Source: Octopus sinensis | Taxonomy: Eukaryota | DNA length: 44,386 nucleotides | Direction of reading: 5' to 3' | NCBI RefSeq assembly: GCF_006345805.1 | Contig: NW_021835065.1 | Location: forward strand, 1 to 44,386 | Shown here: one piece after another, positions 1 through 44,386 of the stretch | How the letters are laid out: the number at the start of each line of letters is the position of its first letter | Position numbering within the stretch: the stretch's first letter is position 1 | The notes under the pieces: generated by a model | What the model was told of the DNA's origin: nothing | What the model saw: only the letters and a program-made list of their open reading frames with translations | The model's database searches: none | Made by a program: the position numbers and the translations under genes

Positions 1-147
1 AAGTTTATGGTAAAAACCGGACGGGACTCAGTTGGAATTCGTCTGAAAGTGCGTTTCGTTTTTCCTGCTGACGATAGGGATTGTGGGTAAATGGATTATG
101 TTATAGAACTAGTTTGGGATGACTGGTATGATTTACTGAAACATACC

Positions 148-930
148 AGTGGTGGTGGTGGTGATGTTGGTAGAAGAGGTTGTGATGGCGATGGTGAGGG
201 TGATGGTGATTGTGATGATGATTGTGGTGGTGATGGTGGTGATGATCGTGGCGGTAGCGGTGCTGTTGGTGGACGTAGTTGTCGTGGTAGTCGTAATGGT
301 GGGGATGGTGGTGATGTTGGATGCGGTGGCTGTGATGGTGATGACGATATTGTTTGCTATTGGTGGAGGTAGTTTATGCAGTGGTGGTGGTGGTGGTGAT
401 GGTGGGACGGTAGTGTTGATGATGGTGGTGGTGGTGGTGGTGGTGTAGTGGTGGATGTGGTGATGGTAGTGGTGGAGGTGGTGGTGGTAGTGGTGGAGGT
501 CGTCTAGGTAGTGGTGCTGATGGTAGTGGTGGAAGTGGTGCTGGTGCCGGCGGTGGTGGTGATGGTAGTGATGGTGATGGCGGGGGTGGTTTGTGGTAGT
601 CATAGTAGTTGTGGAGATGGATGGTGATGGTGATAGTAGTTGTGGTGGCGACGATGGTCATGATGGTCATCATAGTAATAACAGTGGTGTGATAGTGGTA
701 TGGTGATGGTGGTGGTGGTTTTGGTCATAGCAGTGACGGTTTGCGGAAAGTAATAATGAAGATGGTGGTAGTGGATATGGCGGTGATAGTGGTGATTGTC
801 ATCAGGATCACTATAGTGGTGGTGTTGATGCCTGTGGTAGCATTGGCTGTGTTTTTGATGTTGATATTGTTGGTGGTGGAAATTGTAGCGGTTGTAGTGT
901 TTATGGTGTCTGTGGTGTTGGGGTAGCGTT
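148..930. repeat. Degenerate (GGT/GAT/GTA)n trinucleotide low-complexity tract
   Basis: Runs of GGTGGT/GATGGT; the overlapping ORFs are poly-V/G/H/T artefacts. Confidence 0.9.
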
Positions 931-1627
931 AGTATTGTTAGTGCTCATTGCCGTGTTAAGTCCGGATACTGTGGCGGCATTCACAGAGATGACGTTGTTG
1001 TTCGTTGGTGCCAGTGGTTGCTGTGTTTCTGACGTTGCTGGTGGTTTTTATCGTGATGACGGTTGTAATGCTTGTAGTACTAGTGTTAGTTGCGGTGATT
1101 GCTCACGAAGCTGTATTGATATTAGTAGTGGTAATGTAAAAGGAATGTGTTATAGTGACCTGGTACTTGCGCTGCAGGTGAGGTTTGGTGATATATGTGC
1201 TGTTGGTATTATTAGTAGCCGAAGGCGGCGAGTTCACATCCTCTTATATGATCCAAAACTTTTGCGTAAACGTAATTCAACCATGTGATGGTGTGTATGC
1301 ATAATTAATTAATCAATTAATTCATGGTAGAGTCATCCTTCAAGCGTTTCTCAACAAAGCTCCAAAATTACAAGGATGCAAATCCTTAATTTATAAGCTA
1401 TGAATAATCACAGTATCAGGAATAGCTGTAAGCTAATGAGGTTCATAATATAATTGCTTATTTCCCTTGTCATCGCCGCTTCTTATATATATACATATAA
1501 ATGCCCCGATTTCAACGTGTGTGTCATTTTCTGAAGGTTTTTAAAGTGGTTGGACGATTTAGCGTCTATATATAATATATATAGTATAATATATATATAT
1601 ATTATATATATATTATATATATATGTT

Positions 1628-1830
1628 CGTGTGTGTGTGTGCGTGTTTGTGTGTTTGTCCCCCCCCCCGCCATTGCTTGAAAGCCGATGTTGGTATTTTT
1701 ACGTCCCCGAAAGCTAGCGGTCCGTCAAAAGAGACCGATTGAATAAGTATTAGGCTTTCAAAGAATAATGGATTTCTTCGACTATAGGTGGCCACAGTCA
1801 AATAACTGAAAAAGGTAAAAGAGGAAAAGA
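1628..1830 (+). mobile_element. SINE family A, diverged 3' half
   Basis: Matches the 3' half of the full copies (TTTGTCCCCC...ACGTCCCC...GAGACCGAT.GAATAAGTA...CAGTCAAATAACTGAAA). Confidence 0.8.
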
Positions 1831-2226
1831 ATGTCCCTGCCGTAAGGCTTTACTTCCACACACGCCAGCTTAATTTAATTCAATAGTCCAAAGAAACCCG
1901 TTGGTAATATCCAGTTCGTTGTGTACCATTTCTCTGTTTTTCATGTCCTTTATTTCGTATATATTCGCTGCTTTCTTTCAAGGAATCTAGTTCTCTTAGC
2001 TTAGTTTTTCCTTGGGACTGACCAGATTGGAGCAATCTCGAGTATAACCAGCGGAAATTGGAAAGATAATCTGGAACTCGACTGAGGAAAGAAAACTCCA
2101 AATGACCCGTCCTTGTTTTCTTTGCATAGTCTGATTGTTTTGCTGTCCCCTTTTTTTGTATCACCTAACTGTCTGAATGTTTTGCGCTCTTGTCCTATTT
2201 TTGTATTTTACACACACACACACACA

Positions 2227-2287
<61 letters not shown>

Positions 2288-3334
2288 GCACACGCAATCA
2301 CACAAATCCGCAGTTGCACACCTGGGGTCGTGCACTCGGCAAAAATTAGCAAATGTCAATATTATTACTTAACACCAAATCCTTCTCTCCTTCTCCTCGT
2401 CATCATCATCATCATCATCATAATCATCATGAACAACAACTAGAAAAAGCAACAGGTAAAAATAACAGCGTGACTATACACCAGCTCAATTGTATTGTTG
2501 GTCAGTGAAATATTGGAGAAGAGAATATTGTGTATACATTCGGTGGAGATATGAATGGAGTGTATAATATTGATTTGTTATACTGTGTTTTAAATACATA
2601 TCGATGCTAAATATTATCGGATAATAAAGAAGGTGAAACAAAAGTTGGGAAAGGAAAGGAAAGAAAAAATTTTTAGAAAGTGCAACAATGAAAATAAACA
2701 AAAAACACTGCAGAAAGAGGAGAAATATGCTCGAAATAAAAATAAAAATAAAGATGAAGAAAACGAATAACAAATAGTTACGCCTTTTCCATGTCCCAAA
2801 CAGAACAAATACTGCGATGAATAATGCAATCCCGTTAATGAAAAATGGAACCACCCCAACACGAAACTAGAGGCACCAGAGAAACAACGCTGTGGTGTTG
2901 TTTAGCCCTAGATCCAGTTGATTTATTATTGATAGTATCCCATGTTATGTAGCCATGACTTCATTAATCTATGTGGCTATTTTCATAGAACTGTAAAATG
3001 AGATTTGAAGGTGATTTAGTTACTGCTTCTAGCAGTTCGACTGACGATCTATAACAGGTTTGGTTGTATTATTGGTATCCTATCCACTGTTGAGTATTGA
3101 ATGGAAAGACCTGTTTATTTTTTTATGGTGGCACGGACTCTATTTCAATAACTGGTTCACTGTATTCGATGTTATAGAGTGTTATGTAACCGTTAAAATC
3201 GAATTGAACATCAATGATAAGGTATAAGTTAATTTTAAGGTCAAAGCGAATGTCATGCTGAAGATCAATGTAAAAACGAACGGAAGTGTCAAGATTTATG
3301 TCAGTGTCACTTGTGGAGGTCAATATCAAGATGA

Positions 3335-3715
3335 ACGTCAGTCTCAAGGAAAAAGATCGATGTCAACATGAAGGTCAAAGTCAAGATAAATATGGAAAGT
3401 CAAAGTCAAGATGAGCGTCAGTCGCAGGACAGAGATTAACGTCAAGATGAATGACAGTATTACTGAGAATGTCAACGTCAAGACGAACGTCAACGTCAAA
3501 ACAAACGTCAAGATGAACGTCAACGTCAAAACAAACGTCAACGTCAAGACGAATGTCAACGTCAAAACAAACGTCAACGTCAAGACGAATGCCAACGTCA
3601 AAACAAACGTCAAGGTCAAGATGGAGTTCAATGTCATAATGATCGCCAATGACAAGATAAATGTCGATTTTGCTGTGGAGGTCAATGCGAAATAAACGCT
3701 ACTGTCAAGATGAAG
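3335..3715. repeat. Hexamer-based minisatellite (AACGTC/AAGACG/AAAACA units)
   Basis: Repeated GTCAACGTCAAAACAAAC / GTCAAGACGAAC, decaying toward both ends. Confidence 0.85.
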
Positions 3716-4167
3716 GCCAGTGTCGATTCAGAATCTATATTATTCTTCGTCCATTTCTCCGACATGTTGGTTTCATAGTTATTCATATTTTCAAAGCTTT
3801 TGGATTTGTGAGGTTGTGTTGGAGCCTCTTTTAATATTTTTGTTGCTTTTCTGTTTTGTTGTAGTTGTAGTTGTTGCAGTTTTTAATATTCGTTTAATAC
3901 GCAAGCGCATACAAACACAAAACTACACGCACACGCTCATATACATATTCATATTTGCCCCAAATTTCAGGCCTTGTGCCTATAATAGAAAGGATATGTG
4001 TGTACGTAAATGTGTGTGTGTATGTGTGTGAGTGTGTGCTGAATTTGTGTATGTGCATGTGTATATATGTACACGTGGGCGTGTATGTGTGAGTGTGTGT
4101 ATGAGTGTATGTGTGTGCATTTGGGTGTGTATGCGTATAGATGTGTGTATATATGTATATGAATATG

Positions 4168-4278
4168 TATATGCATGGGCGACTGCTGGCCTTCCATAAA
4201 CAACCTTGTCCGGACTTGTGCCTGGGAGGGTAAGTTTCTAGGTGCAATCCCCTGGTCATTCGTGACCGAAAGGGATCT
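4168..4278 (+). mobile_element. 3' tail fragment of the SINE seen full length at 36262-36585
   Basis: TATGCATGGGCGACTGCTGG...AACAACCTTG.CCGGACTTGTG...TTTCTAGGTGCAATCCC.TGGTCATTC.TGACCGAA matches the reverse complement of about 36270-36380. Confidence 0.85.
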
Positions 4279-4292
4279 CCGAATTTTATGGC

Positions 4293-4692
4293 GGATGATG
4301 ATGACGACGACAACGACGACGACGATAACGATGATGATGACGATGATTGATGTTAATGAAGCAAGTGATGACGACGATCATGACGGTAATAGATGACGAT
4401 GACAACGACACCGACGGAAAAGACAGTGACAATGATGTCAGAAGATGATATTGATAATGATGATGATGACGATGACGATGACGATGATGACGACAGCGAA
4501 AGCTACGACAACGATGATATCGACGATGACATCGACGAAGCCGACGACGACGACAATGAGGATTACGATGATTGATGTTTATGATGATGATGACGGTGGA
4601 CGACGGTGAAGACAATGACGATGACAATGACGTCAGCGACGATCTTGATTATGGTAATGACGATGATATTGATGACAATGATGACGATGAGG

Positions 4693-4728
<36 letters not shown>

Positions 4729-5140
4729 GTGATGATGGTGATGATGATGGTGATGATGGTGATGATGATGATGATATGATGATGATGATGATGATGATGA
4801 TGGTGATGGTGATGATGATGGTGATGATGGTGATGATGATGATGATGGTGATGATGGTGATGATGGTGATGATGATGATGATATGATGATGATGATGATG
4901 ATGATGGTGATGGTGATGATGATGACGATGATGACGATGATGATGATGATGATGTGATGATGTGATGATGGTGATGATGATGATGATGATGATGATGATG
5001 TGATGGTGATGATGTGATGGTGGTGATGGTGATGATGATGGGGATGATGATGATGATGATGATGATGGCGGTGGTGATGATGATGATTATGATGATAATG
5101 ATGCTGCTGCTGCTGCTGGTGATTATGAGGATGATGATGT
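4293..5140. repeat. (GAT/GAC)n trinucleotide tract
   Basis: Long GATGATGAT run with GAC/GGT variants. Confidence 0.95.
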
Positions 5141-5646
5141 TTGTAGTGATAGATTTGTTGTGATGGTAGTCATCGGGATATTATGATACAACAGTTTTAT
5201 TTATTTATATATTTATTTATTCTTCTTTATTTTATTACTTTATTGAAATAATATTTCGGAAAGAGATTCCTGTTTCAATAATTGAAGTAGAAAAAAGACA
5301 CAAAAACAAACAAACAAACAAACAAATAGTCAAACAAATATGTAGACAATAATGAAGGGGACACATCGATTTTAACTACTATCTTTATAGGCAGGAGACA
5401 AAATACTGGAATTTTGATATTATGTAAATATTCTCCGCCATCAACGGCTGCAGGGTCCTGCTGTCTACATTCTGTCGTTATGTTTGCAAAGCTTAAAAGA
5501 GAAGTAAGACAGTATTTTTTGTTATCGGGCTCTGCATACACGAATATATTTATGTTATGTATATATTAGAGATATAAATATATATTTCGTAAATATAACG
5601 GGAATATTTCTCCGCGCAAGAATTTCTTTTTGCAAAGGATGTAGGT

Positions 5647-6130
5647 ATGATGTATGTATGTATGTATGTATGTATGTATGTATGTATGTATGTATGTATG
5701 TATGCATGCATGTATGTATGTATGTATGTGTATGTATGTAGGTATGTATGTATGTATGTATGTATGTATGTATGCAAGTATGTACGTATGAATACATGTA
5801 TGTATATACGTAGGTATGTATATATATTATATTATAGATATACAAATATTTATGTATATATGTGTATATACATATGTATATATGTATATACATAGGTGTA
5901 TATGTGTATGTATGTATATATATATATATGTGTGTGTGTGTAGACGTATATATAGATAAATATATTTATGCATATATGCATGTGTGAGTATATAGTATAT
6001 ATGCATATATATATATGTATATATATATATACATACATATATATATATATATGTATATATATATATGTATATATATGTATATGTATGTATGTGTGTATGT
6101 ATGTATGTATGTATGTATGTATGTATGTAT
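5647..6130. repeat. (TATG)n/(TA)n microsatellite complex
   Basis: Direct reading. Confidence 0.95.
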
Positions 6131-6522
6131 ACAGTAAACACGCTACACATACAAGCGTTTTTTAATCCTTCTGCCGAGAGGAAATGTATCTGTACACAAT
6201 TCAAGCAGAAATACCGGATGATGCTTTTAAAGAAGAATTAAGGACGCGTCAATGTAATAGATAACATAGTTTTGCCAACAAAGGCTCCCGTTACATAATA
6301 CGCATGTATTGCATAAGAAACGTTGTAACGAGTTAATGTTAGACAATACTGGTATGTACTCCGATTTTCAGACAGTAAATTTGTGATATTTATAATCGTC
6401 TTTCTACTTAGCTATTAACCTTGATATCGCTCAAAACATACACAGAGTAAGACAGAGGGGAAGGGAGAGAGGGGGCAGAGACAGACAGACCAACAGACAG
6501 ACCGATTGACAGATAGAAAGAG

Positions 6523-6524
<2 letters not shown>

Positions 6525-6569
<45 letters not shown>

Positions 6570-6657
6570 CAGAGAGGGAGATACAGAGGAATACACACAC
6601 ATACATATATATGTATATACATACGTCTATATATATTTCTTGCTGTATATCCGTTCC

Positions 6658-6723
<66 letters not shown>

Positions 6724-6896
6724 CATCCATCCATCCATCTATCTATACACGATCCCTATTGATCGCCTTTTTCCCTTTTTACGATCCCTTTTGAGTGAAA
6801 ACCTACCCCACATTTTTTCTCCCCAAAAAGAAAAGCTCTACTTTGTAATTTATCCCGTCTGTGTTCCGCCCTGTGTGGCTAATAAAGAAACGTATG

Positions 6897-6979
<83 letters not shown>

Positions 6980-6980
6980 T
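6525..6980. repeat. (GA)n plus two (TCTA)n microsatellites
   Basis: Direct reading; explains the 326-aa SIYL ORF. Confidence 0.9.
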
Positions 6981-7328
6981 TGTCTGTCTATATGTGTGTA
7001 TGTGTCTATGCATGTATGTGTCTATGCATGTATGTGTGTATGTTTGTATATAAGTATATGTATGTATTCGTTATTAACGAGGGAACAAGTATTTGGCCAA
7101 ATTGGGCACAAAATTTTGTATACCATTCCGCAGTGCAGGATTTCAATATTATATCTGCGTTAATTATGATATACAGAATGCTAATGCTCACACATATGTC
7201 TATACATATGCACACGCCCTTATATATATGTATGTATGTATGTATACACCTGCTTGTTGTTTATACACCTGTCTTTTCTTTTTCTGTCAATCTCAAATAT
7301 ATATTACATACATACATACATGCATATA

Positions 7329-7384
<56 letters not shown>

Positions 7385-7495
7385 ATACATAATATATATA
7401 ACGGGAAGCTTTATGAAAATAACAAAAGACGAAGGCAGGTTGAATACAAACAAACAATTGTATTAGTATGGCGCTCAGGAATATAAATAAAACAA

Positions 7496-7533
7496 GTTTT
7501 TACGTTTCGAGCCTACGCTCTTCAACAGAAAGA
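7496..7533 (-). ncRNA. Degenerate minimal hammerhead-like motif
   Basis: Minus strand TCTTT CTGTTGA A GAGC-GTAG-GCTC GAAA CG TA AAAAC; core A6 reads U and stem I is only 3 bp. Confidence 0.35.
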
Positions 7534-7669
7534 TACACAGAAAAGAAACACGGAGAGAAACAAGGAGAGAGAAAAATGCGTGCAGAAGCTAGCGAATCAA
7601 CATGGCGATCTGATTCCGGCCATATATATATATATGTGTGTGTATATATATATATATATATATACACCC

Positions 7670-7885
7670 TTTTACTCTCTTTTACTTGTTTCAGTGATTT
7701 GACTGCGGCCATGCTGGAGCAACGCCTTTAATCGAGCAAATCAACCCCAGGACTTATTCTTTGTAAACCTAGTACTTATTCCATTGGTATCTTTTGCCGA
7801 ACCGCTAGGTTACGGGGACGTAAACATATCACCATCGGTTCTCAAGCGATGTTGTGGGGTGGGACAAACACAGACACGCAAACAT
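7670..7885 (-). mobile_element. SINE family A, 3' half
   Basis: Near-identical to the 3' half of the adjacent full copy. Confidence 0.9.
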
Positions 7886-7912
7886 ATACACACAACACAT
7901 ACATACTCTCTC

Positions 7913-8330
7913 TCTTTACTCTTTACTCTTTTACTTGTTTCAGTCATTTGACTGCGGCCATGCTGGAGCACCGCCTTTAGTCGATCAAATCGACCCCGGG
8001 ACTTATTCTTTGTAAGCCCAGTACTTATTCTATCGGTCTCTTTTGCCGAACCGCTAAGTGACGGGGACGTAAACACACCAGCATCGGTTGTCAAGCAATG
8101 CTAGGGGGACAAACATAGACACATAACCCCCCCCACACACACACACATATATATATATACATATATACGACAGGCTTCTTTCAGTTTCCGTCTACCAAAT
8201 CCACTCACAAGGCTTTGGTCGGCCCGGGGCTATAGCAGAAGACACTTGCCCAGCATGCCACGCAGTGGGACTGAACCCGGAACCATGTGGTTGGTAAACA
8301 AGCTACTTACCACACAGCCACTCCTGCGCC
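7913..8330 (-). mobile_element. tRNA-derived SINE family A, full length
   Basis: Head GGCGCAGGAGTGGCTGTGTGG (box A)...GGTTCAGTCCC (box B), TGGGCAAGTGTCTT CORE-like motif, internal (TA)n(TG)n, tail ending in (GAGTAAAA)n. Confidence 0.92.
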
Positions 8331-8419
8331 TATATGTATATATATATATACATGTATATATATATATATATAATATACATGTATATATATATATACATGT
8401 ATATATATATATACATATA

Positions 8420-8553
8420 TACGACGGGCTTCTTTTAATTTCCGTCTACCAAATCCACTAACAAGTGTTTGGTCGGCTCGAGGCTATATTAGAAGACAGT
8501 GGGAATGAACCCGCAACCATGTGGTTGGTAAGCAATCTACTTACCACACAGCC
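8420..8553 (-). mobile_element. SINE family A, 5' part with internal deletion
   Basis: Similarity to 8165-8330. Confidence 0.8.
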
Positions 8554-8604
8554 AATATATATATATAATATATATTTATTAATATATATATATATTATAT
8601 ATTA

Positions 8605-8637
<33 letters not shown>

Positions 8638-8913
8638 TATATATATATTATATATATATATTATATATATATGCATATTATATATACACACACATATATA
8701 TATATACATATATACATATACATATACATATATATATAATATACATATATATACATATATATACATATAATACATATATATTCATATACATATACATATA
8801 TATACGTATATATACATACATATATATATATATATTATATATATATAATATATATATATATATTATATATATATATATATATATAGGAAAAAAGCAACAA
8901 GAATGGATTAAAA

Positions 8914-9001
8914 TCTCGGTACGATCGTTTCGTACGAGGACATCTTTAATAAGCTACAAAAAATGCAGTGAATACAGATGGCTCGTACTCGTCAGCCGAA
9001 A
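8914..9001 (-). ncRNA. Type I hammerhead ribozyme (left-arm copy)
   Basis: Reverse complement of the motif at 9601-9688, with all core nucleotides intact. Confidence 0.85.
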
Positions 9002-9600
9002 AAATATCAGAGAAATCCCAAACATCAAAAGGGGTAGATATAAAAGAGGTTGTAGGATTAACTGCATTGAAGCAAGTTCGATTCATGGAGATCCGATGAA
9101 AGGTTTTAAACCTATAGAATTTGTGCATGTCTACATATAGTTCATATTGGATATTTGATCAAGTTATATGAAGAAAATTTTCGGATACAGTCATGCAAAA
9201 TTTCTGAAAATCCGAGTGAGAGGCAAAGTGACTGCCACATCATGTAGAGGAAAGTCTGAGTAAAAACATAGTGACTGTCATGTCGTGTAGAAGAATGTTA
9301 TTGTTATTCTTCTACACGATATGACAGTCATTTTGCTTTTACTCAGACTTTCCTCTACATGATGTGGCAGTCACTTTGCCTCTCACTCGGATTTTCAGAA
9401 ATTTTGCATGACTGTATCCGAAAATTTTCTTCATATAACTTGATCAAATATCCAATATGAACTATATGTAGACATGCACAAATTCTGTAAGTTTAAAACC
9501 TTTCATCAGATCTCCATGAATCGAACTTTCTTCAATGCAGTTAATCCTACAACCTCTTTTATATCTACCCCTTTTGATGTTTGGGAATTCTCTGATATTT

Positions 9601-9688
9601 TTTCGGCTGACGAGTACGAGCCATCTGTATTCACTGCATTTTTTGTAGCTTATTAAAGATGTCCTCGTACGAAACGATCGTACCGAGA
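9601..9688 (+). ncRNA. Type I hammerhead ribozyme
   Basis: Stem I TTTCGG/CCGAGA; CTGACGA 9607-9613; stem II GTACGAG/CTCGTAC, extended by CATCT/AGATG; GAAA 9671-9674; palindromic stem III ACGATCGT; GUA cleavage after 9682. Confidence 0.88.
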
Positions 9689-9851
9689 TTTTAATCCATC
9701 TTGTTGCTTTTTTCCTATTTATAATCACCCCACTTGTCGTATGGCTACCCCATATAGATATCCGGTGCATCCTGGTTAAGGACCATATTCATGTGAATTC
9801 TTTAGAATTCACTAGAATCTCAACTTACTTAACGTAATATTATATATATTA

Positions 9852-9882
<31 letters not shown>

Positions 9883-10507
9883 ATATGTATGTATGTATGT
9901 AGTATACACGGAATGGCAACCCATCCGGCATCTCACATAGCCATATAACATTTGGGAACACGATTCGACGACAGCGTATTAATACGATAAGAAATGAAAT
10001 AAAAACCTTAGTTGCTCTCTTTATGTATAGTCATAATTTCTATGTTTGTCACATTACGAAATATTATGATAGTAATATCTGAGCTCATATACTTAATTTG
10101 GTGATCCAAGAGACCTAAACGATAATAACCAGTACTAAATATTATGGACAATACTAACCGTTATCGACTCTCAATGGTCATTCCACCTATTAAATCAATT
10201 TTACTGCCGTCACTACAAATGACTACCGTTGTCAGCATTAAGCGTTAAACTCACCAATAGTGTCTAGTATAGCTACTAATACTAAGCTAGTAATACTAAT
10301 ACTAATACTAATACGAAAGTTATAAATATTCTTTCTAAAGGAATCTAGAATAGCAGAATATATTTTGCAGTACAGATCCGTTATATATACATACATAGAC
10401 AAACACACATACACACACACATAGACACACACAAAACATATATCTGTATATATATAGAGATATATGTATATATATATATAGAGTTTGTATGTATATATAT
10501 ATATAGA

Positions 10508-11173
10508 GTTTGGCATGTATGTATAATGCCGTCTGGCATGTATGTATAATGCCCTCTATATATAAATTAATATGTTCAATAAGAAATAATTATTTTCGAA
10601 ATTTTTTCTCTTATGAGGTTTTTACGCTATCTACCTGACAATTTCTTGTTAAGTTTTCCTTATTAAGTAGTTGTCCTTATTGCTAAATTTTTATTCCGAA
10701 AAAACTTTTCCTCTCCCGAAATGCAATTCGTAAAAGTTTGCCATTCACCCGGATGTAATATATATAAACTCACCCATGTGCTTCGTTGATGTTGATCAGT
10801 TAGCTGATCGGCTTAAGCGGGGGGCAGGGTCGTTGTATTTATAATACATTCAGGCCTGCTGATGATTACGTAAGTATGAAATCACTGTGATACAGGTCTA
10901 TATTTTTAATGTCTTACTTTGAAAAAATTGCATTCGGTGGGATTAGTAATATTTTGGGTAGAAATGACTGATTGTCCCTCTTAGCGTTTGGCATGTATGT
11001 ATATGCCGTCTGGCATGTATGTATAATGCCTCATCTATATATAATTAATATGTTCAATAAGAAATAATTATTTTCGAAATTTTTTCTCTTATGAGGTTTT
11101 TACGCTATCTACCTGACAATTTCTTGTTAAGTTTTCCTTATTAAGTAGTTGTCCTTAATTGCTAAATTTTTAT
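10508..11173 (+). mobile_element. 1.4-mer tandem of a 478-bp HHR-containing unit (retrozyme/PLE-like)
   Basis: Direct repeat 10508-10694 = 10986-11173; HHR lies in the single-copy middle; flanked by (TA)n. Confidence 0.75.
10852..10899 (+). ncRNA. Type I hammerhead ribozyme
   Basis: Stem I AGGCCTG/CAGGTCT; CTGATGA 10859-10865; stem II TTAC-GTAA-GTAT (first pair U.U); GAAA 10878-10881; stem III ATCAC-T-GTGAT; AUA cleavage after 10892. Confidence 0.8.
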
Positions 11174-11564
11174 ATATATATACATATATAGTATATTACA
11201 TCATAAACATATATACATGTATAAATATTGTATATATATATACACACACATATATTATATATATATATATACATGCATATACATACATATATATATATAT
11301 ATATAATATATATATATACATATATAGTATATTACATTATATAACATACATATACATGTATAAATATATATATATGCATATATATTTATATATATACATA
11401 TTCATATATATATGTATACATATATATATATACATATACATGTATACATATATATATATACATGTATAAATATGTATATATATATATACATATACATACA
11501 TACATACATATATATATATATATGTATATATAATGTAGATATGTGTGTACGTATATGTGTGTGC

Positions 11565-11715
11565 GCATGTGATGGAATCTCCCGCCGAATCTGACGTCCA
11601 GTGCTCAGCTTTTTGCCAAACGATCTGCACAAAGGATCCGTTTATAGTGATCAAATGCTCACTCAATCAAACGGACGTTGCCTGCACAGTTGCACTTGTG
11701 TGTCACACGTCATAT
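11565..11715 (-). mobile_element. Diverged 3' part of the CORE-like SINE seen at 29891-30196
   Basis: Shared TGCA.CTGT.CAGGCAACGTC...GAGTGAGC...ATTTGA.C.CTATAAA...TTTGTGCAG and GGGAG..TCCATCA end. Confidence 0.55.
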
Positions 11716-12032
11716 GCCGACGCAGAGTTGCAGAAAATTTATGGTGAGGAGTGTATGAGCCGCAAACGAGTGTACGAGTGGTTCAGAATTTTCCAAGATG
11801 GTCGAAAAAATGTCGACATTGACAAGCGTTCTGGAGCACCCACTGCGAAAGATATCGCAGATGTGGGTTCAGCTGTGAGGGGAAACGGTCGAATCACCAT
11901 TCGTGAGTTCTACTGGAGATTTGAGTATGAGACGGTGTGTCTACCAGGCTTGCGCCAAAACTGCTTTCAGCTGACCAAAAAGACACTTGTGTTTCAGCAG
12001 CACAACATCTCCTTGATTGTGTCGAGAACAAT
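11716..12032 (+). mobile_element. Mariner transposase pseudogene fragment (HTH region)
   Basis: AELQKIYGEECMSRKRVYEWFRIFQDGRKNVDIDKRSGAP...VRGNGRITIRE matches the mariner N-terminal HTH and linker; frameshifted downstream. Confidence 0.85.
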
Positions 12033-12033
12033 A

Positions 12034-12443
12034 CTCTTTTACTCTTTTACTCTTTTACTTGTTTCAGTCATTTGACTGCGGCCATGCTGGAGCACCGCCT
12101 TCTAGTCGAGTAAATCGACCCCCAGGACTTATTCTTTGTAAGCCTAGTACTTATTCTATCAGTCTCTTTTGCTGAACCGCTAAGTTACGGGATGTAAACA
12201 CACCACCATCGGTTGTCAAGCAATGGTGGGGGGACAAACACAGACACACACATATACATACATACACATATATATACATATATACGACGGGCTTCTTCTA
12301 GTTTCCGTCTACAAAATCCACTCACAAGGCTTTGGTCGGCCCGAGGCTATAGTAGAAGACACTTGCCCAAGGTGCCACACAGTGGGAATGAACCCGGAAC
12401 CATGTGGTTGGTAAGCAAGCTACTTACCACACAGCCACTCCTG
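12034..12443 (-). mobile_element. SINE family A, near full length
   Basis: Same head, body and tail as 7913-8330. Confidence 0.92.
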
Positions 12444-12711
12444 TGAAAACTTTTTAATAATTTTGCGGAGGCTCCTGAGCAGGTATCGTCAAGCTTTTGG
12501 CAAAATTTAATGCAGATCCTCTGTTCACCTTCCACTGTCATGGTCAACGCGACGATCACACGCTACACACCTTCTTTCCAAGCACTGTGCTAAACAGCAG
12601 AAGTGAATTAGAACGTCAAAACTTAGTGCAAGGTCAATCTGCGCTTTACTCTGCGTACCTTAGTTTCGTTACTATGGCAACAATCCGGATATTCATTGAT
12701 GAGACTACGTA
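12444..12711 (-). mobile_element. Mariner left end: TIR-like terminus and transposase N-terminus
   Basis: Minus-strand EQRICIKFCQKLDDTCSGASAKL; terminus TACGTAGTCTCATCAATGAATATCCGGA abutting TA. Confidence 0.75.
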
Positions 12712-13556
12712 TATGTATATGAATGTATTTATATATGTATACATACGTAAAATTAATATTTGTCTATATATACATATATATGATATATGCATATATGTAC
12801 ATATATACACATGCAAACACACACGCTCATACATATTTATAGATTTATGTATGTCTATATATATATATATATATACATATATATGCGTACGTCTCTCCTT
12901 CTCCCTCTCTCTCTCTCTGTATATATATACGTATATTTATATATATATATTTATATATATGTATGTATAATATAGATATATGTATGATATATATATATGT
13001 GTGTGTGTGTGTGTGTACACATACACACAAAAAGACATGCACATGTGTATCAACACACTCACACACACATACATATATACATACATACGTGCTGTTCGCC
13101 ATATTTTATCTTAATGATTTCATTCGGGAAGGGGGGCGGGTATTTGTATTTGGTTGGGGGTGGGAGTTATTTCTGAATGAATCAAATACAGACGTGACAT
13201 TGTTGAGACCATCAGGCATTATAGGTCTGCAAATAGTTGTTTATAGCAGACTGGGTCACTCAGACAGAATAAATGAAAATTTTTGTTTTACATTTCGCAC
13301 TACATGTCCTCTCACACGTACACACCACAACCAAGAGCCTCTACGTGATCATTTAACCTACTAGCAATAGCAAATAAATGGCCCTTTATCGAAACCAAAA
13401 GGCTGGGGGTTAATAAATGGAGCTTAACACAGTGTACTCTAGGCAAAACGAATAGACATCTTGGTTCTCTTTCAAACGATTTTAATCTTGCCTGCCAGAT
13501 AAATGTTGATATAATAAATGAAAATTACAGCAGAAATATTCATAATTATATATATA

Positions 13557-13719
13557 GGCGTAGGAGTCGCTGTGTGGTAAGCAGCTTGCTTACCAACAAC
13601 ATGGTTCCGGGTTCATCCCACTGCGTGGCATCAGGGCAAGTGTCTTCTACTATAGCCTCGGGTCGACCAAAGCCTTGCGAGTGGATTTGGTAGACGGAAA
13701 CTGAAAGAAGCCTGTCGTG

Positions 13720-13758
<39 letters not shown>

Positions 13759-13831
13759 ATGTGTGTGTATGTTTGTGTGTCTGTGTTTGTCCCCCCCCGC
13801 CCCTTCTAACATCGCTTGACAGCTGATGCTG
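13557..13831 (+). mobile_element. SINE family A, 3'-truncated
   Basis: Head plus body up to CATCGCTTGACA. Confidence 0.88.
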
Positions 13832-13931
13832 GAAGAAGGAGAAGAGGAAGAAGAAGAAGAATTCTCGTTGCATTCGAAAAAGGTGAATTTCTTGTAGTTG
13901 CAGTTGTCGCCGCCGCCGTCGTCTTTGTACC

Positions 13932-13949
13932 AGTGGTAGTAGTAGTAGT

Positions 13950-14006
<57 letters not shown>

Positions 14007-14115
14007 TCAGCAGTAGTAGTAGCAGAATAAGAAGAAAGTAAAATGTAGATGTGAAGATGACAAAAACGAAGGCGACGACGACGACGACGATCATGATGGT
14101 GATGATGATGATAAT
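13932..14115. repeat. (TAG)n, (GAC)n and (GAT)n microsatellites
   Basis: Direct reading. Confidence 0.9.
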
Positions 14116-14320
14116 GACTCTCTGATCGCAAACCAAGAACGAGATCAGAGAAGAGGGGAGGGGGAGGGGTTAGGAACGGGTATTTAAAAACTAACAGAAG
14201 AAAATATCGACAAAACAAAAGGGTCATGTTTGTCCTTGATTTCATTGACCCCTGTTTGTTTATCAGAGAATAATAGTCGTGTGTTTAATGGGGCGTGACG
14301 CATTCTCGTGTTTGTGTAGA

Positions 14321-14353
<33 letters not shown>

Positions 14354-14500
14354 TTGTTTATTTATATAGGCTTGTTTACTCGGTTTGTTTACTTCGGTAA
14401 ACAATAAAAAAAAAACAACTTGAAACACGTTTAAATCCATCGTCACACACTAACAAACACACACATACTCACACACACACACACATACTCTCGCTCTCTC

Positions 14501-14566
<66 letters not shown>

Positions 14567-14580
14567 CATACATACATATA

Positions 14581-14614
<34 letters not shown>

Positions 14615-14649
14615 CATACATACACATATATATATATGTATGTATTTAT

Positions 14650-14850
14650 GAGGGCGCGTGGCCTAGTGGTTAGGCTGTTGCACGCACGATCACTATTTTG
14701 TGGTTTCAATTTCCAGATTGGGCGGTGCGTTGTGTTCATGAGCAAAACACTCCATTACACGTTGCTCTAGTCTCCTTTCAAGATGGTGGTAAGCAGTGTT
14801 AACCTGCTCACATAAGAAGGCTAAAACAATGTAAAGCGTCGTGATGTCGG
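14650..14850 (+). mobile_element. Diverged tRNA/CORE-like SINE (family D)
   Basis: GGGCGCGTGGCCTAGTGGTTAG box A, GGTTTCAATTTCC box B-like, GCGTTGTGTTCATGAGCAAAACAC...CACGTTGCTC; tail GAAGGCTAAAACAATG shared with the SINE at 19792-20082. Confidence 0.7.
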
Positions 14851-15093
14851 CATTTTGATATCGAACGCGAATCGTAACGATACAGGTAACTTCTTTCCCA
14901 ATATTCAGATGGCTTTCTGTCCTCCATCTCAGCTAACGTTTTCTCAAACACACCTTTACTCCAAAACCGTTGATTGTTTCTCAATACATCAAAAACTGAG
15001 GCATAAAAATCGTCAAGTTTAACCCCAACACTATACCATCAAATGTGTTTTAGTCATAACGGCGCTGTCGTTTCAGACTTAGTTTATCTCAAA

Positions 15094-15460
15094 CTAGCAG
15101 TATAGGCCAGCGTTGCTCGGGTGTGTTTCGACCCTTTAGAATTGGAATTTTTGAAAAGTAAAAATTTGCATTATGTAGCTTGTTATTCTCTTTAAGTGAA
15201 CATTTTTTCTGGTTGAAATACACCGAAAAATGGCGTAAAAAATAGGGATTTTCATAGAAAAAAAAGCACCCTTTTGATGTAAATAAGTTTTGTTAACATG
15301 GTCCGATTTGAATTTTTTCTTCTATGGAACGAAGAGCAAGTTTTCTATCATATTCTCAATTTTGGTCAACTTGCGCTGCAGGGTCTCGGAGGAGATAGTG
15401 TTAGCTGAAAGCTACCAAACCTGCCATACACAGACAACTTCAGCTTTATATATATATATC
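15094..15460 (-). mobile_element. Non-autonomous Helitron-like element
   Basis: Minus-strand 3' end CCCGAGCAACGCTGGC..ACTGCTAG|T (imperfect subterminal hairpin plus CTAG); 5' end TATATATAAAGCTGAAG; no TSD; canonical 5' TC not clear. Confidence 0.65.
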
Positions 15461-15521
15461 AAATAATTCTATGCTTTGTTACCCTACAGATTCGGAAACT
15501 GACGGCAGGGTGATATTATAG

Positions 15522-15973
15522 AAATCTAAGTAGAGATTTCAAACTTAAAATCTTCAAAGCCACAGTCGAACCAATTCTACTATATGGCTCAGAAACCTGA
15601 AGCTTGAGAGGCGGTTGGATGGAACTTACACCCGCCTCCTTATGAGAGCTCAAAATCTCTCGTGGAAGCGTTATCCAACCAAAGTACAAATATATGGGAA
15701 ACTACCACCTGTGTCATCTCTTGTGAAAGGTAGAAGAGTCCAGTTTGCTGGACATTGTTGTAGAGCTGAAAACGAGGTAATTTCTACTCTTCTCCTCTGG
15801 AAGCCATCAGCACGCGATACCAGAGGGCGCACACTCTCCTACCCTGATGTAATCTCCAGGGATACAGGCATCCGGCAACAGGACCTCCGTAATGCTATGA
15901 TGGACCGTGAAGTCTGGCGTAACATAGTAAATTCCATTGTCTCGACCACGGTCGAAAAATGATCATGATGATG
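15522..15973 (+). mobile_element. 5'-truncated RTE-clade LINE (RT thumb/C-terminal region)
   Basis: KLKIFKATVEPILLYGSET*...LDGTYTRLL...RRVQFAGHC.R...LLLWKP...GR...MMDREVWRNIV; (GAT)n tail. Confidence 0.9.
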
Positions 15974-16632
15974 TAATATAATTTGGTTGCTATTTCTAGC
16001 CGGCCGAGCGACCACAAACAGGTTTACTTACCGTCTCGTCGCAAATGGTTTTAATACTCTCGCCGTTGTCGTGGATGTCTTGTTATTTTCACCGTTGTTG
16101 TTCGTGTTGTTATTACATATATTACTATAATATTGCTTCCAAGTCTGATTAATTAGATTCTCCTAATTAATTACAACATTGGATTCGACTTTTAACTAAT
16201 CTCACAGTTCCTGTATTCGCTTCAATTTCCTTATTAATTTAGCTGATTTGCAGTAAATATTATTTTCTCTTGTTTTCCTCCTCATCACTATTGTATGTTG
16301 TATTGTTGTTCTTTACCCTGTGTATCATTGTTTATAGTGTTATGTTTATATAATACGTGGAGCTTATATTCAAGTAACAAGCATAAAGACTAATGAAGAT
16401 TGGAATGGATTGGACACTTGTTTCGTATTAAAGGTTGCACAATAAGGTCCCTTGGCAACAGTCGTTTAATTCCGAAATTTGTTTTCTTCGTTCACGTCTT
16501 CCCTATCTCTGAACTGTATATCAGCGTGTATATCAGCGTGCTATTAAGTTAGACATGGCCTGGGCCGATACTGGCCAAAACCAAGTTCTAAGTATGTATG
16601 TATGTATGTATGTATGTATGTATGTATGTATG

Positions 16633-17100
16633 TATGTATGTATGTATGTATGCGTTGCGCATGAGAAAGTAAGGAGGGATGTCAGGAAGGGCATCGCTGT
16701 TACGCTTCCAGATGGGAAGGGTCTTCCTATGATGCTGACATGCAATGTCTGTGCAAGACCCTGCCTCAGTAAAGCTGGACTCAAGAGTCATCTTCGTAGT
16801 CATAAAGCGAGACAGATGAGTGACAACCTGGCCACTGGTGGTGGTGTAACACACCATACTAATCATATATGTCAGGCATTTGGAAAAGAGTGTAATTCGG
16901 CAGGACTTAAACGACATGCAAAGGTACATGAAGCCCAGTTACAACTACAGCCGGCTATTACCGGTAAAGGTTTTAGCTGCCAATTCTGTACAAGACATTG
17001 TAGATCTTTAGCTGGGCTAAAAAGTCACATTCGATCACAGCACCAGCAACAGTTAAGCTTCGTGCAATGGCCATACTCGATAACGAGGGGGCAGCCATCA
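16633..17100 (+). mobile_element. RTE-type LINE 3' end with three C2H2-like zinc fingers, inserted in (TATG)n
   Basis: CNVCARPCLSKAGLKSHLRSH, a degenerate CQAF..CNSAGLKRHAKVH and CQFCTRHCRSLAGLKSHIRSQH; tail CTCGATAACGAGGGGGCAGCCATCA(TGTA)n; no splice context. Confidence 0.7.
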
Positions 17101-17138
17101 TGTATGTATGTATGTATGTATGTATGTATGTATGTATG

Positions 17139-17169
<31 letters not shown>

Positions 17170-17206
17170 GTATGTATGCGTGCATATATGTATGTAAATA
17201 TTTCTA

Positions 17207-17371
17207 GGCGCAGGAGTGGCGGTGTGGTAAGTAGCTTGCTTACCAACCACATGGTTCTGGGTTCAGTCCCACTGCGTGGCCCCTTGGGCAAGTGTCTTCT
17301 ACTATAGCCTCGGGCCGATCAAAGCCTTGTGAGTGGATTTGGTAGATGGAAACTGAAAGAATCCCGTCGTG

Positions 17372-17403
<32 letters not shown>

Positions 17404-17614
17404 CGTGTGTGTGTGCGTGTGTGTGTGTGTGTTTGTGTGTCTGTATTTGTCCCCCAACATGCTGGTGTGTTTACGTCCTCGTAACTTAGCGGTTCGGCCA
17501 AAGAGACCGATAGAATAAGTACTAGGCTTACAAAGAATAAGTCCTTGCTTGACTAAAGGAAGTGCTCCAGCATGGCCGCAGTCAAATGACTGGAACAAGT
17601 AAAAGAGTAAAGAG
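17207..17614 (+). mobile_element. SINE family A, full length
   Basis: Head GGCGCAGGAGTGGCGG..., CCTTGGGCAAGTG, internal (TA)(TG), tail GTAAAAGAGTAAAGAG. Confidence 0.92.
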
Positions 17615-17695
17615 TATTGTTAATCTACAGATTCGAAAACTGTCGGCAGGGTGAGATTATAGTAATATAATTTGGTTTCAGTGTTTCAGTGGTGC

Positions 17696-17828
17696 TTATT
17701 TTATCGAGCCTGAAAGGATGAAAGGCCAAGTCGACCTCGGCGGAATTTGAACTCAGAACGTAGCGGCAGACGCAATACCACTAAACATTTCGCCCGGCGT
17801 GCTAACGTTTCTACCAGCTCGCCGCCTT
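17696..17828 (-). mobile_element. SINE family B, 5' part
   Basis: GGCGGCGAGCTGG...GAGTTCAAATTCCGCCGAGGTCGACTT.GCCTTTCATCCTTTC. Confidence 0.88.
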
Positions 17829-17849
17829 GAGGGAAAGAAATAATAACTG

Positions 17850-18041
17850 GTATAAATGTTGTCGAGTGGTACAAAGACCACCCGGAAGACCTCCACGACG
17901 GTGGAGTTACGATTTCAGGAGGACGATTGGGATCACATGGATGAGAAAGGCGCGATCCAGAGAGGAGTGGACAGCGTGCTGTGACCAGCGGTGTCAAATT
18001 GACGCCTGACGGACTGGTCGGTCAATGTGGTCAAGGTGATA
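17850..18041 (+). mobile_element. RTE-clade LINE extreme 3' end
   Basis: RPPGRPPRRWSYD...ITWMRKARSREEW fits the RTE GRP..RW.D...WM..A..R..W terminus; short 3'UTR with repeated GTGA/GTCA units. Confidence 0.75.
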
Positions 18042-18554
18042 ATAGTGATAAACGAGACAGGAAAAGGAACTCTTTAAACAGATATAGTGTATTTGGTGTG
18101 TAGACGTTTGTCAGTTGATGTGGGTGGAATTTTGATGGTGCTGTGTATATGGTTTGCTAAATTCTTCTTCTACGGTTCCGAAAATTCTAGAAGCATTAAA
18201 TGTATTCGCACCAGAAATAGTGTTGAACATAAATCTTTATACAAATAGAAACGAAAAGTTGCTGAGACACCATCAACACGAATAATAACAAATAGGATAG
18301 TTAAATATAACCAGAGGCACACACACACGCACACACACACACACACGCAAACACTCGCACGCAAACCACGCACACGCATACGCATAGACACGCTCGCGCG
18401 CGCACAAGGTCGTACACACGTTCACACACTCATATCTCGGCACACGATAAATGCAAGAGAACGCGCCGGAAAATATACACGCACACTCACACAAATACAG
18501 ACACACACACACACACAAATCTATAATAATCCTTTCTACTAAAGCTACTTAACT

Positions 18555-18675
18555 TATCGGCGCCAAAAGGAGGAAAGGCAAAGTCGAACCCCGACGGAAT
18601 TTGAACTCAGAACATAAAGACGGATGAAATGCTTCTAACCATTTCACCCGGCATGCAAACGATTCTGCCAGAACT
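18555..18675 (-). mobile_element. SINE family B, diverged fragment
   Basis: GAAAGGCAAAGTCGA...GGAATTTGAACTCAGAAC. Confidence 0.75.
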
Positions 18676-19005
18676 TTCGGATTGAATACGTATATGTATT
18701 TGTGAGCATATATATATACTAGGGCAAAAGAAAAAAATTCTAATGCCAAATATGCCGAAAATAGACAAATCGTCAATAACCATATAATTTATAACTATAA
18801 AGAATCTTTTTCGTTTGCCCTTGTTTATAAATTGTTTATAAAGTTAACCTTTAATGATTTTTTTAATATGCTGGCCATTAATGGAATTTTTTTCGAAAAA
18901 TTTTATTCGATGTTAGATATATATATATATCAATGTGTGTGTATTACACACAAACACACACACACACACACACACACCACACACACACACACACACACAC
19001 CACAC

Positions 19006-19036
<31 letters not shown>

Positions 19037-19037
<1 letters not shown>

Positions 19038-19768
19038 CACAAAAGGTGTTCGCCGGGAGCTACTGCACAAAGCCAGATTTCACGGGAGGGCTGCAATCAG
19101 AAAACCACTACTTTCAAACACAAACGTTGCAAAGCATTTAGAATGGAGTAAAAACCTAACGAATCGGTCCCTAGACCAATGTAAGAATGTTATTTTCTCG
19201 GACGAGTCATCCATTACCATATTTCCGACTATCCGGCCGACTATTCGTGTGGAGACATCCAAAAGAAGCATTTGACGCAGACTGTCTTCTTCCAACTGTT
19301 AAACATGGAGGAGGATCTCTGATGATGTGGGGATAGACAATATCTTGGAAATGCGCTGGCCCAATGGTTTCCCTTCATGGCAGAATTCATAGTCAAGACT
19401 ACTTAAACAATATATCTGATCAAATTCATCCTATGTTTGGGGAACATTTTACTGAATGGCCCAAGAAACCTTTTAGTGTAGTTGAACATCTTATCTAGCG
19501 ACCATAGTCCCCAGATCTCAATATTATTGAACAGTTATGGTGCATTTTAGAAAAACAAATAAGGAGTCGATATCCTCCACCAACATCAACACAAGAACTG
19601 TTTTAGCTGAAGAATGGATAAAAATTCTTTTGCAAACAATTCAAACTTTGTACGAGTCCATACCTCGTAGAATTCAAGCTGTAATTACTGCCAAAGGCGG
19701 TCCTACCGCTTATTAAAACAAATTTGTTTTAAGTTTTAAGGTGTTTCCATTATTTTGTCCAAGCCCTG
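19037..19768 (+). mobile_element. Tc1-family transposon, 5'-truncated transposase pseudogene with right TIR
   Basis: RKPLLS...LEW...VIFSDES; PTVKHGGGSLMMWG; SPDLNIIEQLW; SIPRRIQAVITAKGGPTAY*; ends ATTATTTTGTCCAAGCCCTG|TA. Confidence 0.92.
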
Positions 19769-19791
19769 TATATATATAAATATATATATAT

Positions 19792-20080
19792 ATCACCGTG
19801 ATCACCGTGACCGACCAGGCTATCAGATGTTGCTACACATCGCTGGTCACAATGCGCTTCGCATTGTTTTAGCCTTCAAATGACGCCACCCCGCTGGCTA
19901 AGCGAGCAGGCCAACAGAAGAAAGAGTGAGAGAAAGTTGTGGCAAAAGAGTACAGCAGGGATCAGCCCACCACACCTGCTCGTAGAGTTTTAGGTGTTTT
20001 CGCTGAATAAACACTTACAATGCCCGGTCTGGGAATCGAAACCGCGAGTCCGCTGCCCTAACCACTGGGCCATAGCGCTT

Positions 20081-20082
<2 letters not shown>
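19792..20082 (-). mobile_element. tRNA-derived SINE family C with RTE-derived tail
   Basis: Head TGGCCCAGTGGTTAGGGCAGCGGACTCGCGG, body CCACAACTTTCTCTCACTCTTT, tail similar to 17980-18041. Confidence 0.88.
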
Positions 20083-20120
<38 letters not shown>

Positions 20121-20629
20121 CTGTAAGCCTGAAATTAGTCACCAATTGATAGGTCGATACATTAATCACAGGATATAACAGTAATCAGAGTTATTTTTTT
20201 ATAGGAAATTATTTGCTTACATGTTTCAAGAAGCCTGATTAACTGTATCGATATCATACAATGGTTTGTTCACACAATCGATCAAAAGATTAACCAATTA
20301 ATCAATCAAATAATGGAACAAGTCATCCGACAATTTTTTCTCCTCGGAGTTCAAAAGTCGTCCTGGTAGATTTTTCAAAGACTGCTAGAAATACGGTTAC
20401 TGAGTTGGGAGGCGGTAGCCATTGCACATATTTTATGATACATCCTTTTAAATGTCATTTTCATGCAAAGTTCATGATCGGAGAGGTCAAAATGTTATCG
20501 AATGCTGGTGCATAGAAGTTTATATGTAAAGGAACAGCACTAGAGAACTGGTATTGAATGTTTTCGTTTTCAGACAGTCCATAGTAGTGAAGTGTGAACC
20601 GTGTGAGAGATCTGTTGAATGCTCAGTAA

Positions 20630-20800
20630 CTTTTCTTTTCTACTCAAGGCACAAGTCCCGAATTTTTTTGGGGTGGGAAGTCGATTAGATCGACCTCAGT
20701 ACGCAGCTGGCACTTAATTTATCGACCCCGAAAGGATGAAAGGCAAAGTCGACCCCAGCGGAATTTGAACTCAGAACGTAAAGACAGACGAAATACCGCA
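20630..20800 (-). mobile_element. SINE family B fragment
   Basis: TTAATTTATCGACCCCGAAAGGATGAAAGGCAAAGTCGAC...GAATTTGAACTCAG. Confidence 0.85.
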
Positions 20801-21068
20801 CACATTACTAAATTCATTAAATCATTAGGTATTTCTGCTCTGAGAAGAACTACAGGGAAGGGAATTTTCCACCGCGTGGAATGTCCTCACATCAGTTTGT
20901 GAAGAAGCTTAAATCTTGAGAAAAATAAAAATGAAAACTGTAAAGAACTACGTGGACATCAAGTTTTAGTAACAAATCATAATGTGATACAAGTGTCCCT
21001 CTTTAAATGCTTGAAGTTATTCACTGCTAACCAGCTAAAAACATGTAGGATGGCTAGTAGCTACAAAT

Positions 21069-21560
21069 ACCTATTTCATTACTACCCTCAATGGGCTAAA
21101 CACAGAGGAGACAAGCAAGGACAAACAAACGGATTAAGTCGATTATATCGACTCCAGTGCATAACTGGTACTTAATTTATCAGTACCAGTAATATTATAA
21201 AGGCGGCGAGCTGACAGAATCGTTAGCACGTTGGGTGAAATGCGTAGCCGTATTTCGTCTGCCGCTACGTGCTGAGTTCAAATCCCGCCGAGATCGACTT
21301 TGCCTTTCATCCTTCGGGGTCGATAAATTAAGTACCAGTCACGCACTGGGGTCGATGTAATCGATTTAATCCGTTTGCCTGTCCTTGTTTGTCCCCTCTA
21401 TGTTTAGCCCCTCGTGGGTAGTAAAGAAATAGGTACTTAATTTATCAACCCCGAAAGGATGAAAGGCAAACTCGACCTCGGCAGAATTTGAACTCAGAAC
21501 GTAACGGCAGACGAAATACCGCTAAGCATTTTGCTCTAACGTTTCTGCCAGCTCGCCGCC
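21069..21560 (-). mobile_element. SINE family B host copy interrupted by an opposite-orientation family B copy (21202-21433, +)
   Basis: 16-bp duplication GGTACTTAATTTATCA at 21167-21182 and 21432-21447 flanks the inner copy. Confidence 0.88.
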
Positions 21561-21899
21561 TTTTAGTAGCTGCAAATACCGCAAGCGTCAAGAGTGTTCT
21601 TTTACCAATATGCACTATCATACATGCTTAAATGCTCGTGCATTTGCGTAGACATAAATACACGCAATTCAGTGGCAAATTGATTCTCTTTAGTTCATTC
21701 GCTCTCTCCCGTTTATTTCCATTCCAAAGCGTGTCCAAAAGACACCCACTTCACTAAACAAGCTGGGTGGGCTTTGTCAGTTTAGTTATCGTATTGTCGA
21801 ACGCGCATAGGTTTTCACGGTTGACTTAACCACATCTAACAGTTCTTTGGCTATCATATCTCTGACTTGGCCTGAAAAAAGCTAGAGATATACCACCAT

Positions 21900-22050
21900 T
21901 TTCTCCCCTCCATACACACGCAAGCATGTATCCGACACATACACTGTTCACTTTCCAGACATTTGTACATTACTGCATATACTTTATACGCACTTTTTGA
22001 CAAGTTGTGGTGCACCTGAGCACTGTATACAATAATTTCATTATTATTAT
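21900..22050 (+). mobile_element. Possible LINE 3'UTR remnant
   Basis: Ends ...GTGGTGCACCTGAGCACTGTATACAATAATTTC(ATT)n, a tail-like ending; no coding motif recognised. Confidence 0.3.
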
Positions 22051-22329
22051 AGGTAGACTAATGCTAAATCACAGCGAACAACAGATAAGCTTCTGATAAA
22101 TATACATCCCACACAGTATTATGACACATAAACCACAAATAAATACCGGTAAATCGCAAGCTAACAACGTGTGTGCTAGCGATTATCGACAAATGTATCT
22201 GTGAATTAAATTACAGTAAAACACATATTTATCATTTACATAACATAGATTATTCGCAGTGGCGCGCGCACACAATAGACACACAACAAACGCACACAAC
22301 GAACGTACACATACACAACAAACACACAC

Positions 22330-23555
22330 ACGTAAAGACAGACGAAATACCTATTTCTTTACTGCACACAAGGGGTTACACACAGAGGGGACAAACAAGG
22401 ACAGACAAACGGATTAAGTCGATTATATCGACCCCAGTGCGTAACTGGTACTTATTTAATCGACCCCGAAAGGATGAAAGGCAAAGTCTACCTTGGCGGA
22501 ATTTGAACTCAGAATATAACAGCAGATGAAATACCGCAAAGCATGTCGCCCGGCGTGCTAATGTTTCTTATTTCTTTATTGCCCACGAGGGTCTAAACAT
22601 AGAGGGGACCAACAAGGACAGACAAACGGATTAAGTCGACCTCAGTGCGTAACTGGTACTTAATTTATCGACCCCGAAAGGATGAAAGGCAAAGTCTACC
22701 TTGGCGGAATTTGAACTCAGAATATAACAGCAGATGAAATACCGCAAAGCATGTCGCCCGGCGTGCTAATGTTTCTTATTTCTTTATTGCCCACGAGGGT
22801 CTAAACATAGAGGGGACCAACAAGGACAGACAAACGGATTAAGTCGACCTCAGTGCGTAACTGGTACTTAATTTATCGACCCCGAAAGGATGAAAGGCAA
22901 AGTCGACCTCGGCGGAATTTGAACTCAGAACATAACGGTAGACGAGATACCTATTTCTTTACTACCCACGAGAGTCTAAACACAGAGGAGACAAGCAAGG
23001 ACAGACAAACGGATTAAGTCGATTATATCGACCCCAGTGCGTAACTGGTACTTATTTAATCGAGCCTCAAAAGGATGAAAGGCAAAGGCGACCTCGGCGG
23101 AATTTGAACTCAGAACATAACGGCAGACGAAATACCTATTTCTTTACTAGCCACGAGGGGCTAAACACAGAGGAGACAAGCAAGGGCAGACAAACGGATT
23201 AAGTCGATTATATCGACCACAGTGCGTAACTGGTACTTATTTAATCGAGCCCCGAAAGGATGAAAGGCAAAGTCGACCTCGGCGGAATTTGAACTCAGAA
23301 CATAACGGCAGACGAAATACCTATTTCTTTACTAGCCACGAGGGGTTAAACACAGAGGAGACAAGCAAGGGCAGACAAACGGATTAAGTCGATTATATCG
23401 ACCACAGTGCGTAACTGGTACTTATTTAATCGAGCCCCGAAAGGATGAAAGGCAAAGTCGACCTCGGCGGAATTTGAACTCAGAACGTAGCAGCAGACGA
23501 AATATTGCTAAGCATTTCGCGCGGCGTGCTAACGTTTTTGCCAGTTCGCCACCTT
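22330..23555 (-). mobile_element. Head-to-tail array of six SINE family B units (about 185-209 bp)
   Basis: GAATTTGAACTCAG recurs near 22499, 22707, 22915, 23100, 23285 and 23470; a complete head is present only at the right end. Confidence 0.92.
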
Positions 23556-23671
23556 CAAAGGTGAAATATTGCCAGATAGTCTTATACAGCATTTTATCTC
23601 AGAGCCTAAATGTTAGAAAAGAAATTCTGGAGTCGTCTTATAAAGCCAGTCGGTTTATTCACCGGCATAAT

Positions 23672-23820
23672 AGTTAGTTCTCTCCGTGTCATGAGGCACA
23701 TGCGGCCGCAGCACGATCTTACCGACCGCCTCGGTTTCATTCCACTGTTCCGGTTTCATTTCAGCTTCTCCATCTTTGTCTCCTATCCTTGTCAATGATC
23801 CTTCGCCATGTGATCTTAGG
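23672..23820 (-). mobile_element. Decayed RTE-clade LINE 3' end
   Basis: Minus strand PKITWRRIIDKDRRQ.WRS*NE...NRGGR*DRAAAACAS*HGEN resembles the PK.TWRR...W....ALC terminus of RTE elements. Confidence 0.65.
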
Positions 23821-24522
23821 ACAGGTTAATCCTTGAATAGGAACTCATTCAATTTGTCAAACAACTGAATGCTCATCGTCGAGAACGATGGAGGAATCTA
23901 CTCACTCGTAAGTTCCTTTAGAAACCACGAAGGAATAAATTATAACCATATGTAATTTTTTTTCTCTTATAGCTTTTCCGTTGTTGATGATTTTTGTTGA
24001 CGAATATTTCCGTTGTATTTTTATGGGAAGTATTTATTTTACAATGTTTGATAAATAATTGAACTCTTTAGCATCGACATTATATTCTAAGCTGGAATTG
24101 GTTCATGAAATTGACATTTCAATTGCCACTTCTTATAACTGCTGCCTCCAAGACACAAGCACTGCAAATTCTGTATAAATAAAAATTCAACAGAATATTT
24201 TCTTCTAATTCTCTTCTAATTTCGAATCTGTTTTTTTGTGGTATATTTTCTTGTATTTGTATTTGTATTTCTTTAAGAGTTTATAAATTGTTGTTGCTGT
24301 TCTTATTAACGTTGTTATGTTTTTTTTCTTTGTTTTGATTTTTCGTTTCCATTTCAGTTAAAATACCGCCTACTGGATTCGATCAATTCAAGCATTATAC
24401 TGTTATGTGAACTATGAAGAAAAACCACTGCAGCACGTTGATTCTCGGATACTAGTTGGATGAACGATAAGAAGAACGAACAAAAGATAGAAAGAGCGCT
24501 AATAAGAAAAAGCGATAGATAG

Positions 24523-24566
<44 letters not shown>

Positions 24567-24873
24567 TAGGGAGAGAGGGAGAGAAAGAAAAAGAAGAAGA
24601 ACCAAAAAGACAGAAAAAAATAGTGATGGTAAAAGATGGACTGGGAACTGGAATGGAGAACATTAGCAAAGATGTCCATTCCTTCACAAAACGTAAAGTG
24701 CAAAACTATAGGTTTCTCTTTAAGTAGAAAGGTGAACGTGTGTGTGTGTGTATGTGTGTGTGTGTATGTGTGTGTGTGCATGTGCGTGTGCATGTGTGTG
24801 TGTGTGCACGTGCGTGTGCGCGTGCATATGTGAGTGTGTGTGCGTGTGTGAGTATATATATATATATAAATGC

Positions 24874-24905
<32 letters not shown>

Positions 24906-25015
24906 GCGTGTATATATATATATATATTTGTAAATGTACGTACTTATATATATATATATATTATATATGCACATATATATATATATATAAATATATGCAT
25001 ATATATATAATATAT

Positions 25016-25047
<32 letters not shown>

Positions 25048-25588
25048 CATGCACACATACACACACACACACACATATATATATATACATTAGCGGGGAC
25101 AGCTGGTGACAGTGGATTTAGAAGAATCAGCCGAATGAAGATTTCATTCGCCTATTACGCCAGATCTTTACGCTATTTAGTAACGATAATTCAATGTTTA
25201 AATCCTGCCGAGGTCAGGTGTACTTTTCCGGAATTCATGAAATATGCAGCAACAATATATTATTATATAAAACATTCCCAATTTTTGTAGTTTGTCCTTA
25301 CAATGTGGCTTCGTCCATCAGTTTTGTGACGAGTGATGAATGATTATTATGAAGGATAATAGATTTGTAGGATAGTTAAGAGATCCAACGAGATAACCGT
25401 GCGGCATTTTTTCCAATTTTCTTTGTGTCAGTCATGGAACCGCAGTCATGTAAGGGCACCGCCATCGCTTTGAATGGTTTAGTCGAATAAATTGTCTGTA
25501 GTAGTTGATTTTACGTCTTGTATTTATCAGTTTCTTTTTGGCCGAACTGCTAAGTTACTGAGAGGCAATCAAACCAAGATCAAGGGCG

Positions 25589-26000
25589 GGCGGCGAGCTG
25601 GCAGAAACGTTAGCGCGCCGGGCGAAATGCTTAGCGGTATTTCGTCTGCCGTTACGTTCTGAGTTCAAATTACGCCGAGGTCGACTTTGCCTTTCATCCT
25701 TTCAAGGTCGATTAAATAAGTACCAGTTACGCACTGCTGTCGATGTAATCGACTGAATCCGTTTGTCTGTCCTTGTTTGTCCTCTCTGTGTTTAGCCTCT
25801 TGTGGGTAGTAAAGAAATAGGTATTTCGTCTGTCGGTACGTTCTGAGTTCAAATTCTGCCGAGGTCGACTTTGCCTTTCAAGGTCGATTAAATAAGTACC
25901 AGTTACGCACTGGGGTCGATATAGTCGACTTAACCCTTTTGTCTGTTCTTGTTTTCCCCTTCTATGCTTAGCTCCTTATTGGCAATAAAAAAATAAGAAA
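25589..26000 (+). mobile_element. SINE family B dimer
   Basis: Full head GGCGGCGAGCTGGCAGAAACGTTAGC, then a second unit restarting at GTATTTCGTCTG. Confidence 0.9.
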
Positions 26001-26465
26001 TGTTAGCATATATATAGTAGAACAGAATATAATTTATTATATTCACATAAGGATAGCTCTGTCTCAACTTCGTTCATGCAGGGTTTAGACAGGCAAATAA
26101 TTTTCTCTCTTGATTTTAAATAAATTTTATTATTTCTTTTCTCTGTATACACAGACAAAAGTAGTTGCCAAATTTTGGAGACACGGCTCCGAAAAGGATA
26201 TTGACTACGAACAAAATAACTCACTTCACAAATAGAAAAAGAAATGGCAGTAATTTAATTGCATAGCAACACATTAATGTTGAACAAACAGTGAGCGATA
26301 ATATTTTAACAGCCAAAAACGTCAGTTTGAATACAACGAGTGGAAATGTTGTCAACAACACCGATACATACGAACACTGTTTGCCAAACGGAAGCATTTC
26401 CACCATTTCTTCACATGGCAACGGCACAGTCACCAAAATGCTAAATATTATAGAATACTCAAATA

Positions 26466-27017
26466 TTGGGTTGTCCGGAAAGTTTGTGCCGATTTTTAAA
26501 GGAAAGAAAAAGGTCAATAAATACATGCCATTACATTTTTAATCAGCCAAATATGAACCATTTTGTTGCACAATGCGTCTCCATCTTTCCTTTAACTTGA
26601 AAATACCCTCTTCCCAGAATTGAGGTGGTTTCATGGCAAAGAATTCATCAAGGTATCTTTTTATGTCATCTAAGGAATTGAAATTTTTACTATTAAGACT
26701 ATTCTGCAGAGACCTGAATAAGTGGAAATTCTGGTGAATATGGAGGGTCGGGTAACACATCCCAGCCGAGCTGCAGCAATTTTTGTCTGGTTCCCAAAGC
26801 ATCAAGTGCCAAAAATGAACTTTCTTGTCTTCCATTTTAAAGAGTTACAGAATTAACACAGGTTATAAGAACATAAACCTTCTTCCACGAAAAGATAGCT
26901 CAAACTGTGCTCTCAATGGAGGTGTAGTCAAATCCTATTTTATGGACTCAAACATGTTCCAAAATAAGTCGAAAGTTAAGCTACTATCAATCGGCACGAA
27001 CTTTCTAGACAACCCAA
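26466..27017 (-). mobile_element. Internally deleted mariner element with both TIRs and TA TSD
   Basis: TIRs TTGGGTTGTCCGGAAAGTTTGTGCCGATT / AATCGGCACGAACTTTCTAGACAACCCAA; MEDKKVHFWHLMLWE fused to FHLFRSLQNSL...FWEEGIFKLKERWRRIVQQNGSY. Confidence 0.93.
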
Positions 27018-27392
27018 TATAAATTTTTGCCGTACAAAGAGGCAATGTGGACGAATAGTGTTTTGCACCACAGCTGCTGTCATAGCTAAAGGATGTGTCA
27101 TCGATAGCATGCTCTTGAACTTGCCGCGCATCTTTGTGGTTATAAGTCTATACAGGCTCATGCACAAACCAACAAGTGCCACCCGTATAAAAGCGTCGTT
27201 CAGGGCAGACTGCTTTCCTGCCTCGAGGTTGACAAAACAAGTACTAGTTGAGAATTGGGGTCAATGTAAATGCCATCCCTTTCTTCTGAAAATTGTTGGT
27301 CTAGGGTGGAAATTACGAAGAAAACAAAACACCAGATTCTCAATAAGTAAGAATTATTTCTCAGCAAAAGAAACGATGAAGGTAGGTTATGT

Positions 27393-27827
27393 CAGACATT
27401 TTATCACAGACTTATTTAGTGGCGGGATTCCGGTTTAAGCAACGCATATATTTTTTCATAGCTTTTTTTAATTTTTTGCAATTTTCAGTAAATTTTTGCG
27501 AATTTGTTCTTCACACGGGTTTTCATATGATTATGCAAAAAATTGTTTGATTGAAGAGCGATTTAGCTGTTGTTTTTAGCGCATCTCACGACCTTGTGTC
27601 TTTGTCACAGACATTTTATCACTAGACTTATTTAGTGGCGGTATTCTGGTTTAACCAACGCAAATATTTTTTCCTTACTTTTTTTTACTTTTTGCAATTT
27701 TCAGTAAATTTTTGCGAATTTGTTCTTCACACGGGAATTCATATGATAATGCAAAAAAAATTGTTTGATTTAAGAGCGATTTAGCTGTTGTTTTTAGCGC
27801 GTTTCACAACCTTGTTTCTTTGTCACT
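27393..27827. repeat. Tandem duplication of about 215 bp spanning a MITE left junction
   Basis: About 27393-27607 repeated at about 27608-27827. Confidence 0.88.
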
Positions 27828-28129
27828 TTAGCTAGTATTGGTGTTTTTCAATATTTTTCTCCCCATAAACACCTTCGCTGATCTATTGCTTGGAATTAAG
27901 ACAAAAATTTGGAATTTTCATATTTTTAAACTCTGATTTAAAAATAAATGCGAAAAACAGTGCAACTTTTAGGATTTATGGGGTGGATTGGGTTGGTTGG
28001 GACTTTAAAAAATAGCATAATCATATAAATTCTCGTGTGTAGAACACTAACTTGTAAGACTTATCTGAAAATTCTCCAAAATAAGAAAATTATGAGGAGT
28101 TTTATGAGTACTTAAACCAGAATCCTGCC
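27637..28129. mobile_element. MITE with GG...CC termini and 8-bp TSD (Merlin-like)
   Basis: TIR GGCGGTATTCTGGTTTAA / TTAAACCAGAATCCTGCC; flanks TATTTAGT / TATTTAGC. Confidence 0.75.
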
Positions 28130-28921
28130 TATTTAGCTCCCCAAATTAATATTTAATTGTATATTTTCAGGTCACCCAGCCGTCTGTATGTGTTTCCCAC
28201 AATCCCTAATAGAATCGTGGGAATAAAATCATCAGGAACCTCCTCCACAAGGTCCAATCAGAAACGGCCTTCTTTAAACACTCTTAGTAGATTCTCAAAC
28301 GAAACTATGGATCTTATCCAATCGTTTCACTCGTGGTCTACCCGTAGGTCTCTTGTTGATTAGCTCGGCTTAGTTACCATATCTTGCGATTCTTTCTCGC
28401 GGCTTTTTAACCTTATATGGTACCAAAGCTGTGACCTCTGAATGCGGAAATTTTTTTGGTATTGCAGCTAATTAAGTTACTGCCATACCATTCGAAATAC
28501 CAAGCGCAATATTTCTTTTCTTGTCAGTTCTAATAACGTATATAATCAAAATATCTATCAACAACGATTAGTTGTGGTTGTTATTATTGTTGTGGGTGGT
28601 TTTGGTGTTGGCGATTATGTTTGAGGTGGTAGAGGTGGTTATGTAGGTGAATCTCTTTGGTTGCAATAAATAATTACGGTGAATTTCTAACTGAAAATGA
28701 ACTAGTTATCTGACGCCGTTCTTAAAGCTACAATCCAAGATGGCTTTTAGTGATGTCTATCTCAGATAAAACGCACTTCTAATAGGTTCAAGAGGCTAAC
28801 GGAGAAGTTCAGCAGGTGACTTCACGCAACATTATATTTCATTTTCCTGAACCTAATAATGTTTAGTACGACAGATTGTTCAATAGAAATAACTAACAAT
28901 AAGAGCAACAATAAGTTTTTC

Positions 28922-29363
28922 GGATCTTTTCGGTTTGAACGGCAGTTTTTAACATAATTTCTAGGTAACTAAAAATTTTAAAATTACGTATACTGGTAGA
29001 ATATGTTTATAAAACATCTTTTTCTCTTGGCTTTATTGAGAAAATTTTATAGTTTGTAAGATATTTGTTGTTGTTTTTTCTTCAATTTCTACAATTTCAA
29101 CCAATCAGTGACGTGTATTGAGTTAAAAAGCATTCTGTGCCGTATGAATATGTCCTTCGTTTAAGAAACAGATTGGGTTTATTTACATTTGTAAAGAAAA
29201 AAGATACCCTTCCCCCACCCCTAACCTAACCCTAACTAACCCTAACTATTTATAACCCTAAAAGAGATTTTAAATGCTATAGATCGATTCTAGGGTCATA
29301 ATTATGGGTGACAATTTCATATGACACCACTAGAAAAAACTGCCGTTCAAACCGGAAAGATCC
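28922..29363. mobile_element. MITE with about 29-bp TIRs and perfect 8-bp TSD (Merlin-like)
   Basis: GGATCTTTTCGGTTTGAACGGCAGTTTTT / AAAAACTGCCGTTCAAACCGGAAAGATCC; TSD AGTTTTTC at 28914-28921 and 29364-29371; internal CCCTAA-like repeats. Confidence 0.88.
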
Positions 29364-29890
29364 AGTTTTTCTAATCTAGATGCAACGCCTGAAATTTTAG
29401 GGAAACAAAGCTAGTCTATATCTTCGACTCCACTACTTGACTGATATTCATTTTGTTAACCATGAAAAGGTGACACGTAAAAACAACCCCGGTGGTGTTT
29501 GAACTCAACTTGTATAGAACCGAAAGAAATTACGTTTAAACGTTTTGCCCAGCGCAGCCGTAATTCTGCTAGCCCGCCTCCTAAAATAATAGCCATTTTT
29601 AATATAGGTTTATGGCCATCAGTTGGTGGAGTGAGATGAGAATAGTCGATTAATTTCGGCACCTGTACTTCACTGCTACTGTATTTTACAGATCTCAAGA
29701 AGATAGAAGGCAGTGTTAAATTGGCTGGATTTGAACTCTGAACGTAAAGACCCGGAATAAAGACTACAAGGTATTTTACCCATTGCTCCAAATTTTGTTT
29801 CTTTTTTAACTTTGTACTTATAGATGTACACACATATGTCTGTATATCTATAAACACACACACATATTTGTATATATATATATATATATA

Positions 29891-30196
29891 TGATGGACCC
29901 TCCCGTCGAAGACGACGTATGGGCATCCAGCTCTCGTTGAACAACCTGCACAAATGATTTATTTATAGAGGTCAAATTGTTTATAGTGCCGCACATTAGC
30001 TCACTCTCTCCATAAAATCGACGTTGCCTGAACAGGTGCAAGGTATACCATGCGTCAGGTGTCGAAGTGATCATAGAGCAACGTGATAGGAAGTGCTTTG
30101 CTCAAGAGCATAACGCGCCACCTGGCCTAGGAATTGAAATCACGATCTTGTGATAGTGAGTGCAACACCCTAATCACTTGGCCATGCACCCTCACA
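29891..30196 (-). mobile_element. tRNA/CORE-like SINE (family D) with RTE-type tail
   Basis: Head GGGTGCATGGCCAAGTGATTAGGG, GCGTTATGCTCTTGAGCAAAGCAC..CACGTTGCTC, tail TCGTCTTCGACGGGAGGGTCCATCA. Confidence 0.75.
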
Positions 30197-30243
30197 ATAC
30201 ACACACACACATATGTATATATAATATATATATATATTATATA

Positions 30244-30300
<57 letters not shown>

Positions 30301-30310
30301 ATTATATATA

Positions 30311-30352
<42 letters not shown>

Positions 30353-30512
30353 AACGGTAAAATAATTAATTAACTAGTAATCAATAATTTCACCAAGTAG
30401 AATTCGGCATGAAAAAGGACCATTTCGCGGTAAACTTAAGTAATATTTTATAATTACGAGTATAATTATAATTAGGGTTCAACAAAGATTTGCTTTACCA
30501 TATACCGAACTT

Positions 30513-30545
<33 letters not shown>

Positions 30546-30594
30546 TATATTATATATAATATATATATATAATATATATATATACATACATATA

Positions 30595-30755
30595 TACGAC
30601 TAGCACCTTCTAGTTTCCGCCAACCAAATCTACTCAGAAAGCCTTGGTCAGGCCGAGGTTATTGTAGAAGGAACTTTCCGAAGATACCACAAAATGGGAC
30701 TGAACGCGAGACTACATGGTTGGGAAGCGATCTTCTCAACCACACAGCCATGCCT
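30595..30755 (-). mobile_element. Old, diverged SINE family A 5' half
   Basis: GGCATGGCTGTGTGGTTGAGAAG...GTTCAGTCCCA...GAGTAGATTTGGTTGGCGGAAACT. Confidence 0.65.
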
Positions 30756-31563
30756 TGGAAATAACTACAGATAATTCTCGTTGACATTTATAATTCTATA
30801 AAAACATCTGAAAATCCAGATTTCTCATTTAACAAACATAATAACACCAAAATTATAATCCAGGTGTCTTCACTTTTCATGATCACGTATTGTTCTGCAT
30901 TTGCTCTTAATAATGCTGACACAGTGAAAAGATATATTAAAATTAAAGCGTGTTTAGAAACTACTGTGAAACCATCTAGTGCCTACTGACAACCAATAAA
31001 ATTGAAAATAAAACCACAAATTAAACACGTAATGCTCACTAAATGTCTATAAAACCCCAAAATCTATTAGCGGTTTTACTGTCTCAATGGAGGACATTCT
31101 CAATTGATAAAAGTGGTTGCTTGTGTAAATTTCCTTAACTTCGCCGTTCATTGTGTAGTTTCATGATTGTCTTTTATAAGATTTAGATATTTACGGAAGT
31201 TGTAGAATAGTTTGGTAGATAATTACTATGTTTGTGTGCTGTCAATAACAAAACAATGGCGTTAATAATAGAGCAAATGTACAATGACAATGGTGAGAGA
31301 TAAACAGACGAGAAATTAAGAGAAGAAAAGATAAACAGACGTGAAATAAGACAAGACAAATTCAATAGAAATATAAGGAAATATAAAGAAAATACGTTGG
31401 TTTTAATTGCGTCTACATTTTTTTTCTTCCTATTTTTTTTTCTTCAGAAAAAAACAAAAATTTCCTTCATGTATTTATTGTTGAATATATATCGTGTTTG
31501 TTGTTCGTATATATGTGTGTATTTGTGTGTGTGTTTTGTGTATGTAAACATACATACATACAT

Positions 31564-31607
<44 letters not shown>

Positions 31608-31659
31608 TACATATATATATATATATATAATACATATATATATATATATATATATATAG

Positions 31660-31706
<47 letters not shown>

Positions 31707-31889
31707 ATATACATACATATATATATATATATAATTGATATATACATATTTATATATATAATAAACTGCATGCATGCATACATATTTTTATATATTTATA
31801 TATATTCCTGTACACATGCATATGTATGTTTATACTAAAAATAGCATATATACATAAAACACACACACGCTCACACACACACCACACAT

Positions 31890-31937
<48 letters not shown>

Positions 31938-32013
31938 GATACATACATACATAGGTATACGGATAAATAACACGACACATACATACATTCATATATATAT
32001 AATATATATATAT

Positions 32014-32066
<53 letters not shown>

Positions 32067-32503
32067 GCACACATACATATGCACAAGTATATACGTACAC
32101 ATTCATGCACAAAAACGCATGTGTGTGCCTATGAACTTTTATGATCTTGTGTGTGTATGTGTGTTCATGTCTGTGTGTATGTGTGTGTCTTTACATATTT
32201 GGTTCGCTGATCTTACAGTTGTGATCGTCTCACTTTTCCTCTCTGTGCATCTTTGAGTCAGATATAGACACTCACACATACACATATCCTTACTCATGCA
32301 CATAAACACAACACGTGCATATTTATACTCACAACTACGCATGGACACTTATACGCAAACGTATACAATCGCACGCATTCAAAAAGGAAAGCACACATAC
32401 ACACACACACACAGATTACTCTGGGTTTCATAGGGGTAGTCTGATAGACTGAAAGGTCATTGTGACGACAACACCACCACTACAATTGGTGGTACTAGTG
32501 TTG

Positions 32504-32548
<45 letters not shown>

Positions 32549-32620
32549 ATGCTACTACTGCAACCACTATCATCGACATCACCATTACTTCACTATATAT
32601 ACGTATGTGAATGTGTCCGT

Positions 32621-32675
<55 letters not shown>

Positions 32676-33109
32676 ATAATCAAAATAAGCAACAAGTATA
32701 TCCAAGGTAGTGTAGTAGAATTGTTTCATGCTACTCATTCTATACCTCGGATATACTTGTTGCTTATTTTGATTATAATCACTCCATTTGATTCTATGGA
32801 TAATACCATACAAAATTCTGGTGCCTTTGACTTAAGTACCATATTCATCTGAATCTAAATTTTGCTGAACTTATATATATATATATATATTTATATATAT
32901 GAGTGCGTGTGTGTGTGTATGTGTGTGTAGATGTGGTTGTGCATGTAGGTATTACTATGGCAGGTTCACGAAAACATGGTCAAGCCACCAAGTATTCGGA
33001 ACTCAGAACAAGTTTAATCCTGAAGAGTGAAATCCCCCAAATATATTCTGTTGGAATCACTGCTATAGATTAGTGTATGGATATGTGTATATATAAATAT
33101 ACACACTCA

Positions 33110-33149
<40 letters not shown>

Positions 33150-33328
33150 TGCACACACGTACACATAGGTAAAACACACCCTATCGCCTTAAGGAAACGA
33201 AGATGCATTGCGCATTGTAATCTATGATACAGAAAACGATTATATAGTTATTACTCGTTTACCAGTAATTACAGGTGTACCTCGTCTGGTTTAAATAACA
33301 ACAACAACAGCAAATCACACCATTATAC

Positions 33329-33630
33329 GTTTGTTCCTTCTCGAGCCACGCCTGGGTCATAAGGGCCGGTTTCCCGGTATCTTTGGCGTATAGGTTCCCC
33401 ACCTGGATGGGACGCCGGTCCGTCGCAGGTGAGCTGCAAGATGCAGGAGGAAAGAATGAGAGAAAGTTGTGGCGGAAGAGTCAGCAAAAGTTCGCCATTA
33501 CCTTCTGCTGGAGCCGTGTGGGAGTTTAGATGTTTCGCTCATAAACACACACATCGCCCAGTCTGAGATTCGAACCCGCGATCCCTCGACCGTGAGTCCG
33601 CTTCTCTAATCACTAGGCCATGTGCCTCCA
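33329..33630 (-). mobile_element. SINE family C, tail type 2
   Basis: Head GGAGGCACATGGCCTAGTG...GGTTCGAATC; tail CACCTGCGACGGACCGGCGTCCC...GAGAAGGAACAAAC, matching 42379-42679. Confidence 0.9.
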
Positions 33631-33892
33631 CTCACCTTAATACTGCTAAATCTGTGTTGAGTGTTAGGGATTTCTGAAGATTTAAGTGTAGCAGCTTGAC
33701 TGAACTATTACAAAATCATACTACACTACCAAGGAAAGCGGTGAATTCCTGCACTGTTTATCACATCGTTCATTCTTTCAAAAGGAATGAACTTTGATTT
33801 TAAAAGTTTATCTATGATTTGAAGGTTACTAAAAGCAAAGGCGATGTATACAAGAAGATAAAGTTGAATATTTAACATGAGATTTACACCTC

Positions 33893-34036
33893 AGGAGTGG
33901 CTGTGTGGTAAGTAGCTTGCTTACCGGGTTCAGTCCCACTACGTGGCATCTTGGGCATGTGTCTTCTACTATAGCCTTGGACCGAATAAAGCCTTGTGAG
34001 TGGATTTGGTAGACGGAAACTGAAAGAAGCCCGTCG

Positions 34037-34080
<44 letters not shown>

Positions 34081-34276
34081 TGTTTGTGTGTCTGTGTTTG
34101 TCCTCCCACCATCGCCTGATTCTGGTGTGTCTACATCCCCGTAACTTAGCGGTTCGGCAATAAGAGGCCGATACAATAAGTACCAGGCTTACAAAGAATA
34201 AGTCCTGTGGTTGATTTGTTCAACTAAAGGCGGCGCTCCAGCATAGCCGCAGTCAAATGACTGAAACAAATAAAAG
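33893..34276 (+). mobile_element. SINE family A, near full length
   Basis: Same organisation as 17207-17614. Confidence 0.9.
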
Positions 34277-34317
34277 AACCTGTTACACCTAGAAATGAAA
34301 AAGAAATTTATTTAAAT

Positions 34318-34645
34318 TTTTTTTATTTTATCTAGTTTCAGCTCACGAGCTGTGGCCATGCTGGGGAACCGCCATTTGGTGTTGCTACATGATTTTACTT
34401 CACGAATGCTTTTTAGCAATTGCCATTTGGTGCATGAGAGAGTTCGATGCAGCTGCCCTCATCTGCACCTCCTGCTGTGAAGTTGGTTCATCTGGGACAC
34501 CTGACAGGAAGAGATCCAGTTTTATTTTAAAGACATCTGCATCCACCCCATGCAGGTCTCTCAGGTTCTTCGGGAGAATATTGAAGAGCTGTTGGCCTCT
34601 GAAGCCCAGGCTATCACAGTATCTTGTCCTACATCTTGATGGCAA
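34318..34645 (-). mobile_element. CR1/L2-group LINE 3' end with 3'UTR
   Basis: SLGFRGQQLFNILPKNLRDLHGVDADVFKIKLDLFLSGVPDEP (N.LP...FK.KLD terminus typical of CR1-group ORF2); 3'UTR hairpin and A-rich tail. Confidence 0.8.
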
Positions 34646-35032
34646 ATATTCAAGATTAGTTAGAAATATTTGAAAAAATCTTTAAGAAGATTATTTATTA
34701 GAATACTGAAAGGTGTAATTACCTTACATAAAAATGATTATAGTTTTTCACGTATAAATACCCGCTCCACCCACACCTCCGTTAAATGTGCAAAGCCTCT
34801 ACATATTTATCACAACATCTTCCCCTGATTTCTCATGCTCCGCTGGTCGTACATCAATGGAAAGTTTCATTCCAGTCAAATAACGTCGCACCCACCGAAT
34901 TTTTTAACAAAAATTCACCATCAGGTCAACACCAACCCTTCATCTGGACGGAGAGGTTGTTATTGTTGTTGTAAAGCCCCAGATAAGCATTCAGGTTGAC
35001 GAAGCAGAGACCCATTTTCTTTTTTACACCAT

Positions 35033-35640
35033 GTTTCCTTATTTCTTTATTGCCCACAAGGGGCTAAACATAAAGGGGACAAACAAGGACAGGCAAAGGG
35101 ATTAAGTCGATTACAACGACCCCAGTGCGTAACTGGTACTTAATTTATCGACCCGGAAAGGATGAAAGGTAAAGTCGACCACGGCGGAATTTGAACTCAG
35201 AACGTAAAGACAGACGAAATACGCATTTCTTTACTACCCACAAGGGGCTAAACACAGAGAGGACAAACAAGGACAGACAAACGGATTAAGTCGATTACAT
35301 CGACCCCAGTGCGTAACTGGTACTTATTTAATCGGCCCCGCAAGGATGAAAGGCAAAGTCGACCTCGGCGGGATTTGAACTCAGAACGTAGCGGCATACG
35401 AAATACCTATTTCTTTACTACCCACAAGGGGCTAAACACAGAAAGGACAAACAAGGACAGACATAGGTATTAAGTCAATTACATCGACTCCAGTGCGTAA
35501 CTGGTACTTAATTTATCGACCCCGAAAGGATGAAAGGCAAAGTCGACCTCGGCGGAATTTGAACTCAGAACGTAACGGCAGACGAAATACCGTAAAGCAT
35601 TTCGCTCGGCGTGCTCACGTTTCTGCCAGGTCACCGCCTT
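35033..35640 (-). mobile_element. SINE family B trimer
   Basis: Three units of about 185 bp, with the head at the right end. Confidence 0.92.
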
Positions 35641-36261
35641 ATTTTTTACATCATGTTTCCACCAGGCTGAGAACAGTACTCCGATATACAGAGATCGTAT
35701 GGAATGAAAAGTGAAAGTCTACATCTATGGATCATAACCATTTATTTTTTTGCCTATGAAACGCTTTGAATACTATTTAACTCGGATGGATCCCCATAGC
35801 CATTTACTGTTTAAAAAAGCCTATCATATTTTTATAATTAAATATCATTAGGAATTGTTACCAAAAAATTGTTAAAATACTTTTTCTCTCTTGCATAAGT
35901 ATAACCTATTTATTGCGCATAGACCTTAACAGCAAAATCGCATGTGGTCCTGCAAGGGTAGTAGGGTCTCCGATTGAGTAACACTGGTCTAGATATAATA
36001 TAATCTCTTCTCTATCCCTTCTATTGTTATCCACTTGTAGATTCTGGCAGTAGCTACAGTGGATTGTGATTACGTGACATGTAACATATAATTTACAGTA
36101 ACATGGGAAATCTAGTTAATGGACGCACAACCTTGAAGCAAATCATTCGACTGAAATATTTGTAAACGATCATTAAATCAGATAAGAAAGATCTCAAAGA
36201 AATTGAGCCGAAACTTGAGTAAGCCTCGGTTTACTAATGGCAGGAATAAGCATGTATTAAA

Positions 36262-36585
36262 GAGGGTAAAGACCCCCTTCGGTCATGAATGACCATGGGA
36301 TTGCACCTAGAAAGTTTCCCTCCTAGACACAAGTCCGGGCAAGGTTGTTTATGGAAGACCAGCAGTCGCCCATGCATACCGGCCTCCCCTCTCCACGCCA
36401 CCAGTGTTATCCAAAGGAAAGACAAAGGTCGATACAGCTTGGCACCAGTGACGTCGCAACTCATTTCTACAGCTGAGTGAACTGGAGCAACGTGAAATAA
36501 AGTGCCGCAGCCCGGTCCGGGATTCGAGCTCACAACCTCACGATCGTAATCTCGACGCTCTAACCACTGAGCCATGCGCCTTCAC
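36262..36585 (-). mobile_element. tRNA/CORE-like SINE with a distinct tail
   Basis: Head GGCGCATGGCTCAGTGGTTAGAGCG...GCTCGAATCCC, CACTTTATTTCACGTTGCTCCAGTTCACTCAGCTG. Confidence 0.88.
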
Positions 36586-36879
36586 ATAGCATGTATTATT
36601 GTTAAATAAAGGACTATGAATGGGAGTAAGAAGACGAGTCCTATGGGCATACAGAGAATTTATCTTTGCATATGGTGGTGAGACGTCTAACTTCAACAAA
36701 TAAGCGCAACATCTTATCAGTCATGCTGAAGGGGTTCTATTTATATGAAGGGGTAAATATTGAAGTCCTTACTCGAGTAAAAGCCACCAGAACGATTCAT
36801 AACGATATGAAAAGGTGTAGGCTCAGTTCGTTAGACACTGTATAAGAAAAAAGAAACCCCTGAGGATTTGATTCTTTTT

Positions 36880-37070
36880 TCCTATTTTACTCTTTTAATG
36901 GTTTCCGTCATGCAACTGTGGCCATGCTGGAACACCGCCTTTAGTCGAGCAAATCGACCCCACGACTTATTCTTTGTAAGCCCAGTACTTATTCTATCGG
37001 TCTCTTTTGCCGAACCGCTAAGTTACGGGGACGTAGACACACCAGCAAGGTGCCCGGAACCATGTGGTTC
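36880..37070 (-). mobile_element. SINE family A 3' half with internal deletion
   Basis: Similarity to 7913-8090. Confidence 0.85.
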
Positions 37071-37599
37071 GTATGAAAAAAAGAAGAAAACAGGGAAGAC
37101 AGCGGCAAAGACCTGACCAGCTGGAACCAGAATGATCATTAGGGGAACAGAAGGGCATGGGTGTCATTAATAGTCAACGCCTGAGAGATGCCACGTAGTG
37201 AGAGGCATTGTTGCATTACTTGGTCTGTTTCTTTGTACAATCGACGTTTCATCTGAGACAATGATTTCGGTGTTGTTTCACTTGATATTGGAGAAGCTAA
37301 ATGCTTTTTTCTTGACATTTTGAATCGGTTTGGACTTTCACTCTCTCTATATATTTGCAGACACAATATTTTGTGCATTCATTGTAAACGGACGTGATAT
37401 ATCATGCACTCATCATATTGTTTATGTCTAGAAATTATGAAATAATTAGCTTCACATGAACAAACTTGTTACATACTCACAAACACATACACACGCACAC
37501 ACACACACATGTATATTTTCTCTTTTACTGCGGCCATGCTGGAGCACTGCCTTTAGTCGAGCAACTCGACCCCAGGACTTATTCTATGTATACATATAT

Positions 37600-37771
37600 A
37601 GGCGCAGGAGTGGCTGTGTTGTAAGTAGCCTGCTTACCAACCTCAAAGCTCCTGGTTCAGTTCCACTGCGTGTCACTTTGGGCAAGTGTCTTCTACTATA
37701 TACTCGGGCTGACCAAAGCCTTGTGAGTGGAATTGGTAGACGGAAACTGAAAGAAGCCCGTCATATATATG

Positions 37772-37810
<39 letters not shown>

Positions 37811-37972
37811 TATATATATATATATGTGGGTGTGTGTGTGTGTGTGTGTGTGTGCATGTGTGTGTGTGTGCATGTTTGTGTGTCTCTGTTTGACCCCCAC
37901 ATCACTGGACAACCGATACTTGTGTGTTTACGTCCCCGTAACTTAGCGGTTCGGCTAAAGAGCCCGATAGAA
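37600..37972 (+). mobile_element. SINE family A, 3'-truncated
   Basis: Head GGCGCAGGAGTGGCTG through GCCCGATAGAAT. Confidence 0.88.
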
Positions 37973-38014
37973 TATATATATATATACTTTATTTAAAGCA
38001 GCAGAAAATTCAAC

Positions 38015-38061
38015 AAAACCTGTTACTCTGAGTTTCCCGTTGCCGTTCATCGGACAGTTTT
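38015..38061 (-). ncRNA. Minimal hammerhead motif, left-arm copy (core CCGATGA)
   Basis: AAAACTGT CCGATGA ACG-GCAA-CGG GAAA CTC-A-GAG TA ACAGGTTTT. Confidence 0.55.
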
Positions 38062-38069
38062 TGCTAGAA

Positions 38070-38115
38070 AAAACCGTCTGATGAACGGCAACGGGAAACT
38101 CAGAGTAACAGTTTT
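38070..38115 (+). ncRNA. Minimal type I hammerhead motif
   Basis: AAAACCGT CTGATGA ACG-GCAA-CGG GAAA CTC-A-GAG TA ACAGTTTT; GUA site after 38107; first stem II pair is A.G. Confidence 0.72.
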
Positions 38116-38488
38116 GTTGAATTTTCTGCTGCTTTAAATAAAGCATATTACTCTACCACTGGTATTTGAGTACTCTTTTTTCCACCTTGTTTCATATTTA
38201 TGTGTTTATTCCGGTATATATATATATATATGTATATGTATTTGTGTATGTATATACATATATGTATGTGTGTGTGTAAGAATATTCCTATATATATGAA
38301 TGTGTGTAGTAATGGAAATAGATTTACAAACAAAAGGTGCGCTGAGCTGTGTGGGTGAGGCTAGAAAATGAGATGGGGGTAAGAACGCTTTAAACCAGAA
38401 CCCAATGAGCAGAGAAAAAACAAGAAGCACCACCCCATTCGTACCTCCATTTGTGTGTCTTTTCACACACACACACACACACTCTGCT

Positions 38489-38532
<44 letters not shown>

Positions 38533-38615
38533 CATTTTATGTAAAAGGTTCTTTGCTCTCTATTGATGCTTCCTTCTTGGATTGAGCGGAAATATACAGG
38601 TATTAATATATACAT

Positions 38616-38865
38616 GACGAGAGGCAAAAACCTCGAAACTATAGTCCGTACGTATCACTTAGGTTTTCGAGAGGGGATGACCTCCCTTTGCGAATATCAG
38701 AAGAGCACAGAAAGTGTGTCTAAAGCCAGCTGGAGACGATGATCTCCTGGGGCTAAAAGCTTCAGTAACACCCACCCCCAGTGGCTAGCCACATTGCGAT
38801 GGCTGGTACACTTTACGTTTACAACTCGGTTACTGTTTACATCTCGTTCGGAGATTTATTAATGC
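38616..38865 (+). mobile_element. 250-bp HHR-bearing insert with 12-bp TSD; candidate circularly permuted retrozyme monomer
   Basis: TSD TAATATATACAT at 38604-38615 and 38866-38877; starts (T)GACGA GAGG-CAAAAA-CCTC GAAA CTATAG TC CGT and ends ...GATTTATTAATGC. Confidence 0.72.
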
Positions 38866-38938
38866 TAATATATACATTCTTTCATACATAATGCATACAT
38901 GCAAACGCACGTGTGTATATACATACATACATACATTA

Positions 38939-39102
38939 GGCGTAGGAGTGGCTGTGTGGTAAGTAGCTTGCTTACAAACCACATGGTTCCGGGTTCAGTC
39001 CCACTGCGTGGCAACTTGGGTAAGTGTCTTATACTATAGCCTCGGGCCGACCAAAGCCTTGTGAGTGGATTTGGTAGACGGAAACTGAAAGAAGCCCGTC
39101 GT
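38939..39102 (+). mobile_element. SINE family A 5' half, followed by a family B tail fragment (39119-39225)
   Basis: Near-consensus head to GAAGCCCGTCG; then AGTACCAGTTACGCACT...TGTCTGTCCTTGTTTG. Confidence 0.88.
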
Positions 39103-39608
39103 ATATATATATATATTTAGTACCAGTTACCAGTTACGCACTAGCGTTGATGTAATCGATTTAATCGCTTTGTCTGTCCTTGTTTGTTCCTTTTTTGTTT
39201 GTTCCTCAGCGAGCATTTAAGAAATATGTATGTATGTATGTATATGGAAAGCGGACGTTAATTGATAAGGAAGGTATATATATATACATATGTCTAGATA
39301 TGGATTTTACGGCTCGTCAAATAACAACTGGCTTTGCCAAAGTCCCTATATTTTAAAATAACCAGATCAGATATTGGATTCCTAACTACGTGAAAACTAT
39401 TTCTCATTAAACAAAAAAAAAAAAAAAAAAGCAGAAGAAAAATCTCAGAAAAATAAAAGAAATAATTTATTACGATTTAAAATCCCATTTTCATGCTGGT
39501 TGATTTTTCATAGCATTTTTATTTCTCCTTATTGATCAAATTATTTAGTTATAACGTTTGAGATATTTTTGAGCGCCAGATTTTTATCCTTTTTTTATAT
39601 TGTAAATA

Positions 39609-39750
39609 GCATCATCATCATCATGATCATCATCATCATGATCATCATCATCATCATCATCATATTATTATATTATTATTATTATTATTATTATCATTGT
39701 CATTATTATCACCATCTTCATCATCATCATCATTATTATTATAATTATTG

Positions 39751-39783
<33 letters not shown>

Positions 39784-39784
39784 G

Positions 39785-39831
<47 letters not shown>

Positions 39832-39982
39832 TATTATTATTATTATTGTTTTTATTATTATTATTATTATTATTGTTTTTATTATTATTATTATTGTTTT
39901 TATTATTATTATTATTTTATTGTTTTTATTATTATTATTATTATTGTTTTTATTAATATTATTACTATTATTATTATTATTG

Positions 39983-40014
<32 letters not shown>

Positions 40015-40030
40015 TGTTCTTGTAATTATT
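39609..40030. repeat. (CAT)n/(ATT)n microsatellite complex
   Basis: Direct reading. Confidence 0.95.
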
Positions 40031-40556
40031 ATTTTATCCATAATATTAACGTTTCTGTTGGTTCTAGAGAGGAGGGGAATATATTTTTCATGCATATATT
40101 TCGTTTTATTGACATACGTTTTTCCACATAGTTATTAAAAACTCTTATCGCGAAACAAATAACAATCATTAATTTTGAATTATAATTCATATACATTGCA
40201 CTTTCTATTTTGCTAATTCTCCCTCTAATTCCTTCTCATATCCATCTACTTTTTTCTAGCTTTCTTCATTTTTTCTCTCTTTCTGCCTTTGTTTCCTTTA
40301 CAACGCTTTTTCCTCGCTCATTCTTACATTCTTTTTTTAGAATCTCATATTCTCACTTCCACCCTTTATCAATTATTTTCTCCTTACCCTCGCAGTATTA
40401 CTCACTCTCTCTCTCTCTCTCTCTTTCGCTCCCTTTCTACTCCTCAGCATCGGTATCTCACTTTTTTTCTCAATCTCACTCATTATACACATATATACAC
40501 ACATACACATACACGTACACACAAATATATCTGTATACACACACACATATTTATCT

Positions 40557-40622
<66 letters not shown>

Positions 40623-40652
40623 ATATATATCCTTTCACTCACTTTTTTTAAT

Positions 40653-40786
40653 AGTTACTTGTTTCAGTTATTTGACTGCGGCCATGCTGAAGCACCACCT
40701 TAGTCGAAAAAATCGACCCCAGGACTTGTTCTTTGTCAGCTTAGTTCTTATTCTATCAGTTTTCTTTTGCCGAACCGCTAAGTTAC
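40653..40786 (-). mobile_element. SINE family A 3' fragment
   Basis: TTACTTGTTTCAGT..TTTGACTGCGGCCATGCTG...GCCGAACCGCTAAGTTAC. Confidence 0.85.
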
Positions 40787-41274
40787 ATATATATATATAT
40801 ATATATGATGATCATATATATATATATATACAGAGCGAGAGAGCGAGAGAGGAGAGATAGACAGATAAATAGATAGACAGAGAAAGAGAGATAAGGCGGA
40901 AGAGAGAATAAGGGATACACACACACACACACACACACAACAATTATCACAAGCAGTTTTCTCTCAATGTCGTTTCATTTATTCTCCCGTTCTAACGGTT
41001 CATGGTCATCTTGTGTATATTCCTCCTACGTCTTATTCTCAGGAAGAAAAAAGCCTTATCGAATCTTTCCCTCCACCTCCAATACTGTCATCGTCGCCAT
41101 CGTCGTCGTCGTCATCATCATCTCCATCATCATCATTATCCTCATCATTATCCTCATCATCATCATCATCGCCAGCACCATCAGCAGTATCTTCATCATC
41201 TTGCTTTTATCGTTGTCATCATCTTTTCCACCATCACCATTCTCCCTTACAGCAGCAACAGGAACAACAGCAAT

Positions 41275-41310
<36 letters not shown>

Positions 41311-41645
41311 GGAGGCGCAATGGCCCAGTGGTTAGGGCAGCGGACTCGCGGTCGGAGGATCACGGTTTCGACTCTGAGACCGGGCGTTGTGTGTGTTTAT
41401 TCAGCGAAAACACCTAAAGCTCCATGAGGCTCCGGCAGGGGGTGGTGGCGACCCCTGTTGTACTCTTTCGCTCCAACTTTCTCTCACTCTTTCTTCCTGT
41501 TTCTTGTCCCCGACTTTCTACGCAACTGCTGAGCCTGGATGAGCATTCATCCATCCGTCGATGCTCTCGGTGTCGGGGGGGTTGATCTGCTTTCTCTTCT
41601 GCGGGTCTTACGAATAGCAAAGGACCACGTTTCGGACTTCTCCCA
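41311..41645 (+). mobile_element. SINE family C, tail type 3
   Basis: Head GGAGGCGCAATGGCCCAGTGGTTAGGGCAGCGGACTCGCGG, shared body to CTCTCACTCTTTC, then an unrelated tail. Confidence 0.8.
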
Positions 41646-42169
41646 TTCTGAAACGAAGACCGCTTCGCTCAGCAGCAACAGCAGCAGGAACAACAGCAAT
41701 AGCGACAGTAGCAGCAGCAGCAGCAGCAGCGCAGTGATTAAAGCCTCACCAATTATCATCATCATACACCTCTTGCTTTCCTTTTATCGATTTACACTTC
41801 AATATTATTAAAGCCATTTTAGTAAATGGCGTAATGACCACCATGTTGATGACTCAACGATTCCAGTTCGATCCCGGATTGCAGTCAGTTGTCTTTTAAT
41901 GTCCCGGTTATGTCGCTTGTTGCTGATAGTATCTAAATTATTTTTTTTCTAGAACTGGCGAGCCTTGTGGTCCTTAAAATGACATATGGTGTCTGAAGTG
42001 CTGGAACCTCAATTCTATCGAGATGTGCCCAGTTGCCTATTCTAAAGAATTTGAGTCAATTGAAACGATAGACCTTTTCTCTTACCTCTTCATGAACTTT
42101 GTATCCCCTTCAAGGGTCTCACACATTTTTTCTGAGTAATCTGTTAACTAGGATCATTAAAAGAACAAC

Positions 42170-42360
42170 TCATGGCTGTCCACGTCGTGTGCATGCACGC
42201 TCGTGACTGACAGGTCCGATTAGGGAAAGGCAGGTCCGTGAGCAGTGTCCACAGACGAAGGTAACATCCGGTGTGGTGTCAGAGGCGGCTCTCGCCTTCC
42301 TCCTGCATCTCTTGTCTTTAAGTGCGTCTCTTGTCTTTAAGTGCGTCTCTTGAAAAGAAC
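42170..42360 (-). mobile_element. RTE-type LINE C-terminal fragment with one zinc finger
   Basis: LKDKRCRRKARAAS....FVCGHCSRTCLSLIGPVSHERAC, the typical RTE/BovB-type C..C.R.C.S.IGL.SH.R end. Confidence 0.8.
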
Positions 42361-42378
42361 TAAATGTCAAATAAATGT

Positions 42379-42679
42379 GGGGGGCACATGGCCTAGTGGT
42401 TAGAGCAGCGGACTCGCGGTCGAGGGATCGCGGGTTCGAATCTCAGAATGGGCGATGTGTGTGTTTATGAGCGAAACACCTAAGTTCGCCATTACCGTCT
42501 TAGGTAATGGCGATCTTCTGCTGACTCTTTCGCCACAACTTTCTCTCACTCTTTCCTCCTGCATCTTGCAGCGCACCTGCGACGGACCGGCGTCCCGTCC
42601 ATGTGGGGAACCTATACGCCAAGGAGACCGGGAAACCGGCCCTTATGACCCAGGCATGGATCGAGAAAGAACAAACAAA
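42379..42679 (+). mobile_element. SINE family C, tail type 2
   Basis: Box A TGGCCTAGTGG, box B GGTTCGAATC; matches 33329-33630; flanked by AAATGT. Confidence 0.9.
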
Positions 42680-42829
42680 TGTTATCTCATGATTTAATGA
42701 AGAATAACTTCGAAAAGTAGCAGCATTAATTGATACAACTGCAAGAAGAGACAAAATGGAAATAAATGCAGAATAAATTTAGATAATAAGAATGGTTTTA
42801 CTTTTAGCACAAACCTAGTAATTTTGGGA

Positions 42830-43200
42830 GTAAGGGGTAAGTCGATTACATCGACCCCAGCGTTCAACTGGAGAAGATGAAAGGCAACGTCGGCCACGGC
42901 GAAATTGGGACTCAGATCTTAAAGATGTGTGAAATACAGGTACGCATTTTATCCGTAAAGCTAATGATTCTGCCAGCGCGCAAATTGATAATGAATGTTA
43001 GTTTCGGGCTGAACGAGAGAGGGAGTTTTTCGATTGCATAGATCCGAGTACTAGGCCTTGCCTTTTCATCATTTCGGGGTCGAAATAATGAAACGCAAAT
43101 TTGATCCCAGTGGAATTTGAACTCAGAACGTAAAGAGCTGAGAGAAGTATCACTAATTATTTTGTCCAATGTGGTAACGGTTTCGCCAGTTCGCTGCCTT
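42830..43200. mobile_element. Degenerate SINE family B fragments
   Basis: GTCGATTACATCGACCCCAG...GATGAAAGGCAA; GGAATTTGAACTCAGAACGTAA...CAGTTCGCTGCC. Confidence 0.65.
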
Positions 43201-43796
43201 AATAATAATAATAATAAATGAGCCGTAAACAGTAAATGTCTGAGAAGGAACTCAGAAATGTACCAATAATTAAAAGTTATACAGGTTTAACAAATGACTC
43301 CTTTAAATTGCGATGTAACAAGGCATACGCACAAAACTCCACTTCGACGAGCAGGCACACCTTAGTCATAACACATTTGGAACATGAAAGATAAACTTAG
43401 CATTATCAACATTATCAAACAGAAAATGTTGCACCACCAGAAACTTTACAGGTTTTTATTATTTACACACCACTGAAATGTTCGAAATCTTTCATCCTCG
43501 GAATAGATTGAATAAAAATTCAATATTTATATGTCATCATGTCGTATATATATATATATATATATAAATATAATATATATATATATATATGAAATTAAGG
43601 TGACTGAAGAAGGGGAATGTTTCCTTGTTTGTATGTCCTGTACTCTATTTTTTCGTTGTTTAAAAAATGTCCATTTGCTCGGTTTTGTGTTTATGTTTTC
43701 GTTTCTCATTGTGTGTCTGTACCCATATGCATGTATATATACATGTAGAGGTAGGTACGTACATATATGTATGTATAATATGATTTTTATTATATT

Positions 43797-43861
<65 letters not shown>

Positions 43862-44386
43862 TGAGTCATTGCAAAGTAACAAATCATTAACTGTGTACTT
43901 AATTATACTATATTCATTTCAAACATGCATGAAGAGAAAATGGTGTTACCGGCCCACTCTTATAATCCCAAAATTTGTACCTGTCACAAAAGTTATATAT
44001 TCATATAATTTTATACAAAGCTATACCGCTTAGTCTACACCGCAATTGACTTTCACTCCAAACAACATTTCATATTTTATTATCCCTTCTTTTCTCCTAA
44101 ACAATTATCCTTTCATATATTTTCATCTAAAGTTAACCACCAACCTATAAAAAAACCCACTCTTTCTCCTTGCTCTCTCTCTCTCGCTTTCTATCTCTCT
44201 CTCTCTCTTTCTCCCGCTCTCGCTCAGTCTTTTTCTATTTTTTGTTCACCTTTTCTTTCTGTTTCGGTTTATTCATACTTCTCAGTTCACCCCAAATTTA
44301 CCAACAATTTTTCTGCTGTTTTTTCTTCTTCTTATTCTATATTTTCCTCCTTGCATTTCTTGCTATTCATACAGTTGCACTGTCCA

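What the first reader, a model, noticed from the sequence alone, without database searches (positions are those of the whole stretch)
8883..9718. 836-bp palindrome carrying two intact, outward-facing hammerhead ribozymes
Seen in sequence: arms of about 414 bp with a 9-nt loop. Each arm holds a complete type I HHR (CTGACGA, 7-bp stem II with a long insertion, GAAA, palindromic ACGATCGT stem III, GUA site), one per strand, so transcription from either direction makes one ribozyme plus its full antisense. The arms differ at scattered sites (e.g. GATCCGATG vs GATCTGATG, AAAAACATAG vs AAAAGCAAAA) while both HHRs are identical. Established: Penelope-like elements carry HHRs with palindromic stem III in their pseudo-LTRs and often leave inverted termini. 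Inference: an ORF-less PLE-derived foldback element. Its RNA would be a dsRNA hairpin of about 400 bp (potential ADAR or Dicer substrate) competing with ribozyme folding.
Basis: partly seen in the sequence, partly recalled or inferred. Interest (0 to 1): 0.8.

Follow-up and report, generated by a model that had tools for sequence, protein, structure and literature searches.

The report
Head-to-head Penelope element stump, two hammerheads
This DNA palindrome is real, but it is most likely the short leftover of one insertion of a very abundant Penelope-like jumping gene, a kind already known to land as two back-to-back copies of its ribozyme-bearing end, so it is an ordinary repeat copy and not a new device.

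Summary
Confirmed: arms 8883-9296 and 9306-9718 (10 differences), 9-nt loop, one identical type I hammerhead per arm. The element is longer than reported. A one-sided 118-nt tail runs to about 9836, and the whole 954 bp sits between (TA)n runs. Contigs of four runs (three organism labels) show a very high-copy family that ends at that tail and continues upstream of the centre. A 73%-identical relative at 32675 has 35-nt arms and the same tail. Another hammerhead family forms a third palindrome at 37982. So the mirror arm is most likely built at each insertion, and this is not a fixed foldback element. Opposite-strand hammerhead pairs 100-700 bp apart, inverted truncated copies, tails and (TA)n targets are all published for Penelope-like elements. 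This scan noted the same architecture before in other genomes. Not shown: the RT/GIY-YIG partner, transcription of this locus, cleavage, raw reads across the centre. One lead remains: 4 of the 10 arm differences are common family alleles, and in two copies the loop continues the tail-less arm, which hints at two templates per insertion.

The parts
8883..9296 (-). Tail-less, 5'-truncated copy of the element's 3' end (inverted arm)
   Evidence: alignment; abuts the (TA)n run 8820-8885
8914..9001 (-). Type I hammerhead motif, identical to the right copy; core starts at 8995
9296..9306 (.). Centre: 11 nt that are not the family's next bases in the right arm's sense. Eight of them match family sequence 5 nt beyond the break, read in the left arm's orientation; the stretch is also a 6-mer twice
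   Evidence: window sequence compared by eye with loose ends at 9295 (X2) and 9307 (X3)
9306..9718 (+). Direct, 5'-truncated copy of the element's 3' end
9307..9393 (+). Two degenerate tandem units of about 43-44 nt; other family copies appear to hold more
   Evidence: alignment; joint 9338-9307 and loose end at 9337 in X2
9601..9688 (+). Type I hammerhead motif: 6-bp stem I, 7-bp stem II with a 43-nt insert, 8-nt palindromic stem III, GUA site
9719..9836 (+). One-sided tail of 118 nt, part of the repeat family
   Evidence: covered in 4 of 4 runs; loose ends behind 9823 in 3 of 4 runs, running into TA repeats in X3 and X17; homologous tail at 32778-32871
8820..8885 (.). (TA)n run at the left end (likely target)
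9842..9886 (.). (TA)n run at the right end (likely target); no target-site duplication can be read
32675..32871 (+). Related insertion with the same layout: 35-nt arms (97%), a further 6-bp pair, a 15-nt loop holding a hammerhead 3' half, the same tail, (TA)n on both sides
   Evidence: 73% over 101 columns; score 97 against a maximum of 60 in 1937 random window pieces
37982..38214 (+). Second family, same layout: 83-84-nt arms (94%), hammerhead core at 38078 (left copy has a core change), tail of about 65 nt, TA runs on both sides

Best explanation
One insertion of a very high-copy Penelope-like retroelement (PLE) family into a (TA)n microsatellite, heavily 5'-truncated. Shown: two copies of the family's 3' end lie head to head; one carries the tail and one does not; the family goes on upstream of the centre; relatives in the window have the same layout with other arm lengths. 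From published PLE biology: a GIY-YIG endonuclease nicks AT-rich DNA, both strands can be extended, reverse transcription starts at two sites whose distance is the tail, and an inverted truncated copy is often left at the 5' end. Inferred: an RT/endonuclease supplied in trans made this insert, and the palindrome is a by-product of that reaction. The hammerhead is the family's ordinary dimer-type ribozyme, carried twice because it lies near the 3' end. The two copies here cannot work together in one RNA: read-through RNA buries the sense copy in a duplex of about 410 bp. The copy is probably a passive fossil; if a read-through transcript exists it would be double-stranded RNA, not an active ribozyme.
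For: Palindrome and motifs real and far above chance. Family abundant in 4 of 4 runs laid, three organism labels, four studies (546, 258, 116 and 50 contigs laid); it extends 27-49 nt or more upstream of 9307 in X3 and X6 and ends at TA repeats behind the tail. Two more head-to-head inserts with a one-sided tail and one direct partial tandem with a hammerhead lie in the window; 8 of 8 ends are at TA runs, which with 10-nt margins cover 7.5% of the window (the tail ends of the other three inserts were set partly by those runs). The tail-less arms of the two related copies end within about 10 nt of the same homologous place. Linked changes at 9676 and 9679 keep the stem III palindrome in all 4 runs (24/24, 6/5, 7/7 and 2/2 contigs). 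Modelled homodimer -58.8 kcal/mol with the 8-bp intermolecular stem III against -52.8 for two monomers. Literature: dual hammerheads 100-700 bp apart on opposite strands (PMC4209133); inverted truncated copy and one-sided tail (PMC8557442; PMC3846280); Hydra-clade PLEs nearly all listed as (TA)n-targeting, one with a hammerhead on each strand through its inverted copy; both strands extended and two start sites (PMC11167929).
Against: No RT or GIY-YIG ORF was found or linked: Pfam gave 0 families in 6 of 6 frames of the arm and tail and none relevant in 5001-14002 (low sensitivity). No whole genome was available. No contig bridged this centre. The tail is 118 nt against the 30-40 bp described. 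The stem II insert is 43 nt against loops of 3-10 nt in the 26 Hydra-sheet and Repbase rows of the published table. Both stem III changes are CpG-type transitions and may be one event. Absence of variation in the core is not significant by itself (probability 0.39-0.54 by chance). Motifs of this element were not found in the published Naiad/Hydra consensus file.
Confidence: 0.85

Rival explanations
1. A non-autonomous, retrozyme-like PLE derivative: the family has no ORF of its own, spreads from short (possibly circular) hammerhead RNAs and borrows a PLE enzyme. The insertion mechanism and the palindrome are the same as in the best explanation; only the parent differs, so this overlaps with it.
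For: No coding signal in the 530 nt available; the 5' part is a tandem unit of 43-44 nt; very high copy number; a neighbouring family forms a 1.4-unit direct tandem with a 478-bp period; animal retrozymes are proposed to derive from PLE ends (bioRxiv 10.64898/2026.07.22.740005).
Against: Retrozymes are described as head-to-tail tandems of 150-450 bp (PMC7229834); this copy is head to head, has a tail, and the family runs on upstream.
Confidence: 0.3
2. A foldback or MITE-like element that moves as the whole 836-bp palindrome.
For: Near-perfect long arms, no ORF, TA-rich ends.
Against: A one-sided tail belongs to the family; the family continues past the centre; none of 4 runs shows this centre, although a fixed centre should be a common family feature; a relative has 35-nt arms.
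Confidence: 0.05
3. An assembly or library fold-back artefact, or a real single arm doubled in assembly and polished with reads from paralogues.
For: No raw read or contig across the centre was seen; such structures trouble assemblies (PMC8557442); the left arm holds the family-majority or near-majority allele at 4 sites.
Against: 10 differences between the arms; symmetry stops at the element's end and the tail is one-sided; the centre holds family-derived filler; both arms keep alleles at 9384 and 9461 that are 0-2% in the runs, the second only 26 nt from a site that differs; two more inserts have the same layout.
Confidence: 0.06
4. A host-retained dsRNA source or ribozyme switch (ADAR or Dicer substrate; ribozyme locked by its antisense) kept for a function.
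For: Modelled read-through RNA is a duplex of about 410 bp (-743.9 kcal/mol) with stem II probability 0; PLE copies give small RNAs in a rotifer (PMC3846280).
Against: One of very many copies; no orthologous locus, host gene or transcript of this locus shown; identical hammerheads are unremarkable, since a 150-nt stretch elsewhere in the arms is also identical.
Confidence: 0.04

Closest known systems
Insertions of endonuclease-bearing PLEs with an inverted 5'-truncated copy and a one-sided tail (Craig et al. 2021, PMC8557442; Arkhipova et al. 2013, PMC3846280)
   Same: Head-to-head inverted copy, tail at one end only, 5' truncation, (TA)n target with no readable duplication.
   Different: No ORF is left between the arms, so the insert is a bare palindrome; the tail is 118 nt against 30-40 bp; the parent ORF is not identified.
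Metazoan PLE hammerheads with a long helix II and a small palindromic helix III (Cervera and de la Pena 2014, PMC4209133)
   Same: Type I, helix II 7 bp, short helix I, G10.1-C11.1, palindromic helix III; pairs on opposite strands 100-700 bp apart were already reported in Schistosoma (here 612 bp).
   Different: A 43-nt partly paired insert in helix II; no unpaired base between 9 and 10.1; not detected by Rfam.
Hydra-clade PLEs (Craig et al. 2021, supplementary files S1 and S2)
   Same: (TA)n preference in 26 of 27 listed families; canonical hammerheads with palindromic stem III; Penelope-13_HM carries an inverted copy with a hammerhead on each strand. The window's second family (38078) shares core, 4-bp stem I and stem III arms with Hydra-2_aMil (by eye).
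   Different: The main element's motif matches none of the listed ones; Neptune and Naiad clades also target (TA)n or microsatellites, so the clade cannot be assigned without the ORF.
Non-LTR retrozymes of animals (PMC7229834; bioRxiv 10.64898/2026.07.22.740005)
   Same: ORF-less, type I hammerhead, low GC, high copy number.
   Different: Retrozymes are direct tandems that give circular RNA; this is an inverted pair with a tail. The 478-bp tandem at 10504-11173 fits them better.

Membership tests
Type I hammerhead ribozyme | Conserved core CUGANGA, GAAA, NUH | tested here: met
   CUGACGA, GAAA, GUA in both arms
Type I hammerhead ribozyme | Three helices with open ends at helix I | tested here: met
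   6, 7 and 2 bp as monomer (8 bp as dimer); 0 of 200 shuffles give the strict form
Type I hammerhead ribozyme | Match to an Rfam hammerhead model | tested here: not met
   E up to 10; the 43-nt insert is the likely reason (inference)
Type I hammerhead ribozyme | Self-cleavage | not testable with these tools
   model only: monomer inactive fold favoured by 4.4 kcal/mol; dimer with intermolecular stem III favoured by 6 kcal/mol
Dimer-type PLE hammerhead | Short palindromic helix III kept across copies | tested here: met
   linked 9676/9679 changes keep the palindrome in 4 of 4 runs; both are CpG-type and perhaps one event
Dimer-type PLE hammerhead | Unpaired base between positions 9 and 10.1 | tested here: not met
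   stem II starts directly after the core; listed as a usual trait in PMC4209133, but absent in several rows of the Hydra table
Penelope-like element, endonuclease-bearing | ORF with telomerase-like RT and GIY-YIG endonuclease | tested here: inconclusive
   none in the arm, tail or 5001-14002; expected to be lost by truncation; upstream family sequence not retrievable
Penelope-like element, endonuclease-bearing | Hammerhead near the 3' end, in sense | tested here: met
   motif 150-235 nt before the tail end
Penelope-like element, endonuclease-bearing | Inverted 5'-truncated copy at the 5' end | tested here: met
   also at 32675 and 37982
Penelope-like element, endonuclease-bearing | Tail at one end only | tested here: met
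   9719-9836; longer than the 30-40 bp described
Penelope-like element, endonuclease-bearing | AT-rich or (TA)n target | tested here: met
   loose ends
Penelope-like element, endonuclease-bearing | Direct partial tandem (pLTR-ORF-pLTR) somewhere in the family | not testable with these tools
   no genome held
Foldback or MITE-like DNA element | Fixed centre and both termini shared among copies | tested here: not met
   family runs past the centre and has a one-sided tail; relative with another centre
Non-LTR retrozyme | Head-to-tail tandem of short hammerhead units | tested here: not met
   this copy is head to head; other family copies not testable

The most novel reading that the evidence does not exclude
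The palindrome records an insertion built from two templates. A tail-less cDNA primed at one target end folds back and copies itself, while a tailed cDNA primed at the other end from a second RNA supplies the outer part of the other arm. This would explain four things at once. The arms stop within about 15 nt of each other in all three palindromes. The loop continues the tail-less arm in 2 of 2 copies that have a loop. The inner 150 nt (9337-9486) are identical and share two alleles nearly absent from the family. The four family-type differences all lie in the outer part (9487-9698). If general, the many bare palindromes in such a genome would let the open question of how PLEs make inverted copies be tested by counting alone.
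Probability: 0.25. Interest if true: 0.55.

Novelty: new member of a known kind. Interest (0 to 1): 0.24.

Why it matters
As an object it matters little: opposite-strand hammerhead pairs in truncated Penelope-like elements were reported in 2014, and the scan has met the layout in other genomes. Two smaller points have value. First, the 43-nt insert in stem II hides this high-copy hammerhead family from Rfam, so ribozyme counts in such genomes are probably too low (inference). Second, how PLEs build the inverted copy is called unresolved in the papers read; arm haplotypes and loop orientation in these palindromes offer a test that needs only a genome assembly.

Tried and rejected
Whole genome: none held, so no genome-wide copy census and no ORF link. 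Rfam: no hammerhead match for the element or for the 38078 motif (only generic hairpin matches below gathering scores). Collection scans for the motif: viral contigs 0, metagenome contigs 0, viral contigs 1 with a shorter pattern, judged a chance match with no hammerhead around it. Pfam: 0 of 6 frames of the arm and tail; no RT or GIY-YIG in 6 frames of 5001-14002 or in 6 chosen ORFs of the 78 listed; that scan also missed a transposase-like frame I recognise by recall at 11539, so it is weak. Large protein searches were not run because no frame looked coding. Sequencing runs: no RNA holder listed as on record; X17 is only guessed to be RNA, so nothing is claimed about expression. An A-to-G difference at 9674 in one X17 contig (depth 8.4) is not taken as editing. 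No contig bridged the centre; contigs drop rare variants, so this is no evidence of absence. Summed depths are not copy numbers; their fall towards the centre is not used. Core conservation as proof of selection: rejected, not significant. An ORF start in the tail, as in the anole and rotifer elements: not found; the one open frame (9655-9838) has no start codon near its beginning and family indels at 9698 and 9746-9749 would shift it. Published consensus file of PMC8557442: 0 hits for 7 short motifs (line breaks could hide matches). Lunse et al. (PMC5785218) was not held and is known only through a review. Earlier scan notes by sequence or place: none. The host looks octopus-like from its interspersed repeats; that is recall and was not tested.

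Full report
Observation. The palindrome is as described. Arms 8883-9296 and 9306-9718 differ at 9 substitutions and one 1-nt indel around a 9-nt loop; it is the longest inverted repeat in the window. Each arm holds the same type I hammerhead motif, core at 9607 on + and 8995 on -, with a 6-bp stem I, a 7-bp stem II around a 43-nt insert, the 8-nt palindrome ACGAUCGU and a GUA site. A descriptor that asks for a palindromic stem III finds 4 motifs in the window, against 0.005 per window in 200 dinucleotide shuffles; the strict form that these two meet appeared in 0 of 200. Rfam does not see the motif.

The element is larger. The sequence after the right arm, 9719 to about 9836, is not unique flank. 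It is 73% identical over 101 columns to 32756-32854 (score 97 against a maximum of 60 in 1937 random window pieces). The whole 954 bp lies between (TA)n runs at 8820-8885 and 9842-9886.

The family. No genome was held. Of 24 runs listed, 20 hold part of the stretch, in 11 studies and 4 organism labels, none with half of the words. I laid contigs of 4 of them, from four studies and three labels, on 9262-9836: 546, 258, 116 and 50 contigs. Arm and tail are covered in all four. Loose ends behind 9823 appear in three runs and run into TA repeats in two, so the tail end is a family end. Contigs in X3 and X6 run 27 and 49 nt upstream of 9307 into sequence that is not the window's centre, so both arms are 5'-truncated pieces of something longer. 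No contig bridged this centre; contigs drop rare variants, so this neither supports nor refutes the locus.

Neighbours with the same layout. At 32675-32871 the relative has 35-nt arms, a 15-nt loop and the tail, between TA runs. At 37982-38214 a second family forms 83-84-nt arms with a hammerhead at 38078 and a tail of about 65 nt. At 10504-11173 a third family forms a direct partial tandem of 478-bp period with a hammerhead at 10859. All 8 ends of these four inserts lie at TA runs, which with margins cover 7.5% of the window; for three of the inserts the ends were partly defined by those runs. Arm length thus varies from 35 to 414 nt while the outer ends are fixed, as expected if the mirror arm is made during each insertion.

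The ribozyme. Changes at 9676 and 9679 occur together (24/24, 6/5, 7/7 and 2/2 contigs; 33-52% of summed depth) and turn one stem III palindrome into another. That fits a stem formed between two RNA molecules, but both changes are CpG-type and may be one event. No core position is listed as variable in the three runs not guessed to be RNA, which alone is not significant. In the model the active monomer is 4.4 kcal/mol above a fold in which the core pairs with stem III. The homodimer with an 8-bp intermolecular stem III scores -58.8 against -52.8 kcal/mol for two monomers (no concentration term). In a read-through RNA stem II has probability 0; in a sense-only RNA from the centre stem II forms (0.94-0.99) but stem I does not (0.01). 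Cleavage is untested; PLE hammerheads cleave weakly even as dimers.

Mechanism. Shown: the layout above. Established in the papers read: PLE insertions are 5'-truncated, often with an adjacent inverted truncated copy and a tail at one end (PMC8557442; PMC3846280); the purified anole element cuts AT-rich DNA, extends both strands and starts reverse transcription at two sites that delimit the tail, without needing ribozyme cleavage (PMC11167929). Inferred: such an enzyme, acting in trans or from a full-length parent, made this insert, and heavy truncation left only the two 3' ends. The RT/GIY-YIG ORF itself was not found, so the element works like an endonuclease-bearing PLE insertion, while strict membership and clade remain open.

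What is already known. PMC4209133 states that dual hammerheads lie about 100-700 bp apart on opposite strands in Schistosoma and are probably related to truncated PLEs; here the distance is 612 bp. The supplement of PMC8557442 lists (TA)n for 26 of 27 Hydra-clade families and one consensus with a hammerhead on each strand through its inverted copy. Earlier notes of this scan describe the same layout in other genomes; these are unchecked AI notes, and I took from one the word 'stump' and the pointer to PMC3846280. The verdict is a new member of a known kind. What differs is the long stem II insert and the long tail. This family's motifs were not found in that supplement, and seven literature searches listed no paper on it by title or abstract; Repbase and Dfam could not be searched.

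A lead on mechanism. Four of the 10 arm differences (9487, 9490, 9508 and the indel at 9698) are the two common states of the family; the left arm's state makes up 47-56%, 50-56%, 81-98% and 51-69% of summed depth in the three runs not guessed to be RNA. With 23 variable positions in 412 the chance of 4 or more of 10 is 0.0013. It is 0.010 if the linked pair counts once and 0.068 if the CpG site is also dropped. With 33 positions (adding 10 that I had left out because they pass 5% only in X17) these become 0.005, 0.028 and 0.13. Both arms share alleles at 9384 and 9461 that are 0-2% in the runs, within a 150-nt identical inner stretch. In the main element 8 nt of the centre match upstream family sequence in the left arm's orientation (by eye); in the relative the loop reads as the hammerhead's 3' half in the same, tail-less orientation. 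A plain fold-back of the tailed strand predicts the opposite orientation, and a plain fold-back of the tail-less strand cannot give the tail, so a two-template reaction is attractive. Against it: this is one locus plus one; a short ectopic gene conversion and a later asymmetric deletion at the centre explain the same data; four other differences cluster within 30 nt of the centre (probability 0.004), inside the part that should be a self-copy; both arms also share minority alleles at 9547 and 9561 in the outer part; and in X6 and X17 the 9487/9490 pair travels with a change at 9479 that the left arm lacks. I put it at 0.25.

Papers seen: PMC8557442 passages, supplement searches and part 2 of 59; PMC4209133 parts 1-2 of 4; PMC11167929 parts 1-2 of 4; PMC3846280 passages and Discussion; bioRxiv 10.64898/2026.07.22.740005 part 1 of 5; PMC7229834, PMC6765202, PMC8969392 and PMC13282606 passages; the supplement of PMC13282606 was listed, not read. 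Figures and the supplements of PMC4209133, which may show similar motifs, were not seen.

Verdict. Real, well explained by known Penelope-like element biology, probably a passive copy. Interest 0.24.

Noticed in passing
window 37982-38214: Second hammerhead-bearing head-to-head insert at TA runs; its stems I and III resemble the published Hydra-2_aMil motif (by eye). Left copy has a core change, right copy a stem I mismatch.
   Followed up: partly
window 10504-11173: Direct partial tandem (194-nt repeat, 96%, period 478) with a type I hammerhead at 10859 (odd-length palindromic stem III, AUA site), between TA runs; retrozyme-like or a PLE pLTR tandem.
   Followed up: partly
window 32675-32871: Diverged relative of the main element truncated inside the hammerhead; the loop holds the motif's 3' half with the stem III variant also seen in the family, less one base.
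   Followed up: yes
window 9320-9336 against 9266-9282: Four of the ten arm differences cluster within 30 nt of the centre; unexplained (error-prone fill-in, hairpin-tip damage or exchange between the 43-nt units).
   Followed up: partly
window 9674, run X17: One contig of a run guessed to be RNA has A-to-G at a core position not listed in the other three runs; could be editing or a paralogue; not interpretable.
   Followed up: no
window 16513-17169: Open frame with C2H2 zinc-finger-like matches between (TATG)n runs; probably the end of another retroelement.
   Followed up: no
window 26463-27020, 27421-28129 and 28922-29363: Short elements with terminal inverted repeats; the first holds a transposase-like fragment by recall. 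A Tc3-type transposase fragment lies at 18706-19275.
   Followed up: no
window 22352-23504 and 35040-35590: Tandem arrays of a 184-208-bp interspersed repeat unit.
   Followed up: no

Follow-up and report, generated by a model that had tools for sequence, protein, structure and literature searches.

A candidate non-autonomous PLE-type element with a type I hammerhead motif, bounded by TA tracts in Octopus sinensis

Results

Organization of the locus

The window analysed here, a 44,386-nt stretch of the Octopus sinensis genome (contig NW_021835065.1), contains at 10508-11173 a non-coding element of A-B-A anatomy, with TA tracts at both ends and an intact type I hammerhead motif on the plus strand. 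Two direct repeats, A1 (10508-10694, 187 bp) and A2 (10986-11173, 188 bp), flank a single-copy core, B (10695-10985, 291 bp), all three being read on the plus strand. The repeats differ by no substitution and by five single-base gap columns out of 190 in a pairwise alignment, and BLAST of the window against itself extends the match to 10504/10982 (96.4% over 194, E 2e-85). The unit, which consists of B followed by A, measures 478-479 bp (measured between the left edges of the repeats the period is 478, between their right edges 479), has a GC content of 34% and is present as 1.4 head-to-tail units, with no further copy in the 44,386-nt window at E<0.05 outside the microsatellite flanks (BLAST). 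Its longest stop-free frame has 54 aa and its longest Met-started frame 26 aa, circular reading included. The hallmarks of LTRs were looked for at the repeats: the ends read GTTT...TTAT and not TG...CA, neither a PBS nor an abutting PPT is found on either strand, and there is no target duplication of 4-5 bp at the element ends apart from TA repeats. The initial annotation had described a 1.4-mer of a 478-bp unit, with terminal direct repeats of about 187 bp, no TG...CA ends and no ORF, and this is borne out by the alignment, the period and the frame and end checks. The output of the repeat finder was swamped by microsatellites, the A1/A2 repeat being absent from its 20 largest families.

The (TA)n found at both ends of the element forms tracts at 10447-10505 and from 11171 onwards, in a window of which 7.5% lies within 10 nt of a (TA)5+ tract. 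On the 3' side, the TA-rich microsatellite at 11171-11532 is the presumed target. A2, in which the complete unit would have its 3' end, has its final three bases (TAT) in common with this (TA)n, and A1 may be read as a 5'-truncated copy of the upstream unit, that is, a pseudo-LTR. On the 5' side, the (TA)n tract and the first ~18 bases of the element have been amplified together as a 25-bp tandem of 3.2 copies (10447-10525) and, because the junction itself has been amplified, the left boundary is fuzzy (10504-10508). Bases 10497-10507 of the flank match 10554-10564 in reverse complement, and they lengthen the hairpin of A1 only; fold-back or slippage has possibly taken place at this 5' join, where the sequence is of low complexity. 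The 3' flank shows, by eye, an imperfect local duplication of ~50 bases between 11172 and 11360, with a period near 138, so that the microsatellite is evidently subject to local duplication.

Each repeat opens with an internal tandem of 22-23 bp. In A1, it appears as a 23-bp tandem pair of quasi-palindromes (10511-10557, plus strand) that would form a single long hairpin and that, being found in A1 and A2 alike, predates the duplication. A TATA-like word, seen in the sequence alone, lies inside A1 at 10557-10564 (plus strand), and a 15-bp hairpin with mismatches (10637-10675, plus strand), also present in A2, ends 19 nt short of the repeat end. As no substitution is found in 187 bases, the true divergence is below ~1.6% (rule of three) and the duplication is therefore young; the five differences, all of them indels, may reflect slippage or read error. 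A nearby palindrome (8886-9718), unlike the A1/A2 pair, differs mostly by substitutions, with nine of them between its arms plus one internal gap. This near-perfect palindrome of 830 bp, with 394-nt arms that are 98% complementary and a 9-nt spacer, begins in a TA tract, has neither a hammerhead core nor a Pfam match, and is probably a fold-back or MITE-like element.

Among the 144 frames of the window of at least 55 aa that pass the complexity filter, no RT or GIY-YIG domain was detected with Pfam, and the only other matches are mariner, Tc1 and zinc-finger fragments, together with weak unrelated ones. An autonomous Hydra-clade PLE, in which a single ORF combines RT with a C-terminal GIY-YIG, was thus rejected as the class of the element. 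The transposase fragments are of the Mos1-type HTH_48 (11539-12072, plus strand, E 8e-4) and Tc3-type HTH (18706-19272, plus strand, E 2e-4), both below the Pfam cut-off, and a plus-strand frame at 16513-17166 has C2H2 zinc-finger matches. A 137-aa frame at 15549-15959 (plus strand) has 145 relatives, with up to 87% identity and an informative name in none of the 120 listed; it looks like the C-terminus of an RTE-type LINE. A family of 184-185-bp repeats (20614-23504, 25589-25880, 35040-35638 and 21180-21560), with a SINE-sized unit and no hammerhead core, is organized in short tandem arrays (spacings of 184, 185 and 208) and inverted pairs. In the case of the A-B-A element, an origin as a tRNA- or 5S-derived SINE was considered and discarded: ARAGORN reports 0 tRNA genes in the window, there is no Rfam match of this class, and a lone relaxed A-box-like word at 10809 has no B box behind it.

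The hammerhead motif and its predicted folding

The motif located by descriptor search at 10852-10899 (plus strand), in B between the repeats, has the CUGANGA and GAAA boxes, the NUH triplet, the three helices and the open stem I of a type I hammerhead. Stem I pairs 10852-10858 with 10893-10899 (7 bp including one G.U), the CUGAUGA core occupies 10859-10865 and GAAA 10878-10881, stem II (10866-10877) is made of a U.U, 3 bp and a GUAA loop, and stem III is the 11-nt palindrome AUCAC-U-GUGAU (10881-10891); cleavage is predicted after A10892, at an AUA site. The type I descriptor, written after the motif was seen and missing the degenerate second hammerhead at 38078, matches 0 of 20,000 core shuffles, 0 of 20,000 whole-element shuffles and none in 200 whole-window shuffles. 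The compact hammerhead originally proposed from the letters, with a 7-bp stem I, CTGATGA, a GNRA-capped stem II, ATCAC-T-GTGAT and an AUA site, is accordingly upheld. An Rfam search of the element gave five matches at E<=10, with no hammerhead among them, and that of the window gave none in the best 150 of 165 matches. Since the 38078 hammerhead is likewise absent there, these results tell against the Rfam label more than against the motif being a ribozyme. The window search also gave numerous miRNA matches, all below gathering scores, which were set aside as microsatellite noise.

Folding predictions give the isolated 48-nt motif a probability of 0.003 for the single-hammerhead fold, and when two 48-nt copies are co-folded the MFE structure is a double hammerhead (-28.3 versus 2 x -10.3 kcal/mol for the best monomer fold). 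Such dimer behaviour has been described for the palindromic-stem-III hammerheads of metazoans and PLEs (PMC4209133, PMC6765202). In a modelled head-to-tail dimer transcript, with an MFE of -180.9, the double hammerhead has no advantage over two single ones (-172.5 versus -173.4), both forms lying ~8 kcal/mol above the minimum; as the advantage vanishes in this model, activity is not confidently predicted. Position 1.7 is a U and loop II a GNRA loop, a combination for which a rate-enhancing contact has been proposed (PMC11875169). In this motif U1.7 pairs with A2.7, and in one engineered ribozyme such pairing halved turnover with respect to the unpaired form (PMC11875169).

The core B is predicted to fold as a branched rod (MFE -85.1 kcal/mol, z -4.06), a z of -4 being reached by 25 of 148 raw window tiles and by 6 of 188 low-repeat tile-strands, four of which are palindromes. 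The circular unit has a z of -7.4 on the plus (ribozyme) strand versus -3.3 on the minus strand, partly due to the 23-bp tandem; without the tandem, A folds weakly (z -1.9, 5/200 shuffles; -1.2 on the other strand). Mutual pairing of A and B is not above that obtained with shuffled A, which does as well in energy in 24 of 150 cases and in pair count in 34 of 150.

A second hammerhead element and a shared 9-mer

A second element with hammerheads occupies 37988-38214 of the window; its 5' copy is inverted, and TA tracts flank it on either side. Its arms (~37988-38062 and 38065-38143) carry hammerheads at 38053 (minus strand) and 38078 (plus strand), and it ends 107 nt past the cleavage site, an anatomy that is the standard PLE insertion form. 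Judging from the letters, both hammerheads look damaged, with a C.A mismatch in stem I of the plus copy and a CCGAUGA core in the minus copy. By eye, stems I and III of Hydra-2_aMil are nearly equal to those of this element, and a hairpin at the 3' end of Hydra-2_Amil resembles its bulged hairpin at ~38148-38171. The two hammerhead elements show no significant overall similarity, which confirms that the A-B-A element contains, as first noted, a different hammerhead family; their tails do not align significantly overall either (707 of 2,000 shuffles are as good).

The 9-mer TTTATTCCG lies across the A1/core junction (10690-10698, plus strand), at the point of the unit where the 3' end of the element (11173) stops, and is found in identical form at the end of the second hammerhead element (38205-38213). 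This sharing, noticed post hoc, is equalled in 78 of 20,000 shuffles and in 36 of 17,748 window 20-mers, and a third copy of the 9-mer, at 29761 on the minus strand, is located in an unrelated repeat. We consider TTTATTCCG a candidate initiation signal, as a lead only.

The search for paralogues covered the GTDB, plasmid and phage collections and, as its only eukaryotic sequence, the window. The exact ribozyme pattern is found 0 times in GTDB, the plasmid search gave no match, and a single AT-rich phage match with 8% coverage (E 5e-3) was taken as chance.

Discussion

The U.U at the base of stem II had been suspected in the initial annotation of having inactivated this copy, ATAC/GTAT being the consensus proposed for stem II, and the comparison with related ribozymes does not support this. 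A U after CUGANGA together with a U before GAAA is found in 14 of 25 Hydra-clade PLE families (File S2, PMC8557442; its 26 Hydra rows represent 25 families, as Penelope-13_HM is listed twice and was counted once). The axolotl HHR_Amex2, present in ~60,000 copies, also has U.U at this place and does cleave, with 22% of the monomer cut in 1 h and better cleavage of the dimer (PMC7229834). These two observations make the U.U more likely a family trait than damage, and its reading as damage is probably wrong.

Several features are common to Hydra-clade PLEs and the octopus element: the type I hammerhead lies on the sense strand, ahead of the 3' end, its stem III is short and palindromic, and the target is (TA)n, in our case at one locus only. 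In this clade, the hammerheads are reported to sit in the 3' UTR near the end, stem III is palindromic in 25 of 25 families (9 nt in 19 and 10 nt in six), and 'almost all' families insert into (TA)n, a preference that File S1 of the same source gives for 23 of 27 Hydra families or, by rows, for all save Penelope-2_NV and two-letter blanks (PMC8557442). Penelope-14_HM has an identical GUAA loop and Penelope-9_HM also has a 3-bp stem II (PMC8557442), and stem III is alike by eye in Hydra-1_cRog and Penelope-17_HM, the octopus motif having one extra U-A pair beside the core. There are differences as well. A GUH triplet is found in 25 of 25 Hydra motifs (PMC8557442), and the 11-nt stem III and the AUA of the octopus motif match 0 of 25, so that the motif resembles the Hydra type, Hydra membership not being established by it. 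The cleavage site lies 281 nt from the 3' end of the element and 93 nt from the end of B, compared with 29-152 nt to the 3' end in 23 of 24 Hydra consensus sequences and 354 in one (from PMC8557442; the count leaves out Penelope-18_HMa, whose tabulated motif is at the 5' end). Hydra-1_Obim is a Hydra-clade family known from octopus (PMC8557442), with a hammerhead unlike that of the octopus element. Its consensus UTR and those of five other novel Hydra families show, by eye and not by computation, no similarity to the element. For O. vulgaris, PLEs are put at 6.83%, with 336 recently active insertions (PMC13282606); no ribozyme mention was found in the available part of that repeat annotation.

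The feature is real, and probably represents an undescribed family of a known kind of element. The explanation that we favour, with a probability of about 0.55, is that a non-autonomous PLE-type unit (B followed by A) entered a (TA)n tract through target-primed reverse transcription. Its mobilisation in trans would have depended on an autonomous PLE that targets (TA)n and belongs, most plausibly, to the Hydra clade. The PLE endonuclease would nick the (TA)n tract, and one whole unit would then be copied, the uncut ribozyme site crossed and 187 nt more added, with a stop just past the 23-bp hairpin. The locus shows several traits of non-autonomous PLEs, namely a 5'-truncated partial tandem that is non-coding and inserted in a microsatellite with no discernible short target duplication. 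Such 5'-truncated partial tandems are the standard insertion form of PLEs (PMC8557442), the anatomy by itself fitting a long target duplication equally. In favour of a PLE-type unit we counted the double-hammerhead co-fold, the U.U, the palindromic stem III, the TA-bounded ends and the TA-flanked second hammerhead element ending in TTTATTCCG; counted against it were the 281-nt distance, the lack of A-B co-folding, the 11-nt stem III and the AUA, together with the outcome of the paralogue searches, the weak folding of A without its tandem, the frequency of tiles with a z like that of B, the modelled dimer transcript, the non-aligning tails of the two hammerhead elements and the lack of RT and GIY-YIG matches in the window.

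A cleaved linear monomer would need a jump to serve as a template of more than one unit, and the template would therefore be either a tandem transcript made by read-through and left uncleaved, or a circle of 478 nt closed by ligation. We give the two roughly even odds, the sequence fitting both; since the uncleaved tandem transcript would give an equal product, and a purified PLE enzyme uses unprocessed RNA, the circle is not required. The more-than-unit copy had been attributed at first either to reverse transcription running past the start of a circular template or to a PLE partial tandem. Of these, the partial tandem gains from the TA ends, the Hydra-type ribozyme and the standard insertion form, and the circular template is neither needed nor excluded. 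The ribozyme would be a weak, dimer-prone motif that cuts tandem transcripts into units. As this copy has a single ribozyme, no unit or circle can be excised from it, and A1, as a pseudo-LTR, could allow its renewed transcription.

A different partition of the locus, which the initial annotation had not considered and which we find unlikely, takes B alone as the mobile piece (291 bp, the end of a 5'-truncated PLE or retrozyme) and A as native DNA, doubled into an unusually long target-site duplication when two TA tracts separated by 187 bp received staggered nicks, or in the course of local repair. The 93 nt between the cleavage site and the end of B would then fall within the 29-152 nt of Hydra elements. 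B folds as a closed domain from 10695 and does not pair significantly with A, the A copies differ by 0 substitutions, and TA tracts are often separated by 137-242 bp in the window (14 of 49 gaps). On this partition, however, neither end of B would touch (TA)n, and the sequence at the A/B junction, which should then be arbitrary, reads as the TTTATTCCG that ends the second element (78 of 20,000 shuffles, post hoc). The target duplications known for PLEs are also far shorter than 187 bp. Equal anatomy would be left by a one-off deletion, in which either a partial tandem of a full-length PLE (composed of pseudo-LTR, 5' UTR, ORF and hammerhead-bearing 3' UTR) or a more extended array of retrozymes lost its ORF or extra units to leave A-B-A, the 478-nt unit having never been mobile itself. 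The position of Hydra-clade hammerheads, in the 3' UTR near the end, and the single copy in the window agree with such an event, which we nevertheless regard as quite doubtful: an ORF remnant is absent from B, B forms one rod across the would-be deletion join (with modest significance), and a second event would have had little time to occur, the repeats being almost identical.

The short direct terminal repeats flanking a non-coding middle, with a total below 1 kb, also recall a miniature LTR retrotransposon (TRIM), a class reported from bivalves (PMC10886601), or an analogue of the plant LTR retrozymes with true 187-bp LTRs. This is very improbable, given that TG...CA, a PBS, an abutting PPT (on both strands) and a 4-5-bp target duplication beyond the TA repeats are all missing. 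LTR retrozymes, moreover, are described with a type III hammerhead in both LTRs (PMC7761336; Li et al. 2026, 10.64898/2026.07.22.740005), whereas the ribozyme found here is of type I and lies outside the repeats. Least probable of all is that the motif arose by chance, or that the assembly is at fault between the microsatellites. All five repeat differences are single-base gaps, a pattern that sequencing error can give, and the motif is unscored by Rfam, but it occurs in 0 of 20,000 shuffles and has the architecture of published PLE hammerheads, and a false duplication explains neither the ribozyme nor the TA-bounded ends.

A more ambitious proposal, which we advance only tentatively and consider improbable as a whole, is that the locus belongs, as one of its dispersed copies, to an undescribed family of retrozymes with a 478-nt circular RNA, the mover being a Hydra-clade PLE and the initiation signal the shared 9-mer. 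If true, an autonomous partner and a cis signal would be named for a metazoan retrozyme, both of which are left open in the available parts of the retrozyme papers, and an AUA-cleaving variant would be added to the U.U-type hammerheads. The locus adds a compact and probably young test case, in which both ends can be read, the ribozyme points by its signature to a single clade of PLEs, and a candidate initiation word is shared with the second element. Should copies across the genome prove to end invariably at the 9-mer on the 3' side and to differ in their 5' ends, with these lying beyond the ribozyme, it would become directly testable which RT moves metazoan retrozymes, and whether circles or uncleaved multimers are the template; otherwise, the locus would simply add to the PLE remnants of a genome rich in repeats.

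In terms of known systems, the element works like a non-autonomous PLE or a retrozyme derivative. With the metazoan non-LTR retrozymes it has in common a non-coding sequence, a GC content below 50%, the lack of LTR, PBS and PPT, and a type I hammerhead. Retrozymes also have a self-paired unit, mobilisation by PLEs and a more-than-unit cDNA have been proposed for them, and dispersed monomers are common in their families (PMC7229834; 10.64898/2026.07.22.740005). The unit of 478 nt is longer than the 170-400 nt quoted for invertebrate circles, but inside the 51-972 bp of Li et al. 2026. The hammerheads of PLE repeats and the model leading from a circle to a more-than-unit copy date from 2014 (PMC4209133). 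Non-LTR retrozymes, with PLEs as candidate movers and the more-than-unit model, followed in 2020 (PMC7229834; review PMC7761336), and a 2026 preprint argues that the retrozymes of animals, with their many solo copies, are PLE-derived and non-autonomous (10.64898/2026.07.22.740005). Circles have been demonstrated for coral, mussel and axolotl retrozymes (PMC7229834). An active retrozyme is recognized by two consecutive ribozyme-bearing units (Li et al. 2026, 10.64898/2026.07.22.740005); here, where at least two consecutive hammerhead-bearing units would be required, we find 1.4 units and one hammerhead, and the class of active non-LTR retrozymes was rejected. A description of the element family, or of a cephalopod retrozyme, was not found in the literature searched, which was partial and had the repeat databases outside it, so that an earlier description is possible.

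Non-autonomous PLEs with pseudo-LTRs were described in 2021, among them MRC1 of Chlamydomonas (PMC8557442). Like the octopus element, MRC1 has a short non-coding unit in a partial tandem that mimics an LTR element, and it was first misfiled as LTR for this reason. In contrast, the Chlamys partners of MRC1 are mostly without hammerheads and prefer (CA)n or (C)n, and in the octopus element the similarity to a partner-like 3' end consists of the 9-mer only. For PAc, a Poseidon PLE of Anolis, in vitro work with the purified enzyme showed internal initiation, mainly on template RNA that had not been processed (Frangieh et al. 2024, PMC11167929). PAc differs from the octopus element in being autonomous, in belonging to another clade and in initiating ~85-92 nt past the cut, in an AC-rich stem-loop; it is a model for internal initiation downstream of a hammerhead, for the cleavage of an AT-rich target and for a protein-assisted ribozyme (PMC11167929).

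Follow-up and report, generated by a model that had tools for sequence, protein, structure and literature searches.

A dead hammerhead insertion in Octopus sinensis belongs to a retrozyme-like family that very probably travels as a Penelope passenger and hosts a site-specific LINE

The window analysed here is a stretch of 44,386 nucleotides of Octopus sinensis DNA, and within it lies a short insertion to which a sequence-only reading had drawn attention. As that reading described, exact 12-bp direct repeats enclose a 250-nt segment, which opens with a partial hammerhead running from U4 to a GUC triplet that closes at 38646 and which carries several hairpins in its interior. Its GC content was said to exceed that of the flanks; this holds in direction, but the contrast is small (47% versus 43–44% in the 250 bases on either side). 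The insertion is the only piece of its family in the window and consists of a single arm, which terminates at the long or “tail” end, one of two 3′ ends described below. Its features are collected in Table 1.

Table 1. Features of the insertion, in window coordinates
Feature	Position	Strand	Basis or remark
Left target-site duplication, 12 bp	38604-38615	+	Final T common to element start
Right target-site duplication, 12 bp	38866-38877	+	Initial T common to element end
5′-truncated 354-nt hammerhead unit, unit positions 104-354	38615-38866	+	94.8% identity to natural full unit, 251 nt
3′ part of type I hammerhead, U4 to C17	38615-38646	+	Sequence, family covariation
Stem II of partial hammerhead	38621-38634	+	Between U4-A9 and G12-A14
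Palindromic minimal stem III	38638-38645	+	Between G12-A14 and C17
Orphaned 3′ strand of long stem I	38647-38696	+	Folds of natural full units
Conserved hairpin region, to short 3′ end site (unit ~308)	38697-38819	+	Short site serves half of arms
Penelope-type “tail” between two fixed 3′ end sites, ~44-46 nt	38820-38866	+	Arm-end counts

The locus is a dead, 5′-truncated copy of a 354-nt hammerhead retroelement family. It lacks 103 nt of the unit, including core position 3 and the 5′ strand of stem I, the segment with which the orphaned strand pairs in full units. In the copy's own context position 3 is an A and the stem I of the family is unable to form; with both parts lost, the copy cannot form the ribozyme. 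Rfam at gathering score accordingly gave no match in the window, as is to be expected when only half of a ribozyme is left. The 12-bp repeat is a genuine target-site duplication, 12–13 bp being the modal length in the family. The start of the copy in the middle of the core reflects a mild, family-wide clustering of 5′ breakpoints within or just before the core (11/87 arms at unit positions 100–111), which is partly a sampling effect. Two further repeats were observed nearby. A near-perfect palindrome of 167 bp (37982–38148, arms 92–97% complementary) is likely to represent a small element of foldback or MITE-like type, and two 180-bp copies of a dispersed, perhaps SINE-like repeat (88% identical) lie on either side of the region at 37599–37778 and 38937–39116.

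A similarity search of the octopus's own genome returned 2859 candidates, of which 40 were scored, giving 79 matches that are mostly 89–96% identical. Genome-wide, a 24-mer from the 3′ half of the unit has at least 583 exact matches (control 0) and a relaxed core pattern at least 363 (control 6), both counts being lower bounds on family size. In a natural four-unit array the cores are spaced 354 nt apart, which is the unit length. Units 1, 2 and 3 of the four-unit array at L031:634-2050 differ by 4–6% and carry loop II variants of different subfamilies, while units 3 and 4 are the same. The family has no coding body, and inserted LINEs are the only non-unit sequence that its copies have as a common neighbour. 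Older relatives, down to ~60% identity, align across the whole region compared. Three distant hammerhead unit families (L239-L260) show C at position 4, a U3-A8 pair and longer palindromic variants of stem III. The octopus units thus combine a type I hammerhead per unit, a 354-nt unit in tandem, the absence of coding sequence, a GC content under 50% (as in the window copy) and target-site duplications longer than 4 bp, and on these sequence features we classify the family as a non-coding, dimer-type non-LTR retrozyme with a type I hammerhead. It is apparently undescribed. No report of a cephalopod retrozyme was found in the literature searched, which included the accessible parts of PMC10886601 and PMC6765202 and did not extend to subscription journals or Repbase; with Repbase and Dfam outside the search, the family may already be catalogued there.

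At the family level, the ribozyme is real as judged by covariation. Among 23 diverse copies (those of 29 loci tried in which the core was found by pattern), 93.5% of the cells are paired and 15 of the 18 pairs, covering stems I, II and III plus the 3-8 pair, vary on both sides. This score was reached by none of 500 shuffles and slid controls pair at 25–50%; the scores are inflated by relatedness, and the 3-8 pair was left unforced. That pair is C-G in nine copies, U-A in nine and U-G in five. When natural full units were folded, the true 6-bp stem I formed at a probability of 0.6–1.0 in two of three, the stem of the third being mutated, and the folding z-scores ranged from -4.4 to -5.8 (versus 60 shuffles). 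The cores of the young family differ at one position: position 3 is U in 91/94 and C in none, and this U3 faces G8. A wobble at the 3-8 position is expected to weaken hammerhead cleavage. In the young subfamilies, where U3 faces G8 and the pair at 10.1-11.1 is often G-U, cleavage may therefore be weak. A census of 27 cores, which covers other stem III loop variants only, the main family having escaped the search pattern, found the palindrome retained in 20 and C3 together with A8 in none. Published work, cited here and below for its accessible parts, describes a short palindromic stem III as a mark of dimer-cleaving hammerheads and U3-A8 as a known covariation of Penelope repeat hammerheads (PMC4209133, PMC3088659). 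One paper mentions a naturally occurring core that has U3...G8 along with two inserted bases, and the literature searched yielded none testing U3-G8 in a hammerhead of this setting.

The way in which the family is inserted points to a Penelope-type enzyme. We mapped 127 insertions and removed three as duplicates or halves, leaving 124 insertions with 199 arms; this sample is not random, as the insertions were chosen by similarity or motif, lie mostly on the three largest contigs and represent about 124 of several hundred. The arms have two fixed 3′ ends ~44 nt apart: 87 end at unit positions 303–311 (short), 86 at 348–354 (tail) and 26 elsewhere. Both sites are retained in families that are ~60% identical, including the three distant ones mentioned above. 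Divergent, that is inverted, arms were found in 69 of the 124 insertions. In 55 inverted insertions the outer ends are canonical on both sides; of these, 53 combine one short end with one tail, two have two tails and none has two short ends (P ~4e-14 for the mixed pairing under an even split). This near-absolute pairing suggests that one dimer employs both start sites. Outside microsatellites, 30 of 36 inverted insertions have a target-site duplication of 10–16 bp, and in 21 of the 36 it measures 12–13 bp; the 35 duplications of 10–16 bp are 82% AT. TA/TAA microsatellites contain 20 of 56 inverted insertions and 26 of 103 insertions in all. Single-arm insertions outside microsatellites mostly lack a duplication, one of 12–14 bp being present in 5/41 only, while random flank pairs gave 3–5 bp duplications in 214/300. 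Inverted 5′-truncated arms, partial tandems, a one-sided tail and AT-rich or microsatellite targets are the characters of Penelope-type integration. The structure of the insertions therefore directly supports the view that a Penelope element drives the mobilisation of this metazoan retrozyme.

Unit length, ribozyme fold, the two fixed 3′ ends, the inverted arms and the AT-rich 12–13-bp duplications are all observed in the sequence. The window locus is very probably an inactive, 5′-truncated insertion of a 354-nt retrozyme that is non-autonomous and was moved in trans by the reverse transcriptase/GIY-YIG protein of a Penelope-like element. Such a protein would cut both DNA strands 12–13 nt apart and begin cDNA synthesis inside the RNA at either of two sites ~44 nt apart. 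Where both strands prime, each would take one site and the two cDNAs would join head to head. At the window locus, the cDNA from the tail site alone would have survived, halting 32 nt beyond the cleavage site and inside the core. The template was something other than a self-cleaved linear monomer. Some points stand against this explanation. The search for a partner was negative: no open reading frame for reverse transcriptase plus GIY-YIG is attached to the unit among the 124 insertions, and two Penelope-type families (8 and 19 copies) were without similarity to the unit or a convincing hammerhead. Duplications are scarce in single arms, the tail slightly exceeds the published 30–40 bp, and most copies are dispersed and shorter than two units, where classic retrozymes form long tandem arrays. 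Moreover, U3-G8 cleavage may be weak, and the only Penelope element so far assayed in vitro prefers unprocessed RNA. As to the two candidate partners, a large young Penelope-type family was rejected because its 780-nt terminal repeats are unrelated to the unit (8 copies), and an old one that adjoins one copy of the unit because it is degenerate and unrelated (19 copies). The young family (L262-L269) had 20183 first-look candidates and has open reading frames of up to ~1000 codons; a pattern scan of it found no convincing hammerhead.

The sequence-only reading had proposed instead that the insert derives from a 251-nt circular RNA, of which it would be exactly one permuted turn, and that joining its ends restores a canonical core. 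An exact 12-bp duplication does flank a 250-nt insert, its far end offers a C plus a few pairable bases, and the mild clustering of 5′ ends inside the core (those 11 of 87 arms) might be read in the same sense. The unit, however, is 354 nt long, so the window copy is less than one turn. In a fold of the insert as a 251-nt circle, each of the three pairs suggested for stem I had P=0.003. The rejoining was to restore C3, a base found in 0/94 cores of the subfamily. In the 28 de-duplicated loci of the own-genome search, the true 5′ strand of stem I precedes 24 of 26 cores, the exceptions being the window copy and one inversion junction; other copies thus carry a different, conserved upstream sequence, which pairs with the 3′ strand as a 6+5-bp stem I, an outcome that the sequence-only reading had itself named as refuting its proposal. 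The end of the unit continues into the 103-nt segment in 77 read-through contexts (those near locus edges possibly counted twice) and directly into the core in none. The junction 14-mer occurs three times in the 2.7-Gb genome, versus twice for the reversed control, and never within the family (0/3); the only C-preceded core genome-wide takes its C from unrelated flanking DNA, and no such joint was seen among the contigs of four presumed RNA runs. We therefore reject the 251-nt circle, to which we assign practically no probability. If a circle exists it would be of 354 nt, and the window locus offers no evidence for one. The broader part of the proposal is supported, namely that the insert is a non-coding, retroposed element of metazoan retrozyme type that bears a hammerhead and was copied by a reverse transcriptase not its own. 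It could also be that an autonomous Penelope element carries the unit as its pseudo-LTR and that the copies seen are all short 3′ fragments of that element: all the integration traits are Penelope traits, Penelope elements are heavily 5′-truncated (PMC8557442), and the insertions examined are a part of several hundred. We consider this improbable, as arms longer than one unit run into another unit and never into a coding body (the 77 contexts), and no common neighbour other than the inserted LINEs is seen.

A cleaved linear monomer as RNA template would halt cDNA synthesis at unit position 136, and it is contradicted by the arm starts: 5′ ends do not pile up near the cleavage site (1/87 arms at 131–141), which is crossed by 32 of 54 arms found via the 3′ motif alone. 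The template is thus either a circle or an uncleaved multimer. At least two cleavage sites are spanned by 10 of the 173 canonical-ended arms, the largest covering four units. We lean towards a 354-nt circle that is read round, since multi-unit arms recur although long source arrays are rare and since the ribozyme is conserved. It is also possible, if in our view less probable, that the same enzyme copies the same family from uncleaved linear tandem transcripts or from RNAs joined by template jumping, with a largely silent ribozyme in the young copies and no circle. The presence of U3-G8 in 91 of the 94 young-family cores agrees with this, as does the finding that the main substrate of the anole Penelope protein is unprocessed RNA (PMC11167929). 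Furthermore, units within one insertion (median difference 2.6%) are no closer to each other than to the nearest outside copy (2.0%; typical outside copy 9%; 126 pairs), and one four-unit array mixes subfamily variants. By the typical between-locus divergence, which none of the 126 pairs exceeded, the arms or units inside one insertion always belong to one subfamily. Against a linear template, we infer that a length-restoring step would be needed, because source arrays reach at most four units among the 124 insertions, yet multi-unit arms recur; moreover, the ribozyme pairs, the 3-8 pair and the palindromic stem III are retained across deep subfamilies. Of the data sets listed as containing the unit, none is recorded as RNA. 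The contigs of the four presumed RNA runs cover 30, 30, 23 and 30 of 30 full-unit bins, and such contigs are blind to ends, strand and circles; we count them neither in favour of expression nor against it.

The family also hosts a LINE. Several units are interrupted near positions 76–95, and one of them (L069:3069-8768) holds a full-length two-ORF LINE between duplicated target bases. By Pfam, its ORF1 carries zf-CCHC and its ORF2 Exo_endo_phos (AP endonuclease), RVT_1 and zf-RVT, and the nearest Atlas cluster bears the name LINE-1 ORF2 family; the label Tx1 is our own assumption from domain layout and target specificity. This LINE of L1/Tx1 type has a single, fixed insertion site, which lies upstream of the ribozyme core. 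A search with its 3′ end gave 364 candidates, and the best 30 of these 364 loci were inspected: 26 continue directly into a hammerhead unit, three into a target duplication plus another LINE copy and one into unrelated sequence. The core follows at a constant distance in 19 of the 26, ~31 nt past the polyadenylation signal. Sharing of one target type by 26/30 copies exceeds the 20% of flanks set for target specificity (PMC4494074). The 3′ ends of the 26 copies are 97.7% identical (96.0–99.0), whereas their targets are 83.3% identical (64.4–95.9), which indicates independent insertions; on the same figures, we rejected the alternative that LINE and unit move as one co-mobilised element. The target duplication is ~14–17 bp (five pairs of 5′ junctions compared), and the LINE often stands in tandem (L069, L202-L231).

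A second element of 1.7 kb (L162:6428-8050; L164; L232-L261) codes only for an ORF1-like protein, which is 32% identical to the ORF1 of the LINE over 204 residues. As for the LINE, the query was a copy inside a unit and only the closest matches were inspected: in 21 of 30 copies the sequence next downstream is a hammerhead unit belonging to one of four families, and in the remaining nine it is a duplication plus another copy (three), a short piece of a unit (one) or unrelated DNA (five). The core lies 33–37 nt downstream in the 18 copies measured. In five of six pairs of target families, the element ends are 89–91% identical versus 60–67% for the targets, and co-mobilisation of element and unit between target families was rejected on these grounds. 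Within one target family the values are 93–97% for the element and 88–95% for the target, and there the two may have been co-mobilised. One array has two consecutive units that each host a different inserted copy, ~80% alike. The literature searched, with the same inclusions and boundaries as above, revealed no hammerhead or Penelope-derived target of a LINE; the LINE family itself may already be catalogued in Repbase or Dfam.

Tentatively, these elements could form a parasite chain of three levels, in which a Penelope enzyme spreads a circular retrozyme and an L1/Tx1-type LINE together with its ORF1-only satellite homes to a site ~30–37 nt upstream of the core in retrozyme families that are only ~60% identical. 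If so, no fixed DNA sequence would define the target; its position or structure would, or else endonucleases that have diverged closely in step with it. The ribozyme would stay intact downstream and might process the end of the LINE transcript.

As candidates for the enzyme source that spreads metazoan retrozymes, Penelope elements are supported in the literature by co-occurrence and repeat homology. Judged from its insertions, the octopus family in all probability works like a Penelope passenger. A non-coding ribozyme unit with the Penelope integration signature across many insertions provides exact candidate start sites for an in vitro reaction. Moreover, with its natural series of C3-G8, U3-A8 and U3-G8 cores it can be tested directly whether spread depends on cleavage. 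The LINE has a type of target for which the literature searched gave no precedent; the window locus itself is only a remnant.

Mussel and axolotl retrozymes of 330–390 nt are circular in vivo, and Penelope elements have been proposed as their mobilisers (PMC7229834). The unit size falls among those described for metazoan retrozymes, with 350–390 nt in mussel and 331/353 nt in axolotl, and retrozymes are known from coral as well (PMC7229834; bioRxiv 10.64898/2026.07.22.740005). The 2026 preprint (bioRxiv 10.64898/2026.07.22.740005) reports co-occurrence and repeat homology in vertebrates and calls the life-cycle evidence limited. The octopus family resembles these metazoan non-LTR retrozymes in its short non-coding unit with one type I hammerhead, GC content under 50%, tandem copies, long target-site duplications and a minimal palindromic stem III fit for dimer cleavage. 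It differs in that most copies are dispersed partial or inverted insertions instead of long arrays, and in the U3-G8 core of its young subfamily. In the accessible parts of the retrozyme papers, the case for Penelope consists of co-occurrence and terminal-repeat homology, and the two-end and inversion signature counted here is not reported.

This signature is familiar from Penelope elements themselves. Craig et al. list partial tandems, an inverted 5′-truncated copy and a one-sided tail of 30–40 bp as Penelope traits (PMC8557442). Working with purified anole protein, Frangieh et al. found cutting and extension of both strands on AT-rich DNA; two internal start sites on the RNA, mainly unprocessed, bound the tail, and a dimer is predicted (PMC11167929). 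The octopus insertions share with the endonuclease-bearing Penelope/Poseidon and Neptune elements the partial tandems, the inverted 5′-truncated arm, the one-sided tail, the two internal start sites, the AT-rich or microsatellite targets, a hammerhead in the repeat and its U3-A8 covariation (PMC8557442, PMC11167929, PMC4209133), whereas their unit has no open reading frame and their tail is ~44–46 nt. Also comparable are Chlamys elements such as MRC1, which are likewise non-autonomous, of Penelope type and inserted head to tail in multiple copies, but are green algal, mostly without canonical hammerheads and have a 3′ sequence in common with a known autonomous family (PMC8557442). Known Tx1-clade LINEs target piggyBac (Tx1L), Mariner (Tx1-Mar), LTR elements, U2 snRNA and microsatellites (PMC4494074). 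The octopus LINE is like the target-specific members of this clade in its zinc-knuckle ORF1, its ORF2 with AP endonuclease and reverse transcriptase, its single site in a mobile element and its tandems. It differs from those described there in having a hammerhead retroelement as its target and an ORF1-only relative at the equivalent position of targets that are ~60% identical.
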